64,000 nucleotides of DNA from Klebsiella phage vB_KpM_FBKp24. Positions within the stretch are counted from its first letter, which is position 1; each line of letters begins with the position of its first letter. The position numbers and the translations under genes were made by a program. The notes under the pieces are model-generated. The model did not search any database, was not told the DNA's origin, and worked only from the letters and a program-made list of their open reading frames with translations. This document shows positions 1-64,000 of this stretch, piece by piece. Where the stretch lies: sequence record MW394391.1, one strand, 5' to 3'.

Positions 1-207
1 AGCGCAGTATTTTCAACGATGCTTCGTAGACGTCATGGTTCACCGTACGAACTAATACAACGGTGTTGTAAGTGTCACCAGGATTTTGAAGACGATCGCC
101 CAACGAGTTGGCGTCATTGTGGGAAAAGATCAGCTCGATGGTGCGGACGTCGTTTGATTCAATGTCTTTGTCGAGAAAGACCACGGAGTTCATTTTTGAA
201 AAACGCA
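1..207 (-). CDS. hypothetical protein, N-terminal fragment (gene continues beyond window start)
   Basis: Minus-strand ORF with ATG at 207 (alt ATG 192, MNSVVFLDKDIESNDVRTIELIF...) runs off the window edge; absent from ORF track because truncated; same orientation as neighbouring genes. Confidence 0.35.
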
Positions 208-269
208 TGATTAATCCTAATTAATTGAAAACGGAAACAAAGCGAGTACGACCTTTACCCGCCCCGTAT

Positions 270-593
270 TTAATTGGATTCGAAGGATGTCTCCGAAAGT
301 GCAATAATTTCTTCCAATCCATCAAGGATCACTCCGGCCGCAATAAGGGTTAGCTCTTCCCCAGATGGTGTTAGGTCACGAACAGAACCCCGCGCTGTTG
401 ATACAGAAATTAGCATCCTTCTCACTTTGGTATTCATTATAAACACTTCGGTTAACGGTAGGTTGTAGAACACCTCTGCGCGCTGAGACAACTGGTAAGC
501 AATTTCATTCTGGGAAATTTCCGTGTTCTTTACAGTGTCAAACCATGCCAGAATATCTTTAGCTGTTTCTACGGTTGTTTTTAAGTCAGCCAT
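270..593 (-). CDS. hypothetical protein (107 aa)
   Basis: ORF track; SD-like gaggaaaag upstream of ATG at 593; same strand as flanking genes. Confidence 0.5.
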   Translation of the reverse strand: MADLKTTVETAKDILAWFDTVKNTEISQNEIAYQLSQRAEVFYNLPLTEVFIMNTKVRRMLISVSTARGSVRDLTPSGEELTLIAAGVILDGLEEIIALSETSFESN

Positions 594-624
594 TTTCTTT
601 TCCTCTAAGTTTAGTTATTCAGAA

Positions 625-690
625 AGGTCTTTCCTTTCCTATTTCACTGTAGCAATATATACATCAAACAAACTGCATTTCGATTTTTAG
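625..690 (+). promoter_or_regulatory. conserved promoter/leader element, copy A (TATATAC box plus ctgcatttcgattttt leader)
   Basis: Near-identical to 22292-22350 and similar to 43726-43793 and 54504-54550; each copy sits directly upstream of a plus-strand gene start. Confidence 0.45.
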
Positions 691-694
691 AAGT

Positions 695-1972
695 TTGTAT
701 GTTAACTGCCCTTTGAAGGAAACTATTGTGGAAATCAAAAACCTTTTTGACGACCGTTTTAAGAATGTCGTCTATGATACTCGCTTTGCCAGAGAAATTG
801 CTGTTTTCACGAAGACCTTCGAGAACAAAGGTGACCATGCAAATTTCTTTGGTAGTGGATTACTCGGTACAGTACGTATCAGATGGACCAACACTGAGAC
901 CAACGGCTTTTTCGACGATATCTTAAAAATAGACCCAGATGATCTCAAAGCCGATATCGACGAACTTGATTGCATTGATCCGTCCCATATCGTCACCACT
1001 GACGCGTTTAACTTGATGATTGTCTATTGCGTGCATCGCGTGATGACAACCGGTAAGTTATCCGCACCGCAACGAAAAGAAGTCGCCATCAATTTATTGA
1101 GAATTCTTCATTTCAAATTTATTTGCGGTATCATTACGCGTTATTTCCCCCACGGCACAGATGTTCAAATCGCCCTACGAACGTACGAAGCCATGACTAA
1201 CCGTTTTGATCTTAAGATCTACAAGACCTGGGGGAAGTTAATTACTGCCCGTGCCCAGTCAATTCTTGAGCCTAACGGTATCCACGCGAAAACTATCCAG
1301 ACTTTCGCTGATGACGACGCAGTCAAGTACATGTTGTCCGATATCCAAACACGTATCCGTACGGTAATTAAGACGTTAACTGCGCTTTATTACCAAGTCA
1401 GGGAAACAGACGGCCGCGTCATTTCGGTTTCTAATATGGTCGAAGTAGAAGGGACAATGGAGATCCGCGATATCAAACGCGCGTTCCCGAAATATCGTCG
1501 CTATCTCTTTGAACAAATGGTTGACCCGGCAAGTTTTATTCGGTTAGAGTTAGTTGATATCCTAACGAAAAACGCCCCGTCGCAGAAAAAAGCTCTGATT
1601 GCCACGCTGCAATATGTCAGTCTTCACGTTATCAACCCGGAAGCGGTTTTCAGCGGGAAAGAACCTAAACAGAGTAAAGAAGCGAAGAAACTGATTGAGT
1701 TCACGGACAGGACGTTAGAGTATACGTTTGATTTTATTCATGGTAAGGGAATTAACCCACGGAACCTGGCGGAGCTGATCGGTAGTATTAAAGCCGTTCT
1801 CAACGCTTCACGAAACAAAGAACCTGAGGTCATGTACTTACGTACAGAGGGTGACAAAATTGTCAGGGCTGCCACTGGGAAACGCGAACCTACCCCTGTT
1901 TCCGCAGAGAGAACGTCTTTCATTTTATACCTCATTCTACGGACGTTGACGATGTCCTACTACCAAAGTTAA
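695..1972 (+). CDS. hypothetical protein (425 aa)
   Basis: ORF track gives a TTG start; alternative GTG at 728 preceded by AAGGA; lies between promoter-like repeat A and a strong terminator. Confidence 0.6.
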   Translation: MYVNCPLKETIVEIKNLFDDRFKNVVYDTRFAREIAVFTKTFENKGDHANFFGSGLLGTVRIRWTNTETNGFFDDILKIDPDDLKADIDELDCIDPSHIVTTDAFNLMIVYCVHRVMTTGKLSAPQRKEVAINLLRILHFKFICGIITRYFPHGTDVQIALRTYEAMTNRFDLKIYKTWGKLITARAQSILEPNGIHAKTIQTFADDDAVKYMLSDIQTRIRTVIKTLTALYYQVRETDGRVISVSNMVEVEGTMEIRDIKRAFPKYRRYLFEQMVDPASFIRLELVDILTKNAPSQKKALIATLQYVSLHVINPEAVFSGKEPKQSKEAKKLIEFTDRTLEYTFDFIHGKGINPRNLAELIGSIKAVLNASRNKEPEVMYLRTEGDKIVRAATGKREPTPVSAERTSFILYLILRTLTMSYYQS

Positions 1973-2010
1973 AACAAAAAAAAAAGAGAGGGCAAACGCC
2001 CTCTCTTTTG
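1973..2010. terminator. rho-independent terminator (A-run, agagagggc/gccctctct stem, T-run), bidirectional
   Basis: Perfect GC-rich hairpin flanked by A10 and T4; identical copy at 22933-22972. Confidence 0.7.
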
Positions 2011-2018
2011 TGCCTTAG

Positions 2019-3065
2019 TTAAAGGCCGATTTGTTTCGCTAAACGACAATAGCCGCGATAGAAGGCATCGATCAGAAGATTCTCCAACAGCGGAATACTG
2101 GGAATACTCTGACCAAAAACGTTATAGTTCCAGGTTACGTGTTTCCGGATAGCACAGGTATTTTCTGGCGTAGGGCCTTTGACCATATAAGCGATGTCCC
2201 CTACACTGGAGGTTAAAACCCAACGATCTTCGTCTTCGCGGTATTCTACATCAGTAATAAAACGGTCTGTTTTAAACTCCGCGTCGCTCAAAGGTCCGCC
2301 GATAATGTCCTCAATAGCGTGCCTCATGTATTTGTCAATCAACGGGATCTTTTGAATGTTCCCGTCGATATGGTACCCGAACCCCTTACCTAAAATGGTC
2401 CCAACGTAGAAACCTTCACAGCTGTCCTTGTCATTAGAGCGGTTGATCAACTTCAGTACCAGGTCAGATGTACTGTCGAAGAACAGCGCTACATTGGGGA
2501 GAAACTGATATTCCCCCCGGCGTTGACAGACAACCTTATGCGCCCATGCCAGCTCAAACTGAGAACGCATATACAAAATGAAATCAGCCCCGAGCTGTCG
2601 CTGCCACGTCCGGCCGTAAAAGTCCCCAACCCACGACGACTTATCGTCGGCCATAGTCCCTGAAGCAACAGGTCGACCGTTCATTAGCAGCGTACGTTGC
2701 ATGACATGAATTTTAAAGCGGCAGTTCAGCATAAAACGAACCCTGGCCTTTTCACCCATGTAATGTTGGAAGGCGTGTTGGATCGCAAGAAGGCTAAACG
2801 GTTTTTCATTTTCCTGAGTAAAATGGTAACGCACGGTGTCGCCATGTAGCGTAACAAACACGAGATGTTTCATCTCGAGCGTTGGGGTATTATCTAGCCG
2901 AATAAGAATATTTTCATTTTTATCGGTGAAGATATAACCGTGTTCATTTTTGTATGCGAAGACCGAATTGTTTTTATCAAGGGGCATTACCCCGTCGTAA
3001 TTAAAATTAGAATCGGTCTTTTTATCGTAAACGCTGGCGTAAACAAAAGTTTCAATAGTGGCCAT
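2019..3065 (-). CDS. hypothetical protein (348 aa)
   Basis: ORF track; immediately downstream of large terminase on same strand. Confidence 0.55.
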   Translation of the reverse strand: MATIETFVYASVYDKKTDSNFNYDGVMPLDKNNSVFAYKNEHGYIFTDKNENILIRLDNTPTLEMKHLVFVTLHGDTVRYHFTQENEKPFSLLAIQHAFQHYMGEKARVRFMLNCRFKIHVMQRTLLMNGRPVASGTMADDKSSWVGDFYGRTWQRQLGADFILYMRSQFELAWAHKVVCQRRGEYQFLPNVALFFDSTSDLVLKLINRSNDKDSCEGFYVGTILGKGFGYHIDGNIQKIPLIDKYMRHAIEDIIGGPLSDAEFKTDRFITDVEYREDEDRWVLTSSVGDIAYMVKGPTPENTCAIRKHVTWNYNVFGQSIPSIPLLENLLIDAFYRGYCRLAKQIGL

Positions 3066-3168
3066 GTTGATCCTCCTTAAGGGTTAGAGAATAAGAGGAA
3101 TGTCAGCAATAACGCCGACATTCCGTATCGATGTTCAATAGGGTGATATATACACCACTATCTTTTGA

Positions 3169-5343
3169 CTACCTATAGTAATTTGTACCCATGTATTTTT
3201 GGAACTCCGCGTGACGATTGGAGTTGATCTCTTCAATCTTCCCGGTGACGTTAATCGGCTCAGCACCTGCCTCTTCCAGACATTCGTTAAGGTAATTCAA
3301 ACGTCTTTCTAGCTTCATAGCACTGATAGGATTATCGGCAGTTTCCATTGCGGTTAAAAGTTTCTCGATCTCCCGATGGAGGAAATCAATCTCTTCTTGT
3401 TGCTCATCAATCTCATTCGCATTCCCCGCCAATACGTCCACCGCTCCGGTCAGTACCCGTCTTGAGTCTAAACCATAATAGTCTAAATTCGCCCCGTAAA
3501 TCAGTAAATAGACGGTCAGAAGATAAGCGATCACGGTGTCATCGTGACCACCTGGCGGATGGTCTATTTTACCGTTCTTTTCAATCAACCCGGTCAATTC
3601 TGCAATCAGGATTTTATCGTGTATCCGAGTAGCACCTTTCAACATTGCAATTTTCAGCACAGTTTCATAAAGCTGTCTGCGCGTGGTAGTGCCTGTACAG
3701 AAACCAAATTTGGTTTTCCGTCGAATGTAAAAGGCGTCGTCACGGCGATTCATGTCTCCTTGGATTTCCATGTAAGAAGCTGTATCTACTGACTTATTAT
3801 CAACGATCGAGTTGTAAATTCGTTTAAACGGGTCGATGCCTTTGCTGTGCAAAATCAAGCACAGGTAGTCGATGAACGTCTGTCCAGTAGATTTCCTTTC
3901 GGGGATAAAGACGGCTTTTGGATAAGAGATCAACAGATCACCTAAGAACTCAGCGTATTTAGGGATCAAAGCTTCATTGATCACTGAAACCCCGATAACG
4001 TCTGCGCTATACGGATCGAGGAAGACCAATGACAACGCATCTCGTCCCCCGCCCTCTGAGGTATCTGCCCCGATAATAAAGGTCATCGTTTTCCGGTGTT
4101 CGTCGATATATTCTTTCGGAACATACCAGTGAACGATGTAGCCGTTACGGAAAATCTCGGAGTAATCAGAATAGCGTTGGGAACCGATGGCTTTCGCCAA
4201 TAATTCTTTGTCGATCGGGTTGTTGGTCCCGGCTGCTGTCCAGATATTAAAGAAGTCTCGGTCTGCTTCTGGTCCACGTGCCATTGCGCGACGCATGTTT
4301 TCGTAGTGCTGCTCATCAGAAACACCAACCTGATTATGACTCCAGGTTCCGTTAATCAAAAGTTTAGCGTCTTTTGACTTAAGGTTGCGCTGCACCACCT
4401 CACGAAGATTAGCCTGCGAACCAGCATCGTAAAAATGGTCAGACCACCGGGCTGCTTCGTTCCACATTTTGAAGACGAAGCGTCCGTCGCGGCTGGTTTG
4501 GTCACCCGCAGTTGTGGTCATGATACTTCCCCACGGCATGTTTCTTGCTTTGGCTTTTTCGATCGCGGCGTTCATACCAGGCATCGCAGCTTTGAACGCA
4601 ATCTCGATATAGTTGATGAAGGGGGTTTCATCCCAGCCTACTGTTGGCGAGGTGTTACCGCGACCGACTTTGTTTGCACCGCCTGGGTCAGAGCGCGAAA
4701 CTGCTACTGCAAACAAATTACCACGAGTGTTGTAAGTGACCTTTTCGTTTGCGATCGTATCGGAGCGGTCAGTTACTGTTAAGTACGGCGGGAGATACTC
4801 ACGAATGCGTCGTATCATGGTGGTGGTTTCGGAACGGAGTTCGTCTGATTTAGTCACCAGTGAAATACGAGCTTTAGTGTACCGCATGTACAACAACCAC
4901 GAGTACAAGCAATAAGAGATAAGTGATTTACCGGTCTGACGGGGCTGTATCAGAAGATAATCGATGTGGTTCATGTACGACCAAATAAGCGACATATTCG
5001 CTCGGTTCGCACGTAACAGATCGCCTTCTTCACCGACGACAGGTGGGACGCGCAAACATTCTCTGAGGTAATACCAAATGTTATATTCGGCCTCTATCTT
5101 AATCGCTATCATCTGATCTTCAGTCAAATTTGGACTGAAAGGGTCAACACCAACCAGATCAGGGTTTAAAAGCGCAAGTGGCCAATGGTGATTTTTGATC
5201 CCCATTTTTTGCAATACCCCGACAAAACGGGTAAACTCTTTGTTTGGCGTATCCCAATCGGGTATAGCGCTGGGATGGTAGTCCCAGTCCTCAAGGTGGA
5301 GTATCGGCCGTGAATCATTTTCCATCGTATTGTGTATCGACAT
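3169..5343 (-). CDS. terL: terminase large subunit (T4 gp17-like ATPase + nuclease)
   Basis: Walker A-like QPRQTGKS (cf. T4 gp17 SRQLGKT); DE Walker B (GWDETPF); C-terminal RNaseH-like nuclease motif IIGADTSEGGGRDALSLV (cf. gp17 GVDISKGRGQDYS); 724 aa. Confidence 0.85.
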   Translation of the reverse strand: MSIHNTMENDSRPILHLEDWDYHPSAIPDWDTPNKEFTRFVGVLQKMGIKNHHWPLALLNPDLVGVDPFSPNLTEDQMIAIKIEAEYNIWYYLRECLRVPPVVGEEGDLLRANRANMSLIWSYMNHIDYLLIQPRQTGKSLISYCLYSWLLYMRYTKARISLVTKSDELRSETTTMIRRIREYLPPYLTVTDRSDTIANEKVTYNTRGNLFAVAVSRSDPGGANKVGRGNTSPTVGWDETPFINYIEIAFKAAMPGMNAAIEKAKARNMPWGSIMTTTAGDQTSRDGRFVFKMWNEAARWSDHFYDAGSQANLREVVQRNLKSKDAKLLINGTWSHNQVGVSDEQHYENMRRAMARGPEADRDFFNIWTAAGTNNPIDKELLAKAIGSQRYSDYSEIFRNGYIVHWYVPKEYIDEHRKTMTFIIGADTSEGGGRDALSLVFLDPYSADVIGVSVINEALIPKYAEFLGDLLISYPKAVFIPERKSTGQTFIDYLCLILHSKGIDPFKRIYNSIVDNKSVDTASYMEIQGDMNRRDDAFYIRRKTKFGFCTGTTTRRQLYETVLKIAMLKGATRIHDKILIAELTGLIEKNGKIDHPPGGHDDTVIAYLLTVYLLIYGANLDYYGLDSRRVLTGAVDVLAGNANEIDEQQEEIDFLHREIEKLLTAMETADNPISAMKLERRLNYLNECLEEAGAEPINVTGKIEEINSNRHAEFQKYMGTNYYR

Positions 5344-5431
5344 GAGGGACTCCCTCTACTGTAAATATTATCATAGAGAAAGTATAGGGCACAGAGAGGA
5401 GGGTTTCCCTCCTCTCTGTGTGCAAAACGAC

Positions 5432-7141
5432 TTATGATAAGGTATGACGAATAATCATCCCAGCAGTAGCCAGTTGTAGGTCTACGCCGTTCACCGTACG
5501 TACCCAGTGGAGCAATGCCAATTTCCCAACAGTACCGCCTGTCGCGATCGTGAACGTGGTATTCCACGCAGAAATCGGTTGACGGACACGAATGTTGTCT
5601 ACCTGGAGGATAAAGTGCGTAGGTACCAGCGGTTCGCTTTCGGTTTCGGTATCGTACAACGGATGTAGCCGGTAGTACAATCGATCAAGCCATTCGCTTT
5701 GCGTTTGTGCACCCATACTCATATCCGTCGACCAAACCTGAGACGAGATATACTTCAAACGGCACTCAAGTGATCCGCCGTAGTCCTCGTCACCTATTTC
5801 GAAGTTGACAAACCAAGGCGATTCGACACCGCTCTCACCGTCAGCCATTAACGTAATGTCGTTTTTCTGAACATGACGATAACTACTAAAAGAACTGGAC
5901 ACTTTTGAAATATCCAGTGCAAAGGCCATGTGTTGTTTGGTGTTATAGAGCGTCGGATCCCAGACCGCCGACCCAGGTGCCGCTTCGAGAAGATCCGTTA
6001 CTTCGTACATCGCTAAACGATCGAGGCTTTGCATGAAATGACGAAGTTTGTAACCGTTACCGTTACTCTGCCATTCTGGGAACATAAAGAGTTTCACCGA
6101 ATAAGCATTTGGGAGCGTCACTGATTCAATGGTATACGCTACGGGAATAGTGCCCGAGGCAGTGGCCGTACCCTGATAACTTTCGGTACTGTCCAGCTGA
6201 TAAAACAGTGTCAGTGGACTGGTCTGCCCAGATTGAGTCGGGATGAACTCGCTCAAACCGGAAAGATAGATTTTACTACCATCGACCGGTTTGATCACTG
6301 AACTACCGTCGGTATAAGTCACCCTTACGCTAACATCAATCGATGTCATCAACAGATTAACAGGTACGTTGAGACGGTTCGGGTCGGTGGCACTTAAATA
6401 ACTACTGACCAGTGCAACAGAATCGATAGATCGTTTTGCCGAGTTAGATTGACGAATAATTCCTGAATCTACCACGGTCATGGTAAAGCGACTCGTCGGG
6501 AGCCCTGCCGCATCGTAGAAGATAACAAGAACGATTTCGCCGTTCTCAATTTTTCTCGTCGCATTAGCCGTAACGGGAATGCGGTAGTTACCCGTCGTGT
6601 CACCCTCAATGGTCATCAACGGGATTTCGTCACTCTCCAGTTGACCAGATTGGTTGTAGTACGCGGACAACACTTCCAGGTTACCGGTAGTGGATGTGTT
6701 AGAGAACACACGAACCTTTGTCGCGGTCGGCTGATAGGCTCTCAATAAGCTGTCGAAAGCCATCTCTGGCGGAGAGACAGTGTTATCAACGTAAACAAAG
6801 AACCCAGGTTGCGGGTAACGACTCCCGACCCCTAAAAGAATATCGATGGAGTTATCGATAGTCGTAGGGACGTTGTACGCGATCCAGGTCGATAACAGTG
6901 TTGACGTATCCACTTCAGTAACGATATAAAACCCAGAATTTTTATCGAAGATACGATCCCCTACTTTAGGGACGAATCGTCCGATGTTCCCCGAACCTAT
7001 TCCGGCGGGACCGACATAAATTTCAGAGCGCGCCCACTCTTTGTACAACCCGTTCGGGTTCCAGATAGGTACATCAGCTGGCGTATCGTCCGTTAACACC
7101 AGCGCGTATTGTACTCCACTTGTAGTGGTCGATGTGGCCAT
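5432..7141 (-). CDS. hypothetical protein, possible virion structural protein (569 aa)
   Basis: ORF track; Thr/Ser/Val-rich, beta-type composition; 1-bp spacing from upstream 852-aa gene. Confidence 0.5.
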   Translation of the reverse strand: MATSTTTSGVQYALVLTDDTPADVPIWNPNGLYKEWARSEIYVGPAGIGSGNIGRFVPKVGDRIFDKNSGFYIVTEVDTSTLLSTWIAYNVPTTIDNSIDILLGVGSRYPQPGFFVYVDNTVSPPEMAFDSLLRAYQPTATKVRVFSNTSTTGNLEVLSAYYNQSGQLESDEIPLMTIEGDTTGNYRIPVTANATRKIENGEIVLVIFYDAAGLPTSRFTMTVVDSGIIRQSNSAKRSIDSVALVSSYLSATDPNRLNVPVNLLMTSIDVSVRVTYTDGSSVIKPVDGSKIYLSGLSEFIPTQSGQTSPLTLFYQLDSTESYQGTATASGTIPVAYTIESVTLPNAYSVKLFMFPEWQSNGNGYKLRHFMQSLDRLAMYEVTDLLEAAPGSAVWDPTLYNTKQHMAFALDISKVSSSFSSYRHVQKNDITLMADGESGVESPWFVNFEIGDEDYGGSLECRLKYISSQVWSTDMSMGAQTQSEWLDRLYYRLHPLYDTETESEPLVPTHFILQVDNIRVRQPISAWNTTFTIATGGTVGKLALLHWVRTVNGVDLQLATAGMIIRHTLS

Positions 7142-7142
7142 G

Positions 7143-9701
7143 TCACGATTCCTTTATAAAGAAATAATCGTTAAGAGCAAGACGATTATTGAGATAGTAA
7201 AGATTGATGTTCTGTAAGAACTGCCAACGTTTCGTCGTGATTCCGACAGCGGATGAAAACGGGTGCGCATCGATGAAGATATAATTTGTGTTCCAGGTAC
7301 TCCTGCACGGGTCGATGTCTAAATACGCAGTGTACTTAGCCATGATCTTATCCAGAGCGACCTTATCGTTAACACTTAGAGGCTCACTGATCGTCCCGTT
7401 TTCAAGATCAAAGAGTAAACGGGTAATGACAACAGAGAACATTCTGTATCGTTCATTGATCGGGTTCGGTCCCGTTAATTCTTTCTCCGGGAATTTCAAC
7501 GTCATGTAATCATTAACGCGCTTATCGGACTCCGTGCCCATTTCAATCAGTTCCGCGTTGGCATTACTGGAAATACCATAAAGCGGGACATAAACCATTT
7601 CTTCAGAATAAGCCAGTCCATTAGGGAGTAACGGAATTTGTTTTTCATCCGCATCTTCGATGAACGGGACCGTACTGGGGTCTACTAATTTCCCATCGAT
7701 GACAGTCCGAATAACTTTGTCGTCTCGTACATCAAAACGCCCGTTAACACTGACATAACCGTGGTCAACAAATCCAATGCTTTTCGGAGGAGAATGGGTG
7801 ACAGTGGGCGTTTCCCAACCTAAACCAGCAAACGTGAATTTTTGCATCGAGCCGAGCGATTCGTCGTAATAACGATTAGTGATCAAAGTACCCTGATTAC
7901 CAGAAAGAATAAAATCAAGTCCTTCAATCAACGGATGACCGTTCATCCAAACACGTAATTGACGTGGTCGAATAGGTAGTACAGTTCCTGCGGTTTTACT
8001 GTAGGTCAAGGTGAAACGATAAATACCGTCCGAGCTGTCCACTAACTGATCGTAAACCAACGCATCCTTACTAGTGAGAATTAATCCCATGTTTCGTGCT
8101 TTAACGTGAATCCAGGTCACAACGTTATTCAGGACAGTATAGTGCGTTCCTTCGACAGCAGGCACCCATTCACCGGTTAAGACACCATTGTTAATAGGGC
8201 AGGTGAAGAAGTAGTATTGATACTTATCGTCCAATGTGGCGTTATCATTGCTCGGTGACCAAGTAATGGCTTTCGTCCCCCAACCAATAATCCCTTCCAC
8301 CAACGCCGCCGCTTCATCTTTCACGAAATACCGCTCTGCATAACCGTGTTTATGCCACCCCAGTAAAAGGCCGTTCTCGTCGTACTCAAAAAGCGTTGAG
8401 CAAAGCGACAGACCAAAAGGAACGTCGACGTAACCGCCGTTAGAGGAGGGAGTAACTTTCGTCGGGTTTAATGCAAACAGCGTAGCCAACGCATTGTAAC
8501 CGTACGCATTGATTACGTCGGTCGCTGTGAAGCTCGCCCAGAAGTTTCTCATGATGGCGGTATAAAGTGAATTTTCAAGATTTTCAACACGCCATTCTGT
8601 CAGCGTGGAATCAATCCCGATCATCGCCCTTAAAATGTCGGTATCACTTAAGCGGTAAAGGGTTTCGATTCGGTTGACTTCGTGAATCAACGGACGATTG
8701 TAACCGGACTCCCTCAGGTGTAGACGAATATAACAGTTTTCATACGACGTCCAGCCGTCATTGATGTAAGCAGAGACGTAACCGGTGGGAATACTGTAAT
8801 CGGCATGTGTGACGTTCCGTAAGCTGTTTTCTTTATTACGGTGGTAATAACGTCCGCTCAATGCGCTGGCACTGTCGACTTTGTAAAGGTAAAGATCGAT
8901 GTCGTCAACGTAATAAATTTCGTTGTCGTGGGTATTTTTACTCGGGTGCAGTAAATATTTCTTCAGATTATCCAGTGTTGACGTATAATCGTATAACGAT
9001 GAGATTTTAAAATCAACCACATGACTAACCGCAGAGTCGTAGAACGCCTCGATAAGATCCCCAATGGCAATGTCCGTGGATTTGATCTCAGGTTTCCAAA
9101 CCCCATTGTGAAAGATGTTCACAACGCCCGTTAACGCCTGCAGCGGCCGCAGTGCTGTAATAAACGTCGCAATATCGCTTTGACGGACGATTTCTCGTCC
9201 GAGATAAGCAATCTTTTTCCCGATATTGTTACTGCGATCCGAACGGAAAAAAGCGTTGTTGTAAATACGAAGATAAACTTTTTCTTTCGCCAGTTCCCAG
9301 CGTGTAGAATAGTCTTTGATCGCGATAATTAAATTGTCGTCGTAGGTCCGAAGAACGTAACTCGAAAACAAAGGGAGTTTGATCCCCGTTTCCAAATAGA
9401 GGTCAACAACTAAATCGTTGACCTCAGCGTAAGGCCCTAACGCCATCCATACCCCGCGTTTATCGGGAAGTCCTGTACGCCATCTGCTGTTATTCCCGAT
9501 CTGATAAAGATGGTAGACGTCGGTTTCTGTGGGTAACGGGGTGTCAACCCAAAGAATGGAATGAGAGACCTTTACCCCGCTGTCTTTCGTGATTCGTGTT
9601 AAGTCCAGGATTACTTGCCGATCTTGAATAGGCGCGCACCAGAGATTTGTACGTGCATGATCGAGAAGGAAACTTTCAGTAACTGAATTCATTACACGCA
9701 C
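7143..9701 (-). CDS. hypothetical large protein (852 aa)
   Basis: ORF track; tightly packed operon with 9710-10648 and 5432-7141. Confidence 0.55.
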   Translation of the reverse strand: MRVMNSVTESFLLDHARTNLWCAPIQDRQVILDLTRITKDSGVKVSHSILWVDTPLPTETDVYHLYQIGNNSRWRTGLPDKRGVWMALGPYAEVNDLVVDLYLETGIKLPLFSSYVLRTYDDNLIIAIKDYSTRWELAKEKVYLRIYNNAFFRSDRSNNIGKKIAYLGREIVRQSDIATFITALRPLQALTGVVNIFHNGVWKPEIKSTDIAIGDLIEAFYDSAVSHVVDFKISSLYDYTSTLDNLKKYLLHPSKNTHDNEIYYVDDIDLYLYKVDSASALSGRYYHRNKENSLRNVTHADYSIPTGYVSAYINDGWTSYENCYIRLHLRESGYNRPLIHEVNRIETLYRLSDTDILRAMIGIDSTLTEWRVENLENSLYTAIMRNFWASFTATDVINAYGYNALATLFALNPTKVTPSSNGGYVDVPFGLSLCSTLFEYDENGLLLGWHKHGYAERYFVKDEAAALVEGIIGWGTKAITWSPSNDNATLDDKYQYYFFTCPINNGVLTGEWVPAVEGTHYTVLNNVVTWIHVKARNMGLILTSKDALVYDQLVDSSDGIYRFTLTYSKTAGTVLPIRPRQLRVWMNGHPLIEGLDFILSGNQGTLITNRYYDESLGSMQKFTFAGLGWETPTVTHSPPKSIGFVDHGYVSVNGRFDVRDDKVIRTVIDGKLVDPSTVPFIEDADEKQIPLLPNGLAYSEEMVYVPLYGISSNANAELIEMGTESDKRVNDYMTLKFPEKELTGPNPINERYRMFSVVITRLLFDLENGTISEPLSVNDKVALDKIMAKYTAYLDIDPCRSTWNTNYIFIDAHPFSSAVGITTKRWQFLQNINLYYLNNRLALNDYFFIKES

Positions 9702-9709
9702 CTTTTCGT

Positions 9710-10648
9710 TTAATAAGATTTCTCTTGATGATTAGCCGTCATGGCGATGAGGTCATTGACGCGTCCAATAAACTCGTCGCTCTTCAACCCGCGTCCTTCG
9801 CGGTCAATCAATTGGGTCAGCCACGCTTTACGGTATTGTTTTTCCCCTGCGCAGGAAGAATAGATCATCGCGATGAACATCGGCGGGTATTCCAAAGCAA
9901 CAGCAAGCCATTCACGGACTTCTGAACTACCAAACCAGCTAGTCGAAGTCAGCGTCCAAAGAATGCGTTTGTCCATTCGTTTCAAGGACAAACTCTCGCC
10001 AAATTCCGCCAACGCTTTGCAATAATCGTCCAAGTTGGCCATGTAACCGACCGGGCGCAGCCAGACATCCAGTTTTTGAAAAGGAATGTTCAAAATACGA
10101 CTGATCTTGATACAGAAGACTTCGTGACGACGTTCGTTGAAATCCGCCTCTGCGCAATGCAGACAGTAATAGTAGTAGGCAGTGATAGCCTTTACTTTTT
10201 CACTGGTCATTTCGTTGAGGTTGAGTTTATTCTTTAATAAACCGGTCAACCACTTGGCGAAAATCGCCAGCGGTACATCGATATTGAAATAGAACGCATC
10301 AGTGTTTCCTTCGGCCCAGGCCATTTCTAACACTGCTCTGCGAAAAACAATCCCCGCTGAACCTTCATTATTAAAGTCAACAGACCCATCGCTGTTGAGA
10401 GTGAGCACATTACGGTAAGGACGTAAATCAATGTATGTATAAGGAACACCTTGAACATCCTGCGCAAACGGATGACGAAAAATAGGGATACTCTCTAACT
10501 GCGGACTCTTTTCAATGGCGGCCAGCAACCCTTTAAAACGGTTAACTGGGGTCAGCGCTCCCTCGGCTTTTGCGATCAAAAGTTTCCCCGGTAAGCTACT
10601 TGGGAAAACAGAACTACCCGCTGAAGTTTCGAAACTGTGTTTAAACAT
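9710..10648 (-). CDS. hypothetical protein (312 aa)
   Basis: ORF track; first gene of minus-strand operon, diverging from plus-strand structural genes. Confidence 0.5.
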   Translation of the reverse strand: MFKHSFETSAGSSVFPSSLPGKLLIAKAEGALTPVNRFKGLLAAIEKSPQLESIPIFRHPFAQDVQGVPYTYIDLRPYRNVLTLNSDGSVDFNNEGSAGIVFRRAVLEMAWAEGNTDAFYFNIDVPLAIFAKWLTGLLKNKLNLNEMTSEKVKAITAYYYYCLHCAEADFNERRHEVFCIKISRILNIPFQKLDVWLRPVGYMANLDDYCKALAEFGESLSLKRMDKRILWTLTSTSWFGSSEVREWLAVALEYPPMFIAMIYSSCAGEKQYRKAWLTQLIDREGRGLKSDEFIGRVNDLIAMTANHQEKSY

Positions 10649-10811
10649 TACTTAATTCTCCAATTATGGCCATACCCTACAGAATGTTAATATGACGACT
10701 TACCCTATTTACCCGTAAACTATGGTTTACAAATCCCCAAGCTTGGGACTAGCGTCACTATGACTGTACATAATTTATGCGGTACCTACTCTTTTTAAGA
10801 GGCAAAAAGAC

Positions 10812-12881
10812 ATGTCTGAACAAATCACGGGATCAACACCCAGAATTTATTACCGTGGTACGAAGGATAGTTCAGTAACTCGTTCTACGGGTTCGACGAC
10901 TACCCTTCCGCTCCATCGGCCCTTAATCATGTTCTTCGGCCAAAAAGGCCCGACCGTTCCGACATGGATCGATCCGGTGAAATTCGAAGACATCTACGGC
11001 AGCGAAACCACCAATCTGTCCGGTGTTTACTGCACCCACTCCACCCCTTTCATCAAAGAAGCGATTGCAGCTGGTAATCAGTTCATGGCACTGCGTCTGG
11101 AACCGTCCGATATTCCAGATGTAGCAACCCTTGGACTTTCTGTTGATTGGGTAAAGACCAAGATTGACGACTACGAACGCAACGACGACGGTACTTATAA
11201 GCTGGATACTAACGGCGATAAAATTCCGCTCGCCACGCAAATTGACGGGATAAAATTCCGGTTCGTTCTCGAGAAAATCGAAACCAACGAATCCGGTGTG
11301 AGCCAGTATAAAAAACGTACGGCTAAAGCCGGGACCATCGGTACCGAAGCGACGCCGTCAACGATTACTCCGCTGGCCGATTTCCGTTGCCGTTTCAAAT
11401 CGTCGCTGGGCGCTAACACTGCGCTGCGAATCTGGGCACCTACGATTAACTCCGCGCAGGCTGCTGACGCCGATTTACAGGCTCGTATCAAATCCTTCCT
11501 GTATCGCTTCCAGATTCTGACCCGCGCAGATAAAGCAAGCTCACCGACGATTTTTGAGACCATCTATAATGAACCATCATTATCGGTCGGTTTCGGGGAA
11601 AATCTGGTTGATCCACAGACCGAAGTGGTCTACGACTTCGTTGAACGAATCGACAGTCGCTATAACGATGAAGACCCGTCCACTTACCTGATGTCGCCGC
11701 TGGATACGCCGTATCTGTATCAAGCCAACATCGATAGCGTTCTGACCGCCATCCAGGAACTGGAAGCGCCGTTCGACACAGTTTCTGCCGACGAAGATGA
11801 TCTGTATCAGATTAACCTCTTCGGGGCTCAAACCGTAGAAGGCGTCCCGTACCATGCGGTGCAAATCCTGGGTGTACTCGATGGTGGCGTTACGCTGACC
11901 GAAACGGCGACCAATTACCTCCAGGGTGGCGGTGACGGTACACTGGGTAACGACAGCTTTAACGCTGCAGCGTATGCGGTACTGTCGAATCTGAGCAATA
12001 ACGCGGCGTTCAATATCACCAACTATGCGCGTTATCCGTTCAACGCATTTTGGGATTCCGGTTTCGACCTGAAAACCAAACAAACTATTCCGCAGCTGAT
12101 CGGTTTGCGTGCAGACACCTGGATCGCGCTGTCCACGCAGGATATTTCGTCGGACTTTAACTCCAACGAAGAAGAAGAGTCTATTGCGCTCTCCTTGATG
12201 TCTCGCGTCTCTGCGTTCCCGGACTCCTCTGACTTTGGTACCCCGGCATTCCGCGGTATGATTGTCGGTGGTGCAGGGTACTACACCGAAACCACCCGTA
12301 AGCTGCCGGTACCGTTGACACTGGACCGTTTCCGTGCCTACTGTCGTTATGCAGGCGCATCTGACGGAGTGCTCAAACCTGAATACGCTGTCGACGAAGG
12401 TGATGCACGTAAGGTCCAAGTTGTGAAAAGTATCAATAACCTGGATAAATCGTGGCGTGTCCGTCGCGCGCAATGGAATAACAACCTGGTCTATGTGGAA
12501 GACTACGACACCAACTCCCAGTTCTATCCGGGACAACAGTCGTTCTACTCCGAACAAGGTTCTGTTCTCAAAGCAGCAATTGTCGGTTTGTGCGTAGCCA
12601 ACCTGAACCGTTTCGCGTTTGAAGCATGGCGTGATCTCACCGGTACTCAGAAACTGACCGACGACCAACTGATCGAACGGTCTGATGACGCTGTGAGTAC
12701 TCGCGGTACGGGCGCGTTTGACGATCGCCTGATCTTTACCCCGCATTCTGAAATCACTCAGGCGGATAAAGAGCGCGGTTACAGCTGGTCTATGCGTATT
12801 GACTTCGGTGCTAACGCATTCCGCACCGTGATGGATATGTCTTCTGTCGCATACACCAGAGAGGAATTAGCAAATGGCTAA
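10812..12881 (+). CDS. major virion structural protein, tail sheath-like (tentative)
   Basis: 689 aa; strongly host-optimised codon usage (ctg, ccg, cgt, ggt) unlike surrounding genes, implying very high expression; SD aagagg before ATG; size similar to T4 gp18; sheath assignment not verifiable here. Confidence 0.6.
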   Translation: MSEQITGSTPRIYYRGTKDSSVTRSTGSTTTLPLHRPLIMFFGQKGPTVPTWIDPVKFEDIYGSETTNLSGVYCTHSTPFIKEAIAAGNQFMALRLEPSDIPDVATLGLSVDWVKTKIDDYERNDDGTYKLDTNGDKIPLATQIDGIKFRFVLEKIETNESGVSQYKKRTAKAGTIGTEATPSTITPLADFRCRFKSSLGANTALRIWAPTINSAQAADADLQARIKSFLYRFQILTRADKASSPTIFETIYNEPSLSVGFGENLVDPQTEVVYDFVERIDSRYNDEDPSTYLMSPLDTPYLYQANIDSVLTAIQELEAPFDTVSADEDDLYQINLFGAQTVEGVPYHAVQILGVLDGGVTLTETATNYLQGGGDGTLGNDSFNAAAYAVLSNLSNNAAFNITNYARYPFNAFWDSGFDLKTKQTIPQLIGLRADTWIALSTQDISSDFNSNEEEESIALSLMSRVSAFPDSSDFGTPAFRGMIVGGAGYYTETTRKLPVPLTLDRFRAYCRYAGASDGVLKPEYAVDEGDARKVQVVKSINNLDKSWRVRRAQWNNNLVYVEDYDTNSQFYPGQQSFYSEQGSVLKAAIVGLCVANLNRFAFEAWRDLTGTQKLTDDQLIERSDDAVSTRGTGAFDDRLIFTPHSEITQADKERGYSWSMRIDFGANAFRTVMDMSSVAYTREELANG

Positions 12882-13749
12882 GAAAGATCCTAACACGATC
12901 ATGAGTGCTAATAGTTCGTACGCTAACGGGGCCAATGGTTCCGTTACTAACCTGGAGATCCCAGCAGCGTTCGGCTATACGCCTGATTTTCGTTACTACC
13001 ATGCTGCGGCCGATTATACACGTCGCCCAACAATCGCGTTCCTGATGGAACTCCCCAACTGTTTCAAAGACACCGATGATGCAGCGAAATGGGGCGGTTC
13101 CCTGAAAGCGTTAATCGAGATGCATTCTCGTACAATCGATGGCCTCGACTATACGTTGGAAGTGGAACACGTTGAAACGCCATTCGGTGGCGGCGGCGAA
13201 ATGATGCAGACCTTGTCTAAGGTTCGTCGTGCTCGCTCGGTCCCGGTGTTTACCTGGGTGGAAAAAATCGGGATGCCGGTTTCCCGCTTCTGGAACAACT
13301 ATATCCTCTACTTCATGGGTGAACCTAACTCTAACGTAGCGGGTATTATCGGTAAAGGTGGAATCACTCCGGCCGCAACTTATCCGGATTATAACACTTT
13401 CTCCGTACTCTTCGTTGAACCGGATCCTACCGAACGTTACGCACTGCGTTCTACGTTGATCACCAACATGCAACCGACCGGACAAGGTCCGGAAATGCGC
13501 ATGTCGAAAGACCAGACTTCTTCGCCAGAACAGCTTCAGATCTCTCAGACCTTTACGGGTCTTCAGATGGTCGGTCGCGGTGTTGACAAACTGGGCCAGA
13601 TGATGCTCGATCGCGCATCACAAACCGGTATTGACCTGAATGCTCAACCGGCATTCCTCTCAGACCGTGAAGCCGACGTCGCTGCACGTACTGACGGTTA
13701 TATCGATCAGCTTGTCTCTTCGTTATCCAAACCGGGCGTGGCAATCTAA
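12874..13749 (+). CDS. virion structural protein (tail tube candidate), translationally coupled to upstream gene
   Basis: ATGGCTAA start/stop overlap with the 689-aa gene; SD gagagga; same optimised codon usage; strong terminator follows. Confidence 0.55.
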   Translation: MAKKDPNTIMSANSSYANGANGSVTNLEIPAAFGYTPDFRYYHAAADYTRRPTIAFLMELPNCFKDTDDAAKWGGSLKALIEMHSRTIDGLDYTLEVEHVETPFGGGGEMMQTLSKVRRARSVPVFTWVEKIGMPVSRFWNNYILYFMGEPNSNVAGIIGKGGITPAATYPDYNTFSVLFVEPDPTERYALRSTLITNMQPTGQGPEMRMSKDQTSSPEQLQISQTFTGLQMVGRGVDKLGQMMLDRASQTGIDLNAQPAFLSDREADVAARTDGYIDQLVSSLSKPGVAI

Positions 13750-13754
13750 TAAGA

Positions 13755-13797
13755 CATACTCCTCAGAGAACCTTCGGGTTCTCTGAGGTTTATTTTG
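13755..13797 (+). terminator. rho-independent terminator (cctcagagaacc/ggttctctgagg stem + tttatttt)
   Basis: 12-bp perfect stem, TTCG loop, T-run. Confidence 0.65.
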
Positions 13798-13879
13798 CTG
13801 AGATAAAACATTTGACTAAATGACCAAATAAGGGTATTCTTGAAGCGGTAAATATGACTCGTTAATTAAGAGGTGAATT

Positions 13880-14524
13880 ATGTTTGATAAAAACTCAGCA
13901 CTTAAGTTACAACAGTCCCTTAAAACCGCAGGTTTCGACCCTAAAGGAATCGACGGTTTGTGGGGTACAAATTCCCAAAAGGCTTTAGATGCATCGTTCG
14001 CTAAATACGACATTGCATGGAGTAAAAGAGTCGCCCCTGAATTTGTGGCAAAAGTAAAAGACATTGTTTCGAAAATTGGTGGAGATCCCAGCCACTTAAT
14101 GTCATGTATGGCATTCGAAACCGGTCGTACATTTAGCCCCACTATTCAGAATGGAGCCGGTGCTCCTTACTACGGACTTATTCAGGGCGGTGCTGCATTC
14201 TGTAAGGATGTAGGAATTACGCTGGATCAGTGGAGAGGTATGACAGCCTTACAACAGCTTGATTACGTCTATAAATGGTATCTTCCGTACAAAGGAAAAC
14301 TTGAAGACCTTCCATCATGGTACATGCGCATACTCTGGCCGGTCGCAGTTAACAAACCCGACACGTACGTGTTATGGGACAATAAGACACGACCAACCAC
14401 ATACGCGCAGAATAAAGGACTGGATGTGAACAAGGATGGCGTTATTACTCGAGCAGAAGTATCAAAAGTTATTTACAACATGTATGCGGAAGGTTGTTTG
14501 ATCGAGAACCGCCGACCGCTTTAA
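13880..14524 (+). CDS. endolysin with N-terminal peptidoglycan-binding domain and C-terminal muralytic domain
   Basis: PG_binding_1-type motif LQQSLKTAGFDPKGIDGLWGTNSQKALDA; SD aagagg; followed by tiny membrane ORF and terminator; catalytic class not resolved. Confidence 0.65.
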   Translation: MFDKNSALKLQQSLKTAGFDPKGIDGLWGTNSQKALDASFAKYDIAWSKRVAPEFVAKVKDIVSKIGGDPSHLMSCMAFETGRTFSPTIQNGAGAPYYGLIQGGAAFCKDVGITLDQWRGMTALQQLDYVYKWYLPYKGKLEDLPSWYMRILWPVAVNKPDTYVLWDNKTRPTTYAQNKGLDVNKDGVITRAEVSKVIYNMYAEGCLIENRRPL

Positions 14525-14534
14525 GCGAGGCGTT

Positions 14535-14648
14535 ATGGGAGCAACTACCCTGTCGGGTGGAGATGTATTGATTATTTGCGCCGGAATCCTTATTACCATG
14601 GCTGCAACAGCATTCGTTCTTTCACTCTTGTTCGACGATAAAAAATAA
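14535..14648 (+). CDS. 37-aa hydrophobic single-TM peptide (lysis-associated candidate)
   Basis: ATG 11 nt after endolysin stop with GAGG SD; MGATTLSGGDVLIICAGILITMAATAFVLSLLFDDKK; below the ORF-track size cutoff. Confidence 0.4.
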   Translation: MGATTLSGGDVLIICAGILITMAATAFVLSLLFDDKK

Positions 14649-14649
14649 A

Positions 14650-14700
14650 AAGATAAAGTACACAGAGGAGAGAGCCTAGGCTCTCTCCTCTGGTTTTGTC
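14650..14700. terminator. bidirectional rho-independent terminator (gaggagagagcc/ggctctctcctc)
   Basis: 12-bp GC stem, A-run upstream, ggttttg downstream; separates convergent genes. Confidence 0.65.
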
Positions 14701-14702
14701 AC

Positions 14703-15299
14703 TCAACTTAAATGCTTAATTGCGAGATCAAACATTTTTTGCTTTACATCATCGAACCCGTAAAGACGTTGATAGGCGGTTTGGTTTTGATTCCAAAGTT
14801 TGTCCATTAAGAAGACATTGCTCACTTCAGAAGCGTCAGTACCGCCCCAATGCGGATTATCATCAAAGAGATAATAATCATACCCTTTTAAGTTGGCGTC
14901 CAGCCAAGTCTTTTTACAGGGGACTTTCTCAGGGTCTAAGAAGACCCCTTCCATTTCAACGCCAAGGCGGTCAAACTGCCGCTGCGTAAATTCAGCAGCG
15001 CGAGGGTGATACCCGCGGTGCGTAGCGAACATCGTTTGTAGGCGCGCTCCAAAGACCGTTTGCATTTCTTTAATCAAAGCAGGAAGAGCTTCAAAACCAG
15101 GCACCCAGTCCGCGTGTTCCATGAACGAACCGTCTTCTAAAACCGCCTTGAGGAAAGGAGCCTCAAACGGATCCGTACGCGAAAGTCGATTTTTCCAAAC
15201 CAGCCCGCAGTTAAACGTATCGTTAATCCAGCGTGTCATGGCTTTTTCGGTTTCAAACTTGGTGTCATCCAAGTCAAACACGAACATTACTTTTTTCAC
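14703..15299 (-). CDS. HAD-superfamily hydrolase (nucleotidase-like)
   Basis: N-terminal motif I FVFDLDDT (DxDxT) typical of HAD phosphatases; 198 aa. Confidence 0.55.
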   Translation of the reverse strand: MKKVMFVFDLDDTKFETEKAMTRWINDTFNCGLVWKNRLSRTDPFEAPFLKAVLEDGSFMEHADWVPGFEALPALIKEMQTVFGARLQTMFATHRGYHPRAAEFTQRQFDRLGVEMEGVFLDPEKVPCKKTWLDANLKGYDYYLFDDNPHWGGTDASEVSNVFLMDKLWNQNQTAYQRLYGFDDVKQKMFDLAIKHLS

Positions 15300-15799
15300 G
15301 ATTTAAGTTTCCTTTGCAGATAAAGATCCAGTGAATCTTTGAGTTTTTCCAAATACTGCTGACAAGAACTGGATAACGTGATTTTCCCACTGGGGCCGGA
15401 AATTGTCAATAGACCGTAGGATAGGGATAATACGTTAAACGCAGCCAGATCCACCAGAATCGTGTGCGAACCCCAAGACACAATAATCTCCAAGTCTTGT
15501 ACAAAACGCGTTTTGGGGGCTTCTGAGGAGTTCTCGTAGACATTCTCGTGAAGTTTGTAGTCACTCCATTGTGCAGTGATGTACTCGTACACAGTTTCCG
15601 CTTCAAAGATGTCATCAGTTTCGATATTGATATTAACATCATCGTAGTTACGTACATTGACGTACGTAGACGGACAGACAAGACCTACGCTCTGGCCTTT
15701 TTTAACAAACTTGATCTTTTCCAGATCTACGTAAAACGTCCCTTTAGCCGTTGTGATAAACAACGTAGTATTATTGATTCTCTGGAGTATTGAATTCAT
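15296..15799 (-). CDS. hypothetical protein (167 aa)
   Basis: ORF track; 4-nt overlap with downstream gene. Confidence 0.5.
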   Translation of the reverse strand: MNSILQRINNTTLFITTAKGTFYVDLEKIKFVKKGQSVGLVCPSTYVNVRNYDDVNINIETDDIFEAETVYEYITAQWSDYKLHENVYENSSEAPKTRFVQDLEIIVSWGSHTILVDLAAFNVLSLSYGLLTISGPSGKITLSSSCQQYLEKLKDSLDLYLQRKLKS

Positions 15800-16715
15800 T
15801 GTTACTTACCTTATTGATGTTTTGGAGAATAAGTGCGTGTAAAATATCAAACGAAACAGGGTAATCAAAGACCCCGCCCGCAGCGTCGGGGTGCCCACCG
15901 CCGTTAAAGTCGTGTGCGAGTCTTTGCGCCCAACCCGTCCCTTTACGAGAACGGAAAGAAAGACCTAAACCTTTTTTGTTTAACGTTACGTTTACAACGA
16001 GGTCTACGTCATCTCTTTTTGCTAACAGCATCGAGGCTGCCTCAGATGCGTAATAGTACGGTGCCGAAAGATAAACCGCAGTAAACTGGAAAACGCCATT
16101 TGTTTCCACCGGGAAACATACTTTTTTATCGAGATGAAACGTGATATTTTTATTTCTGGATTCGATGAGTAAATCAACGACAGGTCGGATTTCCGCCTCC
16201 ACTCTTTCTTTGCTATACTCTAGCAGCGCGTTGAACGGCGGGAAGATATCTTCTTTGTTACCCTTCTTCAGGAAACGAACGAAGTACTCGTGATATTCCC
16301 GTTCACTGTCCGTAGCAATCCACAAATCTCGATTGTTAATCAAACGAATAACTTCCGGCATCTCGCCGTGGTTCAAATACTTCCAGGTTAAACCAGAACC
16401 AGCCAGATTACGATCAAAGTGAACGATAGTACCGGGGAAGATTGATCGGATGGTTTTACAATCCTCTTCTTTATCGTCGTGGTGATCGAGGATAACCAAT
16501 CCGCCTAATAAATGTTTGTTTTCTTCTACCCATTCTACCGGCGGGGTGAAATCGAGGAAATGAGCGTAGTGCTTTTTACCTTCCTCAAGTTTTGGCATGG
16601 CGCGGTAGTTTACCGGAACAAATGTCGGTTTGTCAGAGTACTTGTAGAAAAGTGCCGCTGCCGCGAAACCATCCATGCAAAGATCGTGATAAAAAACAAT
16701 TAATTCAGTTTCCAT
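15771..16715 (-). CDS. DHH/DHHA1-family phosphoesterase (NrnA-like nanoRNase / pAp or cyclic-nucleotide phosphodiesterase family)
   Basis: Motifs HDLCMDG (motif I), ILDHHDD (DHH motif III), GGGHPDAAGG (DHHA1 GGGH motif); 314 aa. Confidence 0.8.
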   Translation of the reverse strand: METELIVFYHDLCMDGFAAAALFYKYSDKPTFVPVNYRAMPKLEEGKKHYAHFLDFTPPVEWVEENKHLLGGLVILDHHDDKEEDCKTIRSIFPGTIVHFDRNLAGSGLTWKYLNHGEMPEVIRLINNRDLWIATDSEREYHEYFVRFLKKGNKEDIFPPFNALLEYSKERVEAEIRPVVDLLIESRNKNITFHLDKKVCFPVETNGVFQFTAVYLSAPYYYASEAASMLLAKRDDVDLVVNVTLNKKGLGLSFRSRKGTGWAQRLAHDFNGGGHPDAAGGVFDYPVSFDILHALILQNINKVSNNEFNTPENQ

Positions 16716-16770
16716 TTTACTTCCTCAACAAAAAAATAAATTAGGGGAGAATTTTCTCCCCTAATAGAGT

Positions 16771-17055
16771 TTAGACTATTTTCAATATCTGGCGATGGTA
16801 ATAACGCTCAGTCAGTGCATTCAGTGAAAATTCTGCACTTTCAGGACGCGCAATAAAATCATCGCAAACCTTCTGGGTTTCTTCAAAGACCAGACGCTTA
16901 CGAATACGTTCTGCAACACGCCGTACCATTTTGGCTTTACCTTTGTGTTCCCGAAACCCGATAGCCAAAGTGACTAACAAATCGATCATCTCATGATCGA
17001 GAGCGATATTTCTGCTCATCCGGCAATATCTACATTTGAGTAGAGAACGGAACAA
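16771..17055 (-). CDS. hypothetical protein (94 aa)
   Basis: ORF track only. Confidence 0.4.
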   Translation of the reverse strand: MFRSLLKCRYCRMSRNIALDHEMIDLLVTLAIGFREHKGKAKMVRRVAERIRKRLVFEETQKVCDDFIARPESAEFSLNALTERYYHRQILKIV

Positions 17056-17366
17056 GTGTCGTCGCCGTCGAAGACCACGCCAGATTCATTCATCCATTTA
17101 GTTTCGCTTTTAGATTTTTTATCCCGGAAAGACGCGGTGGTATAAACTTTATACCCCGGAGTTTGAGCTTCTCCTTCCATAGCGCTCAAGGGACTGGGTT
17201 TACTGCGGAGTACAGCTACTGAAACGGTCTTGGTGTCCACAGTAGGGAAAGTCGCCACAGCTTCCTTAACTGCATTTTGTACTCGGGAGATACAGGCCGC
17301 ATTCGGCGCTGCGATTGCTTGGTTGATTGTCAGGGATGCAATAGCCAGCAGAATAATTTTTTTCAT
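17016..17366 (-). CDS. secreted/periplasmic protein with signal peptide (116 aa)
   Basis: MKKIILLAIASLTINQAIA signal peptide with AXA cleavage site. Confidence 0.5.
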   Translation of the reverse strand: MKKIILLAIASLTINQAIAAPNAACISRVQNAVKEAVATFPTVDTKTVSVAVLRSKPSPLSAMEGEAQTPGYKVYTTASFRDKKSKSETKWMNESGVVFDGDDTCSVLYSNVDIAG

Positions 17367-17462
17367 TGTTTTCTCCTTCTAAAACGCGGTTCATCTGTTC
17401 GGTGTTTAAGTTCAAGCCAATTTCACTCATAGCACGAAAGAAATCGACATCGTTAATTTTGT

Positions 17463-17864
17463 TCATTCAGTGATCACAAAGGTGTTTTCAGAAAACGGAC
17501 GGAGGTTACCTCGTTCAATCCAATACCCGTAATTCAAGAGTGAATCAAACCATCTGAGTATAGGTTGAGCTAGAGAGTGTATTTCTATTTCTTCAATGAT
17601 CGTTAACCAATTCGTCTCAACTTCAATATCAAGTAAATATCCTTCGTAGTCGCAGTTGAGTACATCGTAGAGCGTCTCAGCAAAGAGATTTACATCGATG
17701 TCAAGATAATGAAGATCGTTTCGGGAAAGTATTCGTAGTGTATCGTATATTGGACAGAGCGTCTCAAAAAAGAGCATCGCATGATTTTTTGAGAGCACCC
17801 TAATAAAGAAAGGATATTCTACGTAGACCCTTTTACGCCGTGTTCCCGTAGAATTGTAAGTCAT
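17463..17864 (-). CDS. hypothetical protein (133 aa)
   Basis: ORF track. Confidence 0.5.
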   Translation of the reverse strand: MTYNSTGTRRKRVYVEYPFFIRVLSKNHAMLFFETLCPIYDTLRILSRNDLHYLDIDVNLFAETLYDVLNCDYEGYLLDIEVETNWLTIIEEIEIHSLAQPILRWFDSLLNYGYWIERGNLRPFSENTFVITE

Positions 17865-18072
17865 CGGGCCGCCGCTCCTTCAATTCACGTAAAAGGACGG
17901 TCAGTGGCGCCGGGGATAATGCGACTTTTCCCAGCCACGAATAACAGTCGTTCTCTTTTACGGTTAGTCTGACAAAACGCGCTGTTGTTTTAATGGCATT
18001 TTGTGTTTTATGTATAGCGTATGCCAACTGCAATGTCAGTAGGATATCGTCCCATTCTGTTTCATTTCCCAT
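17833..18072 (-). CDS. hypothetical protein (79 aa)
   Basis: ORF track. Confidence 0.4.
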   Translation of the reverse strand: MGNETEWDDILLTLQLAYAIHKTQNAIKTTARFVRLTVKENDCYSWLGKVALSPAPLTVLLRELKERRPDDLQFYGNTA

Positions 18073-18074
18073 TT

Positions 18075-18485
18075 TTAACCTCTGTCGATAGTGAAAATAT
18101 CAAAACCAAAAAACCCGGGGGCGTCTTTGTTCTGTTCACCAAGGCGCCAGTAGTCGTTAAACGCCCGACGACGGATTCTTAACACTCCCTCGAACGCGAC
18201 CAAAGTAGGGTCAGTAAAAAGGAGATTGGCTTTGATTCCTTTCTCCGTAAGTCGGAAATTAGTGAAGAGGTGAGTCGGCTCTTTAAATTTCCTGTAACGC
18301 AGATAAAATTGATCAAAGGTCTCAGTGTGTTTCTTATCCAAAGAAGGATTGAGTTCGCCTTTTAGACTTTCTCGTGCTTTGAACGCGCGAAGTAGACGCT
18401 CTAGATCCGTTGGACGCATGAAATCTGGTAAGGGTAAATAAACATCGACAATGTGATCTTGATTAGCGACTTTAAACACAGACAT
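18075..18485 (-). CDS. hypothetical protein (136 aa)
   Basis: ORF track. Confidence 0.5.
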   Translation of the reverse strand: MSVFKVANQDHIVDVYLPLPDFMRPTDLERLLRAFKARESLKGELNPSLDKKHTETFDQFYLRYRKFKEPTHLFTNFRLTEKGIKANLLFTDPTLVAFEGVLRIRRRAFNDYWRLGEQNKDAPGFFGFDIFTIDRG

Positions 18486-18542
18486 TTCCTTTTGTGATGA
18501 TTACAACGAAAAAAGAGGGTGACTACTCACCCTCGAAATAAT

Positions 18543-18725
18543 TTAAATTTTACAAGCCCCGCCTTCACAGTCATCGCTAGCTTCGATTTCCGGTTGGGCT
18601 TCGATGAACGCTTCGTTCTTTGCCGTCGCTGCTTCAACTTCTGCATCGCTGAGCGTAAATGAGTCAAAGTCGAGACTCTCATCTTTGGTACCGCTGAAAC
18701 GGGTACCGGGAACAGGTTGTGCCAT
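18543..18725 (-). CDS. small acidic protein (60 aa)
   Basis: ORF track; highly acidic (DESLDFDSF, EAQPEIEASDD). Confidence 0.35.
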   Translation of the reverse strand: MAQPVPGTRFSGTKDESLDFDSFTLSDAEVEAATAKNEAFIEAQPEIEASDDCEGGACKI

Positions 18726-18843
18726 TAGAACTTTTCCTTTTTTAATCCGAGACGTAATGCCTCAAAGAAAGACAAGTAAGACTTAAAAAAGAAAAAGACC
18801 CAGAGGCATAGAGGGTTACAAACCCTCTATGCCTTCTTTGAGA

Positions 18844-19314
18844 TCAATCAAGGTAAAAACATTTCCCGCCTTTGTTCTCCGCTACTAATTTTTTCAGTCC
18901 GTTAGTAGAGAAGACCACGTAGGCATCCGGGTGACCCTCAACGTACAGTTTGAAATTTTTCGCTTTGGTTACCTTAACGGTGTCGAAGAACGCACGCCAG
19001 TTACTGGATCCAACTCTAGAGAGGGGGGTAATCATCTGGTACGTATCCCCAGCTATGTCAATAACCAACGTATAACGGTCATCGGTAGTAGAAAGAGATT
19101 GTCCTTTCGCGTCGGTCAGGAAAAGCGCCTGATCTGGCCAGTTGTCACCGGTATCGCGACACGAGAACGACAGTGAATAACCGTCTGTACTTTCGGTATA
19201 AAACTCAAGGGTTCCTTGCTGATATGACTCTGTCCAGCGATTCACAACAGCTTGTGAGGCGAAGGACATAAACGCAGAAAGAGCCACCAGTGTTGCAGCG
19301 ATAAATTTTTTCAT
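18844..19314 (-). CDS. secreted protein with signal peptide (156 aa)
   Basis: MKKFIAATLVALSAFMSFASQA signal peptide; conserved RBS context ctaaaaggtaaatatcATG shared with gene at 21687. Confidence 0.55.
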   Translation of the reverse strand: MKKFIAATLVALSAFMSFASQAVVNRWTESYQQGTLEFYTESTDGYSLSFSCRDTGDNWPDQALFLTDAKGQSLSTTDDRYTLVIDIAGDTYQMITPLSRVGSSNWRAFFDTVKVTKAKNFKLYVEGHPDAYVVFSTNGLKKLVAENKGGKCFYLD

Positions 19315-19404
19315 GATATTTACCTTTTAGATAGAAGTGTGATTGATTAAAGTGCGGTTTCAGTGGGATGAATCTATAAGAGCGCTTTGCGACTCGGTGA
19401 AGAC

Positions 19405-19683
19405 TTACGCGTAGTACCAGTATCTTCTTTCAGATTCGAGTAAAGAAACCAGAATGAAGCGGAAAAATATACTCATCAAATAACAAATCAGACAAGTTAA
19501 CTTTACCCCGTAAGATGTCCAGTCGCGAAGAGTTCTGACTAAGCGACCTTTCCAGGAATTGTCGAACAATATAGCATCTTTCGCGGCGAATTTTGCCAAT
19601 TGCCAATTAGCAATAAAGAGCAGAGTACCCAGTATCAGCAAAACTATTAACGCAACGAAGGTGATTAACAATAAAGTTTCCAT
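19405..19683 (-). CDS. small membrane protein (92 aa)
   Basis: Two hydrophobic segments. Confidence 0.45.
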   Translation of the reverse strand: METLLLITFVALIVLLILGTLLFIANWQLAKFAAKDAILFDNSWKGRLVRTLRDWTSYGVKLTCLICYLMSIFFRFILVSLLESERRYWYYA

Positions 19684-19715
19684 GGAAATGTCCTTAGCGA
19701 AGGGAGAAATGTCTT

Positions 19716-20099
19716 TTAGATGTATTTGAGGTCGTCTGTGTCTTCGCGCATCTGGCGGAGGCGTTCACCTCGCGAACTGTAATAGTTTCGACGAAGTCTG
19801 CGACGATCTTTACGGTTTTGTTGGTAACTAGGTTCAGTTATCAACGTTTCGACAAAAGGTGGTGATTCAGATTCTACCGGTGCAACGACAGTTTCCTCTT
19901 CAGTAAACCCGTTTTCCATTACAGGGGAAACAGGTTCAATTTCAGGGGCAGTGTTAACTTTCTTTTCTGCCGCTGCGCTTTTGTTATTGGCAAAGTACCA
20001 AAAGAGCATTGCCAACAAAGTTATAAGCAGAACGATAGCTATTGTTTCGATCATTGGAGTACTCCTTTTAGTAACTATGCGAATGTGGTTTCTGTACAA
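19716..20099 (-). CDS. single-TM membrane protein (probably starts at internal Met MIETIAIV...)
   Basis: ORF track; TM segment IAIVLLITLLAMLFWYF then charged Pro/Glu-rich tail. Confidence 0.45.
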   Translation of the reverse strand: MYRNHIRIVTKRSTPMIETIAIVLLITLLAMLFWYFANNKSAAAEKKVNTAPEIEPVSPVMENGFTEEETVVAPVESESPPFVETLITEPSYQQNRKDRRRLRRNYYSSRGERLRQMREDTDDLKYI

Positions 20100-20635
20100 G
20101 AAAAACCATAGTGTTTATCATTAGGCCGAGTTCCGACCTTTTTCTTTTTGATCGCCTGGCGTCTGTTGTAACGGATTTGACGATACCGTAGTTTAACTAC
20201 CCATACGTAAAGGTTCTTAAGAATAAAGGACCCTGCAATTAATCCAGATCCCAGCATAACTGCTTTTGCCAACGGATGGGGTATGAAGTAGTTATAACTG
20301 AAGGCCAAAGTCGCGGCGGTGCCTGTGATGACATAGATGGGGATTTCAGAGCACATCGCTTGGTTGAGTTGATAATATTCAAGTAGCTCGCGAATAATCT
20401 TAATCTTTTCGGCGTCGATTTCTTTTTCAGCCGGGAAGAAATAACGAATAACCGCGTTTGCATCCAATCCAACCGTGTCAATGAATCTAGCCCAGTTTTC
20501 TTTCCCGGCGAGTACGTTGATAACTCGAATTACCGCAACCAAGAGTTCGCTATGTTTAGCGGAACACTTTATTGCCGACAATACAGAGTCCACATCTTCC
20601 CAAGCGCGCCGGTAATCCATCGATCGTTTTTTCAT
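20075..20635 (-). CDS. hypothetical protein (186 aa)
   Basis: ORF track. Confidence 0.5.
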   Translation of the reverse strand: MKKRSMDYRRAWEDVDSVLSAIKCSAKHSELLVAVIRVINVLAGKENWARFIDTVGLDANAVIRYFFPAEKEIDAEKIKIIRELLEYYQLNQAMCSEIPIYVITGTAATLAFSYNYFIPHPLAKAVMLGSGLIAGSFILKNLYVWVVKLRYRQIRYNRRQAIKKKKVGTRPNDKHYGFSCTETTFA

Positions 20636-20946
20636 TTAGCTTCTTCCAGAATAACGTTGACCCGACTTTCGCGTTTGATAGCCCAGGTTAAGATAACTGC
20701 GTTCAATAACCCAATGACAACAAATGCAACGAAATCAACCGATACCATCACCGCGCCCAGAATACCGATAATGGTCAGAATGGCCAGAAAGGCGTAGTTG
20801 ATAAAGATCATATTCCGAGAACGTTTCTGATACTTCTCTTCGGTTGATTTTTTACCGGCACGAATAAAAGCCACGGTAATGCCGTTGAGGAATAAAGAGA
20901 CAATTCCGAACAGAACGATCGCTACGCAGATTAAAGTGGTTAACAT
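20632..20946 (-). CDS. membrane protein (104 aa)
   Basis: Three hydrophobic helices. Confidence 0.5.
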   Translation of the reverse strand: MLTTLICVAIVLFGIVSLFLNGITVAFIRAGKKSTEEKYQKRSRNMIFINYAFLAILTIIGILGAVMVSVDFVAFVVIGLLNAVILTWAIKRESRVNVILEEAK

Positions 20947-21339
20947 GATTTTTACCTATTTATTTAGTAAAAGGGTTGAATGAATTTGTCCTCTAAAGAA
21001 GTGTACAAATCGCATAGAGCGATGCCCAAGATCGACCGGTGAACTCACAGCCTTTTATCTTGCAGCGTCGTGTCGTCTCAGAGAGTGTTTACTACGGCCT
21101 ACGATTCATAATCTCAGACATAACTCGATTTGTTAGTCTAGAGTGAATCGCCCGTCAAAGCCTCGATCTGTTACGGCAACGATAACAACGAATTTTACCA
21201 ATGTACAACTTCTTCTTACGAGATATGAGAGAGTGAGAAAATACACTTTGCTTTAGAATTAAGTAACACTACTTATTTCTAAGCGTTTCATCATAAGCTC
21301 TTCCTTTCAAGTTAAGTGTGCCGAGGGTGGAGTTACTGC

Positions 21340-21687
21340 TTACGCAGTTGCAACGCCAGCTTCGTCAACAGAAGCTTGAGTCGTTTCAACCGGTGCAGTT
21401 ACATCGCCGCTTTCTTTTGGGAAAAGCAGCGCCTTCAGGTTTTTGTAAGTGTCGGTGACGTAGGTCACGATCAGCAGACCCGCTACCATATATGCCGCGA
21501 CTTCGACCGCCAGGCTCAGGAAGAAGATTGCGAAGAAGATCAGGATCGCCATCAGAATCGTGTCGAATACGAAGCTACCTAACGCTTTACCCTTCTCAGT
21601 GATAGAGTAGGTAGTGCTTTCGGTATCGCCTTCAACGACAGTTTCTTTAGCGACGAATTGTGCGAAAAACGATTTGAATTTGTTCAT
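21340..21687 (-). CDS. membrane protein (115 aa)
   Basis: SD aaaagg before ATG 21687; two TM helices. Confidence 0.55.
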   Translation of the reverse strand: MNKFKSFFAQFVAKETVVEGDTESTTYSITEKGKALGSFVFDTILMAILIFFAIFFLSLAVEVAAYMVAGLLIVTYVTDTYKNLKALLFPKESGDVTAPVETTQASVDEAGVATA

Positions 21688-21770
21688 GATATTTACCTTT
21701 TAGATGGATTAGATAATAACTGCATTTGAGAGAGTACTACTAACACCGTTGAGAGACGGTGGCCTAGAGC

Positions 21771-21887
21771 TTAAATAAACTGTACTGCCGCGATTACGAT
21801 CAGCGCTAAAATACAAGCTGGGAGGACAGCCAAATCCAGAGCAATAGCCATTGCCCCAGCCCCGAATAAAGAGAGTGCGTTTTTCAT
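21771..21887 (-). CDS. 38-aa hydrophobic peptide
   Basis: ATG overlaps stop of upstream ORF (TAATG); MKNALSLFGAGAMAIALDLAVLPACILALIVIAAVQFI; below ORF-track cutoff. Confidence 0.35.
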   Translation of the reverse strand: MKNALSLFGAGAMAIALDLAVLPACILALIVIAAVQFI

Positions 21888-22057
21888 TACGCTGGCTCCC
21901 CGTGGTCTGTGTTCATCCATTTTCCGGTATTAGCCTGGGAATCGATGATAGCGCCGACCATACCGGCCACAAAAGCAATAAGAATCGCTGGAACTACTGT
22001 CAGTTCAAACATAGCTGAAACCAACAGAACAATAATTAGCATGATGAAATAAGTCAT
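21887..22057 (-). CDS. 56-aa membrane peptide (inner start of track ORF 21887-22153)
   Basis: Strong SD aaaagaggtaattaaaATG at 22057; MTYFIMLIIVLLVSAMFELTVVPAILIAFVAGMVGAII... Confidence 0.45.
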   Translation of the reverse strand: MTYFIMLIIVLLVSAMFELTVVPAILIAFVAGMVGAIIDSQANTGKWMNTDHGEPA

Positions 22058-22071
22058 TTTAATTACCTCTT

Positions 22072-22230
22072 TTAAAGTTCGTATGAGATTGCCATGATCA
22101 GGAAGAAAGGGGAAAGCGCATACCAGGTAATGACACTTACAACCCCGTAACAAATAGCCATCGGTATACTCACGCCGAAGATGAAAAGAGTGATGAAAAA
22201 TCCCATTAGGAAGATAATTAATTCTTTCAT
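22072..22230 (-). CDS. 52-aa membrane peptide
   Basis: SD aagaggaaagt before ATG 22230; MKELIIFLMGFFITLFIFGVSIPMAICYGVVSVITWYALSPFFLIMAISYEL; below ORF-track cutoff. Confidence 0.4.
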   Translation of the reverse strand: MKELIIFLMGFFITLFIFGVSIPMAICYGVVSVITWYALSPFFLIMAISYEL

Positions 22231-22291
22231 ACTTTCCTCTTAGACCTCTTAGGTCAGTAAATGGATGTTTAGTTATCAGAAAAGCGTTATA

Positions 22292-22350
22292 TCTTTCCTA
22301 TTTCACTGTAGCAATATATACATCAAAAAAACTGCATTTCGATTCTTAAG
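22292..22350 (+). promoter_or_regulatory. conserved promoter/leader element, copy B
   Basis: tctttcctatttcactgtagcaatatatacatcaaaaaaactgcatttcgattctt, near-identical to copy A. Confidence 0.45.
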
Positions 22351-22388
22351 AGTTTTTATGACCCCTTCTACAACACAGGCTCTCTACG

Positions 22389-22928
22389 ATGAAAAAACTC
22401 ACTATTTGGGGACTCCCTGTCCCTTTACTCGGTTTTCTTCACTGGTTCGTTTTTCTATTGATTTATTTCTTTGCGTTAATTATTTGTGTTTTTGTCACCC
22501 CGTTCCTTCCTATTTTCGCAACTAAGGAAGGTAGACTCCCTACGTGGTTAGCCTGGTTTGATACCCCAGATAACACCCTTGATGGGGATTCAGGCTGGAA
22601 AGAGAAGCATTCGCTTTGGGTAAAATTTTTACCGGATTGGGCCGAGACTTATGTGGCCCGAGTATTCTGGTTATACCGTAACCCTCTTTATGGTTTCTCG
22701 ATCAGCGTTCTAGGGGCCCCTAAGGATAAACACCTCCAGCCGGTTCTGGACGGTAAAGGCTTTGACGTAAAAGGGACGTATAAGTCGCATTACTGGATGG
22801 TTTATTTCATGCGGGATGATCATGTCAAGAAACGCCGTTTTAAAGTGTATATCGGATGGAAACTCAAAGCGGAAGGATTTGATAAATATCAGTTCGCTTT
22901 TTTGATTAACCCTTTCCAAACGCCGTAA
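22389..22928 (+). CDS. membrane protein (179 aa)
   Basis: N-terminal TM helices; flanked by promoter repeat B and a terminator identical to the one at 1973-2010. Confidence 0.6.
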   Translation: MKKLTIWGLPVPLLGFLHWFVFLLIYFFALIICVFVTPFLPIFATKEGRLPTWLAWFDTPDNTLDGDSGWKEKHSLWVKFLPDWAETYVARVFWLYRNPLYGFSISVLGAPKDKHLQPVLDGKGFDVKGTYKSHYWMVYFMRDDHVKKRRFKVYIGWKLKAEGFDKYQFAFLINPFQTP

Positions 22929-22932
22929 TTGA

Positions 22933-22972
22933 AACAAAAAAAAAAGAGAGGGCAAACGCCCTCTCTTTTTAT
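22933..22972. terminator. rho-independent terminator identical to 1973-2010
   Basis: aaaaaaaaaagagagggcaaacgccctctcttttt. Confidence 0.7.
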
Positions 22973-23409
22973 ATTCTTTTTAAAGAATCGATTTCCAGCG
23001 CCACTTCAAATTCGTAAAGCATTCGCCCGAAGAAGGTCGCAATCGTGAGCAAGCCGAGGAGGTATTCGTGATGTACCATCAACAGAATCGTAAAAGCTAG
23101 TGCAACGATGATTCGCTGACAAACATTCATTCCGCCTACAAAGGTAATGTGTTTTTCTGCCTTTTCAACGATCACTTGGCGCATCGCAGGCGTCAGGACG
23201 GCGCGTGTTATATCGGGCAATGAAACGTATTGATAAAGCACCCAACCTAAACGACCGAGAATGAGTGCTACTGCCCATAGACGAACCAAATCAAAGGCTG
23301 TTTCGTTTTGCTTAAAACACAATACAGCGAGTACCACGCAAGAGAGCAGCGAGCAAATTTTAGAGGTGAGGGTAGAGAGGTAGAACATCTTTGTATTCCT
23401 TTTCTTCAT
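22969..23409 (-). CDS. membrane protein (146 aa)
   Basis: Multiple hydrophobic helices. Confidence 0.55.
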   Translation of the reverse strand: MKKRNTKMFYLSTLTSKICSLLSCVVLAVLCFKQNETAFDLVRLWAVALILGRLGWVLYQYVSLPDITRAVLTPAMRQVIVEKAEKHITFVGGMNVCQRIIVALAFTILLMVHHEYLLGLLTIATFFGRMLYEFEVALEIDSLKRI

Positions 23410-23459
23410 GAATTGTCATAGTTGTCAGGGAACGGTTGTTCCCTGACAATGGACGGAGA

Positions 23460-23960
23460 TTAGTTACAGGTCAGAACGAGCTTCCCTTGGATATGGGTCA
23501 CGCCAAATGGCATCTGCTGAGCGTCCAGGTTGATCTTCGGAGCCAGCGCCAGCGTTTTGGTGTTACCTGCGATATTCTGCGCTTGTGCAGCATCAGTCCA
23601 CGCGTATTCCACATTGTTAACGAACACGGAAGTTTGATCGCGGTTGCTCACCGTCATCAGGTTATCGGCAAAGTCGAAGCGACCAGTGTTCTGGGTCAGT
23701 TTCGCTTCAGTGAGGCGCCAGTTTTTCTGGGCCGTGTTGCTGGTCAGCACGAAGTTGATCGCCTTACTGTTATTAGTACCGGTTTCGCCTTTCAACAGGA
23801 TACCGCCGACTTGAACACCGTTCGCGTAATCGATACCGCAGGAGATTTGAGTTTGGTTGTATTCTGCGTCCCAGACCAGTTCATTGGCAGCAAAAGCCGA
23901 AGAGGTCAGTGCCAGAGCGATTACGGAAACAGCGATTTTGATAGATTTCATTTGATACAA
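23460..23960 (-). CDS. secreted protein with signal peptide, host-like codon usage (166 aa)
   Basis: MKSIKIAVSVIALALTSSAFA signal peptide; two Cys (41, 165); locally GC-rich, E. coli-type codons unlike neighbours. Confidence 0.6.
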   Translation of the reverse strand: MYQMKSIKIAVSVIALALTSSAFAANELVWDAEYNQTQISCGIDYANGVQVGGILLKGETGTNNSKAINFVLTSNTAQKNWRLTEAKLTQNTGRFDFADNLMTVSNRDQTSVFVNNVEYAWTDAAQAQNIAGNTKTLALAPKINLDAQQMPFGVTHIQGKLVLTCN

Positions 23961-24011
23961 TTCCTATTTGAATAAAGAAAGGTTTTAGTTAAAAACGACG
24001 AGAATTTACTA

Positions 24012-24455
24012 CTATGGATCAACTTGCATGGCGCGTTGAGAATCCATTTGTTGATTCTTTTCCATGCGATCCATTTCCATCTCCAAACGTTTAATTTGGA
24101 GTTCTTTCTGACGGCGACTCAAATCAGCGAGTCTTTCACATGACTCTGCCATTTTATCGTCGCCCCCGAGAGGGATACTGATGCTAACGTAACCGCCTTT
24201 ATCGTCATTAGCATAACGATACTCGCTGCCGTTATTTCCGTACGCACCAACGTTGATTGTCGCCTGAGGACGGCTAACCTCACAGCTAATATCACCGTTT
24301 TGAATACGGCCGCGGTTTTCTGCGATGTTGTTGGTGATATAGGGAGCATCAGCAAAGGCGGTGCCAGCTGCTACCAATGTTACAATGAACAAGAGAATTT
24401 TATTCGAGATCGACATTGAAACATGCCTCTGGCTGAATTTCCGATTGAGGGACAA
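24012..24455 (-). CDS. secreted protein with C-terminal coiled coil (likely starts at internal Met ~24416)
   Basis: MSISNKILLFIVTLVAAGTAFA signal peptide; C-terminal RRQKELQIKRLEMEMDRMEKNQQ. Confidence 0.5.
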   Translation of the reverse strand: MSLNRKFSQRHVSMSISNKILLFIVTLVAAGTAFADAPYITNNIAENRGRIQNGDISCEVSRPQATINVGAYGNNGSEYRYANDDKGGYVSISIPLGGDDKMAESCERLADLSRRQKELQIKRLEMEMDRMEKNQQMDSQRAMQVDP

Positions 24456-24771
24456 CCTGCATGGCGCAGATCATTACGTATTTTTTACCGTTACTTCTCT
24501 CCCGAATAAATTTATTATTGACTTTGATAGGGAAGGTTGCCCTTTCTCCACCGAAGACATATTTTTTATACGGAACGCCGTTTTTATCGGCGATTTTTTT
24601 ATCTTCGACGCGAAATACAAAATCAGAAGATTCTTTCGAATCAACAAACATCTCAACAACTGTATAGTTGTCGTATCCGATCGGTGTTACCCGCTGCACC
24701 GGGCCGAAATAAAATGCCATGGCATTAACAGAGAACAGCGACAAAAGAGTAAGTAGTAATAAGCGTTTCAT
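24400..24771 (-). CDS. secreted protein with signal peptide (123 aa)
   Basis: MKRLLLLTLLSLFSVNAMA signal peptide. Confidence 0.55.
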   Translation of the reverse strand: MKRLLLLTLLSLFSVNAMAFYFGPVQRVTPIGYDNYTVVEMFVDSKESSDFVFRVEDKKIADKNGVPYKKYVFGGERATFPIKVNNKFIRERSNGKKYVMICAMQVVPQSEIQPEACFNVDLE

Positions 24772-24838
24772 TCAATTTCTCGGTGAAAGAAAAATAATAG
24801 AGGGAGTGAAGGGTATTAATACCCTTCACTGTATAATC

Positions 24839-25255
24839 TTATTTGCAATGACGGCGCGGTTGATGGTTAAAGTTATTCTTCAAACGCTCCAGTGAACTTT
24901 TAGATGCCGGCGGTTCGGTGACTTTAGTGTTGTTGATAGATACAACATTTTGCTTTCCAGTGCACGGCCAAATTTCAAGAATTAATTCGGCTGTATCGTC
25001 TTTTTCCAGACCACCATAAACTTCGGAAAGAAGGTAGTAATCTGAAAATGCCGCTGCGTCTAAAATCAGATCAGAGATCTTAGAACCCGCGACAGGGTAA
25101 AGTTGACTAACAACTAATTCCCCGTCCAGTAAATATTCTGCTAAGGTAATTTTGGGAGTGGAATAAACCGCTTTTACTTTAATATCCTTAACGGAAAATT
25201 TACTTGAGGTGATTGCCTTCTGAATGTTTTCAATGGTTTTTTTAGCTAATAACAT
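24839..25255 (-). CDS. hypothetical protein (138 aa)
   Basis: ORF track. Confidence 0.5.
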   Translation of the reverse strand: MLLAKKTIENIQKAITSSKFSVKDIKVKAVYSTPKITLAEYLLDGELVVSQLYPVAGSKISDLILDAAAFSDYYLLSEVYGGLEKDDTAELILEIWPCTGKQNVVSINNTKVTEPPASKSSLERLKNNFNHQPRRHCK

Positions 25256-25349
25256 GTGAAACTCCTTTTTAAATGGTTTAGTTTGGTTTCGTGAAAAGGT
25301 TTTATTATTCCTTGTTCACCTTAGAAATATATATGTTAAAAAAATTGGA

Positions 25350-25392
25350 AATCAAAAAAAAAGAAAGAGAGAGGAAACCCTCTCTCTTTCTT
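25350..25392 (-). terminator. rho-independent terminator (gaaagagagagg/cctctctctttc)
   Basis: 12-bp stem followed on minus strand by T9. Confidence 0.6.
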
Positions 25393-25396
25393 ACCT

Positions 25397-25684
25397 TTAC
25401 TCGGTTTCTTTCAAACCGAGTAAAATATCGGCTTTTTCTCGCGCTACTTTCTCTGAATGGGTGAGGCCATGACCTTGACGCTGATGTCCGCACATCCAAC
25501 AACTGCAATTACAAGGAGTGGTCGCAACCCGCCCGATAATACCTTTATCGGTTTGAGGTTTCATGTTGAGAAAATAAACGTTTGCGTTCCAGTAGTGAGA
25601 AACTTTCTTTTTCTTCACTACTTTTTTGAACCGACGATAAGCGCGATCGCGTTGTGCCATAATTCCGATTCCTCTTAATTTCAC
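25397..25684 (-). CDS. small Cys-rich putative zinc-binding protein
   Basis: CNCSCWMCGH cluster plus His pair; basic N-terminus; probable start MAQRDRAY (25660). Confidence 0.45.
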   Translation of the reverse strand: MKLRGIGIMAQRDRAYRRFKKVVKKKKVSHYWNANVYFLNMKPQTDKGIIGRVATTPCNCSCWMCGHQRQGHGLTHSEKVAREKADILLGLKETE

Positions 25685-25742
25685 CCGTAAGGAACATCCC
25701 TACGGGCAACGTGGGAATTCAGAATGGCGGTAGTACCGCGTT

Positions 25743-26195
25743 TTAGGCAGCATAGGCTTTTTCAACCCCCAATAAAATTTCCCCGAGTTTCTCACCGGTA
25801 ATATCCCCTAACCCTTCGATAAAAGATTGAAGGGCGCTGACCCCTAGTTTAAGATTACGGGAAGGACCAGCCCAGTAATTAAGGGAAAGTGAAATATAAA
25901 AACACTCTGGCGCGAAGCGAATGCCTGAGCTTTTTACGCCAGGCGTGACATGGAACAGCGGAACGAACGGTATTTTATTCGCCGATAGACCGTTAACAAT
26001 TTCGTCCCCGTTCTTTATTGGGAACAGGTCATGAAAACTGATAACGACAGATCGGTTTTTGGCTTTGACAAACAATCCGAAGTTGATACGTAATTTATCG
26101 GCATTACTAACCTGAATAAAGTCGCCGAATTCGGCTTTGTTCCGTTTGGTCCAAAGTGCATTACGACCTTTAAAAGTACAAAGCATTTGAATCAC
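25743..26195 (-). CDS. hypothetical protein (150 aa)
   Basis: ORF track. Confidence 0.5.
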   Translation of the reverse strand: MIQMLCTFKGRNALWTKRNKAEFGDFIQVSNADKLRINFGLFVKAKNRSVVISFHDLFPIKNGDEIVNGLSANKIPFVPLFHVTPGVKSSGIRFAPECFYISLSLNYWAGPSRNLKLGVSALQSFIEGLGDITGEKLGEILLGVEKAYAA

Positions 26196-26398
26196 CCTTC
26201 CCCGAAGATAGAGTTAATTAACTCGTCGTTACCCGACGCGTAGATCTTTCTGCTCAATGCAGCATTTTCTACTTTCCATTGATACAACGCCCGTCCCTTG
26301 TTAGGGTGCGGCATTTGTTTTCGTAACGCCTTCTTTTCTTTACGGGTCATTTTAACCCCGCGTTTCCAAATTGACTTTGCCATTATTCCTCCGGCCAA
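26192..26398 (-). CDS. small basic protein (68 aa)
   Basis: ORF track; Lys/Arg-rich. Confidence 0.35.
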   Translation of the reverse strand: MAGGIMAKSIWKRGVKMTRKEKKALRKQMPHPNKGRALYQWKVENAALSRKIYASGNDELINSIFGEG

Positions 26399-26760
26399 CG
26401 AATGATTATTGCATTACCGGTACGGCGAGAATAATCTTCCATTCTCTTATACTCGATACAACGTTCTACGTACTCCACGGTATAATCCCCGTAGTGCGCG
26501 ATTTCTTCCGCGGGTATACCGCGCATGTGCGCCTCGTAAATCCCTGTCTGTCGATAATCCGTAGTGATGGACTCTAATAACTCGTCCCTTTGTTTTATTA
26601 ACCGCCCGATAATACTTCTGGCGATTCTATCGCCAGCGCGAACCTTGAAGAGTTCTTTCTCTCTGTCCTTGTTTAAGAATGAGATATAGGGCGAACTTTT
26701 AATAAATGAGCTCACGAAGTTCCCTCGCGGTGTCGTTATCGGCCAATAGATGGAACCCAC
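26383..26760 (-). CDS. hypothetical protein (125 aa)
   Basis: ORF track. Confidence 0.45.
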   Translation of the reverse strand: MGSIYWPITTPRGNFVSSFIKSSPYISFLNKDREKELFKVRAGDRIARSIIGRLIKQRDELLESITTDYRQTGIYEAHMRGIPAEEIAHYGDYTVEYVERCIEYKRMEDYSRRTGNAIIIRWPEE

Positions 26761-26920
26761 TTATTGTCGACGTATCTGCTCCGATACGTTTACCCATAAC
26801 GAGTAAATCGTAACGGGCGGTCGGCAGCGGAAGAGGTAGCGCTTCTTTATCAATTTGGGTTTCGTTTACCAAATCACAAAGCGATTCTTTCGCGAGAAAA
26901 ATCTGGTAATCTTTATCCAT
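26699..26920 (-). CDS. hypothetical protein (73 aa), start uncertain
   Basis: ORF track; overlaps neighbour by 60 nt. Confidence 0.3.
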   Translation of the reverse strand: MDKDYQIFLAKESLCDLVNETQIDKEALPLPLPTARYDLLVMGKRIGADTSTISGFHLLADNDTARELRELIY

Positions 26921-26925
26921 AGTGG

Positions 26926-27333
26926 CTATTTCCAGCAGACGTCGAAGGTGATGATGTCAGAGCGATAAGTGCCATCTTCGTTTTTCTTCCGCAGAATACG
27001 CGGATAGAATTTAAACGGCAGGTCTGGCTCTTGGAGCGATTTCGCCACCCGTTCAGATTTGATAGGGTTATAAGATTGAATGATCGCCGTAAGATTACCT
27101 TCGCTGTCCCAATTGTAGTGTTTGGTGACGAAATGGCAATCCTTCTTATCAACCGTCACGTAACGAAGGAACTCTTCTTTCGACATCCCTTTCACTGGCG
27201 GAGGTAAATGTCCCAGCTCCAGGAAAGAATGTTTCCTTTCGAAGAACTTACTGACAGAGGCTATCCCTAAACGGTCCACCTCAGATTTGTTCAGTAATAC
27301 TACACGACGGGAAAATTTAGCCAGTTCGTTCAT
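26926..27333 (-). CDS. hypothetical protein (135 aa)
   Basis: ORF track. Confidence 0.5.
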   Translation of the reverse strand: MNELAKFSRRVVLLNKSEVDRLGIASVSKFFERKHSFLELGHLPPPVKGMSKEEFLRYVTVDKKDCHFVTKHYNWDSEGNLTAIIQSYNPIKSERVAKSLQEPDLPFKFYPRILRKKNEDGTYRSDIITFDVCWK

Positions 27334-27827
27334 TTTAGATTCTCCAAATAAGTGTTCAAACGATCAACGTGAGCGGCGACCCATTCCGGATCGTCGTAAT
27401 CATCAATATTAGCAGTGACTTCTAATACAGCGTCTGGTACTTCGACAGAGTAGTATTCCATATACATTTTTAATAATGAGCAACCCGCCGCGTCGATGTA
27501 TAGGTACGCATCGAAAATGTCGGTATCGCTAACTTCATTCGCTCTGTCGGAACTGTGGAGCGTGTTAAGATCTTCTATTGTCGTCCCATCCGGATGTGCT
27601 GTATCGAGTATCACGCCATCAATACTTAAGAAAGCGTGGTTGTCATTATCCCAATACGCGACAGAGTGACCTAGCGTATTTGCGACGGCACCAATTGCTA
27701 GTGCGGCAGTCCCGCAATCGCCTTGGTTGATTCTCTGCACAGCGTCTTTATCATCAATCCTATCAAAGAAGACGCGATAGAAAGTAACAAAGGTGTTAAT
27801 CAGTTCTTTTGGGGTAACGGTAGGCAT
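27330..27827 (-). CDS. hypothetical protein with Cys/His motif (QGDCGTAA...H)
   Basis: ORF track; overlaps start of downstream gene and stop of upstream gene, so operon with the alarmone hydrolase. Confidence 0.5.
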   Translation of the reverse strand: MPTVTPKELINTFVTFYRVFFDRIDDKDAVQRINQGDCGTAALAIGAVANTLGHSVAYWDNDNHAFLSIDGVILDTAHPDGTTIEDLNTLHSSDRANEVSDTDIFDAYLYIDAAGCSLLKMYMEYYSVEVPDAVLEVTANIDDYDDPEWVAAHVDRLNTYLENLK

Positions 27828-28494
27828 TAATAAACTCCTCTTGGTTGACTTTCAAATAATCAAATGCAATTTGGTATTTCGACGCTACATCGCCATGACG
27901 GAAGGTGTACTGCTCATCCAGCGCATCGAACCTCGCCAGCGCTTGTGCTAAAATACCGCTATGAAATCCAGTGCGAGGTAAGTTGTTTAAGAATTGATCT
28001 TTCTCGACTAACCATGCCCGTAAAAAGGCTATAGGCAGGTCGTCTGGGTGAGACGCATTGTCCAGGATATCGGCGATTTTTACCGCCCAGATAAAAGGGT
28101 CGTCAGAGCCAATCAACCTCAGATTTTCTAATGTTGTTCTATTACAGCGATTCGCCTTGATATATTCTTTCGTATAGACATCCGTCACCCCATCCACAAT
28201 ATGGATGGTTCGATTTAGTAACTTTGAAAATTGGAAACTGATGTTATCGAAAGAGAAAATAGTATAGCGTAAATCCTCCAGTGACAATTCCGTGTCTTCA
28301 ACAACGTCATGGAGAAGGCCCGCACAAACAACTTCTGCTGGAAATTGGTATGCTTTTAAAAGTTCACTTACTTTGAAAGGGTGAATGTAATAAGGTTTAT
28401 CACTTCCTTTTCTCTTTTGTCCAGTGGCACCATGGGCAACCATTGCCACGATATTGGCCAGCCGATAAAGTTTTTCTTCATTCGTAGCGTTCAT
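27796..28494 (-). CDS. HD-domain (p)ppGpp hydrolase, SpoT/Mesh1-like small alarmone hydrolase
   Basis: RelA/SpoT HD signature KPYYIHPFKVSELL...AGLLHDVVEDT and downstream VDGVTDV (cf. VEGVTKL); 232 aa, no synthetase domain. Confidence 0.8.
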   Translation of the reverse strand: MNATNEEKLYRLANIVAMVAHGATGQKRKGSDKPYYIHPFKVSELLKAYQFPAEVVCAGLLHDVVEDTELSLEDLRYTIFSFDNISFQFSKLLNRTIHIVDGVTDVYTKEYIKANRCNRTTLENLRLIGSDDPFIWAVKIADILDNASHPDDLPIAFLRAWLVEKDQFLNNLPRTGFHSGILAQALARFDALDEQYTFRHGDVASKYQIAFDYLKVNQEEFINAYRYPKRTD

Positions 28495-28560
28495 GTGCCA
28501 CCTTAATAGATTGGGTTACATTAGAGTGATATAGTCTTCAAATAAATTCCGTTCACCGTA

Positions 28561-28600
28561 AAATAGAAAGAGGAGAGGGAAACCCCTCTCCTCTTTTATC
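28561..28600. terminator. rho-independent terminator (agaggagaggg/ccctctcctct)
   Basis: 11-bp stem with AAAC loop, T-rich on both sides. Confidence 0.6.
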
Positions 28601-28601
28601 G

Positions 28602-29225
28602 TCAATAAATTCGAACTTCGTAAACACCCTGCTGAACAAAGGTAATTCCCACACCCAAGTTCGCTGGCCAGTTCACCAAGATCTTGCCCGGTGTCGCTTC
28701 ATTGGCGACGATTGCCGATGACATCTCGATAGCATCTGAGGCGTTACCTTTGGCAAGTACATATTCACCGTAAACGTTAGGGTACGACACATTCAAAACA
28801 ATAATACGGTGGTAACCGGTAGTCCCGATAAGCCGTGACGGAATCGTGATGCTTTCGTTGGCGGTAGCAGTGTAGCGGAATAATACGCCAGTCGCCGCAT
28901 TATTGACAGGAAGAGAAACTGCCACTCCAGAACTGTTCATGATCTGAGACAGTGTACTCCCGTCAAACAAAAAGATGTTTGCCGCTGTTTTGGTGTAATC
29001 CGACCAAATCAGTGCGTAATCACCCGCCTTAAGATTCGCCAAAGCGGTCGCACTGTCCGTATAAACGGTAGGGTTAGCCATAACCATACGAAGCACGGCC
29101 ACTGAGACCGCCTGTGTACTTTCGTCCCCGTTTACCAATGAAGTCGAGAAAGGAATGATATCCTTCTCGGCTATGGTGTTGACACGGGTAAGTTCGGAGA
29201 TCTTTACCGAGATATCTTCTGCCAT
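28602..29225 (-). CDS. hypothetical protein (207 aa)
   Basis: ORF track. Confidence 0.5.
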   Translation of the reverse strand: MAEDISVKISELTRVNTIAEKDIIPFSTSLVNGDESTQAVSVAVLRMVMANPTVYTDSATALANLKAGDYALIWSDYTKTAANIFLFDGSTLSQIMNSSGVAVSLPVNNAATGVLFRYTATANESITIPSRLIGTTGYHRIIVLNVSYPNVYGEYVLAKGNASDAIEMSSAIVANEATPGKILVNWPANLGVGITFVQQGVYEVRIY

Positions 29226-29280
29226 GTTAAAGTTCCTTAGGAATAAAACGAAGAGTTAACATAGCAACTCAGTCGTGGTA

Positions 29281-30555
29281 TTACGCCGGATCCGGGTTAG
29301 GGATATTGACGTCACTGATACCCACCGCTACATCGGGATTAGGTTCAACGCTGTCATTTTGCTTCCTTTCGATTCGTAATTTCTCGGGGTGTTTCAGATT
29401 AAAACGACGCCGCATTTGGTAGAGATAATTGTTATCGTCGTCATCGCCGATAAATTTGATTTCATACCCAACCCGGTCAAAATAACTGTAGGTATCAGAG
29501 CGACTGTTTTTACGTTCTAATCCAACAACGACTTTCCCTTTAAACCGCTTATAGTCTTCCGTCCAACTCTGGAAATGTTTTGTTGGGAAACAGGGAGTTG
29601 AGAAGCTGATCTCGTAAACGGCTCCTCTGAACCAGGTCAGTTTATCGTCAATAAGCTGGGCGTCATTAGGGATCAACGCGATCAACCGCATCAACGGGTA
29701 AATAAGGTCCCGATGGATTGTTTCTCCTCGAAACTCACCACCAACCCTGACGATCTCTTCCCCGTTATCGTAGCCATCGGACCAGGTTGCGTTATCAAGG
29801 CTCCTGATCGCTTTCTGCCGAGTCTTTGAATCGAATTGACCCATCAGCTTAATGTAATGAAGAAACGTCTCTGTGAGCATATCACAGAGCGTAGGGTCGA
29901 TGAAAAATGATTCCGGTCGGATGTAATTTCCTTCAACGAAACCCGCTCCGGAACGAAGATACCTCAACTCAATAAACGCTTCGACGTGCTGCGGATTAAT
30001 TTCAATAGTTGCTGCGTTGTCGAGATAAAAATGTTTCTCCGGTTTATCGGGCTCACTCCACGGGAAGGTAATTTCGGTAGAGGAATAATAGTTGTGATAA
30101 CCAATAAACTCGCCACTAAAACTACTCGGGTGGTAAAATACCCGACCGTCGTTATAACGCGCTATTCCGTCGTCGTCTAAAAACAGCGCACCACAACGCT
30201 TATTTTGTTTATTCCCATACCCGTGATCAACCCACTCTTCCGGTTCCCCGGTCAATGGAGTCAGCGGAGAAAAGCTGAGCAGTTTGATAAGAATATCCAA
30301 CACCCGGGCACGTTCAGTTGCCTCGTCAATGCGAGAAAATAACAACTGACTGAATCCGTAAAGGAGAGAATCTTTCTCTTCGATAGGGGAAAGGTTTTCT
30401 TTCCAATGACGCATGGAACCAATTAAACAACTAGCGCTTCCGCCGGAGTGACCCTGCTCGTCCCAGATCTCGTAACACTCTCTTAAGAGGTCACAGGTTT
30501 CCGCGTCTAATTTGGCGAAAATGAATTCCACTTCGAAATGACTTTTCAAACTCAT
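29281..30555 (-). CDS. hypothetical protein (424 aa)
   Basis: ORF track. Confidence 0.55.
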   Translation of the reverse strand: MSLKSHFEVEFIFAKLDAETCDLLRECYEIWDEQGHSGGSASCLIGSMRHWKENLSPIEEKDSLLYGFSQLLFSRIDEATERARVLDILIKLLSFSPLTPLTGEPEEWVDHGYGNKQNKRCGALFLDDDGIARYNDGRVFYHPSSFSGEFIGYHNYYSSTEITFPWSEPDKPEKHFYLDNAATIEINPQHVEAFIELRYLRSGAGFVEGNYIRPESFFIDPTLCDMLTETFLHYIKLMGQFDSKTRQKAIRSLDNATWSDGYDNGEEIVRVGGEFRGETIHRDLIYPLMRLIALIPNDAQLIDDKLTWFRGAVYEISFSTPCFPTKHFQSWTEDYKRFKGKVVVGLERKNSRSDTYSYFDRVGYEIKFIGDDDDNNYLYQMRRRFNLKHPEKLRIERKQNDSVEPNPDVAVGISDVNIPNPDPA

Positions 30556-30743
30556 GGTTTTGATTTCCTATTGGCTTTGTTTTCGATTAGTAATAGTATT
30601 TAAAGCTGTAGTCTGTATGCGTTTAAACGCTGTTCTTCTTATTTTCAAAACAAATAGATACCGCGTATTTTTTTCTGGGTTCTCGGCCTGGTATTTTATG
30701 TTACCGTAACGTATCAAACACTTTGCAAAGGCTAAAATAAAAA

Positions 30744-32039
30744 ATGAAACATACACGCAATGTTCTTAAGGCGCTCGCATCAAAACCTTCTTTAGAGGCC
30801 CAGGCTTTCGAGGCTTTACAAGAAGGGCAGAGTGCCGACCTCAGCTTCCTGGCACTGGAAGCTTATGAACTCACTGATGAAGTCGCCGATCAGCTTGACG
30901 AAGCTGGTGAACTGGAAGAGAAAACAGAACGCGGTGAAGTACTTAAAGATTTCATCCAATCCGAAATTGCTAATGACGACCGCGTAGCGACCCCTAACGA
31001 AATCGCTTTAATCGAACAAGCCACCGACGCTGTCGTTGACGGCACTGGTGAGACGGTTGAAACCGTCATCCCATCTCTGGAGTCGTTTGAAGTGAAGGGC
31101 GGTGCTGCGCCGTCACTGGAAGCGCTGGGTGGGACAATTTCTGACTTCGCAAAGGGCGCGATTCAGCTGGTTAAGAACGCAGGCGATTCTTTTAAGAAAT
31201 ACCTCAAAAGCCTGTTCTCTCGTCTTGAGGCATTGAAGAACTTAATCGGTGACGTTGAGAAGAAAGCCACCAACGCAGAGTTTGCTGAATCGGTTGAGGT
31301 CTCAGCTGCACTTTCCGTTTCCGCCGCTTGGGACGATAACAGCTTTGCCTCCACATTCGATAAAGCCATTTCCGGAATGGAAGTAATCGCGAAGAAAACT
31401 ACCGAACTGTCTGGTCCCTACGCTCAAAAACTGCTGACTAAACACGACGAGTTTGTCAACCTGGTTCAGAAAACGTTTGACGGGGCATTAGGGCGCAGCG
31501 ATAAAAAATCCCTCGAGCGTTCCGATCTGGCGAAGAAATTTATCAACAACGCCGAAGCACTGGCTGCGCTGTTCCAGAATACCCTTTCTGACGGAAAAGA
31601 GTTCGGCGGGCTGTATGTCTCTAATGGCGAGAAATTAAAAAGTTCCGATGATTTCAGCGCTGTATCTAAATCGATCGTTAAATGCGTACCGCAGGTTTTC
31701 CGTGCTGGTAATGTCGATGGTCGTTCTTTCACCATGACCGGCGTGAACAAAGAGTCTGTACGTCGCCTGTGTTCGATTCTGAAGAACTCTACCGGCAGCC
31801 TGTCCAGAACTAAAGCAACCGGCACTATGTTTAATGTCGATTTCTTTACGACGCAGAACGATTTTGGTTTAGTGAGTTCAATCGTCTTTGGTATCAGCTC
31901 CACCCAATTCCAGATGGCGATTAACCGCGTGAACCGTGCGTACATTTCCGGCTATACTCGCCCGTTGATGCAGTACATCAACCACTACTTCCGTGTAGCG
32001 GAAGCGCAGCTGGCGATCGCCAAAAAAGCCATGAAATAA
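30744..32039 (+). CDS. hypothetical acidic protein, Ala/Glu-rich (431 aa)
   Basis: ORF track; relatively host-like codon usage; followed by strong terminator. Confidence 0.6.
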   Translation: MKHTRNVLKALASKPSLEAQAFEALQEGQSADLSFLALEAYELTDEVADQLDEAGELEEKTERGEVLKDFIQSEIANDDRVATPNEIALIEQATDAVVDGTGETVETVIPSLESFEVKGGAAPSLEALGGTISDFAKGAIQLVKNAGDSFKKYLKSLFSRLEALKNLIGDVEKKATNAEFAESVEVSAALSVSAAWDDNSFASTFDKAISGMEVIAKKTTELSGPYAQKLLTKHDEFVNLVQKTFDGALGRSDKKSLERSDLAKKFINNAEALAALFQNTLSDGKEFGGLYVSNGEKLKSSDDFSAVSKSIVKCVPQVFRAGNVDGRSFTMTGVNKESVRRLCSILKNSTGSLSRTKATGTMFNVDFFTTQNDFGLVSSIVFGISSTQFQMAINRVNRAYISGYTRPLMQYINHYFRVAEAQLAIAKKAMK

Positions 32040-32044
32040 AAAAT

Positions 32045-32095
32045 AAAAGAAAACACTTTCCTCTCTCCGCTTTTGGCGGAGAGAGGAAATATGCT
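32045..32095. terminator. bidirectional rho-independent terminator (tttcctctctccgc/gcggagagaggaaa)
   Basis: 14-bp stem between convergent genes. Confidence 0.65.
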
Positions 32096-32460
32096 TATTT
32101 GATAATTTTCCCGTTAAGGAGGTTTACAAGGAACAAGCGGTAGTCGGCATCTTCGACTTCAGGGAGAATTTCGCCTTGAACCGCCGCCGCTACGCTCCGG
32201 TATTTCGTGATGTCAATATCGACAACGTCCTTTCCTACTTGACTATCCGAATACCCGATGATCGTAGACTCGATTTCTTTTACAATAACTTCTAAAGGTA
32301 AATCAAGTTCACGCCATCTGCCTTTAGCACCGTCGTAAATATTCTGCAAAGTAGCAGACTCACTGCTGTTAGAGAAAAGTAGTTTGGTGAAAAAACCCAA
32401 AACCTTTTTACTCTGTATTAGCCGCGCAAACAGTACCGAATCATAATCTTTCAGGTACAT
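32095..32460 (-). CDS. hypothetical protein (121 aa)
   Basis: ORF track. Confidence 0.5.
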   Translation of the reverse strand: MYLKDYDSVLFARLIQSKKVLGFFTKLLFSNSSESATLQNIYDGAKGRWRELDLPLEVIVKEIESTIIGYSDSQVGKDVVDIDITKYRSVAAAVQGEILPEVEDADYRLFLVNLLNGKIIK

Positions 32461-32481
32461 CTTTACTCTCCTTTATTCCCG

Positions 32482-32835
32482 CTAATCGGTTTCTTTCACA
32501 AAATACTGAGGGTTAGCTTGGAGGAACGACTCCATTAGTATTACTGCCTTGCCCAAGTCATCGCTGACTGAAAGTAAATTAGTCGATGCAACGTAACCTT
32601 TTGTCCAGCGTGTCGGTTGTTCCTTCATGTAATGAACTTCACAACGAAGTAGAAAAAAGAGCCCTCCGTTAAATTTGGCATCGCCGTCGATAATGTTTTC
32701 AGTCACACCGTAACTGGACCCTACGATAGAAATCCAATTTTTCATCGATTCTTTGGTCTTAAATTTCATGACATCGATGTCTTGAATACGGCTGACCTTT
32801 TTACTCAGCTGGTTTAATGCCTCAGTGATATTCAT
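32482..32835 (-). CDS. hypothetical protein (117 aa)
   Basis: ORF track. Confidence 0.5.
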   Translation of the reverse strand: MNITEALNQLSKKVSRIQDIDVMKFKTKESMKNWISIVGSSYGVTENIIDGDAKFNGGLFFLLRCEVHYMKEQPTRWTKGYVASTNLLSVSDDLGKAVILMESFLQANPQYFVKETD

Positions 32836-32837
32836 TA

Positions 32838-33623
32838 TTACAGATCCAAAAGTCGTTTGGTTAATGCGCGGTGTTCTTCAACTTCTTTCTGGAAATTTGA
32901 GCGCTGTAACGCTAACCAACTACTCGCATACTCCGGGTATTGGAGTAAAGTTGATTCAGCAATACGATCTTCAACAGAACCTTTTCCATCCCAAGGCTCT
33001 GCATAGTAGAAAACTTTGTGGTCATCGATCAAGGGGTTAATAGGAAACTCATCGCGGCGAACCATGCGCGTTGAGGCGTAACCTTGCCAATAGGCATATT
33101 TCGGTTTCGGGAAATTATGAACGGCGTCGGTTTTGTAAATAGGCCCTTCGAGTTCATAGCGGATCATCCGATGACAACCCCGATGGTGGTAGTGCTTGTA
33201 ATATTCAGACCACTTCCAATCAGTAGGGTTATTAGTTAAAGGCCGCGGGGATTGCCCGGTGGCCAGTAATTCTACCGCCCGCATAACCTTAGGAGAGAGT
33301 TCCTTTAAACCCGCTTTCTTTTGCGCTAGCAGAATAGATTGCATCAACGGAAAACGGGAAGGGTCATCGGTCAAATCGCGAGTGGAAAATGATTCCATGA
33401 AAGAACGAAATTGACTAAAAATGACCGATAATAATTTGACTTGAAACTGCGGTGTGATTTCATGAATAAATTGTTTTTCATTTTCAGTTAAATCCGCACC
33501 GTCGAGATAAATTTTATTCTTCGCCATTTTGTTCACTCCCAATTGATAAAGAGAATAAATGGACGGGAACGACCCGTCCATATCATGTTTAACGCCCGTT
33601 AAAAATCTTTCGTGTAAAATCAC
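32838..33623 (-). CDS. hypothetical protein (261 aa; start may be internal MAKNKIYLD)
   Basis: ORF track. Confidence 0.5.
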   Translation of the reverse strand: MILHERFLTGVKHDMDGSFPSIYSLYQLGVNKMAKNKIYLDGADLTENEKQFIHEITPQFQVKLLSVIFSQFRSFMESFSTRDLTDDPSRFPLMQSILLAQKKAGLKELSPKVMRAVELLATGQSPRPLTNNPTDWKWSEYYKHYHHRGCHRMIRYELEGPIYKTDAVHNFPKPKYAYWQGYASTRMVRRDEFPINPLIDDHKVFYYAEPWDGKGSVEDRIAESTLLQYPEYASSWLALQRSNFQKEVEEHRALTKRLLDL

Positions 33624-34161
33624 GCTCTACGTCGACCGTAGTGAGGCCGTAAGCACAAAGGATACCTTGGATATAACCTAACCATCTGTGCTTCTTAGAG
33701 AGGCTCTGAAGAAGGTCATTTTCCAGCGTCTCTAACATCCCCAGCAGATGCTCCGCGTTAAGATAAGGTGTAGTAGGTAAAGCGCCACCTTTCTCTTTAA
33801 TCAGTGAACGATACCGGTTAAGGATGGTTGGGTAAAACGCCTTTGGTACCAGATGAAAATCGCTGAGACTCCCGTGTAACATACAGTCGGTGTTAATGGG
33901 AGTATCTTCTGGAACGTAATCTGTTTCAGGTTCATTCTCGTGGAAATAGGCAATCTCTGATGCTGGGTGTGCCTCCACGACCAGTGTAATAGGAGTCGGA
34001 GTTTCTGAGTTCCCTACACCATCCAGAAGGGTAAGGAATTGATGCGCCATTAGTTCACACGCTTCCTCGACCGTCCCAGTATTACGAGCCACGTAACGAG
34101 CAATTCCTTTCACGTCAGAAAGGAATCCTTCCAATAACGCTTCTTTGGTTAATTCAGGCAT
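33589..34161 (-). CDS. hypothetical protein (190 aa)
   Basis: ORF track. Confidence 0.5.
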   Translation of the reverse strand: MPELTKEALLEGFLSDVKGIARYVARNTGTVEEACELMAHQFLTLLDGVGNSETPTPITLVVEAHPASEIAYFHENEPETDYVPEDTPINTDCMLHGSLSDFHLVPKAFYPTILNRYRSLIKEKGGALPTTPYLNAEHLLGMLETLENDLLQSLSKKHRWLGYIQGILCAYGLTTVDVERDFTRKIFNGR

Positions 34162-34162
34162 C

Positions 34163-34513
34163 TTAGTACCTCATCAGAAAGAGTGACCATGAACCCATCG
34201 AAAGGGAAAGAAGCAAGTAAAAATACGCCCACTTCACATTCTTTAGATTTTCTTTTCTCATTTCCCGGTGAAAAATAAAGTAGAATAAGAAACTTAAAAG
34301 TACACCAATAACCAACACGGACAACGCAAGGGTTTTTGGAATAAAACCGTCTGTATTTAAACCAACCATCGCCCCCACAGTGTTAGTAATAATAAATAAA
34401 TAAAACATAAGGTTAAGTGACTTCATGTTATTTTTTATCCACCTCTGATTCACTGGGTTGTTGTAACGCCCAATGTTTCGAACACACGGAAATATAGCTG
34501 TCGTTCCCGCCAA
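34163..34513 (-). CDS. membrane protein (likely starts at internal MKSLNLMFYLF)
   Basis: Three TM helices; N-terminal part of track ORF overlaps tdk by 86 nt, so a shorter start is likely. Confidence 0.4.
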   Translation of the reverse strand: MAGTTAIFPCVRNIGRYNNPVNQRWIKNNMKSLNLMFYLFIITNTVGAMVGLNTDGFIPKTLALSVLVIGVLLSFLFYFIFHREMRKENLKNVKWAYFYLLLSLSMGSWSLFLMRY

Positions 34514-35018
34514 TTTGTACCTGTGGACCTACAACCACGACTTCACCTTTGTCGTTGAGCCGTAAAACGAAACGGGCTTTCTTTCCACACCAACAAACGG
34601 TGGGGATTTCCTCTAGCTTATCGGCAATCGCTAGAAGAATAGCCGATGCAGGAAACGCTTCTCGCTGAAAGTCTGTCCGCAATCCATAACACAGAACAGT
34701 GACATCGTTAAGGTCAGCAAGCGACCGCAATTCGTAAACATGGAAGGGTTCCAGGAATTGCGCTTCATCGACTAAAATAACCTTAGGATATTGGCGGTCT
34801 TTGTAGATGTCCGTTAAAAACGAAGTGTTCTTATCGAGCATAACACAATCGCCAGATAACCCGATACGAGAACTCACTTTTCCTTTCTCGTCCCGCGTAT
34901 CGATAGCCGGTTTGAAAATATCAACCTCCATTCCGCGCTCACGATAATTATACGCAGTTTGTAGGAGATTAGAAGACTTCGAGGAATTCATAGCGCCGAA
35001 ACGATAAATTAAAGCCAT
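34428..35018 (-). CDS. tdk: thymidine kinase
   Basis: P-loop GAMNSSKSS (cf. GPMFSGKST), Walker B ILVDEAQFL, C-terminal Zn ribbon CWCGKKA; 196 aa. Confidence 0.9.
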   Translation of the reverse strand: MALIYRFGAMNSSKSSNLLQTAYNYRERGMEVDIFKPAIDTRDEKGKVSSRIGLSGDCVMLDKNTSFLTDIYKDRQYPKVILVDEAQFLEPFHVYELRSLADLNDVTVLCYGLRTDFQREAFPASAILLAIADKLEEIPTVCWCGKKARFVLRLNDKGEVVVVGPQVQIGGNDSYISVCSKHWALQQPSESEVDKK

Positions 35019-35019
35019 G

Positions 35020-35295
35020 TTACAATCCTAATGTAATTGAGGTTAAAATCACAACCAGTCCGAATAAGACCGCACCCAAATAATACCAGCGACATACGAT
35101 TTCTGTTTTAGGGTTACCATCGTTTTTAACGAGTTGCCGTATACAGAAAAACAACCCAACCGTCCCTATTAAAGCCACTAAAGCAGCCGTGATTGGATTA
35201 GGCTCTATCTGGTGTATTGCCTTAGAGGACGCCGCCACAACGAGGATGACAAAAAACATGACAAATGATAAGTAAGTATTAGGAGCCCATTTCAT
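35020..35295 (-). CDS. small membrane protein (91 aa)
   Basis: Three hydrophobic helices. Confidence 0.45.
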   Translation of the reverse strand: MKWAPNTYLSFVMFFVILVVAASSKAIHQIEPNPITAALVALIGTVGLFFCIRQLVKNDGNPKTEIVCRWYYLGAVLFGLVVILTSITLGL

Positions 35296-35651
35296 CCTTT
35301 GTTTTTCCCGTATAATTTAGTACATTCCACTAACCAAACCTCAGCAATATTTCTTGCTTCGGTTGTTTCAAATTCAATGATAGGATTCATTGAATCACCC
35401 ATTATCATCAGGCTAGTATCGACGTTTTCCCGCCGGTCCCCGTCAACAAAGCTGCCGATATAGCGAATATTTCTCCACGGAATGAAGAAATTTCTGTTGC
35501 TAGGCACAGTATCCTTCACTGGACCAAGAGAAAGGATCAAACGCGTTTCGTCCGAATCCTCACTTAATTGGAAGAAAAGAGCCATGTCACAAATTGTAAC
35601 TTTCTCTTTTTTTGCAATATGTTGGTATTTTTGAATATCGAAGGGAATCAT
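35292..35651 (-). CDS. hypothetical protein (119 aa)
   Basis: ORF track. Confidence 0.45.
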   Translation of the reverse strand: MIPFDIQKYQHIAKKEKVTICDMALFFQLSEDSDETRLILSLGPVKDTVPSNRNFFIPWRNIRYIGSFVDGDRRENVDTSLMIMGDSMNPIIEFETTEARNIAEVWLVECTKLYGKNKG

Positions 35652-35667
35652 GAAAAATCCTTATTAG

Positions 35668-35706
35668 ACAAAAGAAAAAAAGAGGGACTTGTCCCTCTTT
35701 TCTACT
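35668..35706 (-). terminator. rho-independent terminator (agagggac/gtccctct)
   Basis: 8-bp stem followed on minus strand by T7. Confidence 0.55.
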
Positions 35707-36367
35707 AACCGTAGTAATCTACGCATTCAGTTACCCATGCGTGAAAAGCAATAGCCGCGCTCTCTGTTTGGAAAGGGATTTGATGATCGTTAATGAACAC
35801 CGTATTTTCATGGTACGCGACGACATTGACATCTTTCCAACGTACGTAAACGACCGTCCCGTGGGCGACGGTATTATCGATATAGCTAAACTTTTTCTCG
35901 TCAACCTCGTCTTCAACTTCAGAGAAGAATTGGAGGTCTTTTTCCGAGTAGGGCTCTGCATCTTCCCCAATGAAGTATGCAGAAGGAGACGGCATAGGTT
36001 TGGCGTCATCTACAATCCCATAGGTCTTCAACCAAAGATCGGCGATGATAGTTTTCGCCAGCTCTGCACATTGATCTGTAGGGTATTGTAAAATGACCTC
36101 TGCTTCTTCTAGAAATTCGAGTATCACCATCTGAGGAGATTGTAGGGAAATCTCGCGCAGTTCGCTGAAAGGGATAACTTTCAAACTTCCCCGGGTCCGA
36201 ACTGCCAAACCACCTACCCCGAGATTATTGATCAGACCAAGAAGAGAATTAAGTTCAATGTCGCTCAGTTGGATATCGTCAGGAATGTATTTATCGAGAC
36301 TAAAAGCCATTACATCACCCCTTATCAAGTGTATAAGTAAATAAGACACGGTACGGAAAAATTTCAC
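35705..36367 (-). CDS. hypothetical acidic protein (likely starts at MAFSLDKY, 36308)
   Basis: ORF track. Confidence 0.5.
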   Translation of the reverse strand: MKFFRTVSYLLIHLIRGDVMAFSLDKYIPDDIQLSDIELNSLLGLINNLGVGGLAVRTRGSLKVIPFSELREISLQSPQMVILEFLEEAEVILQYPTDQCAELAKTIIADLWLKTYGIVDDAKPMPSPSAYFIGEDAEPYSEKDLQFFSEVEDEVDEKKFSYIDNTVAHGTVVYVRWKDVNVVAYHENTVFINDHQIPFQTESAAIAFHAWVTECVDYYG

Positions 36368-36683
36368 TACTCCCGCGCCATTTCCGATTTGGGTCGTTGA
36401 GTTTTATTGTTTCGTTGATACGCTGCCGCAATAAGTTGACCTGCGTTTCCAGAATGTAATTGAAATCGGGTTGATCCCCTCCCCATATCGCCTGACCCTT
36501 GGCTTTTACATCAAGGGTAATGACGCCCTCGATAAAAATACAAGTGAAAAATATTTCAGAGCCAAGAGACCCGGTGCGCGAGCCGTAGTCTGCATCTTTC
36601 GCCAGAAAACCTTCCATGGCGCGAATTAAAAATTCGCAGGTTTCGTTATACGCTTTGGCGCGTAAAAGGGCAGTTGTTGTCAT
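36315..36683 (-). CDS. hypothetical protein (122 aa)
   Basis: ORF track. Confidence 0.45.
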   Translation of the reverse strand: MTTTALLRAKAYNETCEFLIRAMEGFLAKDADYGSRTGSLGSEIFFTCIFIEGVITLDVKAKGQAIWGGDQPDFNYILETQVNLLRQRINETIKLNDPNRKWRGSSEIFPYRVLFTYTLDKG

Positions 36684-37267
36684 CGTAATTCCCCCATGAC
36701 TTTTTCAAGCCAATCGTAAACCATTTGATGAGATAGATCGTATATGTTGATACAGGGAATTCCCCTGTCCAACGCAATTTTGTACGCGGACCGTGTACCG
36801 CCTTTAGGTAAACCCTCTTTGTCTTGCGGCGCGCAAGCAATGAGAAAAGAAGAGGGGCTTTCACAGTCTTCCCCTAAAATCTGGAAGACATTTCTGATAT
36901 GAAAAACTTTTTGTCCGTCAGTGAGTCTGTCCCATACCGGATGAACGTCTTTGATAATTTCACTTGCCTTATTGATATTTTCAGCAGTGTAATTAAAATG
37001 ATCGTAGCGGTCGGAAACAAAAACGTTGTGTCGTTCAAAGGTTTTCCACGGAAGGAATATTTGCGGGTCACGTATGTAGTCATTATCGCGAAGGGCTTTC
37101 TCGAAGCCTACTTGGTACGCTTGGTCTGCCCCCGGCGCTTTTCCTGACCGCATTGAATAACCCTGCTCACAAATGAAGAAACCGAGTTCCTCACAAAAGG
37201 AAAAATGTGCATGTCCAATATCAGTTGCACCAATAGTGGTGACGTAGGAGAATTCGGCGTTCTTCAT
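36680..37267 (-). CDS. DprA/Smf-like (SLOG/DUF2493-type) Rossmann-fold protein
   Basis: GATDIGHAHF...MRSGKAPGADQAYQVG resembles DprA SGLARGIDxxAH core; GGTRSAYKIALDRGIPCI resembles DprA SGSLITA..A.E.GR.VF; weak. Confidence 0.45.
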   Translation of the reverse strand: MKNAEFSYVTTIGATDIGHAHFSFCEELGFFICEQGYSMRSGKAPGADQAYQVGFEKALRDNDYIRDPQIFLPWKTFERHNVFVSDRYDHFNYTAENINKASEIIKDVHPVWDRLTDGQKVFHIRNVFQILGEDCESPSSFLIACAPQDKEGLPKGGTRSAYKIALDRGIPCINIYDLSHQMVYDWLEKVMGELR

Positions 37268-37280
37268 CGTGTATTCCTTC

Positions 37281-37607
37281 TTAATAGAGCCTTATTAACA
37301 TAGTGACACCGGAGGTGATTTTCACCACCCCGGCTAAGAAGGTGATGAACATCGCTCTGGCATACGTTCGGTTATACGACCAAAAGGAGAGCTGAAAAGC
37401 TAATACTCCCCACCCTAAACCCAATAGAATAATAATGACGGCAATGATCGACTGTTCCATGACGGACCAATTTCCGAGGAATCGACTGACGTTGATTCCT
37501 ATCCAGAGCCCGCCAAGAAAAGCAAGCGTTGTCAACGCCGCCAACATCAATTTATTCTTCGTCGTCATCGTCATCCTCTTCGTCGTTAGATTGACCCAGA
37601 AATGCAA
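37281..37607 (-). CDS. membrane protein (108 aa)
   Basis: Three hydrophobic helices. Confidence 0.45.
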   Translation of the reverse strand: MHFWVNLTTKRMTMTTKNKLMLAALTTLAFLGGLWIGINVSRFLGNWSVMEQSIIAVIIILLGLGWGVLAFQLSFWSYNRTYARAMFITFLAGVVKITSGVTMLIRLY

Positions 37608-37737
37608 GGACGATTAAATCGAGTAAATCAGACATAGTGTTTTAAAGCTCCATTGTTGTTAGTTGGACTAATTCCAATAGAGTGATATAGGTGTCAAATT
37701 AATTGGATTCCTCGTTAAAAGAGATGGCAAGTTTCCT

Positions 37738-40416
37738 ATGACTTTTGACCTATGTGATAAGGTAAATGAAATGAGTGATTTCGGGAATAAGATCAGCGAA
37801 TTAAATCCGTTGAGCGCAGGAAATATGGCGGGGGAAATTCCGTTAAGTTTAACACTGTCTAGCGGTACTTTGGCAACCAATAAAATCACGTTGAGCCAAC
37901 TCAGAGATCTTTTTGACTTCGATAGCGCATACAGCAGCGTAGAAGAAGGGATCGCTGCGACGGTAGAAAACCAAATGTTCTACGTTTACGTAGACAATAA
38001 TAAATTATCGGTCAATGAATACATCCGAACTAGCATTGGTGCGAACGCAGTCATCGGTAAAAGCGGCACTAAGAAAATTATTTATATTCCTGAACTACTG
38101 AAGCACGTCAAAGTGCAAGTAGAGAGTTTTACTGCACTGCGGGAGTTTAAACCGTGGTGGGAAGGTCAGGTAGTTTATCTGAAAGGGTACTACTCGGAGA
38201 GTACATCGGGGAGTGGTGACTTCATTGGTCATTTAGGAACAGCAACGGATGACGGCGGTGTCATCGCAGCGGGGTCGGGGTATTACTGGGAACGAAATGA
38301 CAGTAAGAATGTTATAGATGCTCAATGGTTTGGCGTTACAGCCGATGGCACCAATAAAGGGACTGAAATTAGTCGTGCACTCGATTTCATCTCTGTTCGT
38401 GGTGGGGAATTAAAATTCCCTAATGGCGAAATAAACTGGGGTACGCTCAGGAAAGTTTTTAACTATTCCGCCACTTTGAAACCGTTCACTTTATCAGGTA
38501 ACGGAGACAGCACCGTTTTTACGTTTGACGACGTCCCGCCCCCTACGCTACAAACTGGCGCTAATTGGGTTAAAGAATCACCGTTAATATCTTTTATCGG
38601 AACTAGCGGCGACAAATTCATTCCGAAGGTAGCCCTGAAGAATTTCTCTATGGACTATTCGCGACAGAAGAATAAAGGCGGGACGGATTTAACTACGCTC
38701 TCTGTGACACATCCTACTCCATATTCACTCGGGGTCTGGGGAATTTATTTCTTCTATGCCGATAGTCCGACGATTGAAAACGTGACCCTAAACAATATTT
38801 ACGGTGATGGGGTCATCATTAGGAAGTCATTCGAGCCGACAGTAAGAAACTGTCAGTTTTATAATGTTTCCGCTGGGAATATTATTGCGAGAACCGATGG
38901 TAACATGGCATCGGATTCGAACGGTGGGGCTATTTTCTTTTGGGCTTGCGTTGGTGGTCTTATCGATAATGTAACTGCTTGGAACCAACGGACTTATCAA
39001 GTTCATGTTAACTCAACCGATAACGGTACGGACGTATTTAACACATTGTGCGGTTACATTGGTATCTGGACAGAGTACCCGTGGGATCAAAACATGACAG
39101 CTAGTTCGCCAGAGACCGCACCGCCAAGAATGACTTCTATAATTTCATCAAGTAATTTGACAAACAATTGGGACAACGAAGCCAAGGGATGTACTATTCG
39201 AAATTGTACTGTTTATGGATATACTATCGGGATTAAATCGGAAGGATTTAGCGAAACCAATATTGTCAACAATATGGTTCTTAATTGCTACCTTCCTATT
39301 TTCCCGGCCAGTACTCGTGCAACTGTAGCCGATAATTTTACAGATATGCTCTACTGCGACAACCGGACTTGTCCGCAAGGTGGTTATCAAAGTATCCGTG
39401 GTCATCTTGTCTGCCATAACTACAGTACCGTCGATGACGGTGCGCGCAGAGGCGTTGAGTTCAGAGGTAATAAGTGCTATTGCGTATCGTACCCTGCTTT
39501 TAGGAGTAACCGGTCAGGATCGCTCTTCGTCGGCAATATGTTCAGGTTCGCACGTGGCGCGGCTGTTGCGATCGATACGACTATTAGTACTCTTGTTAAA
39601 GGCGTCATTGTTAGAGATAACACGTTTTTCTTTGATAGTACAATCAGCAGTACCGTGACTTCTAATATTTCTTATCATGACGGGCTTGTATTCAGTGGCA
39701 ACCGATTTGTCAATAAGTCGACCTCGTTAGTTACGATCGCATTTAGAAATAATTCAAAGAATGTTAAAATAGAAAATAACTTCTTTGAGGGTTGGTTTTT
39801 TGTAGCGTTACAGTGTACGGGTATTTTCGATAAGAACACTGTAGATGTTCAAAATCAACCGATTGCTAACAGTTATCATTTAGGTAATGTTTTTCAGGCC
39901 ACGGCGAGGGCGGTAATATCAAGGAATGAATTCAGAATTAACTCTTCTGCGACTAGTTCGCAAATTGTAGTTTCTTCAGATAATAGCGTATTTGAACGTA
40001 ATATTATACATGTACAAAATACGGGAACACCGACCTTGAATGGTTTAGTTTCATCTGAGTCCAGCGGAGCAAACCAAATTTTTGAAGGTAATTTGGTTAC
40101 GCAGAACCCGTTTAATACCGCCCTGTTCTACTTGAATACCCCGCACGCACCAACGTTTATCGGAAATGTCAATAGCGGTAATCTGATTTATATTTTCGGC
40201 ACCACTATTTATTCTCCTATAACTCTCGAACGTAACAGATGCACAGGGATATTTACTGCCCTAGCAACAGAAAAAAATACAGGTGTCAATCTTTCGTCTA
40301 AAGTGACGCCCTATGTTGGAATGAAGATGTATTACATTCTCCCTAATGCTAATGGAGCAGAAGGGGAAATATATACTGCGCAAGGATGGAAAACATTTGG
40401 TAGTATTACTGCTTAA
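37738..40416 (+). CDS. tailspike / depolymerase-like protein with right-handed beta-helix (pectate-lyase-3-type) domain
   Basis: QWFGVTADGTNKGTEISRALDFI matches the FGAKGDGxTDDT start of pectate_lyase_3 domains; N-terminal region paralogous to 57978-59960 (FIGHLGTATDDGGVIAAGSGYYW vs FIGVLGTKADDGGVVASGSGFYW); likely true start ATG 37771 (MSDFGNK) with aagg SD. Confidence 0.8.
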   Translation: MTFDLCDKVNEMSDFGNKISELNPLSAGNMAGEIPLSLTLSSGTLATNKITLSQLRDLFDFDSAYSSVEEGIAATVENQMFYVYVDNNKLSVNEYIRTSIGANAVIGKSGTKKIIYIPELLKHVKVQVESFTALREFKPWWEGQVVYLKGYYSESTSGSGDFIGHLGTATDDGGVIAAGSGYYWERNDSKNVIDAQWFGVTADGTNKGTEISRALDFISVRGGELKFPNGEINWGTLRKVFNYSATLKPFTLSGNGDSTVFTFDDVPPPTLQTGANWVKESPLISFIGTSGDKFIPKVALKNFSMDYSRQKNKGGTDLTTLSVTHPTPYSLGVWGIYFFYADSPTIENVTLNNIYGDGVIIRKSFEPTVRNCQFYNVSAGNIIARTDGNMASDSNGGAIFFWACVGGLIDNVTAWNQRTYQVHVNSTDNGTDVFNTLCGYIGIWTEYPWDQNMTASSPETAPPRMTSIISSSNLTNNWDNEAKGCTIRNCTVYGYTIGIKSEGFSETNIVNNMVLNCYLPIFPASTRATVADNFTDMLYCDNRTCPQGGYQSIRGHLVCHNYSTVDDGARRGVEFRGNKCYCVSYPAFRSNRSGSLFVGNMFRFARGAAVAIDTTISTLVKGVIVRDNTFFFDSTISSTVTSNISYHDGLVFSGNRFVNKSTSLVTIAFRNNSKNVKIENNFFEGWFFVALQCTGIFDKNTVDVQNQPIANSYHLGNVFQATARAVISRNEFRINSSATSSQIVVSSDNSVFERNIIHVQNTGTPTLNGLVSSESSGANQIFEGNLVTQNPFNTALFYLNTPHAPTFIGNVNSGNLIYIFGTTIYSPITLERNRCTGIFTALATEKNTGVNLSSKVTPYVGMKMYYILPNANGAEGEIYTAQGWKTFGSITA

Positions 40417-40417
40417 A

Positions 40418-40458
40418 ATAAATAAAGGGTGGGCCATTTGGCCCACCCTTTATTTTCT
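40418..40458. terminator. bidirectional rho-independent terminator (aaagggtgggcc/ggcccaccctt)
   Basis: 12-bp GC stem, A/T runs on both sides. Confidence 0.7.
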
Positions 40459-40710
40459 CTTTAATGCCACCACTACCAGACCCAACACCGGATCCGCAGA
40501 ATCAGTGCGTACTAACCCGTAACGAGGAAGTTCAATTACTAGTTGAGTGATACGATGTTTTTCTTGTTCACTTAACGCACTTAAATCCAAAGCGTGAAAA
40601 TCCTCTACCACCTTAACATCGTCATCGGAGTAAGGGAAAGACCATTCGAGTTTGTTCTGTTCTTTATTCCCCGGTAAATAAAGGACATGCACCTTTTTGT
40701 ATACGTTCAT
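40450..40710 (-). CDS. hypothetical protein (86 aa)
   Basis: ORF track. Confidence 0.4.
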   Translation of the reverse strand: MNVYKKVHVLYLPGNKEQNKLEWSFPYSDDDVKVVEDFHALDLSALSEQEKHRITQLVIELPRYGLVRTDSADPVLGLVVVALKRK

Positions 40711-41111
40711 TCTCTTACTACCTTTTTAAACTCGGAAACAAATTCATGTTCAGGAATCGTCACTGCTTCACGTACTAACGAAACGTAAGTCCCTACCACA
40801 GACCATTGGACAGGGAAATTGTTAGTCATTACGCGGTTAAACCCTTGAAAAAGGCGTTGGGTCTTGATGCAAAAATAATAGGCGTGAGGATCAATGTCTT
40901 TAACGTCCGCTAAACGTAAATTTCTTTCTGGTCCGTACGTTAATTGATACAGGTCGTCAGGTATTGCTTTTACTTTCTTTTCCACCAAAGAAAACAAATA
41001 ATGCAACTTACAACCCCCGTCGAAATCTCCACTGCGTAAGTATAAGAAAATATCTCCAAGTGTATTATCCTTGACAAATACCGCGGGGTCATTGCGTTTA
41101 CTTTTAAACAT
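40707..41111 (-). CDS. hypothetical protein (134 aa)
   Basis: ORF track. Confidence 0.45.
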   Translation of the reverse strand: MFKSKRNDPAVFVKDNTLGDIFLYLRSGDFDGGCKLHYLFSLVEKKVKAIPDDLYQLTYGPERNLRLADVKDIDPHAYYFCIKTQRLFQGFNRVMTNNFPVQWSVVGTYVSLVREAVTIPEHEFVSEFKKVVRE

Positions 41112-41165
41112 ACGCCATGCTCCTTTTAATAGAATGGAGAGTGGTTTTTACCACTCTCCATATAT

Positions 41166-41987
41166 TCATTCTGCGTAGATCGCTAAGGCAGTTTGGCAAA
41201 TCGGAGAACGTACACAATCGGCATCGGTAAAGTTAATTACCGGGATACCTAACTGTTTACGCTCTATTCGTTCAAGTAGGTCTGCTAACCCCGACTTGAC
41301 ACCTTTAGGAAGATCGCACTGTTTTAAGTCACCATTAATGATGACCGTGGAATTGTCACCGATACGCGTCAGGAAGAGACGCATCTGATTTACCGTGACG
41401 TTTTGGGCTTCGTCAAGGATAACCACAGCATCGTCGAAAGTTCGTCCGCGCAAGAAACTGAAAGGGGCTACTTCAATTTTCTCGATTTCGGGGCGAAGGC
41501 AATATTGGAGGAAACTCGCACCCATTCTCCGGCGGAGAATATCATAGACCGGTCGGAAGTAAGGAAGGAATTTCTCGTACTGTGTCCCTGGAAGGAAACC
41601 CATCTCTTCTTCCGCTGTCAGCATCGGGCGAGTCACGACGATTTTTTCGACGTTTTTCTCACTGAGTTGATCGACCGCATAAACTGTAGCTAAAAGCGTT
41701 TTCCCTGAACCTGCGGAGCCCGTAGCGATGACGATGTCTTTACTGGCAATCGCATCCATATAAAGACCTTGATTGACGTTCCTGGCTTCAATCGGCGTAC
41801 GATCCCGTTTTTCTTTTTCCATCCCGATCTTGGTAATATCCTGAGAGTTACTTCTGCCGTCGAATCGAATTAAGTCTGCACTTTCTTCGCTCGATAAGGA
41901 CCGTTGCTGGTTCAGTCTACGGCGTGATTCGCGGCGAACTTCACGGTCTAACTTAGCATTACTCTTTTGACGACTCATCAATACCAC
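41166..41987 (-). CDS. phoH: PhoH-like ATPase
   Basis: P-loop IVIATGSAGSGKTLLATVYAV and overall PhoH layout; 273 aa. Confidence 0.9.
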   Translation of the reverse strand: MVLMSRQKSNAKLDREVRRESRRRLNQQRSLSSEESADLIRFDGRSNSQDITKIGMEKEKRDRTPIEARNVNQGLYMDAIASKDIVIATGSAGSGKTLLATVYAVDQLSEKNVEKIVVTRPMLTAEEEMGFLPGTQYEKFLPYFRPVYDILRRRMGASFLQYCLRPEIEKIEVAPFSFLRGRTFDDAVVILDEAQNVTVNQMRLFLTRIGDNSTVIINGDLKQCDLPKGVKSGLADLLERIERKQLGIPVINFTDADCVRSPICQTALAIYAE

Positions 41988-42072
41988 CTTAGCAGATTGT
42001 AAAGAGGCTCACCTTACCATTCCGAGGAGAGCTTTTTCAGAGAAACCCTTTTCTGATTCATAAAAACCTTAA

Positions 42073-42420
42073 CTAAGAATCTTTTCTGATCAGAGGTTTA
42101 AATCCCCAGCTAAAACCGGAGAACAATCTAATCCAAAATGGCGCATCGGGTTTGTATCGGTAAAACAATTTTATCCCCGGTAACCACCCGTAATAACGTA
42201 CGGTTTTAAACCAATTAGTCCTTACCTCTGTAAAGACAGAACTTAACCAGAAACGTATTGTTTCTTTGTGTGGTTCTAATTCAGGGCTGTCGACTAGAAG
42301 TTTGTTGAAAAAATCAGTGAAGAGTAAATTGGGATCGGAATGTGTAAACTCGAGCCGTTTATTAATCGTCGGCTGATCTTCTCCCTCGATCAAGATTTCG
42401 AGAACGTGTTTCTTATCCAT
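42073..42420 (-). CDS. hypothetical protein (115 aa)
   Basis: ORF track. Confidence 0.45.
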   Translation of the reverse strand: MDKKHVLEILIEGEDQPTINKRLEFTHSDPNLLFTDFFNKLLVDSPELEPHKETIRFWLSSVFTEVRTNWFKTVRYYGWLPGIKLFYRYKPDAPFWIRLFSGFSWGFKPLIRKDS

Positions 42421-42498
42421 CGTTAGGAACCCCTCGAGGCAAAAAAAGAAAATACATAGTGAAGGTTTGGCTCAGGGATTCCCTGAGCCAAATAACGA

Positions 42499-42867
42499 TT
42501 ACGTTTTACTGATCACGCTAAACTGTCCTGCTAGTACTCTGTTATCGTAGAGATACTTTTTAGTACGGGCATTGTAAAGACGTACTTGATAAACGTCGGT
42601 GTTAGTATAATGCTTCAAAACGAAGATGATACGGTTACCGCACTCATACGCCGCCGCAGAAAAAACTAACCCATCGTCATCAATTTCTTCCGGCAAATTG
42701 ATACCAAACTCACAGACGTACTTCTTCCCGTCAACGTACGCTACCGTTCTTTTTTCGCCGATAGTAAAGTTACTTTTATCGTCTTTAAATGAAACGGTGG
42801 TCGCCAACGCCAGAGAAGGTATCAACAGAACAATAACTGCCATAATAAATTTTTTCATCATCAACAT
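42499..42867 (-). CDS. secreted protein with signal peptide (122 aa)
   Basis: MKKFIMAVIVLLIPSLALA signal peptide. Confidence 0.5.
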   Translation of the reverse strand: MLMMKKFIMAVIVLLIPSLALATTVSFKDDKSNFTIGEKRTVAYVDGKKYVCEFGINLPEEIDDDGLVFSAAAYECGNRIIFVLKHYTNTDVYQVRLYNARTKKYLYDNRVLAGQFSVISKT

Positions 42868-42873
42868 TCCAAA

Positions 42874-43173
42874 TTAGTGATAAGTACCAGATAACCAGTA
42901 TAGACACTCTTCTTGCTGAGCGACTTCCAGTTTCATTTTCATTTCCGTGAAGCATTTGATGTCATCACGGTGCTGAGAAACAACCGACGGGTCGAATTGT
43001 TCACCCAGTTCGACTAGCATCTCCAGCGACGCGATAGTCCGTGAGAGTAGTTCAATCGTTTTGTTCAGTAACAGCGGCCTGTCAACCAGATCGTGCTCGT
43101 CTTTAATGTTGAACAGCGCATGGTAAACGTTAGTGAGCTCAGTGAATGTCAAATCTACGTTCTGGGTTTTCAT
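42874..43173 (-). CDS. hypothetical protein (99 aa)
   Basis: ORF track. Confidence 0.45.
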   Translation of the reverse strand: MKTQNVDLTFTELTNVYHALFNIKDEHDLVDRPLLLNKTIELLSRTIASLEMLVELGEQFDPSVVSQHRDDIKCFTEMKMKLEVAQQEECLYWLSGTYH

Positions 43174-43224
43174 CGTGTACTCCTTTTTACGTTAAGGTGA
43201 AATTAACTAACGGTTTACGTGCTG

Positions 43225-43692
43225 TTATTTGGCGAGAATAGATTTACCTTTATATTCCAACATCAGCCCAGCTAAACCGATCCGTGTTTCCGCTTCCGTT
43301 ACCATTGCCTCTAAAGCAGACATCAGAGTCCGTTCTTTCGCTTTCAAGAATACCGGCTCGAAACCATCCGAGAATACATTATCGAGACTGATGCGTACCC
43401 AAACTTCACCGGTATCTTTCATGGCCACTTCCATTTCCCCGAAATCTTCACAGCGGTTCGGCGCCAAGTCTTTAAGAAACAGAATTGTTTTTCCGCACTC
43501 GTCTCCGACGATCCAGTTACTTTCGTCGAAATTCGTTAATTCTTCAAGGAGTTCGCCGGCATGATAAACAATGATAGCGTTAATACTTTCACGCATTTCA
43601 GTCACTGAGTCAGCGAATTTCTTTTCGCGTTCTTCACGAGTGTAGTTCAGAGAAGAGAAGACATTAGCAACAGCATCTTTGATCAGAGACAT
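43225..43692 (-). CDS. hypothetical protein (155 aa)
   Basis: ORF track. Confidence 0.5.
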   Translation of the reverse strand: MSLIKDAVANVFSSLNYTREEREKKFADSVTEMRESINAIIVYHAGELLEELTNFDESNWIVGDECGKTILFLKDLAPNRCEDFGEMEVAMKDTGEVWVRISLDNVFSDGFEPVFLKAKERTLMSALEAMVTEAETRIGLAGLMLEYKGKSILAK

Positions 43693-43725
43693 GTTAGGAT
43701 TCCTTAATTGGTTTAGTTAAACGGA

Positions 43726-43793
43726 AAGGTCTTTCCTTTCCTTATTCACTCTGGCTATATATACTTTAAAAAAAGTGCATTTCGATTCTTATG
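43726..43793 (+). promoter_or_regulatory. conserved promoter/leader element, copy C
   Basis: aaaggtctttcctttcc...ctggctatatatactttaaaaaaagtgcatttcgattctt shares 5-prime block, TATATAC box and tgcatttcgattctt leader with copies A and B. Confidence 0.45.
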
Positions 43794-43827
43794 AATTTTC
43801 AACTGACTAATAAAGGCTGAGCGCTTT

Positions 43828-45288
43828 ATGGACGTAATTATCGATGGTAAACGTTATATCCCGGAAGAACACGCTTCCCGTAAAATCGGTATCGCGATCT
43901 CCACGCGTAATCGACACGACGTACTAAAGAAAACCCTCGCTGAGCACGCCAAGTTCCTCCCCCCTAATGCGGTAATCTATATTGTCGATGATGGTTCGGA
44001 TACCCCGGTACAAGCTCCTGATTGGGCCGCTGTTCATCGTCATGAAAAAAGTGAAGGGATAGTAGCCGTTAAGAATACATCGCTTCGCCTTTTGATTGAC
44101 GCCGGCTGCGAGCATTTGTATCTGTGGGACGACGACGCCTACCCGATTGCTGATAACTGGTGGGTTCCGTATATGTTGTCACCAGAACCCCATCTCGGAT
44201 ATCAGTTTAAAGACCTAGCGGGAAAAAGAAAAATAAATGACGTTATTGAAGTGTATAATGACGGGAAACATTTTGCACTTTCAGGGCAGCGTGGAGTTAT
44301 GCTCTATTACCACAAATCGGCGATTGATAAAGTCGGTGGTTTCGATCCAATTTATCAACGAGGGATGTATGAGCACGTCGACCTTGCCCTGCGTATTCAT
44401 AACGCAGGTTTAACCACATTCCCGTTTGGTGACGTCGTCGGAAGTAACCGACTTATCCATTCCATGGACGAATACGAAGAGGTTGCGCGGTCTGTTCCGC
44501 CAGCGGATCGTCAACAGCAGGTGGAAAGAAACGTTAAGATTTATACGGCGCGCCGTAAGAGCCAGTACGCCGGTTATGCGCCTTATCGCAAAGCCCGTCG
44601 GGTAGTCGCCACCGCGCTATTAACCGCTTGTACTGACCCACAACGTCAGAATACTCACATGGCAGCAAGTAGTGCTCTACTACAGACGTGGGCAGAGAGT
44701 ATTAAAGGTGCAGAGAAGATTGTTTTTGCAGATCAGCTATCCGATATGTCTGGTGTGACAATAATCAAAGTACCAGAGGTAAGAAATCTTTCCCCGTATT
44801 TTCTCCGCTGGCTGCACATTTACCAGTGGCTGCGTGATAACCCAGATGTTACCCAAATATGGTGTACAGACGGCACCGATGTCAAAATGCTCAAAGAACC
44901 TTGGGATGAAATGGAACCGGGGAAAGTTTATGTCGGAAATGAACATACGACATACGCCAACCCTTGGTTTGACAAAGTCAATTACCAGAAGTATTTGAAA
45001 AACTTTATTACCGCCAACAAAAATGAACAGGTGGTCAACGCAGGGTTAATCGGCGGTTCCAGAGAAGACGTTATGCAACTGGCTCACGGAATGATTGCCC
45101 AAGTGTGGAAAATGAAATCCGAGATCTTCTGGCGAGAAGAACTCGCCCCTGAGTCAGTGACGGACATGGTTATGTTCGGTATCGAAGCGAAGAAGTTTGG
45201 CGATCGATTAGTGCACGGCCCTATTGTCAACACCGTTTTTAAAGGTAACGAACACGGTAAAGATATCGCTTGGTTTGCGCATAAATGA
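43828..45288 (+). CDS. two-domain glycosyltransferase (N-terminal GT2 family GT-A fold + C-terminal nucleotide-sugar transferase-like domain)
   Basis: GT2 signatures IAISTRNRHDVL...IYIVDDGSD, DxD YLWDDDAY, and C-motif DKVGGFDPIY..GMYEHVDLALRIHNAGL; second half has WCTDGTDV DxD-like motif; host-like GC-rich codon usage. Confidence 0.8.
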   Translation: MDVIIDGKRYIPEEHASRKIGIAISTRNRHDVLKKTLAEHAKFLPPNAVIYIVDDGSDTPVQAPDWAAVHRHEKSEGIVAVKNTSLRLLIDAGCEHLYLWDDDAYPIADNWWVPYMLSPEPHLGYQFKDLAGKRKINDVIEVYNDGKHFALSGQRGVMLYYHKSAIDKVGGFDPIYQRGMYEHVDLALRIHNAGLTTFPFGDVVGSNRLIHSMDEYEEVARSVPPADRQQQVERNVKIYTARRKSQYAGYAPYRKARRVVATALLTACTDPQRQNTHMAASSALLQTWAESIKGAEKIVFADQLSDMSGVTIIKVPEVRNLSPYFLRWLHIYQWLRDNPDVTQIWCTDGTDVKMLKEPWDEMEPGKVYVGNEHTTYANPWFDKVNYQKYLKNFITANKNEQVVNAGLIGGSREDVMQLAHGMIAQVWKMKSEIFWREELAPESVTDMVMFGIEAKKFGDRLVHGPIVNTVFKGNEHGKDIAWFAHK

Positions 45289-45306
45289 TCTTAGGAGGGG
45301 TTAAGA

Positions 45307-45897
45307 ATGAAAATTGCGGTCGTTGGCCACGTTTCAAGACTCTCTGCGATCGAAAGACTTGTTTCGGCTCTTCCGTGCGAAGTCTTTATGGACAGTGTAG
45401 GGAAAGGGGCTTTACACAATCACCTGAGGGCATTACGTTGGGCGGCAGAACAAAATGAGCGTGTAGTGATCATGGAAGATGACGCCATCCCCGTTACGTC
45501 TTTTATTGAAAAAGCAGAGAAATGGTTTTCGCTATTTCCCGATCAATTTCTTTCTTTTTATTTGGGGACGAGCCGTCCACCTCAATACCAGAAGTTAATC
45601 GATCATTCCATAGAAGACTCCAAAAAGCTCAACCGTCAATTCATTTGGTTGAACCAGTTGATTCACGGTGTCTGTTACTCCCCAGTTCCCGGGACAATTC
45701 AAGATATCGTTGATAAAATCGATATGAATAAACCAGCGGACTTCGCTATAGGTTCTGCTTGGGGTAAATCTGTCTATTACCCTATCAGGTCACTTGTAGA
45801 GCACCGTGACGGTAGATCGGTAGAGAAACACACCGATGGCAGGAAAAAATCTGGTGTGCGAGTAGCGCGCTTCCTAGACGGTAATTTACAGTACTAA
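45307..45897 (+). CDS. glycosyltransferase, GT25-like (LPS/LOS glycosyltransferase family)
   Basis: Pattern HL(x)A...A......VVIMEDDAIPV typical of glycosyltransferase family 25 N-terminal region; SD aggagggg; co-transcribed with upstream GT. Confidence 0.55.
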   Translation: MKIAVVGHVSRLSAIERLVSALPCEVFMDSVGKGALHNHLRALRWAAEQNERVVIMEDDAIPVTSFIEKAEKWFSLFPDQFLSFYLGTSRPPQYQKLIDHSIEDSKKLNRQFIWLNQLIHGVCYSPVPGTIQDIVDKIDMNKPADFAIGSAWGKSVYYPIRSLVEHRDGRSVEKHTDGRKKSGVRVARFLDGNLQY

Positions 45898-45914
45898 AAT
45901 AAAAAGATCAGAGC

Positions 45915-45955
45915 ACAACTCCTCCCGTAGCAGAACGCTACGGGAGGAGAGTGTT
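45915..45955. terminator. hairpin terminator (ctcctcccgtag/ctacgggaggag), stronger on minus strand
   Basis: 12-bp stem; T-run on minus-strand side. Confidence 0.55.
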
Positions 45956-45958
45956 ATC

Positions 45959-46393
45959 TTACTGAACTAACGTCACGCCTTCAAAGCCATCGACCGAATA
46001 CCCTCGACATTTAACGAAGGTGATGTCGTACGCAAGTTTACCCAGATTGAACAGCGCGTCGCCAAGATCAATCCGTTCAACTTCGATTGCACAACTCCCT
46101 TCAAAGAGGTAGATAGGTATACCCTTCTCGGCCACAAAGACAATCCGTTTACCGGAAAGCTCGGCGTCGGCTTTCGCCTTTTTGATCTCAGCCATCAAGT
46201 CGACCGCCTTTAGTTCCCCGTGTTCGCTGTGCAAGAAGAGGATAACGTCCTCCTTTAATTCCGGTACGACACCGGAAAGGAAAGTTTCTGCTTCAGCGCA
46301 ATCTTCCCCGATAATCGACAAAGAATGTTGAGACTTTAAAAACTGAACGAATAACTGTTTAACGGGGGTCACGCAAAACTCCTTAGCTGACAA
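45959..46393 (-). CDS. hypothetical protein (144 aa)
   Basis: ORF track. Confidence 0.5.
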   Translation of the reverse strand: MSAKEFCVTPVKQLFVQFLKSQHSLSIIGEDCAEAETFLSGVVPELKEDVILFLHSEHGELKAVDLMAEIKKAKADAELSGKRIVFVAEKGIPIYLFEGSCAIEVERIDLGDALFNLGKLAYDITFVKCRGYSVDGFEGVTLVQ

Positions 46394-46571
46394 AAGCCCT
46401 GAAACAAATAAAATGTAACCAGCCGAAAACCACGGCGCAGAAAAGACAACTGGAAAATGACAGCCACTTTCTCTTCAGTCCATCCCGACAAGCAATACCT
46501 ACGCTCATCAAGACCAGGTTTCCGCTGAACATGATTAGCACCCAGAGCAGCGAGTTAAGCGCGAACGTCAT
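46383..46571 (-). CDS. small membrane protein (62 aa)
   Basis: Hydrophobic; overlaps neighbours. Confidence 0.35.
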   Translation of the reverse strand: MTFALNSLLWVLIMFSGNLVLMSVGIACRDGLKRKWLSFSSCLFCAVVFGWLHFICFRAFVS

Positions 46572-46719
46572 CCTTTACTCCGGAGATAGTTTCTAACTTC
46601 CAATAGAGTTCTTTCCCTTCTCGCTTATCGGGATTAGGAAGTTTGCCCTTGCTCACGCGGATACGCACTGCAGCCTGAGAAATACCTAACATTTTAGCGA
46701 CGTCTTTGATGTTTTTCAA
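46555..46719 (-). CDS. AlpA/Xis-family winged-helix DNA-binding protein (TTG start 46719, or ATG 46692)
   Basis: KMLGISQAAVRIRVSKGKLPNPDKREGKELYWKLETI aligns to AlpA/excisionase pattern LTGLSRSTIYRLMKAGEFPKPIKLGERAVGWRESDI; ATG directly coupled to upstream stop (TAAAATG); below ORF-track cutoff. Confidence 0.5.
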   Translation of the reverse strand: MKNIKDVAKMLGISQAAVRIRVSKGKLPNPDKREGKELYWKLETISGVKDDVRA

Positions 46720-47161
46720 TGGGGTCAGTCCTTACAGAATTATCTTTAACAAAAGTGAAATCGAATCCTTCGATCGTTTCTATCTGAGCAATCCGACCGT
46801 AATCCGATTCGATGATTAAACTCTGGCTTCGCATAGCAAATCCAGAGAGGTCTGGAAATAGATTTCTGAAGCCGATGGCTTCTGGGGAAAGCGCGATGTC
46901 CGCATATAACCACATAGCGCCAGTACTGACGTTATTGACGATTTCATAACCCACTAAGTACCCGGCACTTTCATTTCGCCGAAACGATTTTTCCCAATCG
47001 TCCACCTGACAAAACGTCACGTAGCCAATACTTCCAAAGTTTAAGATGGATTGCATTTGCTTTTCCAGTTGATCTAACGTGATGTTATATTGATCATTGG
47101 AAAGATTCATCGCTGGCGAATTGAAGGTCATTAATTCAATATTGCGGACAAACTCTGACAT
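46694..47161 (-). CDS. hypothetical protein (155 aa)
   Basis: ORF track. Confidence 0.5.
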   Translation of the reverse strand: MSEFVRNIELMTFNSPAMNLSNDQYNITLDQLEKQMQSILNFGSIGYVTFCQVDDWEKSFRRNESAGYLVGYEIVNNVSTGAMWLYADIALSPEAIGFRNLFPDLSGFAMRSQSLIIESDYGRIAQIETIEGFDFTFVKDNSVRTDPIEKHQRRR

Positions 47162-47179
47162 AGCACTTACCCCACGAAA

Positions 47180-47707
47180 CTAACCCCCGAAAGAATGGGA
47201 GGAAAACGAAGAATGTGACCGCGACGTTGAACCGAACCCTGAGCGAGTAACAGTCTTCACGCCCGATAAGCCGTTAGCAGTTCGGGTAGGGGAGAATTCT
47301 GTCCCTGTGCGAGAGCGAAAGGTTTCGCTATTCCTTGATCGATAGAAAGGCTGTGCGTAGCTCCCCGTACCGCCATAGGAATAATAATGCGGGTAGGGGT
47401 AGAAGTGAGCACCGCCATGGGACGTGTATTCACAACGATTCGCGTCGTTATCCTTTTCGCATTCTTCTTTGGTACGATATGACTTCCCTGTAACCTTTGC
47501 ATTATCAACCGCTGATTTATACGCATTGGTACAGTTCGAGGAATAATCGTTCAACGTCTTCTGACATTCAGAGATCGAGCCATAAGGACGATACGTGTCG
47601 TCAGAGACATCGCAACCTGATAAGAAAGCGCTGCTGATTATAATTCCGCCCGCGAGAATGATTCTTTTACGGAATCTCGCCTTAGCAATATTTTTTGTTC
47701 TTTTCAT
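47180..47707 (-). CDS. YgiB-like (DUF1190) lipoprotein, host-derived
   Basis: N-terminus MKRTKNIAKARFRK + lipobox LSGC, and C-terminus TVTRSGFG...SRS...SFGG closely parallel E. coli YgiB (MKRTKSI..ASFRK ... TVTRGGFG...SMGG). Confidence 0.65.
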   Translation of the reverse strand: MKRTKNIAKARFRKRIILAGGIIISSAFLSGCDVSDDTYRPYGSISECQKTLNDYSSNCTNAYKSAVDNAKVTGKSYRTKEECEKDNDANRCEYTSHGGAHFYPYPHYYSYGGTGSYAQPFYRSRNSETFRSRTGTEFSPTRTANGLSGVKTVTRSGFGSTSRSHSSFSSHSFGG

Positions 47708-47785
47708 TACCCTTGCCTTAAAAGTAAATAATCAAATAAATTCAGCGGTATAAAAAAATAGACAGAGATAACCCCTGTCTACACC

Positions 47786-48178
47786 TTAATGGTCCATTGC
47801 CGTAGGGGATTGGTTAGATGGCCTAGTAACAGACCATGCAAATCCCCCGCTACCTTTTTGTACTTTGATAACAATATCGGCAACAAATTTTGTTTTGTTA
47901 GTGAGCGCCCTTACGTCCAGCGTCAACCATAACTGACGGTTAGGTACTATTACCGGTTGTGGTTTCGAAGGGTGGGATAACAACGTCACAGTATCAAACG
48001 TCCCTGCTGAAGGTATCTCGGGCAGTGAATCAGAAAAAAGTTTACCTACGCTTCTTTTCGTGATCGGACCAAATTGGTCCTCTACAAAGGTGAGTAAATC
48101 ATCCTCAAGTTCCCCGATAAGCAAGACGATTTTATTTTCTTGCCACATGACCGCATTGAGCGCATCTTGACAATTCAT
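47786..48178 (-). CDS. hypothetical protein (130 aa)
   Basis: ORF track. Confidence 0.45.
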   Translation of the reverse strand: MNCQDALNAVMWQENKIVLLIGELEDDLLTFVEDQFGPITKRSVGKLFSDSLPEIPSAGTFDTVTLLSHPSKPQPVIVPNRQLWLTLDVRALTNKTKFVADIVIKVQKGSGGFAWSVTRPSNQSPTAMDH

Positions 48179-48624
48179 TTGGTTTTCTCCTCAAGTTGAG
48201 CCAAACCACTTTTTCTTTCGGTGCGATCAAAACCATACACCGACAACTGACCTTCATTTAATTCAAAGTGCGCGATAATGTCGGCCTTAAACAACGTCTT
48301 GGGCGGAAAGGAATAATCCTGATAGAACCCTTTCGCAAACGAGCCCTCGGAGAGAAATAGGACAGACTCCTCACGCCCACCTATTGCCGGGAAGATTCGA
48401 TTCAGTTGTTTTGTCGCGCCAATAAATCGTTCAACCGGCTTGTAGTAAATGGCCATGTCAAAGCTCATGTGCCGTTCGATAATGATATTTCTGCGGTCAC
48501 TGGGAATGTTTTCAATTCCCAATTCCGCCAACCCCATCGCCAGTGCTTTTTCACTGTTACCAGTAATCAAAACAAACTTACCCTTGGCCGGAACCACTAA
48601 AGCTTTCAGTGTTTCAATGTTCAT
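48175..48624 (-). CDS. hypothetical protein (149 aa)
   Basis: ORF track. Confidence 0.5.
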   Translation of the reverse strand: MNIETLKALVVPAKGKFVLITGNSEKALAMGLAELGIENIPSDRRNIIIERHMSFDMAIYYKPVERFIGATKQLNRIFPAIGGREESVLFLSEGSFAKGFYQDYSFPPKTLFKADIIAHFELNEGQLSVYGFDRTERKSGLAQLEEKTK

Positions 48625-48676
48625 GTTATTTCTCCTCTATTGAAAAATATAAGTAGGGGAAATTTCCCCTACTGTT

Positions 48677-48976
48677 TTATTTACGATACGCTTTTGTACT
48701 ACCGTCGGTCTTTTGGTCGTACTGGTTTTCAGAAGGGCAATACGGATCACGGGCGGCGTAACTGCCTCCTAAGACAGGCGTAATACTTTTCCCTTCTACG
48801 TAAAAATATTCACAACCTGTCGCATGATCCACGATGATTCGCAGATAACCATCATCCATAGATTTCTTTTCGAATCGCCCACTGTAGTCGCCGTTAGGGT
48901 CGTCCCAAACCGTAATTGAATCAGCCAATGCGCTATGAGACAAGAACAGAAACGCAACAAGAAATAGTTTATACAT
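48677..48976 (-). CDS. secreted protein with signal peptide (99 aa)
   Basis: MYKLFLVAFLFLSHSALA signal peptide; 4 Cys. Confidence 0.5.
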   Translation of the reverse strand: MYKLFLVAFLFLSHSALADSITVWDDPNGDYSGRFEKKSMDDGYLRIIVDHATGCEYFYVEGKSITPVLGGSYAARDPYCPSENQYDQKTDGSTKAYRK

Positions 48977-49424
48977 CTAACACCACCCCCGAAGCACTGA
49001 ATTTATTTCGCCAGACAAACAGGGAAATCCCCTTTTCATTACGTTTGGCTTCTAACCAGACATCAGGTAAGATTTTTATTCTATCTCCCGCACCGCCAGT
49101 CGAAAGCCATAGTTTCTTCCCGCCGGTTTCAGCCGATAACCCAATGCCCATGGCGACGTCGTGAACCGAATCAATATAGTCGTTGAGCGGTTCTGTTACT
49201 TTATTTTCACCTAACCGGTTTTCCCAGTACGTAATGGTGTCAACCTCACCGTCGGAGGTTTTTGTAACATTACGCTGTAACAGAGCCACTTGAGCAACGT
49301 TGGTCACCTTATTACTGAATAATATATCGACCGTCGAAAGTAATAGATCCTCATCAGCAGCGGTGAGTAATAAACTGGATTTTTCTTGGGTGGTGAAGTT
49401 CTTGATAATGCTTTCGATATTCAT
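48969..49424 (-). CDS. hypothetical protein (151 aa)
   Basis: ORF track. Confidence 0.5.
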   Translation of the reverse strand: MNIESIIKNFTTQEKSSLLLTAADEDLLLSTVDILFSNKVTNVAQVALLQRNVTKTSDGEVDTITYWENRLGENKVTEPLNDYIDSVHDVAMGIGLSAETGGKKLWLSTGGAGDRIKILPDVWLEAKRNEKGISLFVWRNKFSASGVVLDV

Positions 49425-49873
49425 TTTTTACTCTCCAGATATTCCTCGACATCTTCGACGACTAATCTTTCTTGGTGGGCTATTTCTTCTGCCGACATGC
49501 CAATTTTATCGCAGTTATCAATTACATTAAAATTAGTAAAAGCACCCACCAAATTAAGATCTACCGTGATATCAGATAAAACATCATCTAAAAAATCACC
49601 GCTCAAACCAACCGTTAATAACGCAGTTTCGCCCAATACTTCAGGTGCCATTAACCTTTCTTTAATTTTATCTATACCAGAAAGTGCTTCGGTCACCAAA
49701 ACCCCAGTGGGCTTATTTCGCAAATCGGTAAGAATTTTAACTGACTCGGATTTAAATTCATCGACCATTTCTGAATGGATTTCTTTTACTTCAGCGATTT
49801 TCTCCGGCGTTAATCTTCTTACGATTGCTTTTTGGGCTTCCTCGATAATCACCACATCGATATCTTTATCCAT
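49421..49873 (-). CDS. hypothetical acidic protein (150 aa)
   Basis: ORF track. Confidence 0.5.
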   Translation of the reverse strand: MDKDIDVVIIEEAQKAIVRRLTPEKIAEVKEIHSEMVDEFKSESVKILTDLRNKPTGVLVTEALSGIDKIKERLMAPEVLGETALLTVGLSGDFLDDVLSDITVDLNLVGAFTNFNVIDNCDKIGMSAEEIAHQERLVVEDVEEYLESKK

Positions 49874-49874
49874 C

Positions 49875-50459
49875 TCAGAATCCTTTCGTCGAATTCATTA
49901 ACGTAAGACTCGGCATGTTAAAGTGCCGATCAGATTGAATCTGCGCAGCTAACGAGGTAATAGTTTTAGCTCGTAAAAGAGCCCATTGACCACTAATTGA
50001 AACAATTACCCCGGCGTCCTGGTTTTCCCCGACCAAAAAAGTCGTGTAAGAAAGTACAGAGCGCGTTTTCGCAATGAGGTTCTTCTGCTGTTCTTCGGGG
50101 ATAGGTTGACCTATCTCCTGGTGCGCGCTGATGAGATCGAGGACATCCTGTTCGCAGTAAACCGGGAACAACTGATCTTGCCCAGGGATACGTTTGCACC
50201 GCTGATAATAACGCGTCAGTGTAGGGAGAAAGGAAAAACGTTCTACAGTATTATCGTCTACCGTCACCTTTTCTAAGAACTCACTCTCTAAGCGAGTGTA
50301 GCGGTCATTTCTCCGGTTTATAGACGAGTAAAGAACTACCTGTTCGCCATCCGTTAAATTGTCGGCAGAGACAACGAGATCATCGACGATATAAACTCCG
50401 CCTTTGTAATGACGGAAAATATCCCACTGACGTACTTCACGTTTTACTGAGCTATACAT
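49875..50459 (-). CDS. DUF1653-like domain protein (194 aa)
   Basis: WDIFRHYKGGVYIVDDL...VVLYSS resembles DUF1653 core (RHYKGGLY...VVY). Confidence 0.5.
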   Translation of the reverse strand: MYSSVKREVRQWDIFRHYKGGVYIVDDLVVSADNLTDGEQVVLYSSINRRNDRYTRLESEFLEKVTVDDNTVERFSFLPTLTRYYQRCKRIPGQDQLFPVYCEQDVLDLISAHQEIGQPIPEEQQKNLIAKTRSVLSYTTFLVGENQDAGVIVSISGQWALLRAKTITSLAAQIQSDRHFNMPSLTLMNSTKGF

Positions 50460-50531
50460 TTTATTAACCTCTTTCGTTGTAATGAGCGACTTTACCCGTC
50501 CGTTAGTGGACGGGTAAAGTCGGGTACGGTA

Positions 50532-51173
50532 CTACTCCGCAATTTCGAAGTTGATCCCTTGCTGGATAGAGTGAATAGTTTCCTCGTAAGTCTCAGCCAA
50601 AGGTCTGCGAGAAGAGTTGAAGGAAAAAGACCGTTCTTCGTTAAAATGATACCGTCGGTCTTCGCCCGTATCAAAATAAAGAACAACGCCGTCTTTAACG
50701 AAATAACGTTCTTCAAGTCCTTCACGCGGGTAAAAAAATTCACGCCAGCTCGGCTCACGAACGTAACCTTTCAGAGCTGCTAAATTATCGAGTGAAACGT
50801 CGGTAATCCCCCATTGTATTTCTGGGCGAGGGTCACTGTACCCCAAATCGACGAAGAACTGAATGAAATCGTTCACTGTAACATTTAGTTCAACGCCGTC
50901 GAAGTGAGACGAGACGAAAGAGAGAACACCATCTTTAACCTTTACGACCATATCTCTCGGTTTAGTGACTATCGTCGCCGACTCTAATTCCAATATCGAT
51001 TTTACTCCCAAAAGGAGTTCGCCTGTTACTTCAGATTCATTGATCGCTAAGAATTCCAAAAGGCCCGCGATATAACCCTTTTCTTTTAAACGATCAAACT
51101 CGAAAATAAGGGTATGATTACCTTCAGTTAATCCGAATTTTACGCTCTCTTCTTTCAGGACAAACTTACCCAT
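50532..51173 (-). CDS. hypothetical protein (213 aa)
   Basis: ORF track. Confidence 0.5.
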   Translation of the reverse strand: MGKFVLKEESVKFGLTEGNHTLIFEFDRLKEKGYIAGLLEFLAINESEVTGELLLGVKSILELESATIVTKPRDMVVKVKDGVLSFVSSHFDGVELNVTVNDFIQFFVDLGYSDPRPEIQWGITDVSLDNLAALKGYVREPSWREFFYPREGLEERYFVKDGVVLYFDTGEDRRYHFNEERSFSFNSSRRPLAETYEETIHSIQQGINFEIAE

Positions 51174-51176
51174 ATT

Positions 51177-51596
51177 TTATTCTCCGGTAGTGTTTCTGTT
51201 AGGGTCGAAAAAGCTCACAGTCTCTGAAACGGGTTTCCCGAGCGTTCCTTTTAAAACGCGCATGACGTTATAGTTGATCAGGTTTGCGACCGCTTCTGCT
51301 AAAATGGGCGATTTTAAATCAAGTTCTAAACCAACCCCTCCAGAGTGTCTAACTAGAACAGTAGAATCGCCGAAGCCACAAGCGTTCACTGCGCTGTATT
51401 TAACGTAGTACGTTCCTGAGTATTCTCCGTCCGATCCTTTCATTTTTTGGTCGATGAAGAAACCAAAAGGTAAGAAAGTATTTTCGATTCTTTCGAGTAT
51501 TTTTTGTTCTTCTTCTGAAAGAATACCTTGAATAAAATCGTTAATGGATGGATTGTCTAAAACTTTGTTTGTGATTTTCACTTCTTCCGTTTTCAT
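51177..51596 (-). CDS. hypothetical protein (139 aa)
   Basis: ORF track. Confidence 0.5.
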   Translation of the reverse strand: MKTEEVKITNKVLDNPSINDFIQGILSEEEQKILERIENTFLPFGFFIDQKMKGSDGEYSGTYYVKYSAVNACGFGDSTVLVRHSGGVGLELDLKSPILAEAVANLINYNVMRVLKGTLGKPVSETVSFFDPNRNTTGE

Positions 51597-51626
51597 ATTG
51601 TCACCTTTAGTTAGAATTAAATGAGT

Positions 51627-52154
51627 TTACCACTTTAATCGAGACTGACGCAATGTCCACGGATTAGAGTAAACCGTTAATGTTTGAACCTTAATATCTT
51701 TTGGAGATAGTTCTATTGGAGGGTTTGATTTGATATTAAAGGGATGAATAGAATAGAATTCTACATTTTCCCCGGGGTTATAAATCCGCACTTTCTTTAA
51801 CAAAAACATATCCAACGGCTTCGTTACCCAAATCTCCTTTGTAAAATGGGCATCCCAAACTTGCTTTTTCTCCGTTAATACATCCGATGGAATGTGACAG
51901 ATTTTTGTTATTAACGCCTCTTCTGGGGTATAAACAAAAAAGTCCATGTATGGATATTTTTTCTCTTCGAAAAAAGTTGATACGTTTGGGTAAATAGAAC
52001 TAAAGCATTTCTCTACCGAAGGCGCTAGAGAAATACGCGGAATATTCGGTTCAGGATATTTTACATCCTTTGATTCTTTCAGTTCCATTCCATCAGGTAA
52101 CTTGGGCTTCCATAACCCTGCTAATTCGCCATTAAAACTAATGTGTAGGTACAT
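51627..52154 (-). CDS. hypothetical protein (175 aa)
   Basis: ORF track. Confidence 0.5.
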   Translation of the reverse strand: MYLHISFNGELAGLWKPKLPDGMELKESKDVKYPEPNIPRISLAPSVEKCFSSIYPNVSTFFEEKKYPYMDFFVYTPEEALITKICHIPSDVLTEKKQVWDAHFTKEIWVTKPLDMFLLKKVRIYNPGENVEFYSIHPFNIKSNPPIELSPKDIKVQTLTVYSNPWTLRQSRLKW

Positions 52155-52198
52155 TAAACCTCCAAAAAAGAAAAGGGGCGATTTCGCCCCTTTTCTAA

Positions 52199-53713
52199 TT
52201 AATAACCGAGAACTTTGTTCAGTTGCTCAATTGCCAGACCCAGCGCTGCCTGGGCATCAATCTGCGCATCGATCGCCTTCTGCGTTGCCGCAAACTGAAG
52301 AACAATCTCATCGCGAAGCGGCTTGATCGCTGCGATCAACGCTTCATTACGTTCCTTCTGCTCCAGCTCTGCCGCTACCCGTTCGAGTTCCAGAATCTGT
52401 TTACGAACATCCACAGAACTAGTCGGTGCCGGTAATTGCTCTTTGAGCTCGATCGGTGTGATAGGGTCCGGTACCGCAGATAACATTTCAGGGAGCGTTG
52501 CTAAATTTACCGGTTTAACCTCTAGTTGCGCGAGGCGATTAGGGTATTGAGAAGAATTGGGTTTGACATCGGTCGTTTTCTTCTCTAACGCTTCCATTAC
52601 CGCCTGCGCTATCGCAGTAGTAGGTTCTTCGCCACACGTTCTCACTATTTCCTCCCCGCTCGGTTTCCCTTCATCAATAGCAACCCAGCTCACTACCTTC
52701 TCCTTTGCATTGGCGTTAGGGTGAGCATCATCGTAGATTCTGATTTTACCCTCGGTCAATAACGGATTTAGGATATCGTAACGGTCTTGGGAGCTCAATG
52801 CTCCGTCGAGGCCGATATAGTTCCACACCCGGAAGAGAGGTAACGGTTTTCCTAAATTGGTCAAAAGCTCAATGACCAAAGTACCTACTGCACGCGGATC
52901 AATTTTCCGGACATCTACAACCGAAGGGATAGGATCTAACGTGAGTGTAGGTGCCGCGTGATCGAAACGCTGCTCAGAGGTAGGCAACGGCTTGCAGAAG
53001 TCACCGTGCACAAAACGGCCCACCGGGTAACGAACATTTTCGCCTTCCGGGAACTGCTCCTTGACCCCTTCGTATTTCTTCAGGTAGTTCAGTACGTCAG
53101 AGCGCGCTTGACCTTTCAAGTATTTATACTCTACCAAAGCGTTGTCGAGCTCAGTGCGCGTAAAGCCTTCTTTATTAGTTAAAAGAAGCGCTTTGATTTT
53201 AACCGCCGCATTAATGAGTTTCCCATCTTTGAGGTGCAGTTTACGCAACTCGTCGAAATTGACGAGTTTCTTTTCTTCACCAAGGAAAACGATTTCATCT
53301 TTATTTACTGGTGTTTCAGTGCTCATAGCGGGTTTATCCATGACGGGGACAATACGGTTTATCAATGTGCGTTTGCGAGTCACGAGCGTCTGTTTCCCCG
53401 GAGCTGCAATGTGGACTACCTCTCCGGAGAGTTGATGTTGCGGTGGCTGCGCGACCACGTTAATCGGGGCTGAGTGCATTTTGTGACGCAGGTGCGGAGA
53501 GCCAACGACGCCTTTCCGCGTTATCGGGGTGACAACGATACGATCTTTTGTAATCACGTAATCCAGTAACAACCCTAGCTCTTTCTTGTTCAGCGTACGG
53601 AGGGAGGGGATTTTCGTTTGGAGAAGGTCGTAGGTCATTCCGTCGGGAATACGCTCCAGAAAGCGACTCAGTTCGTTATACGGTAAGTAAAGTTTTTCTT
53701 GTAAACGGGCCAT
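52199..53713 (-). CDS. hypothetical protein with N-terminal winged-helix-like domain and C-terminal coiled coil (504 aa)
   Basis: N-terminal ~70 aa paralogous to 53772-54050 product (FLE+xPxGxTYDxLxxKIPSLRxLNK...LLxYV); host-like codon usage. Confidence 0.55.
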   Translation of the reverse strand: MARLQEKLYLPYNELSRFLERIPDGMTYDLLQTKIPSLRTLNKKELGLLLDYVITKDRIVVTPITRKGVVGSPHLRHKMHSAPINVVAQPPQHQLSGEVVHIAAPGKQTLVTRKRTLINRIVPVMDKPAMSTETPVNKDEIVFLGEEKKLVNFDELRKLHLKDGKLINAAVKIKALLLTNKEGFTRTELDNALVEYKYLKGQARSDVLNYLKKYEGVKEQFPEGENVRYPVGRFVHGDFCKPLPTSEQRFDHAAPTLTLDPIPSVVDVRKIDPRAVGTLVIELLTNLGKPLPLFRVWNYIGLDGALSSQDRYDILNPLLTEGKIRIYDDAHPNANAKEKVVSWVAIDEGKPSGEEIVRTCGEEPTTAIAQAVMEALEKKTTDVKPNSSQYPNRLAQLEVKPVNLATLPEMLSAVPDPITPIELKEQLPAPTSSVDVRKQILELERVAAELEQKERNEALIAAIKPLRDEIVLQFAATQKAIDAQIDAQAALGLAIEQLNKVLGY

Positions 53714-53771
53714 GTGATTACTCCTTTCTTAATGAAGAGGTGTTAACTTAACTTATCTTTTATCCAAATAT

Positions 53772-54050
53772 TTACCGGAAGAAGAAAGAGGGCGATATTA
53801 ATTCATTGGTTGATAGCATATATCTTTTATGTTTCAAAAATGTTATTTCACCAGCTTCATTCTTTGTAACAGAAATAAAACCCCTTTCAACGACGTATTT
53901 AAATAAGAGATCAAAATCTTCTTTGTTTAACAAGCGAAGCGAAGGGATTTTAAGTTTTAATGTATCGTAGGTAGATCCTGCTGGGTATTTTTCTAAGAAA
54001 ATATTAAGAGAATTGAAAGAGTCGTAAAGATTTGATTTTAAGCAGGTCAT
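53772..54050 (-). CDS. small protein paralogous to N-terminal domain of 52199-53713 product (92 aa)
   Basis: Shared motif FLEKYPAGSTYDTLKLKIPSLRLLNK vs FLERIPDGMTYDLLQTKIPSLRTLNK. Confidence 0.45.
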   Translation of the reverse strand: MTCLKSNLYDSFNSLNIFLEKYPAGSTYDTLKLKIPSLRLLNKEDFDLLFKYVVERGFISVTKNEAGEITFLKHKRYMLSTNELISPSFFFR

Positions 54051-54081
54051 TTAATCTACTCCTTGCGTGTTAGAAACGGAG

Positions 54082-54507
54082 TTATTTAACCAACGTTTGA
54101 AGAGACGCAATGATTGCTTTTATTTCTTCATTATCGAAGACAATGTAGGTTGCCTTTTCTTCGTAGAAACCATCGCGGGTGGTACATTCTAAATCCATCG
54201 GGATATTAGAAGAGATACCATTTACCCGAGTCTCTTTCTGTGCACGCTCGTCGATGTCCATCAACGTTTCCGATGAGTCTGCATCAATATCGACGAGCGC
54301 TTTGTACACGAAATCATTTGTCATGGATTCGTATTTAATGTTCAATGAGTGGATAGCCGGCTCTAACAACGCTTCCTGATACGCGGGGCCAAAAATAAAC
54401 AGCGTTCCCGAAGGTAATTTGAGGAATTCTTCTTTGTTGTAAAGCTTCATTTGATTTCTCCTATAAAAGACAACGTAAATTAGAATCGAATTTGATTCAT
54501 CTGTCAA
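54082..54507 (-). CDS. hypothetical protein (likely starts at internal MKLYNKEEF, 54447)
   Basis: ORF track. Confidence 0.45.
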   Translation of the reverse strand: MTDESNSILIYVVFYRRNQMKLYNKEEFLKLPSGTLFIFGPAYQEALLEPAIHSLNIKYESMTNDFVYKALVDIDADSSETLMDIDERAQKETRVNGISSNIPMDLECTTRDGFYEEKATYIVFDNEEIKAIIASLQTLVK

Positions 54508-54550
54508 TATTACATTCTGGTGATATATACATCAAAAATTATGCATAATT
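54504..54550 (+). promoter_or_regulatory. partial copy D of promoter-like element (ctggtgatatatacatcaaaaattatgcat), no plus-strand gene downstream
   Basis: Shares TATATACATCAAA core with copies A and B; adjacent hairpin acagcg/cgctgt at 54545-54562 at the 3-prime end of nadV. Confidence 0.25.
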
Positions 54551-54590
54551 CCTTACAGCGCCTGAACGCTGTAAGGAAAGTTTTATGCTA

Positions 54591-56348
54591 TCAAATCCAT
54601 TGTGCCGCACGTTCACGGATAGTACGAATACTTTCCAGAATCTTCACATCGCCGTTCAGGTAAACTGTACGCATCGCGTCTCGCTCACTTCCGCGCAACG
54701 TTTCGTACTGCTCCCGAGTCAGATCGTCTTTCAGTGTTAGCGTTCCATCATCTTCACGATAGACAATCAGATACCCTTTTGCTGACTTCTTAGTACCGTC
54801 GTCAGTTTTAGGGTTCTTCGCGATGTTGTAGTGTTTACCGTTGACTTTACCGGCGGTTGCCTTCATGGCGATGCCCAGAGTGTCGCGAGTCACAAACTGG
54901 AACTCGAAACTCCCTACCCCAAAGACAACGTTAGAGCTACAGAATCCATTCTCTTTCAAACGGGAAAGGATCCGTGTCATGGTGTTGATGTTGATCGCAT
55001 CGCCATAGATCAAACCGACGTGCGGATCCAGCTCTTTATACCCAGCGGCATTTGTGGTTCCGCCGAAGATTTCCCAGAGTATCTGTACTGCACCCTTCTG
55101 CTCTTCGATAGAAATAGGTTTCCCTGTTTTAGTCGAATAGAATTGACCATCAACACAGAAAGATTCGAAATTACCAGACGTAGCATTTTGAATCGCGACA
55201 AATTTCGTAGCATCTAAAGCAGAAGCTCCCCCTAAAACGACCATCTCTTGGGAATTGTGATTATCGCCGTCCCAAGTGTATCCGCAGAGGATATGGTACG
55301 GATTCCCGGAATCTGGACGATAGACCAGTTTACCGTCACGCGCCATAATCGCATCTTTGTTTGCGATAGCTTTGGTGGTGATGGTGTCAAAGAAGTCATT
55401 CGTATCACTGACGAAGCTGAAAACGCCAGAAGGGTAAACTTCCGTGATCAGGCGTCGTTGGAATAATTCCTCCGCCTTCGAGAGTAACTCCGCTTCTGTG
55501 ACATTAGCGTATTCAGGGGTCGCCTTCAGCTCCTCTGCGTAAACTGCAATATTCAGACAGGTTACGCTGTGTTCTGTGGCTGGGACACTACCAGCGATTT
55601 CCGAGACCGATACGTCGCCTTCTGGATTATAGAAGCGATTCGCGGTCCAGACCGAAGGGAAGCTGTCGCTCCCTTTGAAATAGATCAGCTGACCTACTGA
55701 GCTGTTCGCATCGTCAAACATCCCCGACATTCCACGTAACGCGAAGTTATGTGCCTGGTAGTCAATGAACGCTTGCGCCGCACCCGTCTCGTTAGCGTAC
55801 TGCTCCAGTACACGGCGGAAGTGTAACGCTTTCGTTGCCAACACGCACGGTTTCCAGAGTTCGTTACTCCAGAGGTCTTCGAAGTAACCGGTCAGCCACC
55901 CAAAGCCGTCGACAGTGTTTTCAATCGTCAGGAATGGAACACGAATAGGGACTAATGACCCCTCCGGTACCGCACGAATTTCGAGCGGGATATAACCCAG
56001 TTCGTGCAGCTCTTTCAGATGCGTCGATTTCACCACGCCTTTACCCAGAACCCCGTCCATGTATTCGAGGTATTCAGCCTCTACCTGATTAAACGGCGTT
56101 TTGAAGAAGTTATCAAAACTCCCGACCAACCAGCGGAGCACTAAACGCTGCAGACCCATAAATACCGAACCGTCAAAGTCCAGTGGGGTATTGAAGTACG
56201 TGTGACTTCTGGCCGTCAGGTTTTCAAAGAAGCTGTCGGTACCCAGCGGTTGTTGGTTGATGTGCCCGGTTTTATAGGCGTCACAGAGCAGGAATACCAG
56301 CGGATCTTCGGTATAGAATTTTGGGTCTTTCAGTAAAGGATTGGTCAT
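54591..56348 (-). CDS. nadV: nicotinamide phosphoribosyltransferase (NAMPT)
   Basis: LLCDAYKTGH (cf. human LLATDSYKVTH), YRPDSGNP (cf. IRPDSGNP), LIYGDAININT (cf. VIQGDGVDINT); 585 aa; host-like codon usage. Confidence 0.9.
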   Translation of the reverse strand: MTNPLLKDPKFYTEDPLVFLLCDAYKTGHINQQPLGTDSFFENLTARSHTYFNTPLDFDGSVFMGLQRLVLRWLVGSFDNFFKTPFNQVEAEYLEYMDGVLGKGVVKSTHLKELHELGYIPLEIRAVPEGSLVPIRVPFLTIENTVDGFGWLTGYFEDLWSNELWKPCVLATKALHFRRVLEQYANETGAAQAFIDYQAHNFALRGMSGMFDDANSSVGQLIYFKGSDSFPSVWTANRFYNPEGDVSVSEIAGSVPATEHSVTCLNIAVYAEELKATPEYANVTEAELLSKAEELFQRRLITEVYPSGVFSFVSDTNDFFDTITTKAIANKDAIMARDGKLVYRPDSGNPYHILCGYTWDGDNHNSQEMVVLGGASALDATKFVAIQNATSGNFESFCVDGQFYSTKTGKPISIEEQKGAVQILWEIFGGTTNAAGYKELDPHVGLIYGDAININTMTRILSRLKENGFCSSNVVFGVGSFEFQFVTRDTLGIAMKATAGKVNGKHYNIAKNPKTDDGTKKSAKGYLIVYREDDGTLTLKDDLTREQYETLRGSERDAMRTVYLNGDVKILESIRTIRERAAQWI

Positions 56349-57235
56349 TTCACGCGTCCATCTTTAGCGGTTAAATAGGATTGGGTTGGTAACCCGTCGT
56401 CGGTGATGTTTTCCCACCACACGTTAGTCGAGAAAATCTGATCGAAGGCAGCGGAAAGCTCGCCTAGTCCTTTCGAGAAAATACCGTGAGTCACGAAGAG
56501 ACTGAGCGATTTCGGGCTCTGAGTACTGAGCTTTTTCGCCAGCTCAGTGAAGGTCCACCCACCATCGCAAATGTCATCAACAACCAACAGATTACGACCT
56601 TCGATATTGTCGTTGTCCAGTAGCGTAATGTCGAGGATATTGCCGGTTTTGGTATCGCGCTTTTTGTTTGCATAAACGATAGGCGCACCACCCAAGAGTT
56701 TCGCCAGCTCTTCAGTTTTCTTCGCAGCGCCACCGTCAGGGGAAACTAACACGACGTTATTCTCCCGAATCCAATTGGCCAGGAGATTAAAGACTATTTT
56801 GGACTGCTCCAGAACGACGAGGTTTTTGATCAGGGCCGGGGTGACGTTAGAGTGCGGATCGTGTATCAACACTCGGTCTGCTTTCAGGCTGTTGAACAGC
56901 TCTGCGAATACGCCGAGGGAGAACGATTCTCCTGCATTACACACGCGGTCTTGGCGTGCGTACGGGAAATACGGTACGGTTAAATGAAGTTCTGTTTTCG
57001 CCGTATATTTACCAATACGACGAATAGCATCGACCAGCAGCAGTAAGCGGACTGCCTCACTGGAAGATTTGATACTTCCTTCTATTTTAACGATACCAAT
57101 ATCGTGCGGAGGAAGACCGTGGCGATTAATTGCAATATGTTCTTCCCCGCCCGGGAACGTTAAGTTTTCATAAAGGACGGGTTGTCCATCGAACGTAACT
57201 TTAAACATTGTAACCCCTTTAAAAATGGTAAACAA
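56345..57235 (-). CDS. prs: ribose-phosphate pyrophosphokinase (PRPP synthetase)
   Basis: PRPP-binding loop NLLVVDDICDGGWTF (cf. VLIVDDMIDTGGT); 296 aa; 4-nt overlap with nadV. Confidence 0.9.
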   Translation of the reverse strand: MFTIFKGVTMFKVTFDGQPVLYENLTFPGGEEHIAINRHGLPPHDIGIVKIEGSIKSSSEAVRLLLLVDAIRRIGKYTAKTELHLTVPYFPYARQDRVCNAGESFSLGVFAELFNSLKADRVLIHDPHSNVTPALIKNLVVLEQSKIVFNLLANWIRENNVVLVSPDGGAAKKTEELAKLLGGAPIVYANKKRDTKTGNILDITLLDNDNIEGRNLLVVDDICDGGWTFTELAKKLSTQSPKSLSLFVTHGIFSKGLGELSAAFDQIFSTNVWWENITDDGLPTQSYLTAKDGRVK

Positions 57236-57256
57236 TAATCTTCAAAATAAATATTA

Positions 57257-57796
57257 TCAGCGTGTTATCGGATTCTGGACTTTCACGTAGGTGGAAAATC
57301 GACACCGTTCGTGCCAACTAAACTCGTGAGTTTCGAGTACCCAACCCTTATGGACCGTAGTATAAGAGAGTAGTTTACCGAGCTCCTGAATAAGGTCGAT
57401 GTCTAACTTTATATTACCGTTGGAGTGAATGGGGATTTCCGTGACGTAGATCTTCTGTACACGATCGATCAATTGTTTGTAGATACTGACCCCTCCGCAG
57501 ATAACAACCTCGTTGTAGCCTCTTCTAGAGGCATCTACGGCGATATCTTCGAATGAGCTGTAGGCAATGATATCAGGGATAGATTCGAATTGAGAAGGGT
57601 TACTTGTCAGAACGTAGTGGGTACGTCCCGGTAAAGCCCGTCCTATTCCTTTTGCTGTAGTAGAGCCCATGACAATCGCTTTATTTTTGGTTTTCCTGAC
57701 GAACCATTGCATATCTTCTTCAGAACGCCAAGGGAGTTTATCGTCTTGACCAATGACGAAATCAAGATCGTGTGCTACGATGAGAGAGAAAATCAT
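57257..57796 (-). CDS. folA: dihydrofolate reductase
   Basis: IFSLIVAHDLDFVIGQDDKLPW, AIVMGSTTAKGIGRALPGRTHYVLTS, VVICGGVSIYKQL...KIYVTEI align with E. coli FolA [21 protein letters not shown] / [25 protein letters not shown] / IMVIGGGRVYEQF...KLYLTHI. Confidence 0.85.
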   Translation of the reverse strand: MIFSLIVAHDLDFVIGQDDKLPWRSEEDMQWFVRKTKNKAIVMGSTTAKGIGRALPGRTHYVLTSNPSQFESIPDIIAYSSFEDIAVDASRRGYNEVVICGGVSIYKQLIDRVQKIYVTEIPIHSNGNIKLDIDLIQELGKLLSYTTVHKGWVLETHEFSWHERCRFSTYVKVQNPITR

Positions 57797-57977
57797 TGTG
57801 AGTTACCTTTCAGTGAGTTCAAAATAAAAAACAGAAACGTGATAATAGAGAGAGACGAATGTCTACCTGCCTAGTTTTAAAACTAATTCCTGAATATATC
57901 GGCGTAGGATAGGTTCTACTATAGTTTGATTCTTGTGACAATAACCTCACTACTAGCCCGGTTGGGCAGGAGATGAA

Positions 57978-59960
57978 ATGAGTACCAACTTTATATTCAT
58001 GCCAAATAATCAGTTCAGGTTGGTCGATAATGGTCGTGTCGCTAACGCTGGGAAGCTTTATATCGGTAAAGCAAACACAGATCCTACAGTCGCTGCTAAT
58101 CAGATAACCGTTACTGGTCTTGCCATTGACGGTACAAACAGTATCTTAAATCAACCAATTAATTTGGACAAGCATGGTTTCCCGTTGGACGAATTGGGAA
58201 ACGTAGTGACATTATCAGTTGACTCGCACTATAGCCTTGCTATCTTTGACGCGTACAGTAAACTACAACAATCAGTCAGTGCAGTGGAAATTAATGAGGT
58301 CGAGAGTTTTTCCTCCCTGCGTACATTACCTGTTCTCCGCGCCGGTCAAAGAGTTAGAGTGAAGGCTCATACAGCCGGAACTTCCTTGGGTGGCGGGGAG
58401 TTTATCGGTGTGTTGGGTACAAAAGCTGATGACGGCGGCGTTGTGGCCTCAGGTAGCGGCTTTTACTGGGTGAGGGTTATCAACGGTGTGGTAAATGTCG
58501 ATAACTTCGGCGCGCGGGGCGACGGGAGTGCAGACGATACTAACGCTATTCTCGCCGCACTTAACTACGCCATTGCTAATGGTATCTCCGTAGAGTTTAC
58601 CGCGAATAAAACTTACAAGATTACCGGCAGTACCGGGCTCAGTTTTGATATTGGTAAAATTTCCGTTGGTTGTTACAATGGTCGGGCTAAGCTGGATTTT
58701 AGCGGCTTCACTGGTACTACCGCTATCAACGTTTATTCTTCGTTAACTTATCCAACCTCCATGTACAGAAATACCACAAACCGTTTAATAGGACTGGAGG
58801 TATTTGGTGGGTTAACTACCGGGGTAAATGGGTTGTTAGTCGGTAATGACACTTACGATTACAACGGTCAAACTATTATTCAAAACTGTTCGTTCTTCCG
58901 GTTTGATAACGTGGTACTTTGCGCGAAGAATACGTGGCGAACCAAGTTTATCGCTTGTACGATTTCTACCGGGATAAGTAATATATTTTACGCGCCATCT
59001 GGTATTCTTAATTCTGGTGAAAGTATTACATTTAGCGATTGTCAGATTAGTGATTCTAATAACGCCCCTTTCACGGTTGCTTGCTCAAACTTCGCGATCG
59101 GCTTTATTGGTTCGTCGGTATTGAACACTCGATTAGTCATCAGCGGTTCGGGTAGCGTTGTCAGTATCGAAGGGATGAGTAATTTTGAAAACCCCAATGC
59201 CAAAAACTACTATCGGTTTGCTGAAGTTACCGGCGCCGGAGCGCGGCTGATTATCAGTTACTCAACGGTGGTCTGTAACACCCCTGCTATCCAAACAAAA
59301 CCACTATTTTACGTAGGGGCAAACGCATTCATCATTTTCAATGGAGTTAAACTCCAAGGTAATAGTTATCCTTTCGAATTGGATGCTACAGGACCAGGTA
59401 ACCGCCGGTGGATAGAAGGACCAGGATTTGTTTTTGCCACGGGCTGTACTTGTGATATTCTTTCTGGTGCAGGTAATATCCCGCTACATGAATCATTATC
59501 GCCGATTCGAAATTGGGATTTTGAAAGTGGTGATTTGAGTGACTGGGCTATTAATAACTCAGGATCTTCTGCTCAAACCGCGGTAGTATCGTCGACTTCC
59601 AGTAAAGTAGGTACGTATGGTTTACGGTTAACGTCAGTTAGCGGATTGAATATCTTCGCTACGTCTACATTTAGCGTGAAACCGGGTAGGTACTTCGCCA
59701 CCAGTTTCTGGGGACGAGTTGTTACGGCTAATGCCGGGGCAACGTCTGCAGGTAACTTAACACTCAGTTTTAAAACGGACGCAGGCGTGCAGATTAATGC
59801 ATTAACTGCTAATCTTCCTTCGAGTGTTACCGACTGGGCAGTTTACGGTGCCTTCATTCAGGGAGTTGTCCCACGTGGTGCTGCGAGAGCGGAGATTTCT
59901 TTACGAGCTTCTCAGGGCGCAGTTGTTGACTTTGATTCGGTTCTTTTCAATATGTTTTAA
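57978..59960 (+). CDS. tailspike / depolymerase-like protein (beta-helix) with C-terminal carbohydrate-binding-like domain
   Basis: VDNFGARGDGSADDTNAILAALNYA is a canonical pectate_lyase_3 start motif; N-terminal region paralogous to 37738-40416; Gly/Ser/Asn-rich beta-helix composition; 660 aa. Confidence 0.8.
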   Translation: MSTNFIFMPNNQFRLVDNGRVANAGKLYIGKANTDPTVAANQITVTGLAIDGTNSILNQPINLDKHGFPLDELGNVVTLSVDSHYSLAIFDAYSKLQQSVSAVEINEVESFSSLRTLPVLRAGQRVRVKAHTAGTSLGGGEFIGVLGTKADDGGVVASGSGFYWVRVINGVVNVDNFGARGDGSADDTNAILAALNYAIANGISVEFTANKTYKITGSTGLSFDIGKISVGCYNGRAKLDFSGFTGTTAINVYSSLTYPTSMYRNTTNRLIGLEVFGGLTTGVNGLLVGNDTYDYNGQTIIQNCSFFRFDNVVLCAKNTWRTKFIACTISTGISNIFYAPSGILNSGESITFSDCQISDSNNAPFTVACSNFAIGFIGSSVLNTRLVISGSGSVVSIEGMSNFENPNAKNYYRFAEVTGAGARLIISYSTVVCNTPAIQTKPLFYVGANAFIIFNGVKLQGNSYPFELDATGPGNRRWIEGPGFVFATGCTCDILSGAGNIPLHESLSPIRNWDFESGDLSDWAINNSGSSAQTAVVSSTSSKVGTYGLRLTSVSGLNIFATSTFSVKPGRYFATSFWGRVVTANAGATSAGNLTLSFKTDAGVQINALTANLPSSVTDWAVYGAFIQGVVPRGAARAEISLRASQGAVVDFDSVLFNMF

Positions 59961-59983
59961 ATAAAAAAAATAAGTAGTCATAG

Positions 59984-60014
59984 CCCTAGGGGATCCGTAA
60001 TGGATCCCCTAGGG
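59984..60014. terminator. perfect 13-bp palindromic hairpin (ccctaggggatcc gtaat ggatcccctaggg); T-run only on minus-strand side
   Basis: Lies between tailspike stop (59960) and stop of the convergent minus gene (60038); acts as rho-independent terminator mainly for the minus gene. Confidence 0.55.
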
Positions 60015-60037
60015 TACGTTCGCGCCGGAAAGCGGAA

Positions 60038-60760
60038 TTATTTAAACGCCGGGTGAAGTTTGATCACTTTCACTTCCGCAGCGAGAGCTTTGTCAGCTTT
60101 GGCTTCGGCGAGGTCGATGGCTTGCTGGAGGTTAACCCAGAATTCGACAGTGGTTTTGGTGGCTTTTGCCAGGCGGTAGGCGGTGCGGATGGTCAGTTTG
60201 GATTTACCGTCGAGCAGACGCGACAGCGTTGACGTTGCCAGGCCGATGTGTTTGGCGAAATCAGTCGGGGCGATACCAGCGGGTTCCAGGTACTCTTTCA
60301 GGAGAATTTCACCTGGAGTGGAGGGTTTGCGTGCTTTTGCCATTTTTTGGTATTCCTTTGGTTTATAAGGAGAAGTTAGTGGTGCGTTGTTACACAATAC
60401 TACTTCTTGACGTGAAAGATTACCCGGAAAGAGAATCGATCCGACGACGAAAATCTCTTGTTTTAAACCGTCCGGGGTATTACGGAACAGCGTAATCTGA
60501 TTTTTGTTTTTCGCCAGAAGATCGGTGAGTAGTTTCACGTAATAATCTGACGGGTTATCGAGATCGCGTAGCAGGAGAACCTCGGCTTCCGCGAAACTGA
60601 TCCTCTTCTCCTGCACTATCGACATTTGCAGCGGGAACTTCAGTTTATGGACCAGGATATCGTACGGTAACGAAATCACCTCTTTCGGATTATTCTCTTT
60701 ATCAAGAATATACCGATTGAGTTCTTCGTCTTTGATGTCTTTGTTCACGTAGTGAATCAT
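60038..60760 (-). CDS. HigA-type (HTH-XRE antitoxin-like) domain protein, in-frame fusion with unknown 139-aa N-terminal domain
   Basis: C-terminal 100 aa (from internal ATG 60343 with AAGGA SD) MAKARKPSTPGEILLKEYLEPAGIAPTDFAKHIGLATSTLSRLLDGKSKLTIRTAYRLAKATKTTVEFWVNLQ matches HigA/antidote HTH family (PGEIL.EEFLEP.G.S...LA..LGV....I..I..GKR.I....ALRLA..FGTS.EFWLNLQ); this part uses host-preferred codons, N-terminal part does not. Confidence 0.6.
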   Translation of the reverse strand: MIHYVNKDIKDEELNRYILDKENNPKEVISLPYDILVHKLKFPLQMSIVQEKRISFAEAEVLLLRDLDNPSDYYVKLLTDLLAKNKNQITLFRNTPDGLKQEIFVVGSILFPGNLSRQEVVLCNNAPLTSPYKPKEYQKMAKARKPSTPGEILLKEYLEPAGIAPTDFAKHIGLATSTLSRLLDGKSKLTIRTAYRLAKATKTTVEFWVNLQQAIDLAEAKADKALAAEVKVIKLHPAFK

Positions 60761-60815
60761 TTTGTTCTCCTTTATTTAAAGATTGGTGACCGTTTGTTGC
60801 CACCAACCGCCAAAA

Positions 60816-61250
60816 TTATTTGGTATAAACGAACCCGCTTAATGTCATACCTACCAAAGGATACGGTTTGACATTCTCTTCGTTGTCTAACATAATGGCA
60901 ACAACGGAGAGCGTAGGATATTCAGGGTCGGTTATGCGGTATTCCCCGCCCAGAAGAACTTTCCTTTTCTGTCTTTCAACTACTCCGATATGCGGTACTA
61001 AAACAGAGAAGTTCCCTTCCCGCGTCATGACGAAAGGGACACTAACTGAGAAACCGATATACTCTTTCTCCCCAGGGGGCGCAAACATAAGAGTATCGAC
61101 GATTATAGCAGAGTGCCCCTTAAGTTCATGCCCAGAAAAATCAGCGCGAGCTTTGAGGAAATCAAGCAATGGTAAGGGACCAGGTCTAGTTATCGGTACC
61201 CAGAGGTTACTAAATTTTTTTGCTTCCACGTTATGAATTCCTTCAAACAA
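60816..61250 (-). CDS. hypothetical protein (144 aa)
   Basis: ORF track. Confidence 0.5.
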   Translation of the reverse strand: MFEGIHNVEAKKFSNLWVPITRPGPLPLLDFLKARADFSGHELKGHSAIIVDTLMFAPPGEKEYIGFSVSVPFVMTREGNFSVLVPHIGVVERQKRKVLLGGEYRITDPEYPTLSVVAIMLDNEENVKPYPLVGMTLSGFVYTK

Positions 61251-61270
61251 TTAGTTAGTTACAAAGTACG

Positions 61271-61666
61271 TTATCCGATAGTGATAATACGTTCTTCAAA
61301 TCTGAGCGGGTTAGGAATGTTTACGTCATCCATTTCTGAAAGGTAATACGCGGCAAGTTCCCGCGTAAAGAGAGAAACACTCGTCTCAGATAATGCGAGA
61401 GCGTCTGCAACTTTGATGACAATATTGTTCCAGAAGTCGCTTTTTACTTTCACTTTTAGCGTAGGGAACTTCCCGTCGGCAATAAAATCTAGACCGTATT
61501 CAAACGTCAGATGGTCAGAACAACCATAATCCGTTTCGACGTGCAAATCCGATAACCTCCCTCTTAGTTTCTCCTCAGTCATCGTAGGCATGACTATACA
61601 TAGGTCGATATCATTTTCGTTCTTCTCTGCATTGCAAAGAATGAAGACCATTCGCTGACTGCTCAT
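61271..61666 (-). CDS. hypothetical protein (131 aa)
   Basis: ORF track. Confidence 0.5.
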   Translation of the reverse strand: MSSQRMVFILCNAEKNENDIDLCIVMPTMTEEKLRGRLSDLHVETDYGCSDHLTFEYGLDFIADGKFPTLKVKVKSDFWNNIVIKVADALALSETSVSLFTRELAAYYLSEMDDVNIPNPLRFEERIITIG

Positions 61667-61667
61667 T

Positions 61668-62078
61668 TTATTCTCCTTTTAAGTCCCTTAAATCAATAAG
61701 ACCATCGCAGTAACAGATTTTGAGATAATGTTCCTCGCCCTGAATAAATTTTACAATAGCCTCATTTACCCCTGTATCAATTATTTCGATACAACACAAA
61801 GAGACGGATAGTTCAGGATGGGATTTTTTTATTAAGTACGATAACTTCCTTGTGTTTTCCCGAATACCTTCTAAAGGAGATAAGTACTCGACCAAGACCA
61901 CTTTGTCATCTATTCTGCCTATGATAAAGGAAGCCCCAGTCGATAAATGACTGATCGGGTCTGGTATATTGTAGGGCTTAATGGTAAATTTACGGTCGCT
62001 ACCTATCAGCGTAAAGTCATACGTCCCCTCTTGTAGACCCGGTACAACATTTAAACCAAAGATACTCTCGATATCCAT
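61668..62078 (-). CDS. hypothetical protein (136 aa)
   Basis: ORF track. Confidence 0.5.
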   Translation of the reverse strand: MDIESIFGLNVVPGLQEGTYDFTLIGSDRKFTIKPYNIPDPISHLSTGASFIIGRIDDKVVLVEYLSPLEGIRENTRKLSYLIKKSHPELSVSLCCIEIIDTGVNEAIVKFIQGEEHYLKICYCDGLIDLRDLKGE

Positions 62079-62090
62079 TTTCCCTCTCTC

Positions 62091-62456
62091 TTAAGGCATG
62101 ACAACCCAATAAGGATCGTCGAGATTGTCGGCGCACCACCGCGCAACCTTTAAGAATTCTTCAAAGTCAGAAAACCCAATATTGTTGCGTTGTTCTTTCG
62201 TCATAGGCCAGCGCGTCAGTAACTGAAGTTTCTCCAGGAAGAAGTCATCTATTTTACCGTAACAAATCCCATCTTTTTCTCGTCCACTGAAAACAATATT
62301 GAGATAGTTGTTAGTGAAGTTGGCCACCGAATAATAAGTGGAATGGTTAATGAACAATGAATTATCCATTGGGCAGGTACTGGGGACTTGCGCAAAAAGT
62401 TTATTGCCGTCCTCGGTGTCTTCTTTGAGCTCACCAAATTGAAATAAGATTGCCAT
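62091..62456 (-). CDS. hypothetical protein (121 aa)
   Basis: ORF track. Confidence 0.5.
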   Translation of the reverse strand: MAILFQFGELKEDTEDGNKLFAQVPSTCPMDNSLFINHSTYYSVANFTNNYLNIVFSGREKDGICYGKIDDFFLEKLQLLTRWPMTKEQRNNIGFSDFEEFLKVARWCADNLDDPYWVVMP

Positions 62457-62539
62457 TCATTTTATCCTTTATAGCACGAATCCTAGGAGAGGTTATCTCC
62501 TAGGACGATGGAGTTATTTAATGTTTTTAATTTTCTCTT

Positions 62540-62572
62540 AGTTGAATAAAACGCGGGTTTGACCGCCCGCTT
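62540..62572 (-). terminator. rho-independent terminator (cgcggg/cccgcg stem, T-run on minus strand)
   Basis: Hairpin gcgggtttgaccgcccgc followed on minus strand by tttttattcaac, just after the stop of gene 62588-63394. Confidence 0.5.
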
Positions 62573-62587
62573 CGGCTTATAACAGGA

Positions 62588-63394
62588 TTACATTCCTGTA
62601 ACGATTGCTTTCAACCAAGCCTCGACAATGGCCTGATTTTTAGGGTAAAGCGCCACGTTACTAAAACCTTCTTCCGTAATCGTAATCGCGTAACGTTCAT
62701 CGTACTGTGGCAAACTTAATGCGGGAGTCACGGTGAAATACCGCGCCGGTTTAAACGACCCGTTAGAATTTAACCATTTAGTCTGGTCAAAAACGTAATC
62801 AATCTCTGCCCGCATTGAAACCCTGGCTTTGATCCCGCCGAACAGCGCATGGTATTGTTCGGTTATTTTTGGTTTCAGTTGCTGCCCCGGTGAGAGATTC
62901 TCGGTATTAAATACGGGTACGATAATCCCTCTTTCCGTTACGTACTCTTCAATGACTTCGAAGAACGGCGAGAGGGTCTTCAGATTCAAGGGGTAGCGAT
63001 CATCGCACTGAAACAAACCGTACGGGCGAATATCGATGTTGGGAGTGCGCAGTAAATACTCGTAGATGAATTCCCCAAACCAACGCATGATTCGCCCTTC
63101 CGGCGAACAATCGAACCACGCGCCCTTACCAGGTGTGGAACAGGTAAAACGGACTACAACTTTTCCCTCCACCGGCCTTTCAACAATTGATAACCAATGA
63201 TAATCGTTATTTTTGGTATAAGTAAACATCGGGTAAAGTTTAGCGGCGGGATGATCGAAAAGTGACTTTTTAGGAATGACGTTAACAGTCGTACCTTCGC
63301 CATCCTTTTCCGCTAAATCAACGATCATCTCTGGAACAAGGGGGTGAACAGCGTTTTGAGTAACCACTGATTTTTCGTTTGGTAAAATAATCAT
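62588..63394 (-). CDS. hypothetical protein (268 aa)
   Basis: ORF track. Confidence 0.55.
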   Translation of the reverse strand: MIILPNEKSVVTQNAVHPLVPEMIVDLAEKDGEGTTVNVIPKKSLFDHPAAKLYPMFTYTKNNDYHWLSIVERPVEGKVVVRFTCSTPGKGAWFDCSPEGRIMRWFGEFIYEYLLRTPNIDIRPYGLFQCDDRYPLNLKTLSPFFEVIEEYVTERGIIVPVFNTENLSPGQQLKPKITEQYHALFGGIKARVSMRAEIDYVFDQTKWLNSNGSFKPARYFTVTPALSLPQYDERYAITITEEGFSNVALYPKNQAIVEAWLKAIVTGM

Positions 63395-63509
63395 CGTGCA
63401 GTTTCCTTCTTCGTGACCAGTTAGTGGCCCGTTACGTTAGATAAGAGAATTTTAGATTCTCAGGTATAGAGTGTAGAGACTAGGTCTCTACACTTAAGTG
63501 ATATAGGCG

Positions 63510-63893
63510 TTAATTAACTTGGGTCTCGGTATTCTTCACGTAAATTCCCGTTTCAACAAATAACGAAAACCCTACGGCTGAAATCTCAACCTTCTCATTA
63601 CTTTCAGCAGTAACTTTTGCGCACATGTTGGTGTTTTCAGTATTGATCTCGCCAGTTACGCGAATAGTGGCTTTTTCAACGATCCCAGGTATAGCGACTT
63701 CCGCTTCGCTTTTCAAATCCAGAATCCGGAAATTGTAGTTCTCGACTTGGATAGGTGTGAATGTAGGGTAAGGGACAATTACATACCCTGCTGCCACTAG
63801 CTCATCTGCGTCATTGTATCGATTATAATGGACAAGTACCTTGTCTACATGGATCGCGGTAATCTCCCGGCGACACATTTCCTCCATTTCCAT
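63510..63893 (-). CDS. hypothetical protein (127 aa)
   Basis: ORF track. Confidence 0.5.
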   Translation of the reverse strand: MEMEEMCRREITAIHVDKVLVHYNRYNDADELVAAGYVIVPYPTFTPIQVENYNFRILDLKSEAEVAIPGIVEKATIRVTGEINTENTNMCAKVTAESNEKVEISAVGFSLFVETGIYVKNTETQVN

Positions 63894-64000
63894 TCTTGGG
63901 AAAGATAAGAAAAAGATATTAAACCCTTCCTTAGAATCTGCTTTAAAGAAGATATCTTTCCCTGTTTCAAGAATCCCGACGAAATGATGGTGGTTTTCTC

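Follow-up and report, generated by a model that had tools for sequence, protein, structure and literature searches.

Klebsiella phage vB_KpM_FBKp24 encodes a 240-aa protein in which an HTH module of the HigA antitoxin family, as assigned from its sequence, is joined in frame to an N-terminal domain restricted to one clade of jumbo phages, and the probable target of this fused protein is host DNA or host toxins. Orphan HigA genes are already known as annotations in phage genomes, and the product of one of them has been localised within infected cells; what is new here is the conserved fusion, its evolutionary history and a lead towards a fold resembling that of the RNA polymerase beta' chain. 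The stretch of DNA that was analysed, hereafter the window, comprises 64 kb (64,000 nt) of record MW394391.1, and the gene lies on its minus strand, which the original prediction had not specified. Coordinates of all features are collected in the Table.

Table. Features of the fused higA-type gene of Klebsiella phage vB_KpM_FBKp24 and its surroundings (positions in the window).
Feature	Position	Strand	Remarks
Complete fused ORF	60038..60760	minus	240 aa; TAA stop 60038-60040, ATG 60758-60760; single uninterrupted frame
5' Shine-Dalgarno AAGGAG	60767..60772	minus	6 nt ahead of ATG 60758-60760
N-terminal domain core, residues 1-125	60386..60760	minus	acidic, pI 5.7; alpha/beta; clade-restricted
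Lys/Pro-rich variable linker, residues 126-139	60344..60385	minus	carries internal Shine-Dalgarno
Internal Shine-Dalgarno-like AAGGA	60354..60358	minus	10 nt 5' of internal ATG
Internal ATG, Met140	60341..60343	minus	homologous to start codon of standalone phage higA
HigA-type module, residues 140-240	60041..60343	minus	basic, pI 9.8
TIGR02607 match, residues 144-222	60095-60331	minus	83.5 bits
HTH_3 match, residues 154-207	60140-60301	minus	35.3 bits vs cutoff 23
Perfect 13-bp inverted repeat	59984..60014		between fused ORF and convergent tail-spike gene; bidirectional-terminator-like

The region shares 97.8% identity with Klebsiella phage vB_KpM_Centimanus and ~79-81% with KpLz-2_45 (genus Siatvirus) and related phages, each of which has a genome of ~300 kb. 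Siatvirus is classified within the Chimalliviridae, the family of nucleus-forming jumbo phages, and vB_KpM_FBKp24 groups with this genus and family. Vertex and internal-head proteins of phiKZ type are among the products encoded in the window, and tblastn with phiKZ RNA polymerase and chimallin proteins gave no match within it. The fused gene forms the 3' end of a long operon, with a spacer of only 55 nt upstream, and the genes that precede it are not the same from one relative to the next. Nearby lie NAMPT and Prs genes and a gene for a Tad3-domain protein, that is, host-directed or counter-defence genes. The stem of the inverted repeat downstream is retained in relatives through compensatory changes, and an Rfam scan of positions 59500-61500 returned no structured RNA at E <= 1. 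When relatives were compared in a search for operators, no conserved inverted repeat was found upstream of the fused gene; an imperfect 24-nt palindrome at 60783-60806 is restricted to the window and Centimanus, and a promoter scan at the gene gave weak consensus matches only.

The C-terminal part had been identified in the original prediction as a HigA-type antitoxin, and a profile search bears this out: residues 140-240 score well above the 47.7-bit cutoff of TIGR02607 (E = 7e-24) and also match PHROG 1381 ('plasmid antitoxin with HTH domain'), so that on sequence criteria the module is a member of the HigA family. It has in common with the HigA of HigBA type II modules the HTH core of ~80 residues, the family motifs PGEIL... 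and ...FW.NLQ are kept, and the HTH positions are invariant among the fused proteins. The best-matching solved structures are those of Escherichia coli YbaQ, Coxiella VapI and the HigA proteins of Proteus and Pseudomonas (the comparison set comprised Proteus vulgaris 4MCX/6CHV, P. aeruginosa 6JPI, P. putida GraA 6F8H and Coxiella VapI 3TRB). YbaQ (PDB 2EBY) leads these matches, with E = 9e-18 and 45% identity over 82 residues, but it is a single-domain chromosomal protein of 113 aa, whereas the phage protein has an additional N-terminal domain; it is uncharacterised and HigA-like, and the name given in the PDB goes no further than a putative regulator of HTH type. Differences from bacterial HigA are equally clear: the 139-residue N-terminal extension occurs in the phage protein only, making the 240-aa ORF too large for a family whose members are usually single-domain proteins of ~90-110 aa (a range into which a hypothetical product starting at Met140 would fall), and no bacterial member found exceeds 50% identity to the module, whose binding to toxin or operator is a prediction. 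Characterised HigA antitoxins form dimers of five-helix subunits, recognise palindromes and can also regulate host genes outside their own operon (PMC6987408), as exemplified by PaHigA, which controls mvfR and pel from promoters other than its own (PMC6987408).

Bacterial relatives of the module are bona fide antitoxins, a HigB gene (PF05015) lying directly upstream in 54 of the 80 closest bacterial higA loci. The phage gene differs in having no such partner: a HigB HMM run against the six-frame translation of the window and of 15 related phage loci found no match, and of the two components of a HigBA module HigA is therefore present with the toxin gene undetected. The picture of a lone or fused antitoxin in a lytic phage, as first proposed, thus holds, the toxin gene being absent from the window and the close relative Centimanus being obligately lytic (PMC13436347). 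The accompanying proposal of a recently captured host gene does not. In a scan of 185,579 bacterial and archaeal species, each represented by a single genome, the best HigA relatives reach 35-50% identity, are spread over many phyla and have their closest representatives outside the Enterobacteriaceae; the best from the Enterobacterales among the matches listed is from Pantoea, at 44%. Plasmids contribute 701 matches, 116 of them from Klebsiella, of which the closest is 48.6% identical. Given that bacterial and plasmid identity does not exceed 50%, that a syntenic standalone HigA in other phages reaches 62% and that orphan copies are widespread in chimalliviruses, the gene is best regarded as an old phage accessory gene, and the HigA module is, judged by these comparisons, older than the phage genus.

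Composition had been a further argument for capture, in the form of an abrupt switch of codon usage at the junction. The step in GC content is real, from 0.42 in the N-terminal part to 0.545 in the C-terminal part, the latter value lying in the top 0.5% of 101-codon windows from the phage's own genes, but it is mostly driven by amino acids. Codon position 2 carries most of the jump (0.24 to 0.44), a consequence of amino-acid composition: Asn, Ile, Lys and Asp are abundant in the N-terminal part and Ala, Thr, Arg and Pro in the HigA module. GC at third positions is 0.50 in the N-terminal part and 0.59 in the C-terminal part (Fisher p = 0.15; the C-terminal value is within the top 6% of windows). 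Of the C-terminal codons, 60 end in G or C; phage usage applied to the same amino acids would give 47, which makes for a modest synonymous shift. The composition step does not mark the gene as a new arrival from a host.

Fusion of the two parts without an intervening stop is not peculiar to this record: 11 GenBank records of Klebsiella phages of ~300 kb share the same open frame, as do 18 protein clusters from metagenomes, the annotations of Centimanus, KpLz-2_45, MJ359 and LPKP23 show it as a single CDS of 240/241 aa, and all indels among the fused relatives compared are multiples of three. Relative to the KpLz-type lineage, dN/dS is 0.08 for the N-terminal core, 0.70 for the linker, which is the most variable segment and the one with in-frame indels, and 0.10 for the HigA module, values that indicate purifying selection on both domains and relaxed constraint on the linker. 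An internal ATG with its own Shine-Dalgarno sequence and a change of composition at the junction are what might be expected had two genes been joined by a sequencing or assembly frameshift, or had a non-coding upstream stretch stayed open by chance. The chance of such an artefact is negligible when independent assemblies share the frame, indels preserve it, the N-terminal part evolves at a dN/dS of 0.08 and a strong Shine-Dalgarno sequence precedes the 5' start; the frameshift that the original prediction had wished to see excluded is excluded by these comparative data.

The fusion also persists over considerable divergence. In a distant lineage with a syntenic locus (P0056 at locus L012) the frame is kept with the N-terminal domain at 32% and the HigA module at 86% identity; DHFR and the upstream gene of that lineage are 57% and 47% identical, respectively. 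The HigA module is therefore unusually conserved, and the N-terminal domain is fast-evolving within a maintained frame. A word-indexed protein search returned distant standalone HigA proteins and two incomplete copies of the fusion and nothing else (one of the two, P0019, an apparent standalone HigA of 101 aa, is merely a fusion cut by a contig end), and a scan of IMG/VR added a single further locus. More distant phage contigs (L005-L010) carry, in syntenic position, a standalone HigA of 104 aa that is 62% identical and lies directly upstream of DHFR-Prs-NAMPT, with the Prs and NAMPT of this lineage sharing 75-77% identity with those of the window. At the DNA level, the 70 nt 5' of the fusion's internal ATG can be aligned to the standalone gene's 5' UTR (z = 3.55, p = 0.001), the in-frame upstream stretch reading LLCLNN...QEYLPM in one of these contigs (L006) and VLCNN...KEYQKM in the fusion. 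These alignments point to one of two origins: either an upstream ORF was extended by read-through into what had been the UTR, or loss of the N-terminal domain gave rise to the standalone form.

The internal ATG and its AAGGA site, both noted originally, are indeed present. Pairing of the 5' AAGGAG with the anti-Shine-Dalgarno sequence (-8.7 kcal/mol) is stronger than at the median gene start in the window; that of the internal AAGGA (-5.6 kcal/mol) is close to the median of -6.0 for gene starts in the window and is equalled at just 9% of internal in-frame ATGs. The internal AAGGA is invariant across all fused lineages, the divergent L012 included, and the AGGA-N10-ATG spacing is identical in the standalone orthologue, where the ATG is the real start. 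Synonymous sites are conserved at 6 of 8 positions around the junction against 25 of 86 elsewhere, which is compatible with a retained region of internal initiation, such that the internal Shine-Dalgarno sequence and ATG may also yield a free HigA of 11 kDa.

For the upstream 139 residues, the absence of known relatives was confirmed: they have no match in Pfam, NCBIfam, PHROGs or PADLOC, and a profile search run exhaustively over 1.84 billion representative proteins retrieved fused relatives only. One further candidate relative (P0057, E = 1.7e-4) is Cys-rich and lipoprotein-like and was judged spurious. The original prediction had named two outcomes that would speak for an ordinary two-domain transcription factor or against HigA altogether, and the result was otherwise on both counts, the HigA profile being matched and the N-terminal domain showing no family match to the sensor domains known as XRE partners (peptidase, cupin, TPR etc.). 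An AlphaFold2 (AF2) model of the domain from 8 sequences reached pLDDT 69 and pTM 0.63, with residues 11-100 at 75-92, and shows several helices followed by strands, the predicted order ending in three strands; the full-length model is poor (pLDDT 55, linker below 50).

A Foldseek search of the N-terminal model against the PDB gave probabilities above 0.5 solely for jumbo-phage RNA polymerase beta' chains (TM ~0.42) and no significant E-value, the top fold matches thus being beta' subunits rather than sensor domains, and in BFVD the best match came from the chimallivirus Ea35-70, a protein of 233 aa (probability 0.97, TM 0.50). Comparisons at the sequence level (hhalign against phiKZ gp55 and an HMM search of PDB sequences) gave no support for likeness to beta'. 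The N-terminal half of beta' is a separate subunit in chimalliviruses. On the model, there is a slim chance that the N-terminal domain is a structural copy or mimic of part of the N-terminal half of beta'. Were this true, the HigA HTH would tether it to the host chromosome, host RNA polymerase could be hindered or hijacked, and the protein would be a novel type of host-transcription shut-off or decoy factor with an antitoxin module as its base.

A different origin for the N-terminal domain, that of a diverged and possibly inactivated RelE/HigB-fold toxin in a degenerate HigB-HigA fusion, would account for the gene order, which is toxin-first as in higBA, and for the predicted secondary structure of several helices and three final strands; hhalign also places a weak match at the equivalent helix-loop-strand position (E = 0.03 in a single comparison). 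That same alignment against the HigB profile has a probability of 1.6%, however, leaving the idea of a fused toxin unsupported. Residues 1-139, for which the original prediction had envisaged a toxin fold, match neither RelE nor HigB (no PF05015/RelE match to E = 1 for the N-terminal domain of the window and to E = 10 for that of P0056), no RelE, HigB or ParE fold is among the matches listed in the fold search, the C-terminal DYH catalytic motif is missing and the genes upstream of standalone phage HigA are unrelated, all of which makes this origin very unlikely.

Searching 50,697 phage records by tblastn with the HigA module revealed it in 117, with the fused form confined to 11 Siatvirus-like records. 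Outside these, the module is found as a standalone orphan HigA of 96-110 aa, both in chimalliviruses (Miami, Ea35-70, RAY and relatives, AH04 and PCH45) and in other phages (ICP1, Aes012 and ZCKP1), and the five standalone proteins tested are all TIGR02607 members, at 71-91 bits. These orphans (PHROG 1381; RAY gp094, Ea35-70 gp094, Miami gp155, AH04 gp81 and those of PCH45 and ICP1) belong to the same family as the fused module and are likewise toxin-less, and many of the phages that encode them are Chimalliviridae, as is the phage with the fused gene; they differ in standing alone behind unrelated upstream genes, whereas the fused N-terminal domain belongs to the Siatvirus-like clade only. 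The possibility that this domain is a conserved partner gene of phage higA was rejected: the genes upstream in RAY, Ea35-70, PCH45, AH04, Miami, L005 and L006 are unrelated to the N-terminal domain, to HigB and to each other, save that the RAY and Ea35-70 copies are identical. RAY gp094 is a TIGR02607 member 43% identical to the module of the fused protein. Tagged with GFP, this Erwinia phage protein localised to the host chromosome and lay outside the phage nucleus (PMC10299810), and the authors speculate that it regulates host genes (PMC10299810). The observation concerns an overexpressed GFP fusion of a single-domain homologue with 43% identity. As canonical HigA is also expected to bind DNA, the localisation of the RAY protein does not separate a regulator from a protein that neutralises toxins.

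Our preferred reading, to which we assign a probability of roughly 0.4 and which draws on analogy with characterised relatives, is that the fused protein would be a cytoplasmic host-directed factor, a DNA-binding HigA module carrying a clade-specific effector domain at its N-terminus. It would be translated in the host cytoplasm from the strong 5' ribosome-binding site, possibly alongside free HigA; the basic module would dimerise and bind such DNA as lies outside the phage nucleus, that is, host DNA, in the manner of RAY gp094; and the N-terminal domain would thereby be positioned on the host nucleoid or near host factors there. Its role would then be host takeover or counter-defence, and neither addiction of the plasmid type nor regulation of phage genes. 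DNA binding by this protein, its target and the effector role of the N-terminal domain are what we infer from several strands of evidence. Those read from sequence are consistent with it: HigA membership with an intact HTH whose positions are invariant, purifying selection on both domains with a relaxed linker, retention of the fusion where the N-terminal domain has fallen to 32% and the C-terminal domain remains at 86%, the pairing of a basic C-terminal with an acidic N-terminal domain, and the neighbouring NAMPT, Prs and Tad3-domain genes. Analogy adds membership of the Chimalliviridae, a family in which phage DNA is held inside a protein shell, the position of RAY gp094 on the host chromosome (PMC10299810) and the action of PaHigA on other host promoters, mvfR and pel (PMC6987408). 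Against it stand the fact that the RAY evidence leaves toxin binding possible, since any canonical HigA would coat DNA too, together with the lack of a conserved operator-like palindrome near the gene and the full-length model at pLDDT 55.

A possible account, somewhat less favoured but a close rival, takes the HigA module for an orphan antitoxin used in counter-defence, neutralising ribosome-dependent mRNases of the host HigB family that are set free as phage-induced shut-off depletes labile host antitoxins, with the N-terminal domain either stabilising the module or supplying a second anti-defence activity. Canonical HigA both binds DNA and neutralises toxin, so this account is compatible with DNA binding, and host-nucleoid binding and HigB neutralisation are not mutually exclusive; the host-DNA model is ranked ahead since it rests on an observation in a homologue. 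Nucleus-forming phages were reportedly found by Malone in 2020 to shield their DNA and yet to be vulnerable to RNA-based immunity, which would count in favour of counter-defence, and T4 Dmd is a phage orphan antitoxin used as counter-defence. The same account gains from the strong match to an antitoxin equivalog (TIGR02607), from the frequency of HigB next to the closest bacterial relatives and the presence of related higBA modules on 701 plasmids, 116 of them from Klebsiella, from the truly orphan state of the gene here and the recurrence of orphan HigA in many lytic phages, from a cytoplasmic location (PMC10299810), from phage precedents for orphan antitoxins in AdfN/DarG-like (PMC11825919) and chimallivirus DarG2-like proteins (PMC13309987) and from the NAD-salvage and Tad3 genes nearby. 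Like those T4-like AdfN/DarG1-like and chimallivirus DarG2-like proteins, the fused gene encodes a toxin-less homologue of a bacterial antitoxin in a lytic phage; the DarG-like proteins, however, are enzymatic type IV antitoxins or have unrelated folds, whereas the phage module belongs by its sequence to an HTH type II family. To our knowledge no type II HTH antitoxin has been shown in a phage counter-defence role, and we know of no case in which a phage HigA was shown experimentally to neutralise a toxin, which counts against this account. Type II antitoxins are, moreover, usually specific for their cognate toxin (PMC11825919), which sits poorly with a module no more than 50% identical to any bacterial or plasmid HigA found, and the unusual conservation of the module is unlike what an arms race with diverse toxins would lead one to expect.

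A third possibility is that the HTH represses a phage promoter, in the manner of Aca proteins, and is fused to the anti-defence protein that it controls, with the N-terminal domain as effector. The HTH domains of Aca9, Aca10 and AcrIIA1 resemble HigA2/GraA, and the order of effector and then HTH is that of acr-aca operons (PMC9410906); a fast-evolving N-terminal domain beside a conserved HTH, and the depositors' annotation of a transcriptional or CII-like regulator, also agree with it. AcrIIA1 is comparable in that a HigA2/GraA-like HTH is joined to a fast-evolving effector (PMC9410906), but its HTH is N-terminal and acts on its own promoter, whereas the phage fusion has its HTH at the C-terminus, the search for an operator found none and the DNA of the phage is compartmentalised. 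Position at the 3' end of an operon with 55 nt upstream and no conserved palindrome, upstream genes that vary among relatives, and an N-terminal domain with no match to known anti-defence families (PHROG, PADLOC, Pfam) likewise disagree with such a role. Regulation of phage genes is improbable, given that chimalliviruses keep their DNA enclosed and that RAY gp094, the only homologue studied, stays out of the phage nucleus.

Nucleus-forming jumbo phages hide their DNA from host nucleases; cytoplasmic translation, the host chromosome and RNA-level defences remain. If the target of the fused protein is host DNA, it would offer a compact system with which to study how chimalliviruses manipulate an undegraded host nucleoid; if HigB-type toxins are what it neutralises, it would provide the first demonstration of a phage co-opting a type II HTH antitoxin for counter-defence. 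Centimanus is already part of a therapeutic cocktail, and accessory genes affecting host range are therefore of practical relevance. That one clade has joined an orphan HigA to a private, fast-evolving domain, and that selection has kept the two together, points to a recurrent and unexplored host-directed function of HigA in lytic phages.

The two parts of the gene for the HigA fusion (the 240-aa ORF joining an N-terminal domain to a HigA module) have diverged to very different degrees: dS is 0.69 for the HigA part (60041-60343) as against 1.6 for the N part (60386-60760), that is, less than half, and DNA identity to one lineage is 82% and 46% respectively. Module recombination or constraint at the nucleotide level are possible causes of these differences.

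The surroundings of the gene are set out in the table. Directly upstream, the presence of the small genes varies in comparison with the loci of relatives L001-L004, L012 and L015-L018, and a search for family matches to the small ORFans of this stretch returned none; the pattern suggests a hot spot where such ORFs are gained and lost as indels. One of them, the 144-aa ORF, is found in the window, in the closely related Klebsiella phage Centimanus and in the distant syntenic lineage L012, and was not seen in the KpLz-type phages (L002-L004). The palindrome in the 55-nt gap 5' of the fusion ORF is confined to the window and Centimanus among the relatives compared. On the other side, the gene for the tail spike has been exchanged as a cassette: only from its 3' end onward is there homology to Centimanus, and the tail protein that Centimanus encodes at this position is another one, on the minus strand. 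L012 has two tail spikes and locus L015 a CHAP-domain protein.

Features in and around the fusion locus and elsewhere in the window
Feature	Position	Strand	Remark
424-aa protein, Tad3 domain	29281-30555	-	N-terminus vs PF25185, 96.9 bits
NAMPT-Prs-DHFR block	54591-57796	-	adjoins HigA fusion
NAMPT	54591-56348	-	
Ribose-phosphate pyrophosphokinase (Prs)	56345-57208	-	
DHFR	57257-57796	-	
Tail-spike gene	57978-59960	+	exchanged cassette
Perfect 13-bp hairpin	59984-60014		edge of tail-spike cassette; stem maintained in relatives by compensatory changes
24-nt imperfect palindrome	60783-60806		TTGGTGAC-N8-GCCACCAA
Small upstream genes	60816-62456	-	
144-aa ORF	60816-61250		

The fused protein recovered as P0004 is 98% identical to that of the window over the span of the N-domain query, and is encoded on a 306,749-bp contig, entered at NCBI under Klebsiella pneumoniae, that appears to be a complete jumbo-phage genome within a bacterial isolate assembly. 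In Erwinia phage AH04 (L022, 1-3318), two genes for RNA polymerase subunits precede the orphan higA, which is the second gene downstream of them and has a helicase gene on its own downstream side; this proximity may be coincidence, and is worth recording because of a lead, from structure only, that likens the model of the N-domain to part of the jumbo-phage RNA polymerase beta' subunit. In phage Miami, an NMN adenylyltransferase gene is found ~2 kb from higA.

Elsewhere in the window, the Tad3-domain gene is, from its sequence, a probable anti-defence gene; Tad3 (PF25185) is the inhibitor of type I Thoeris. Next to the fusion itself, the association of higA with the NAMPT-Prs-DHFR block extends to distant relatives, with the standalone higA of L005, L007 and L008 followed directly by all three genes and only DHFR still adjoining it at other loci of that lineage. 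The block may serve in counter-defence by restoring NAD+.
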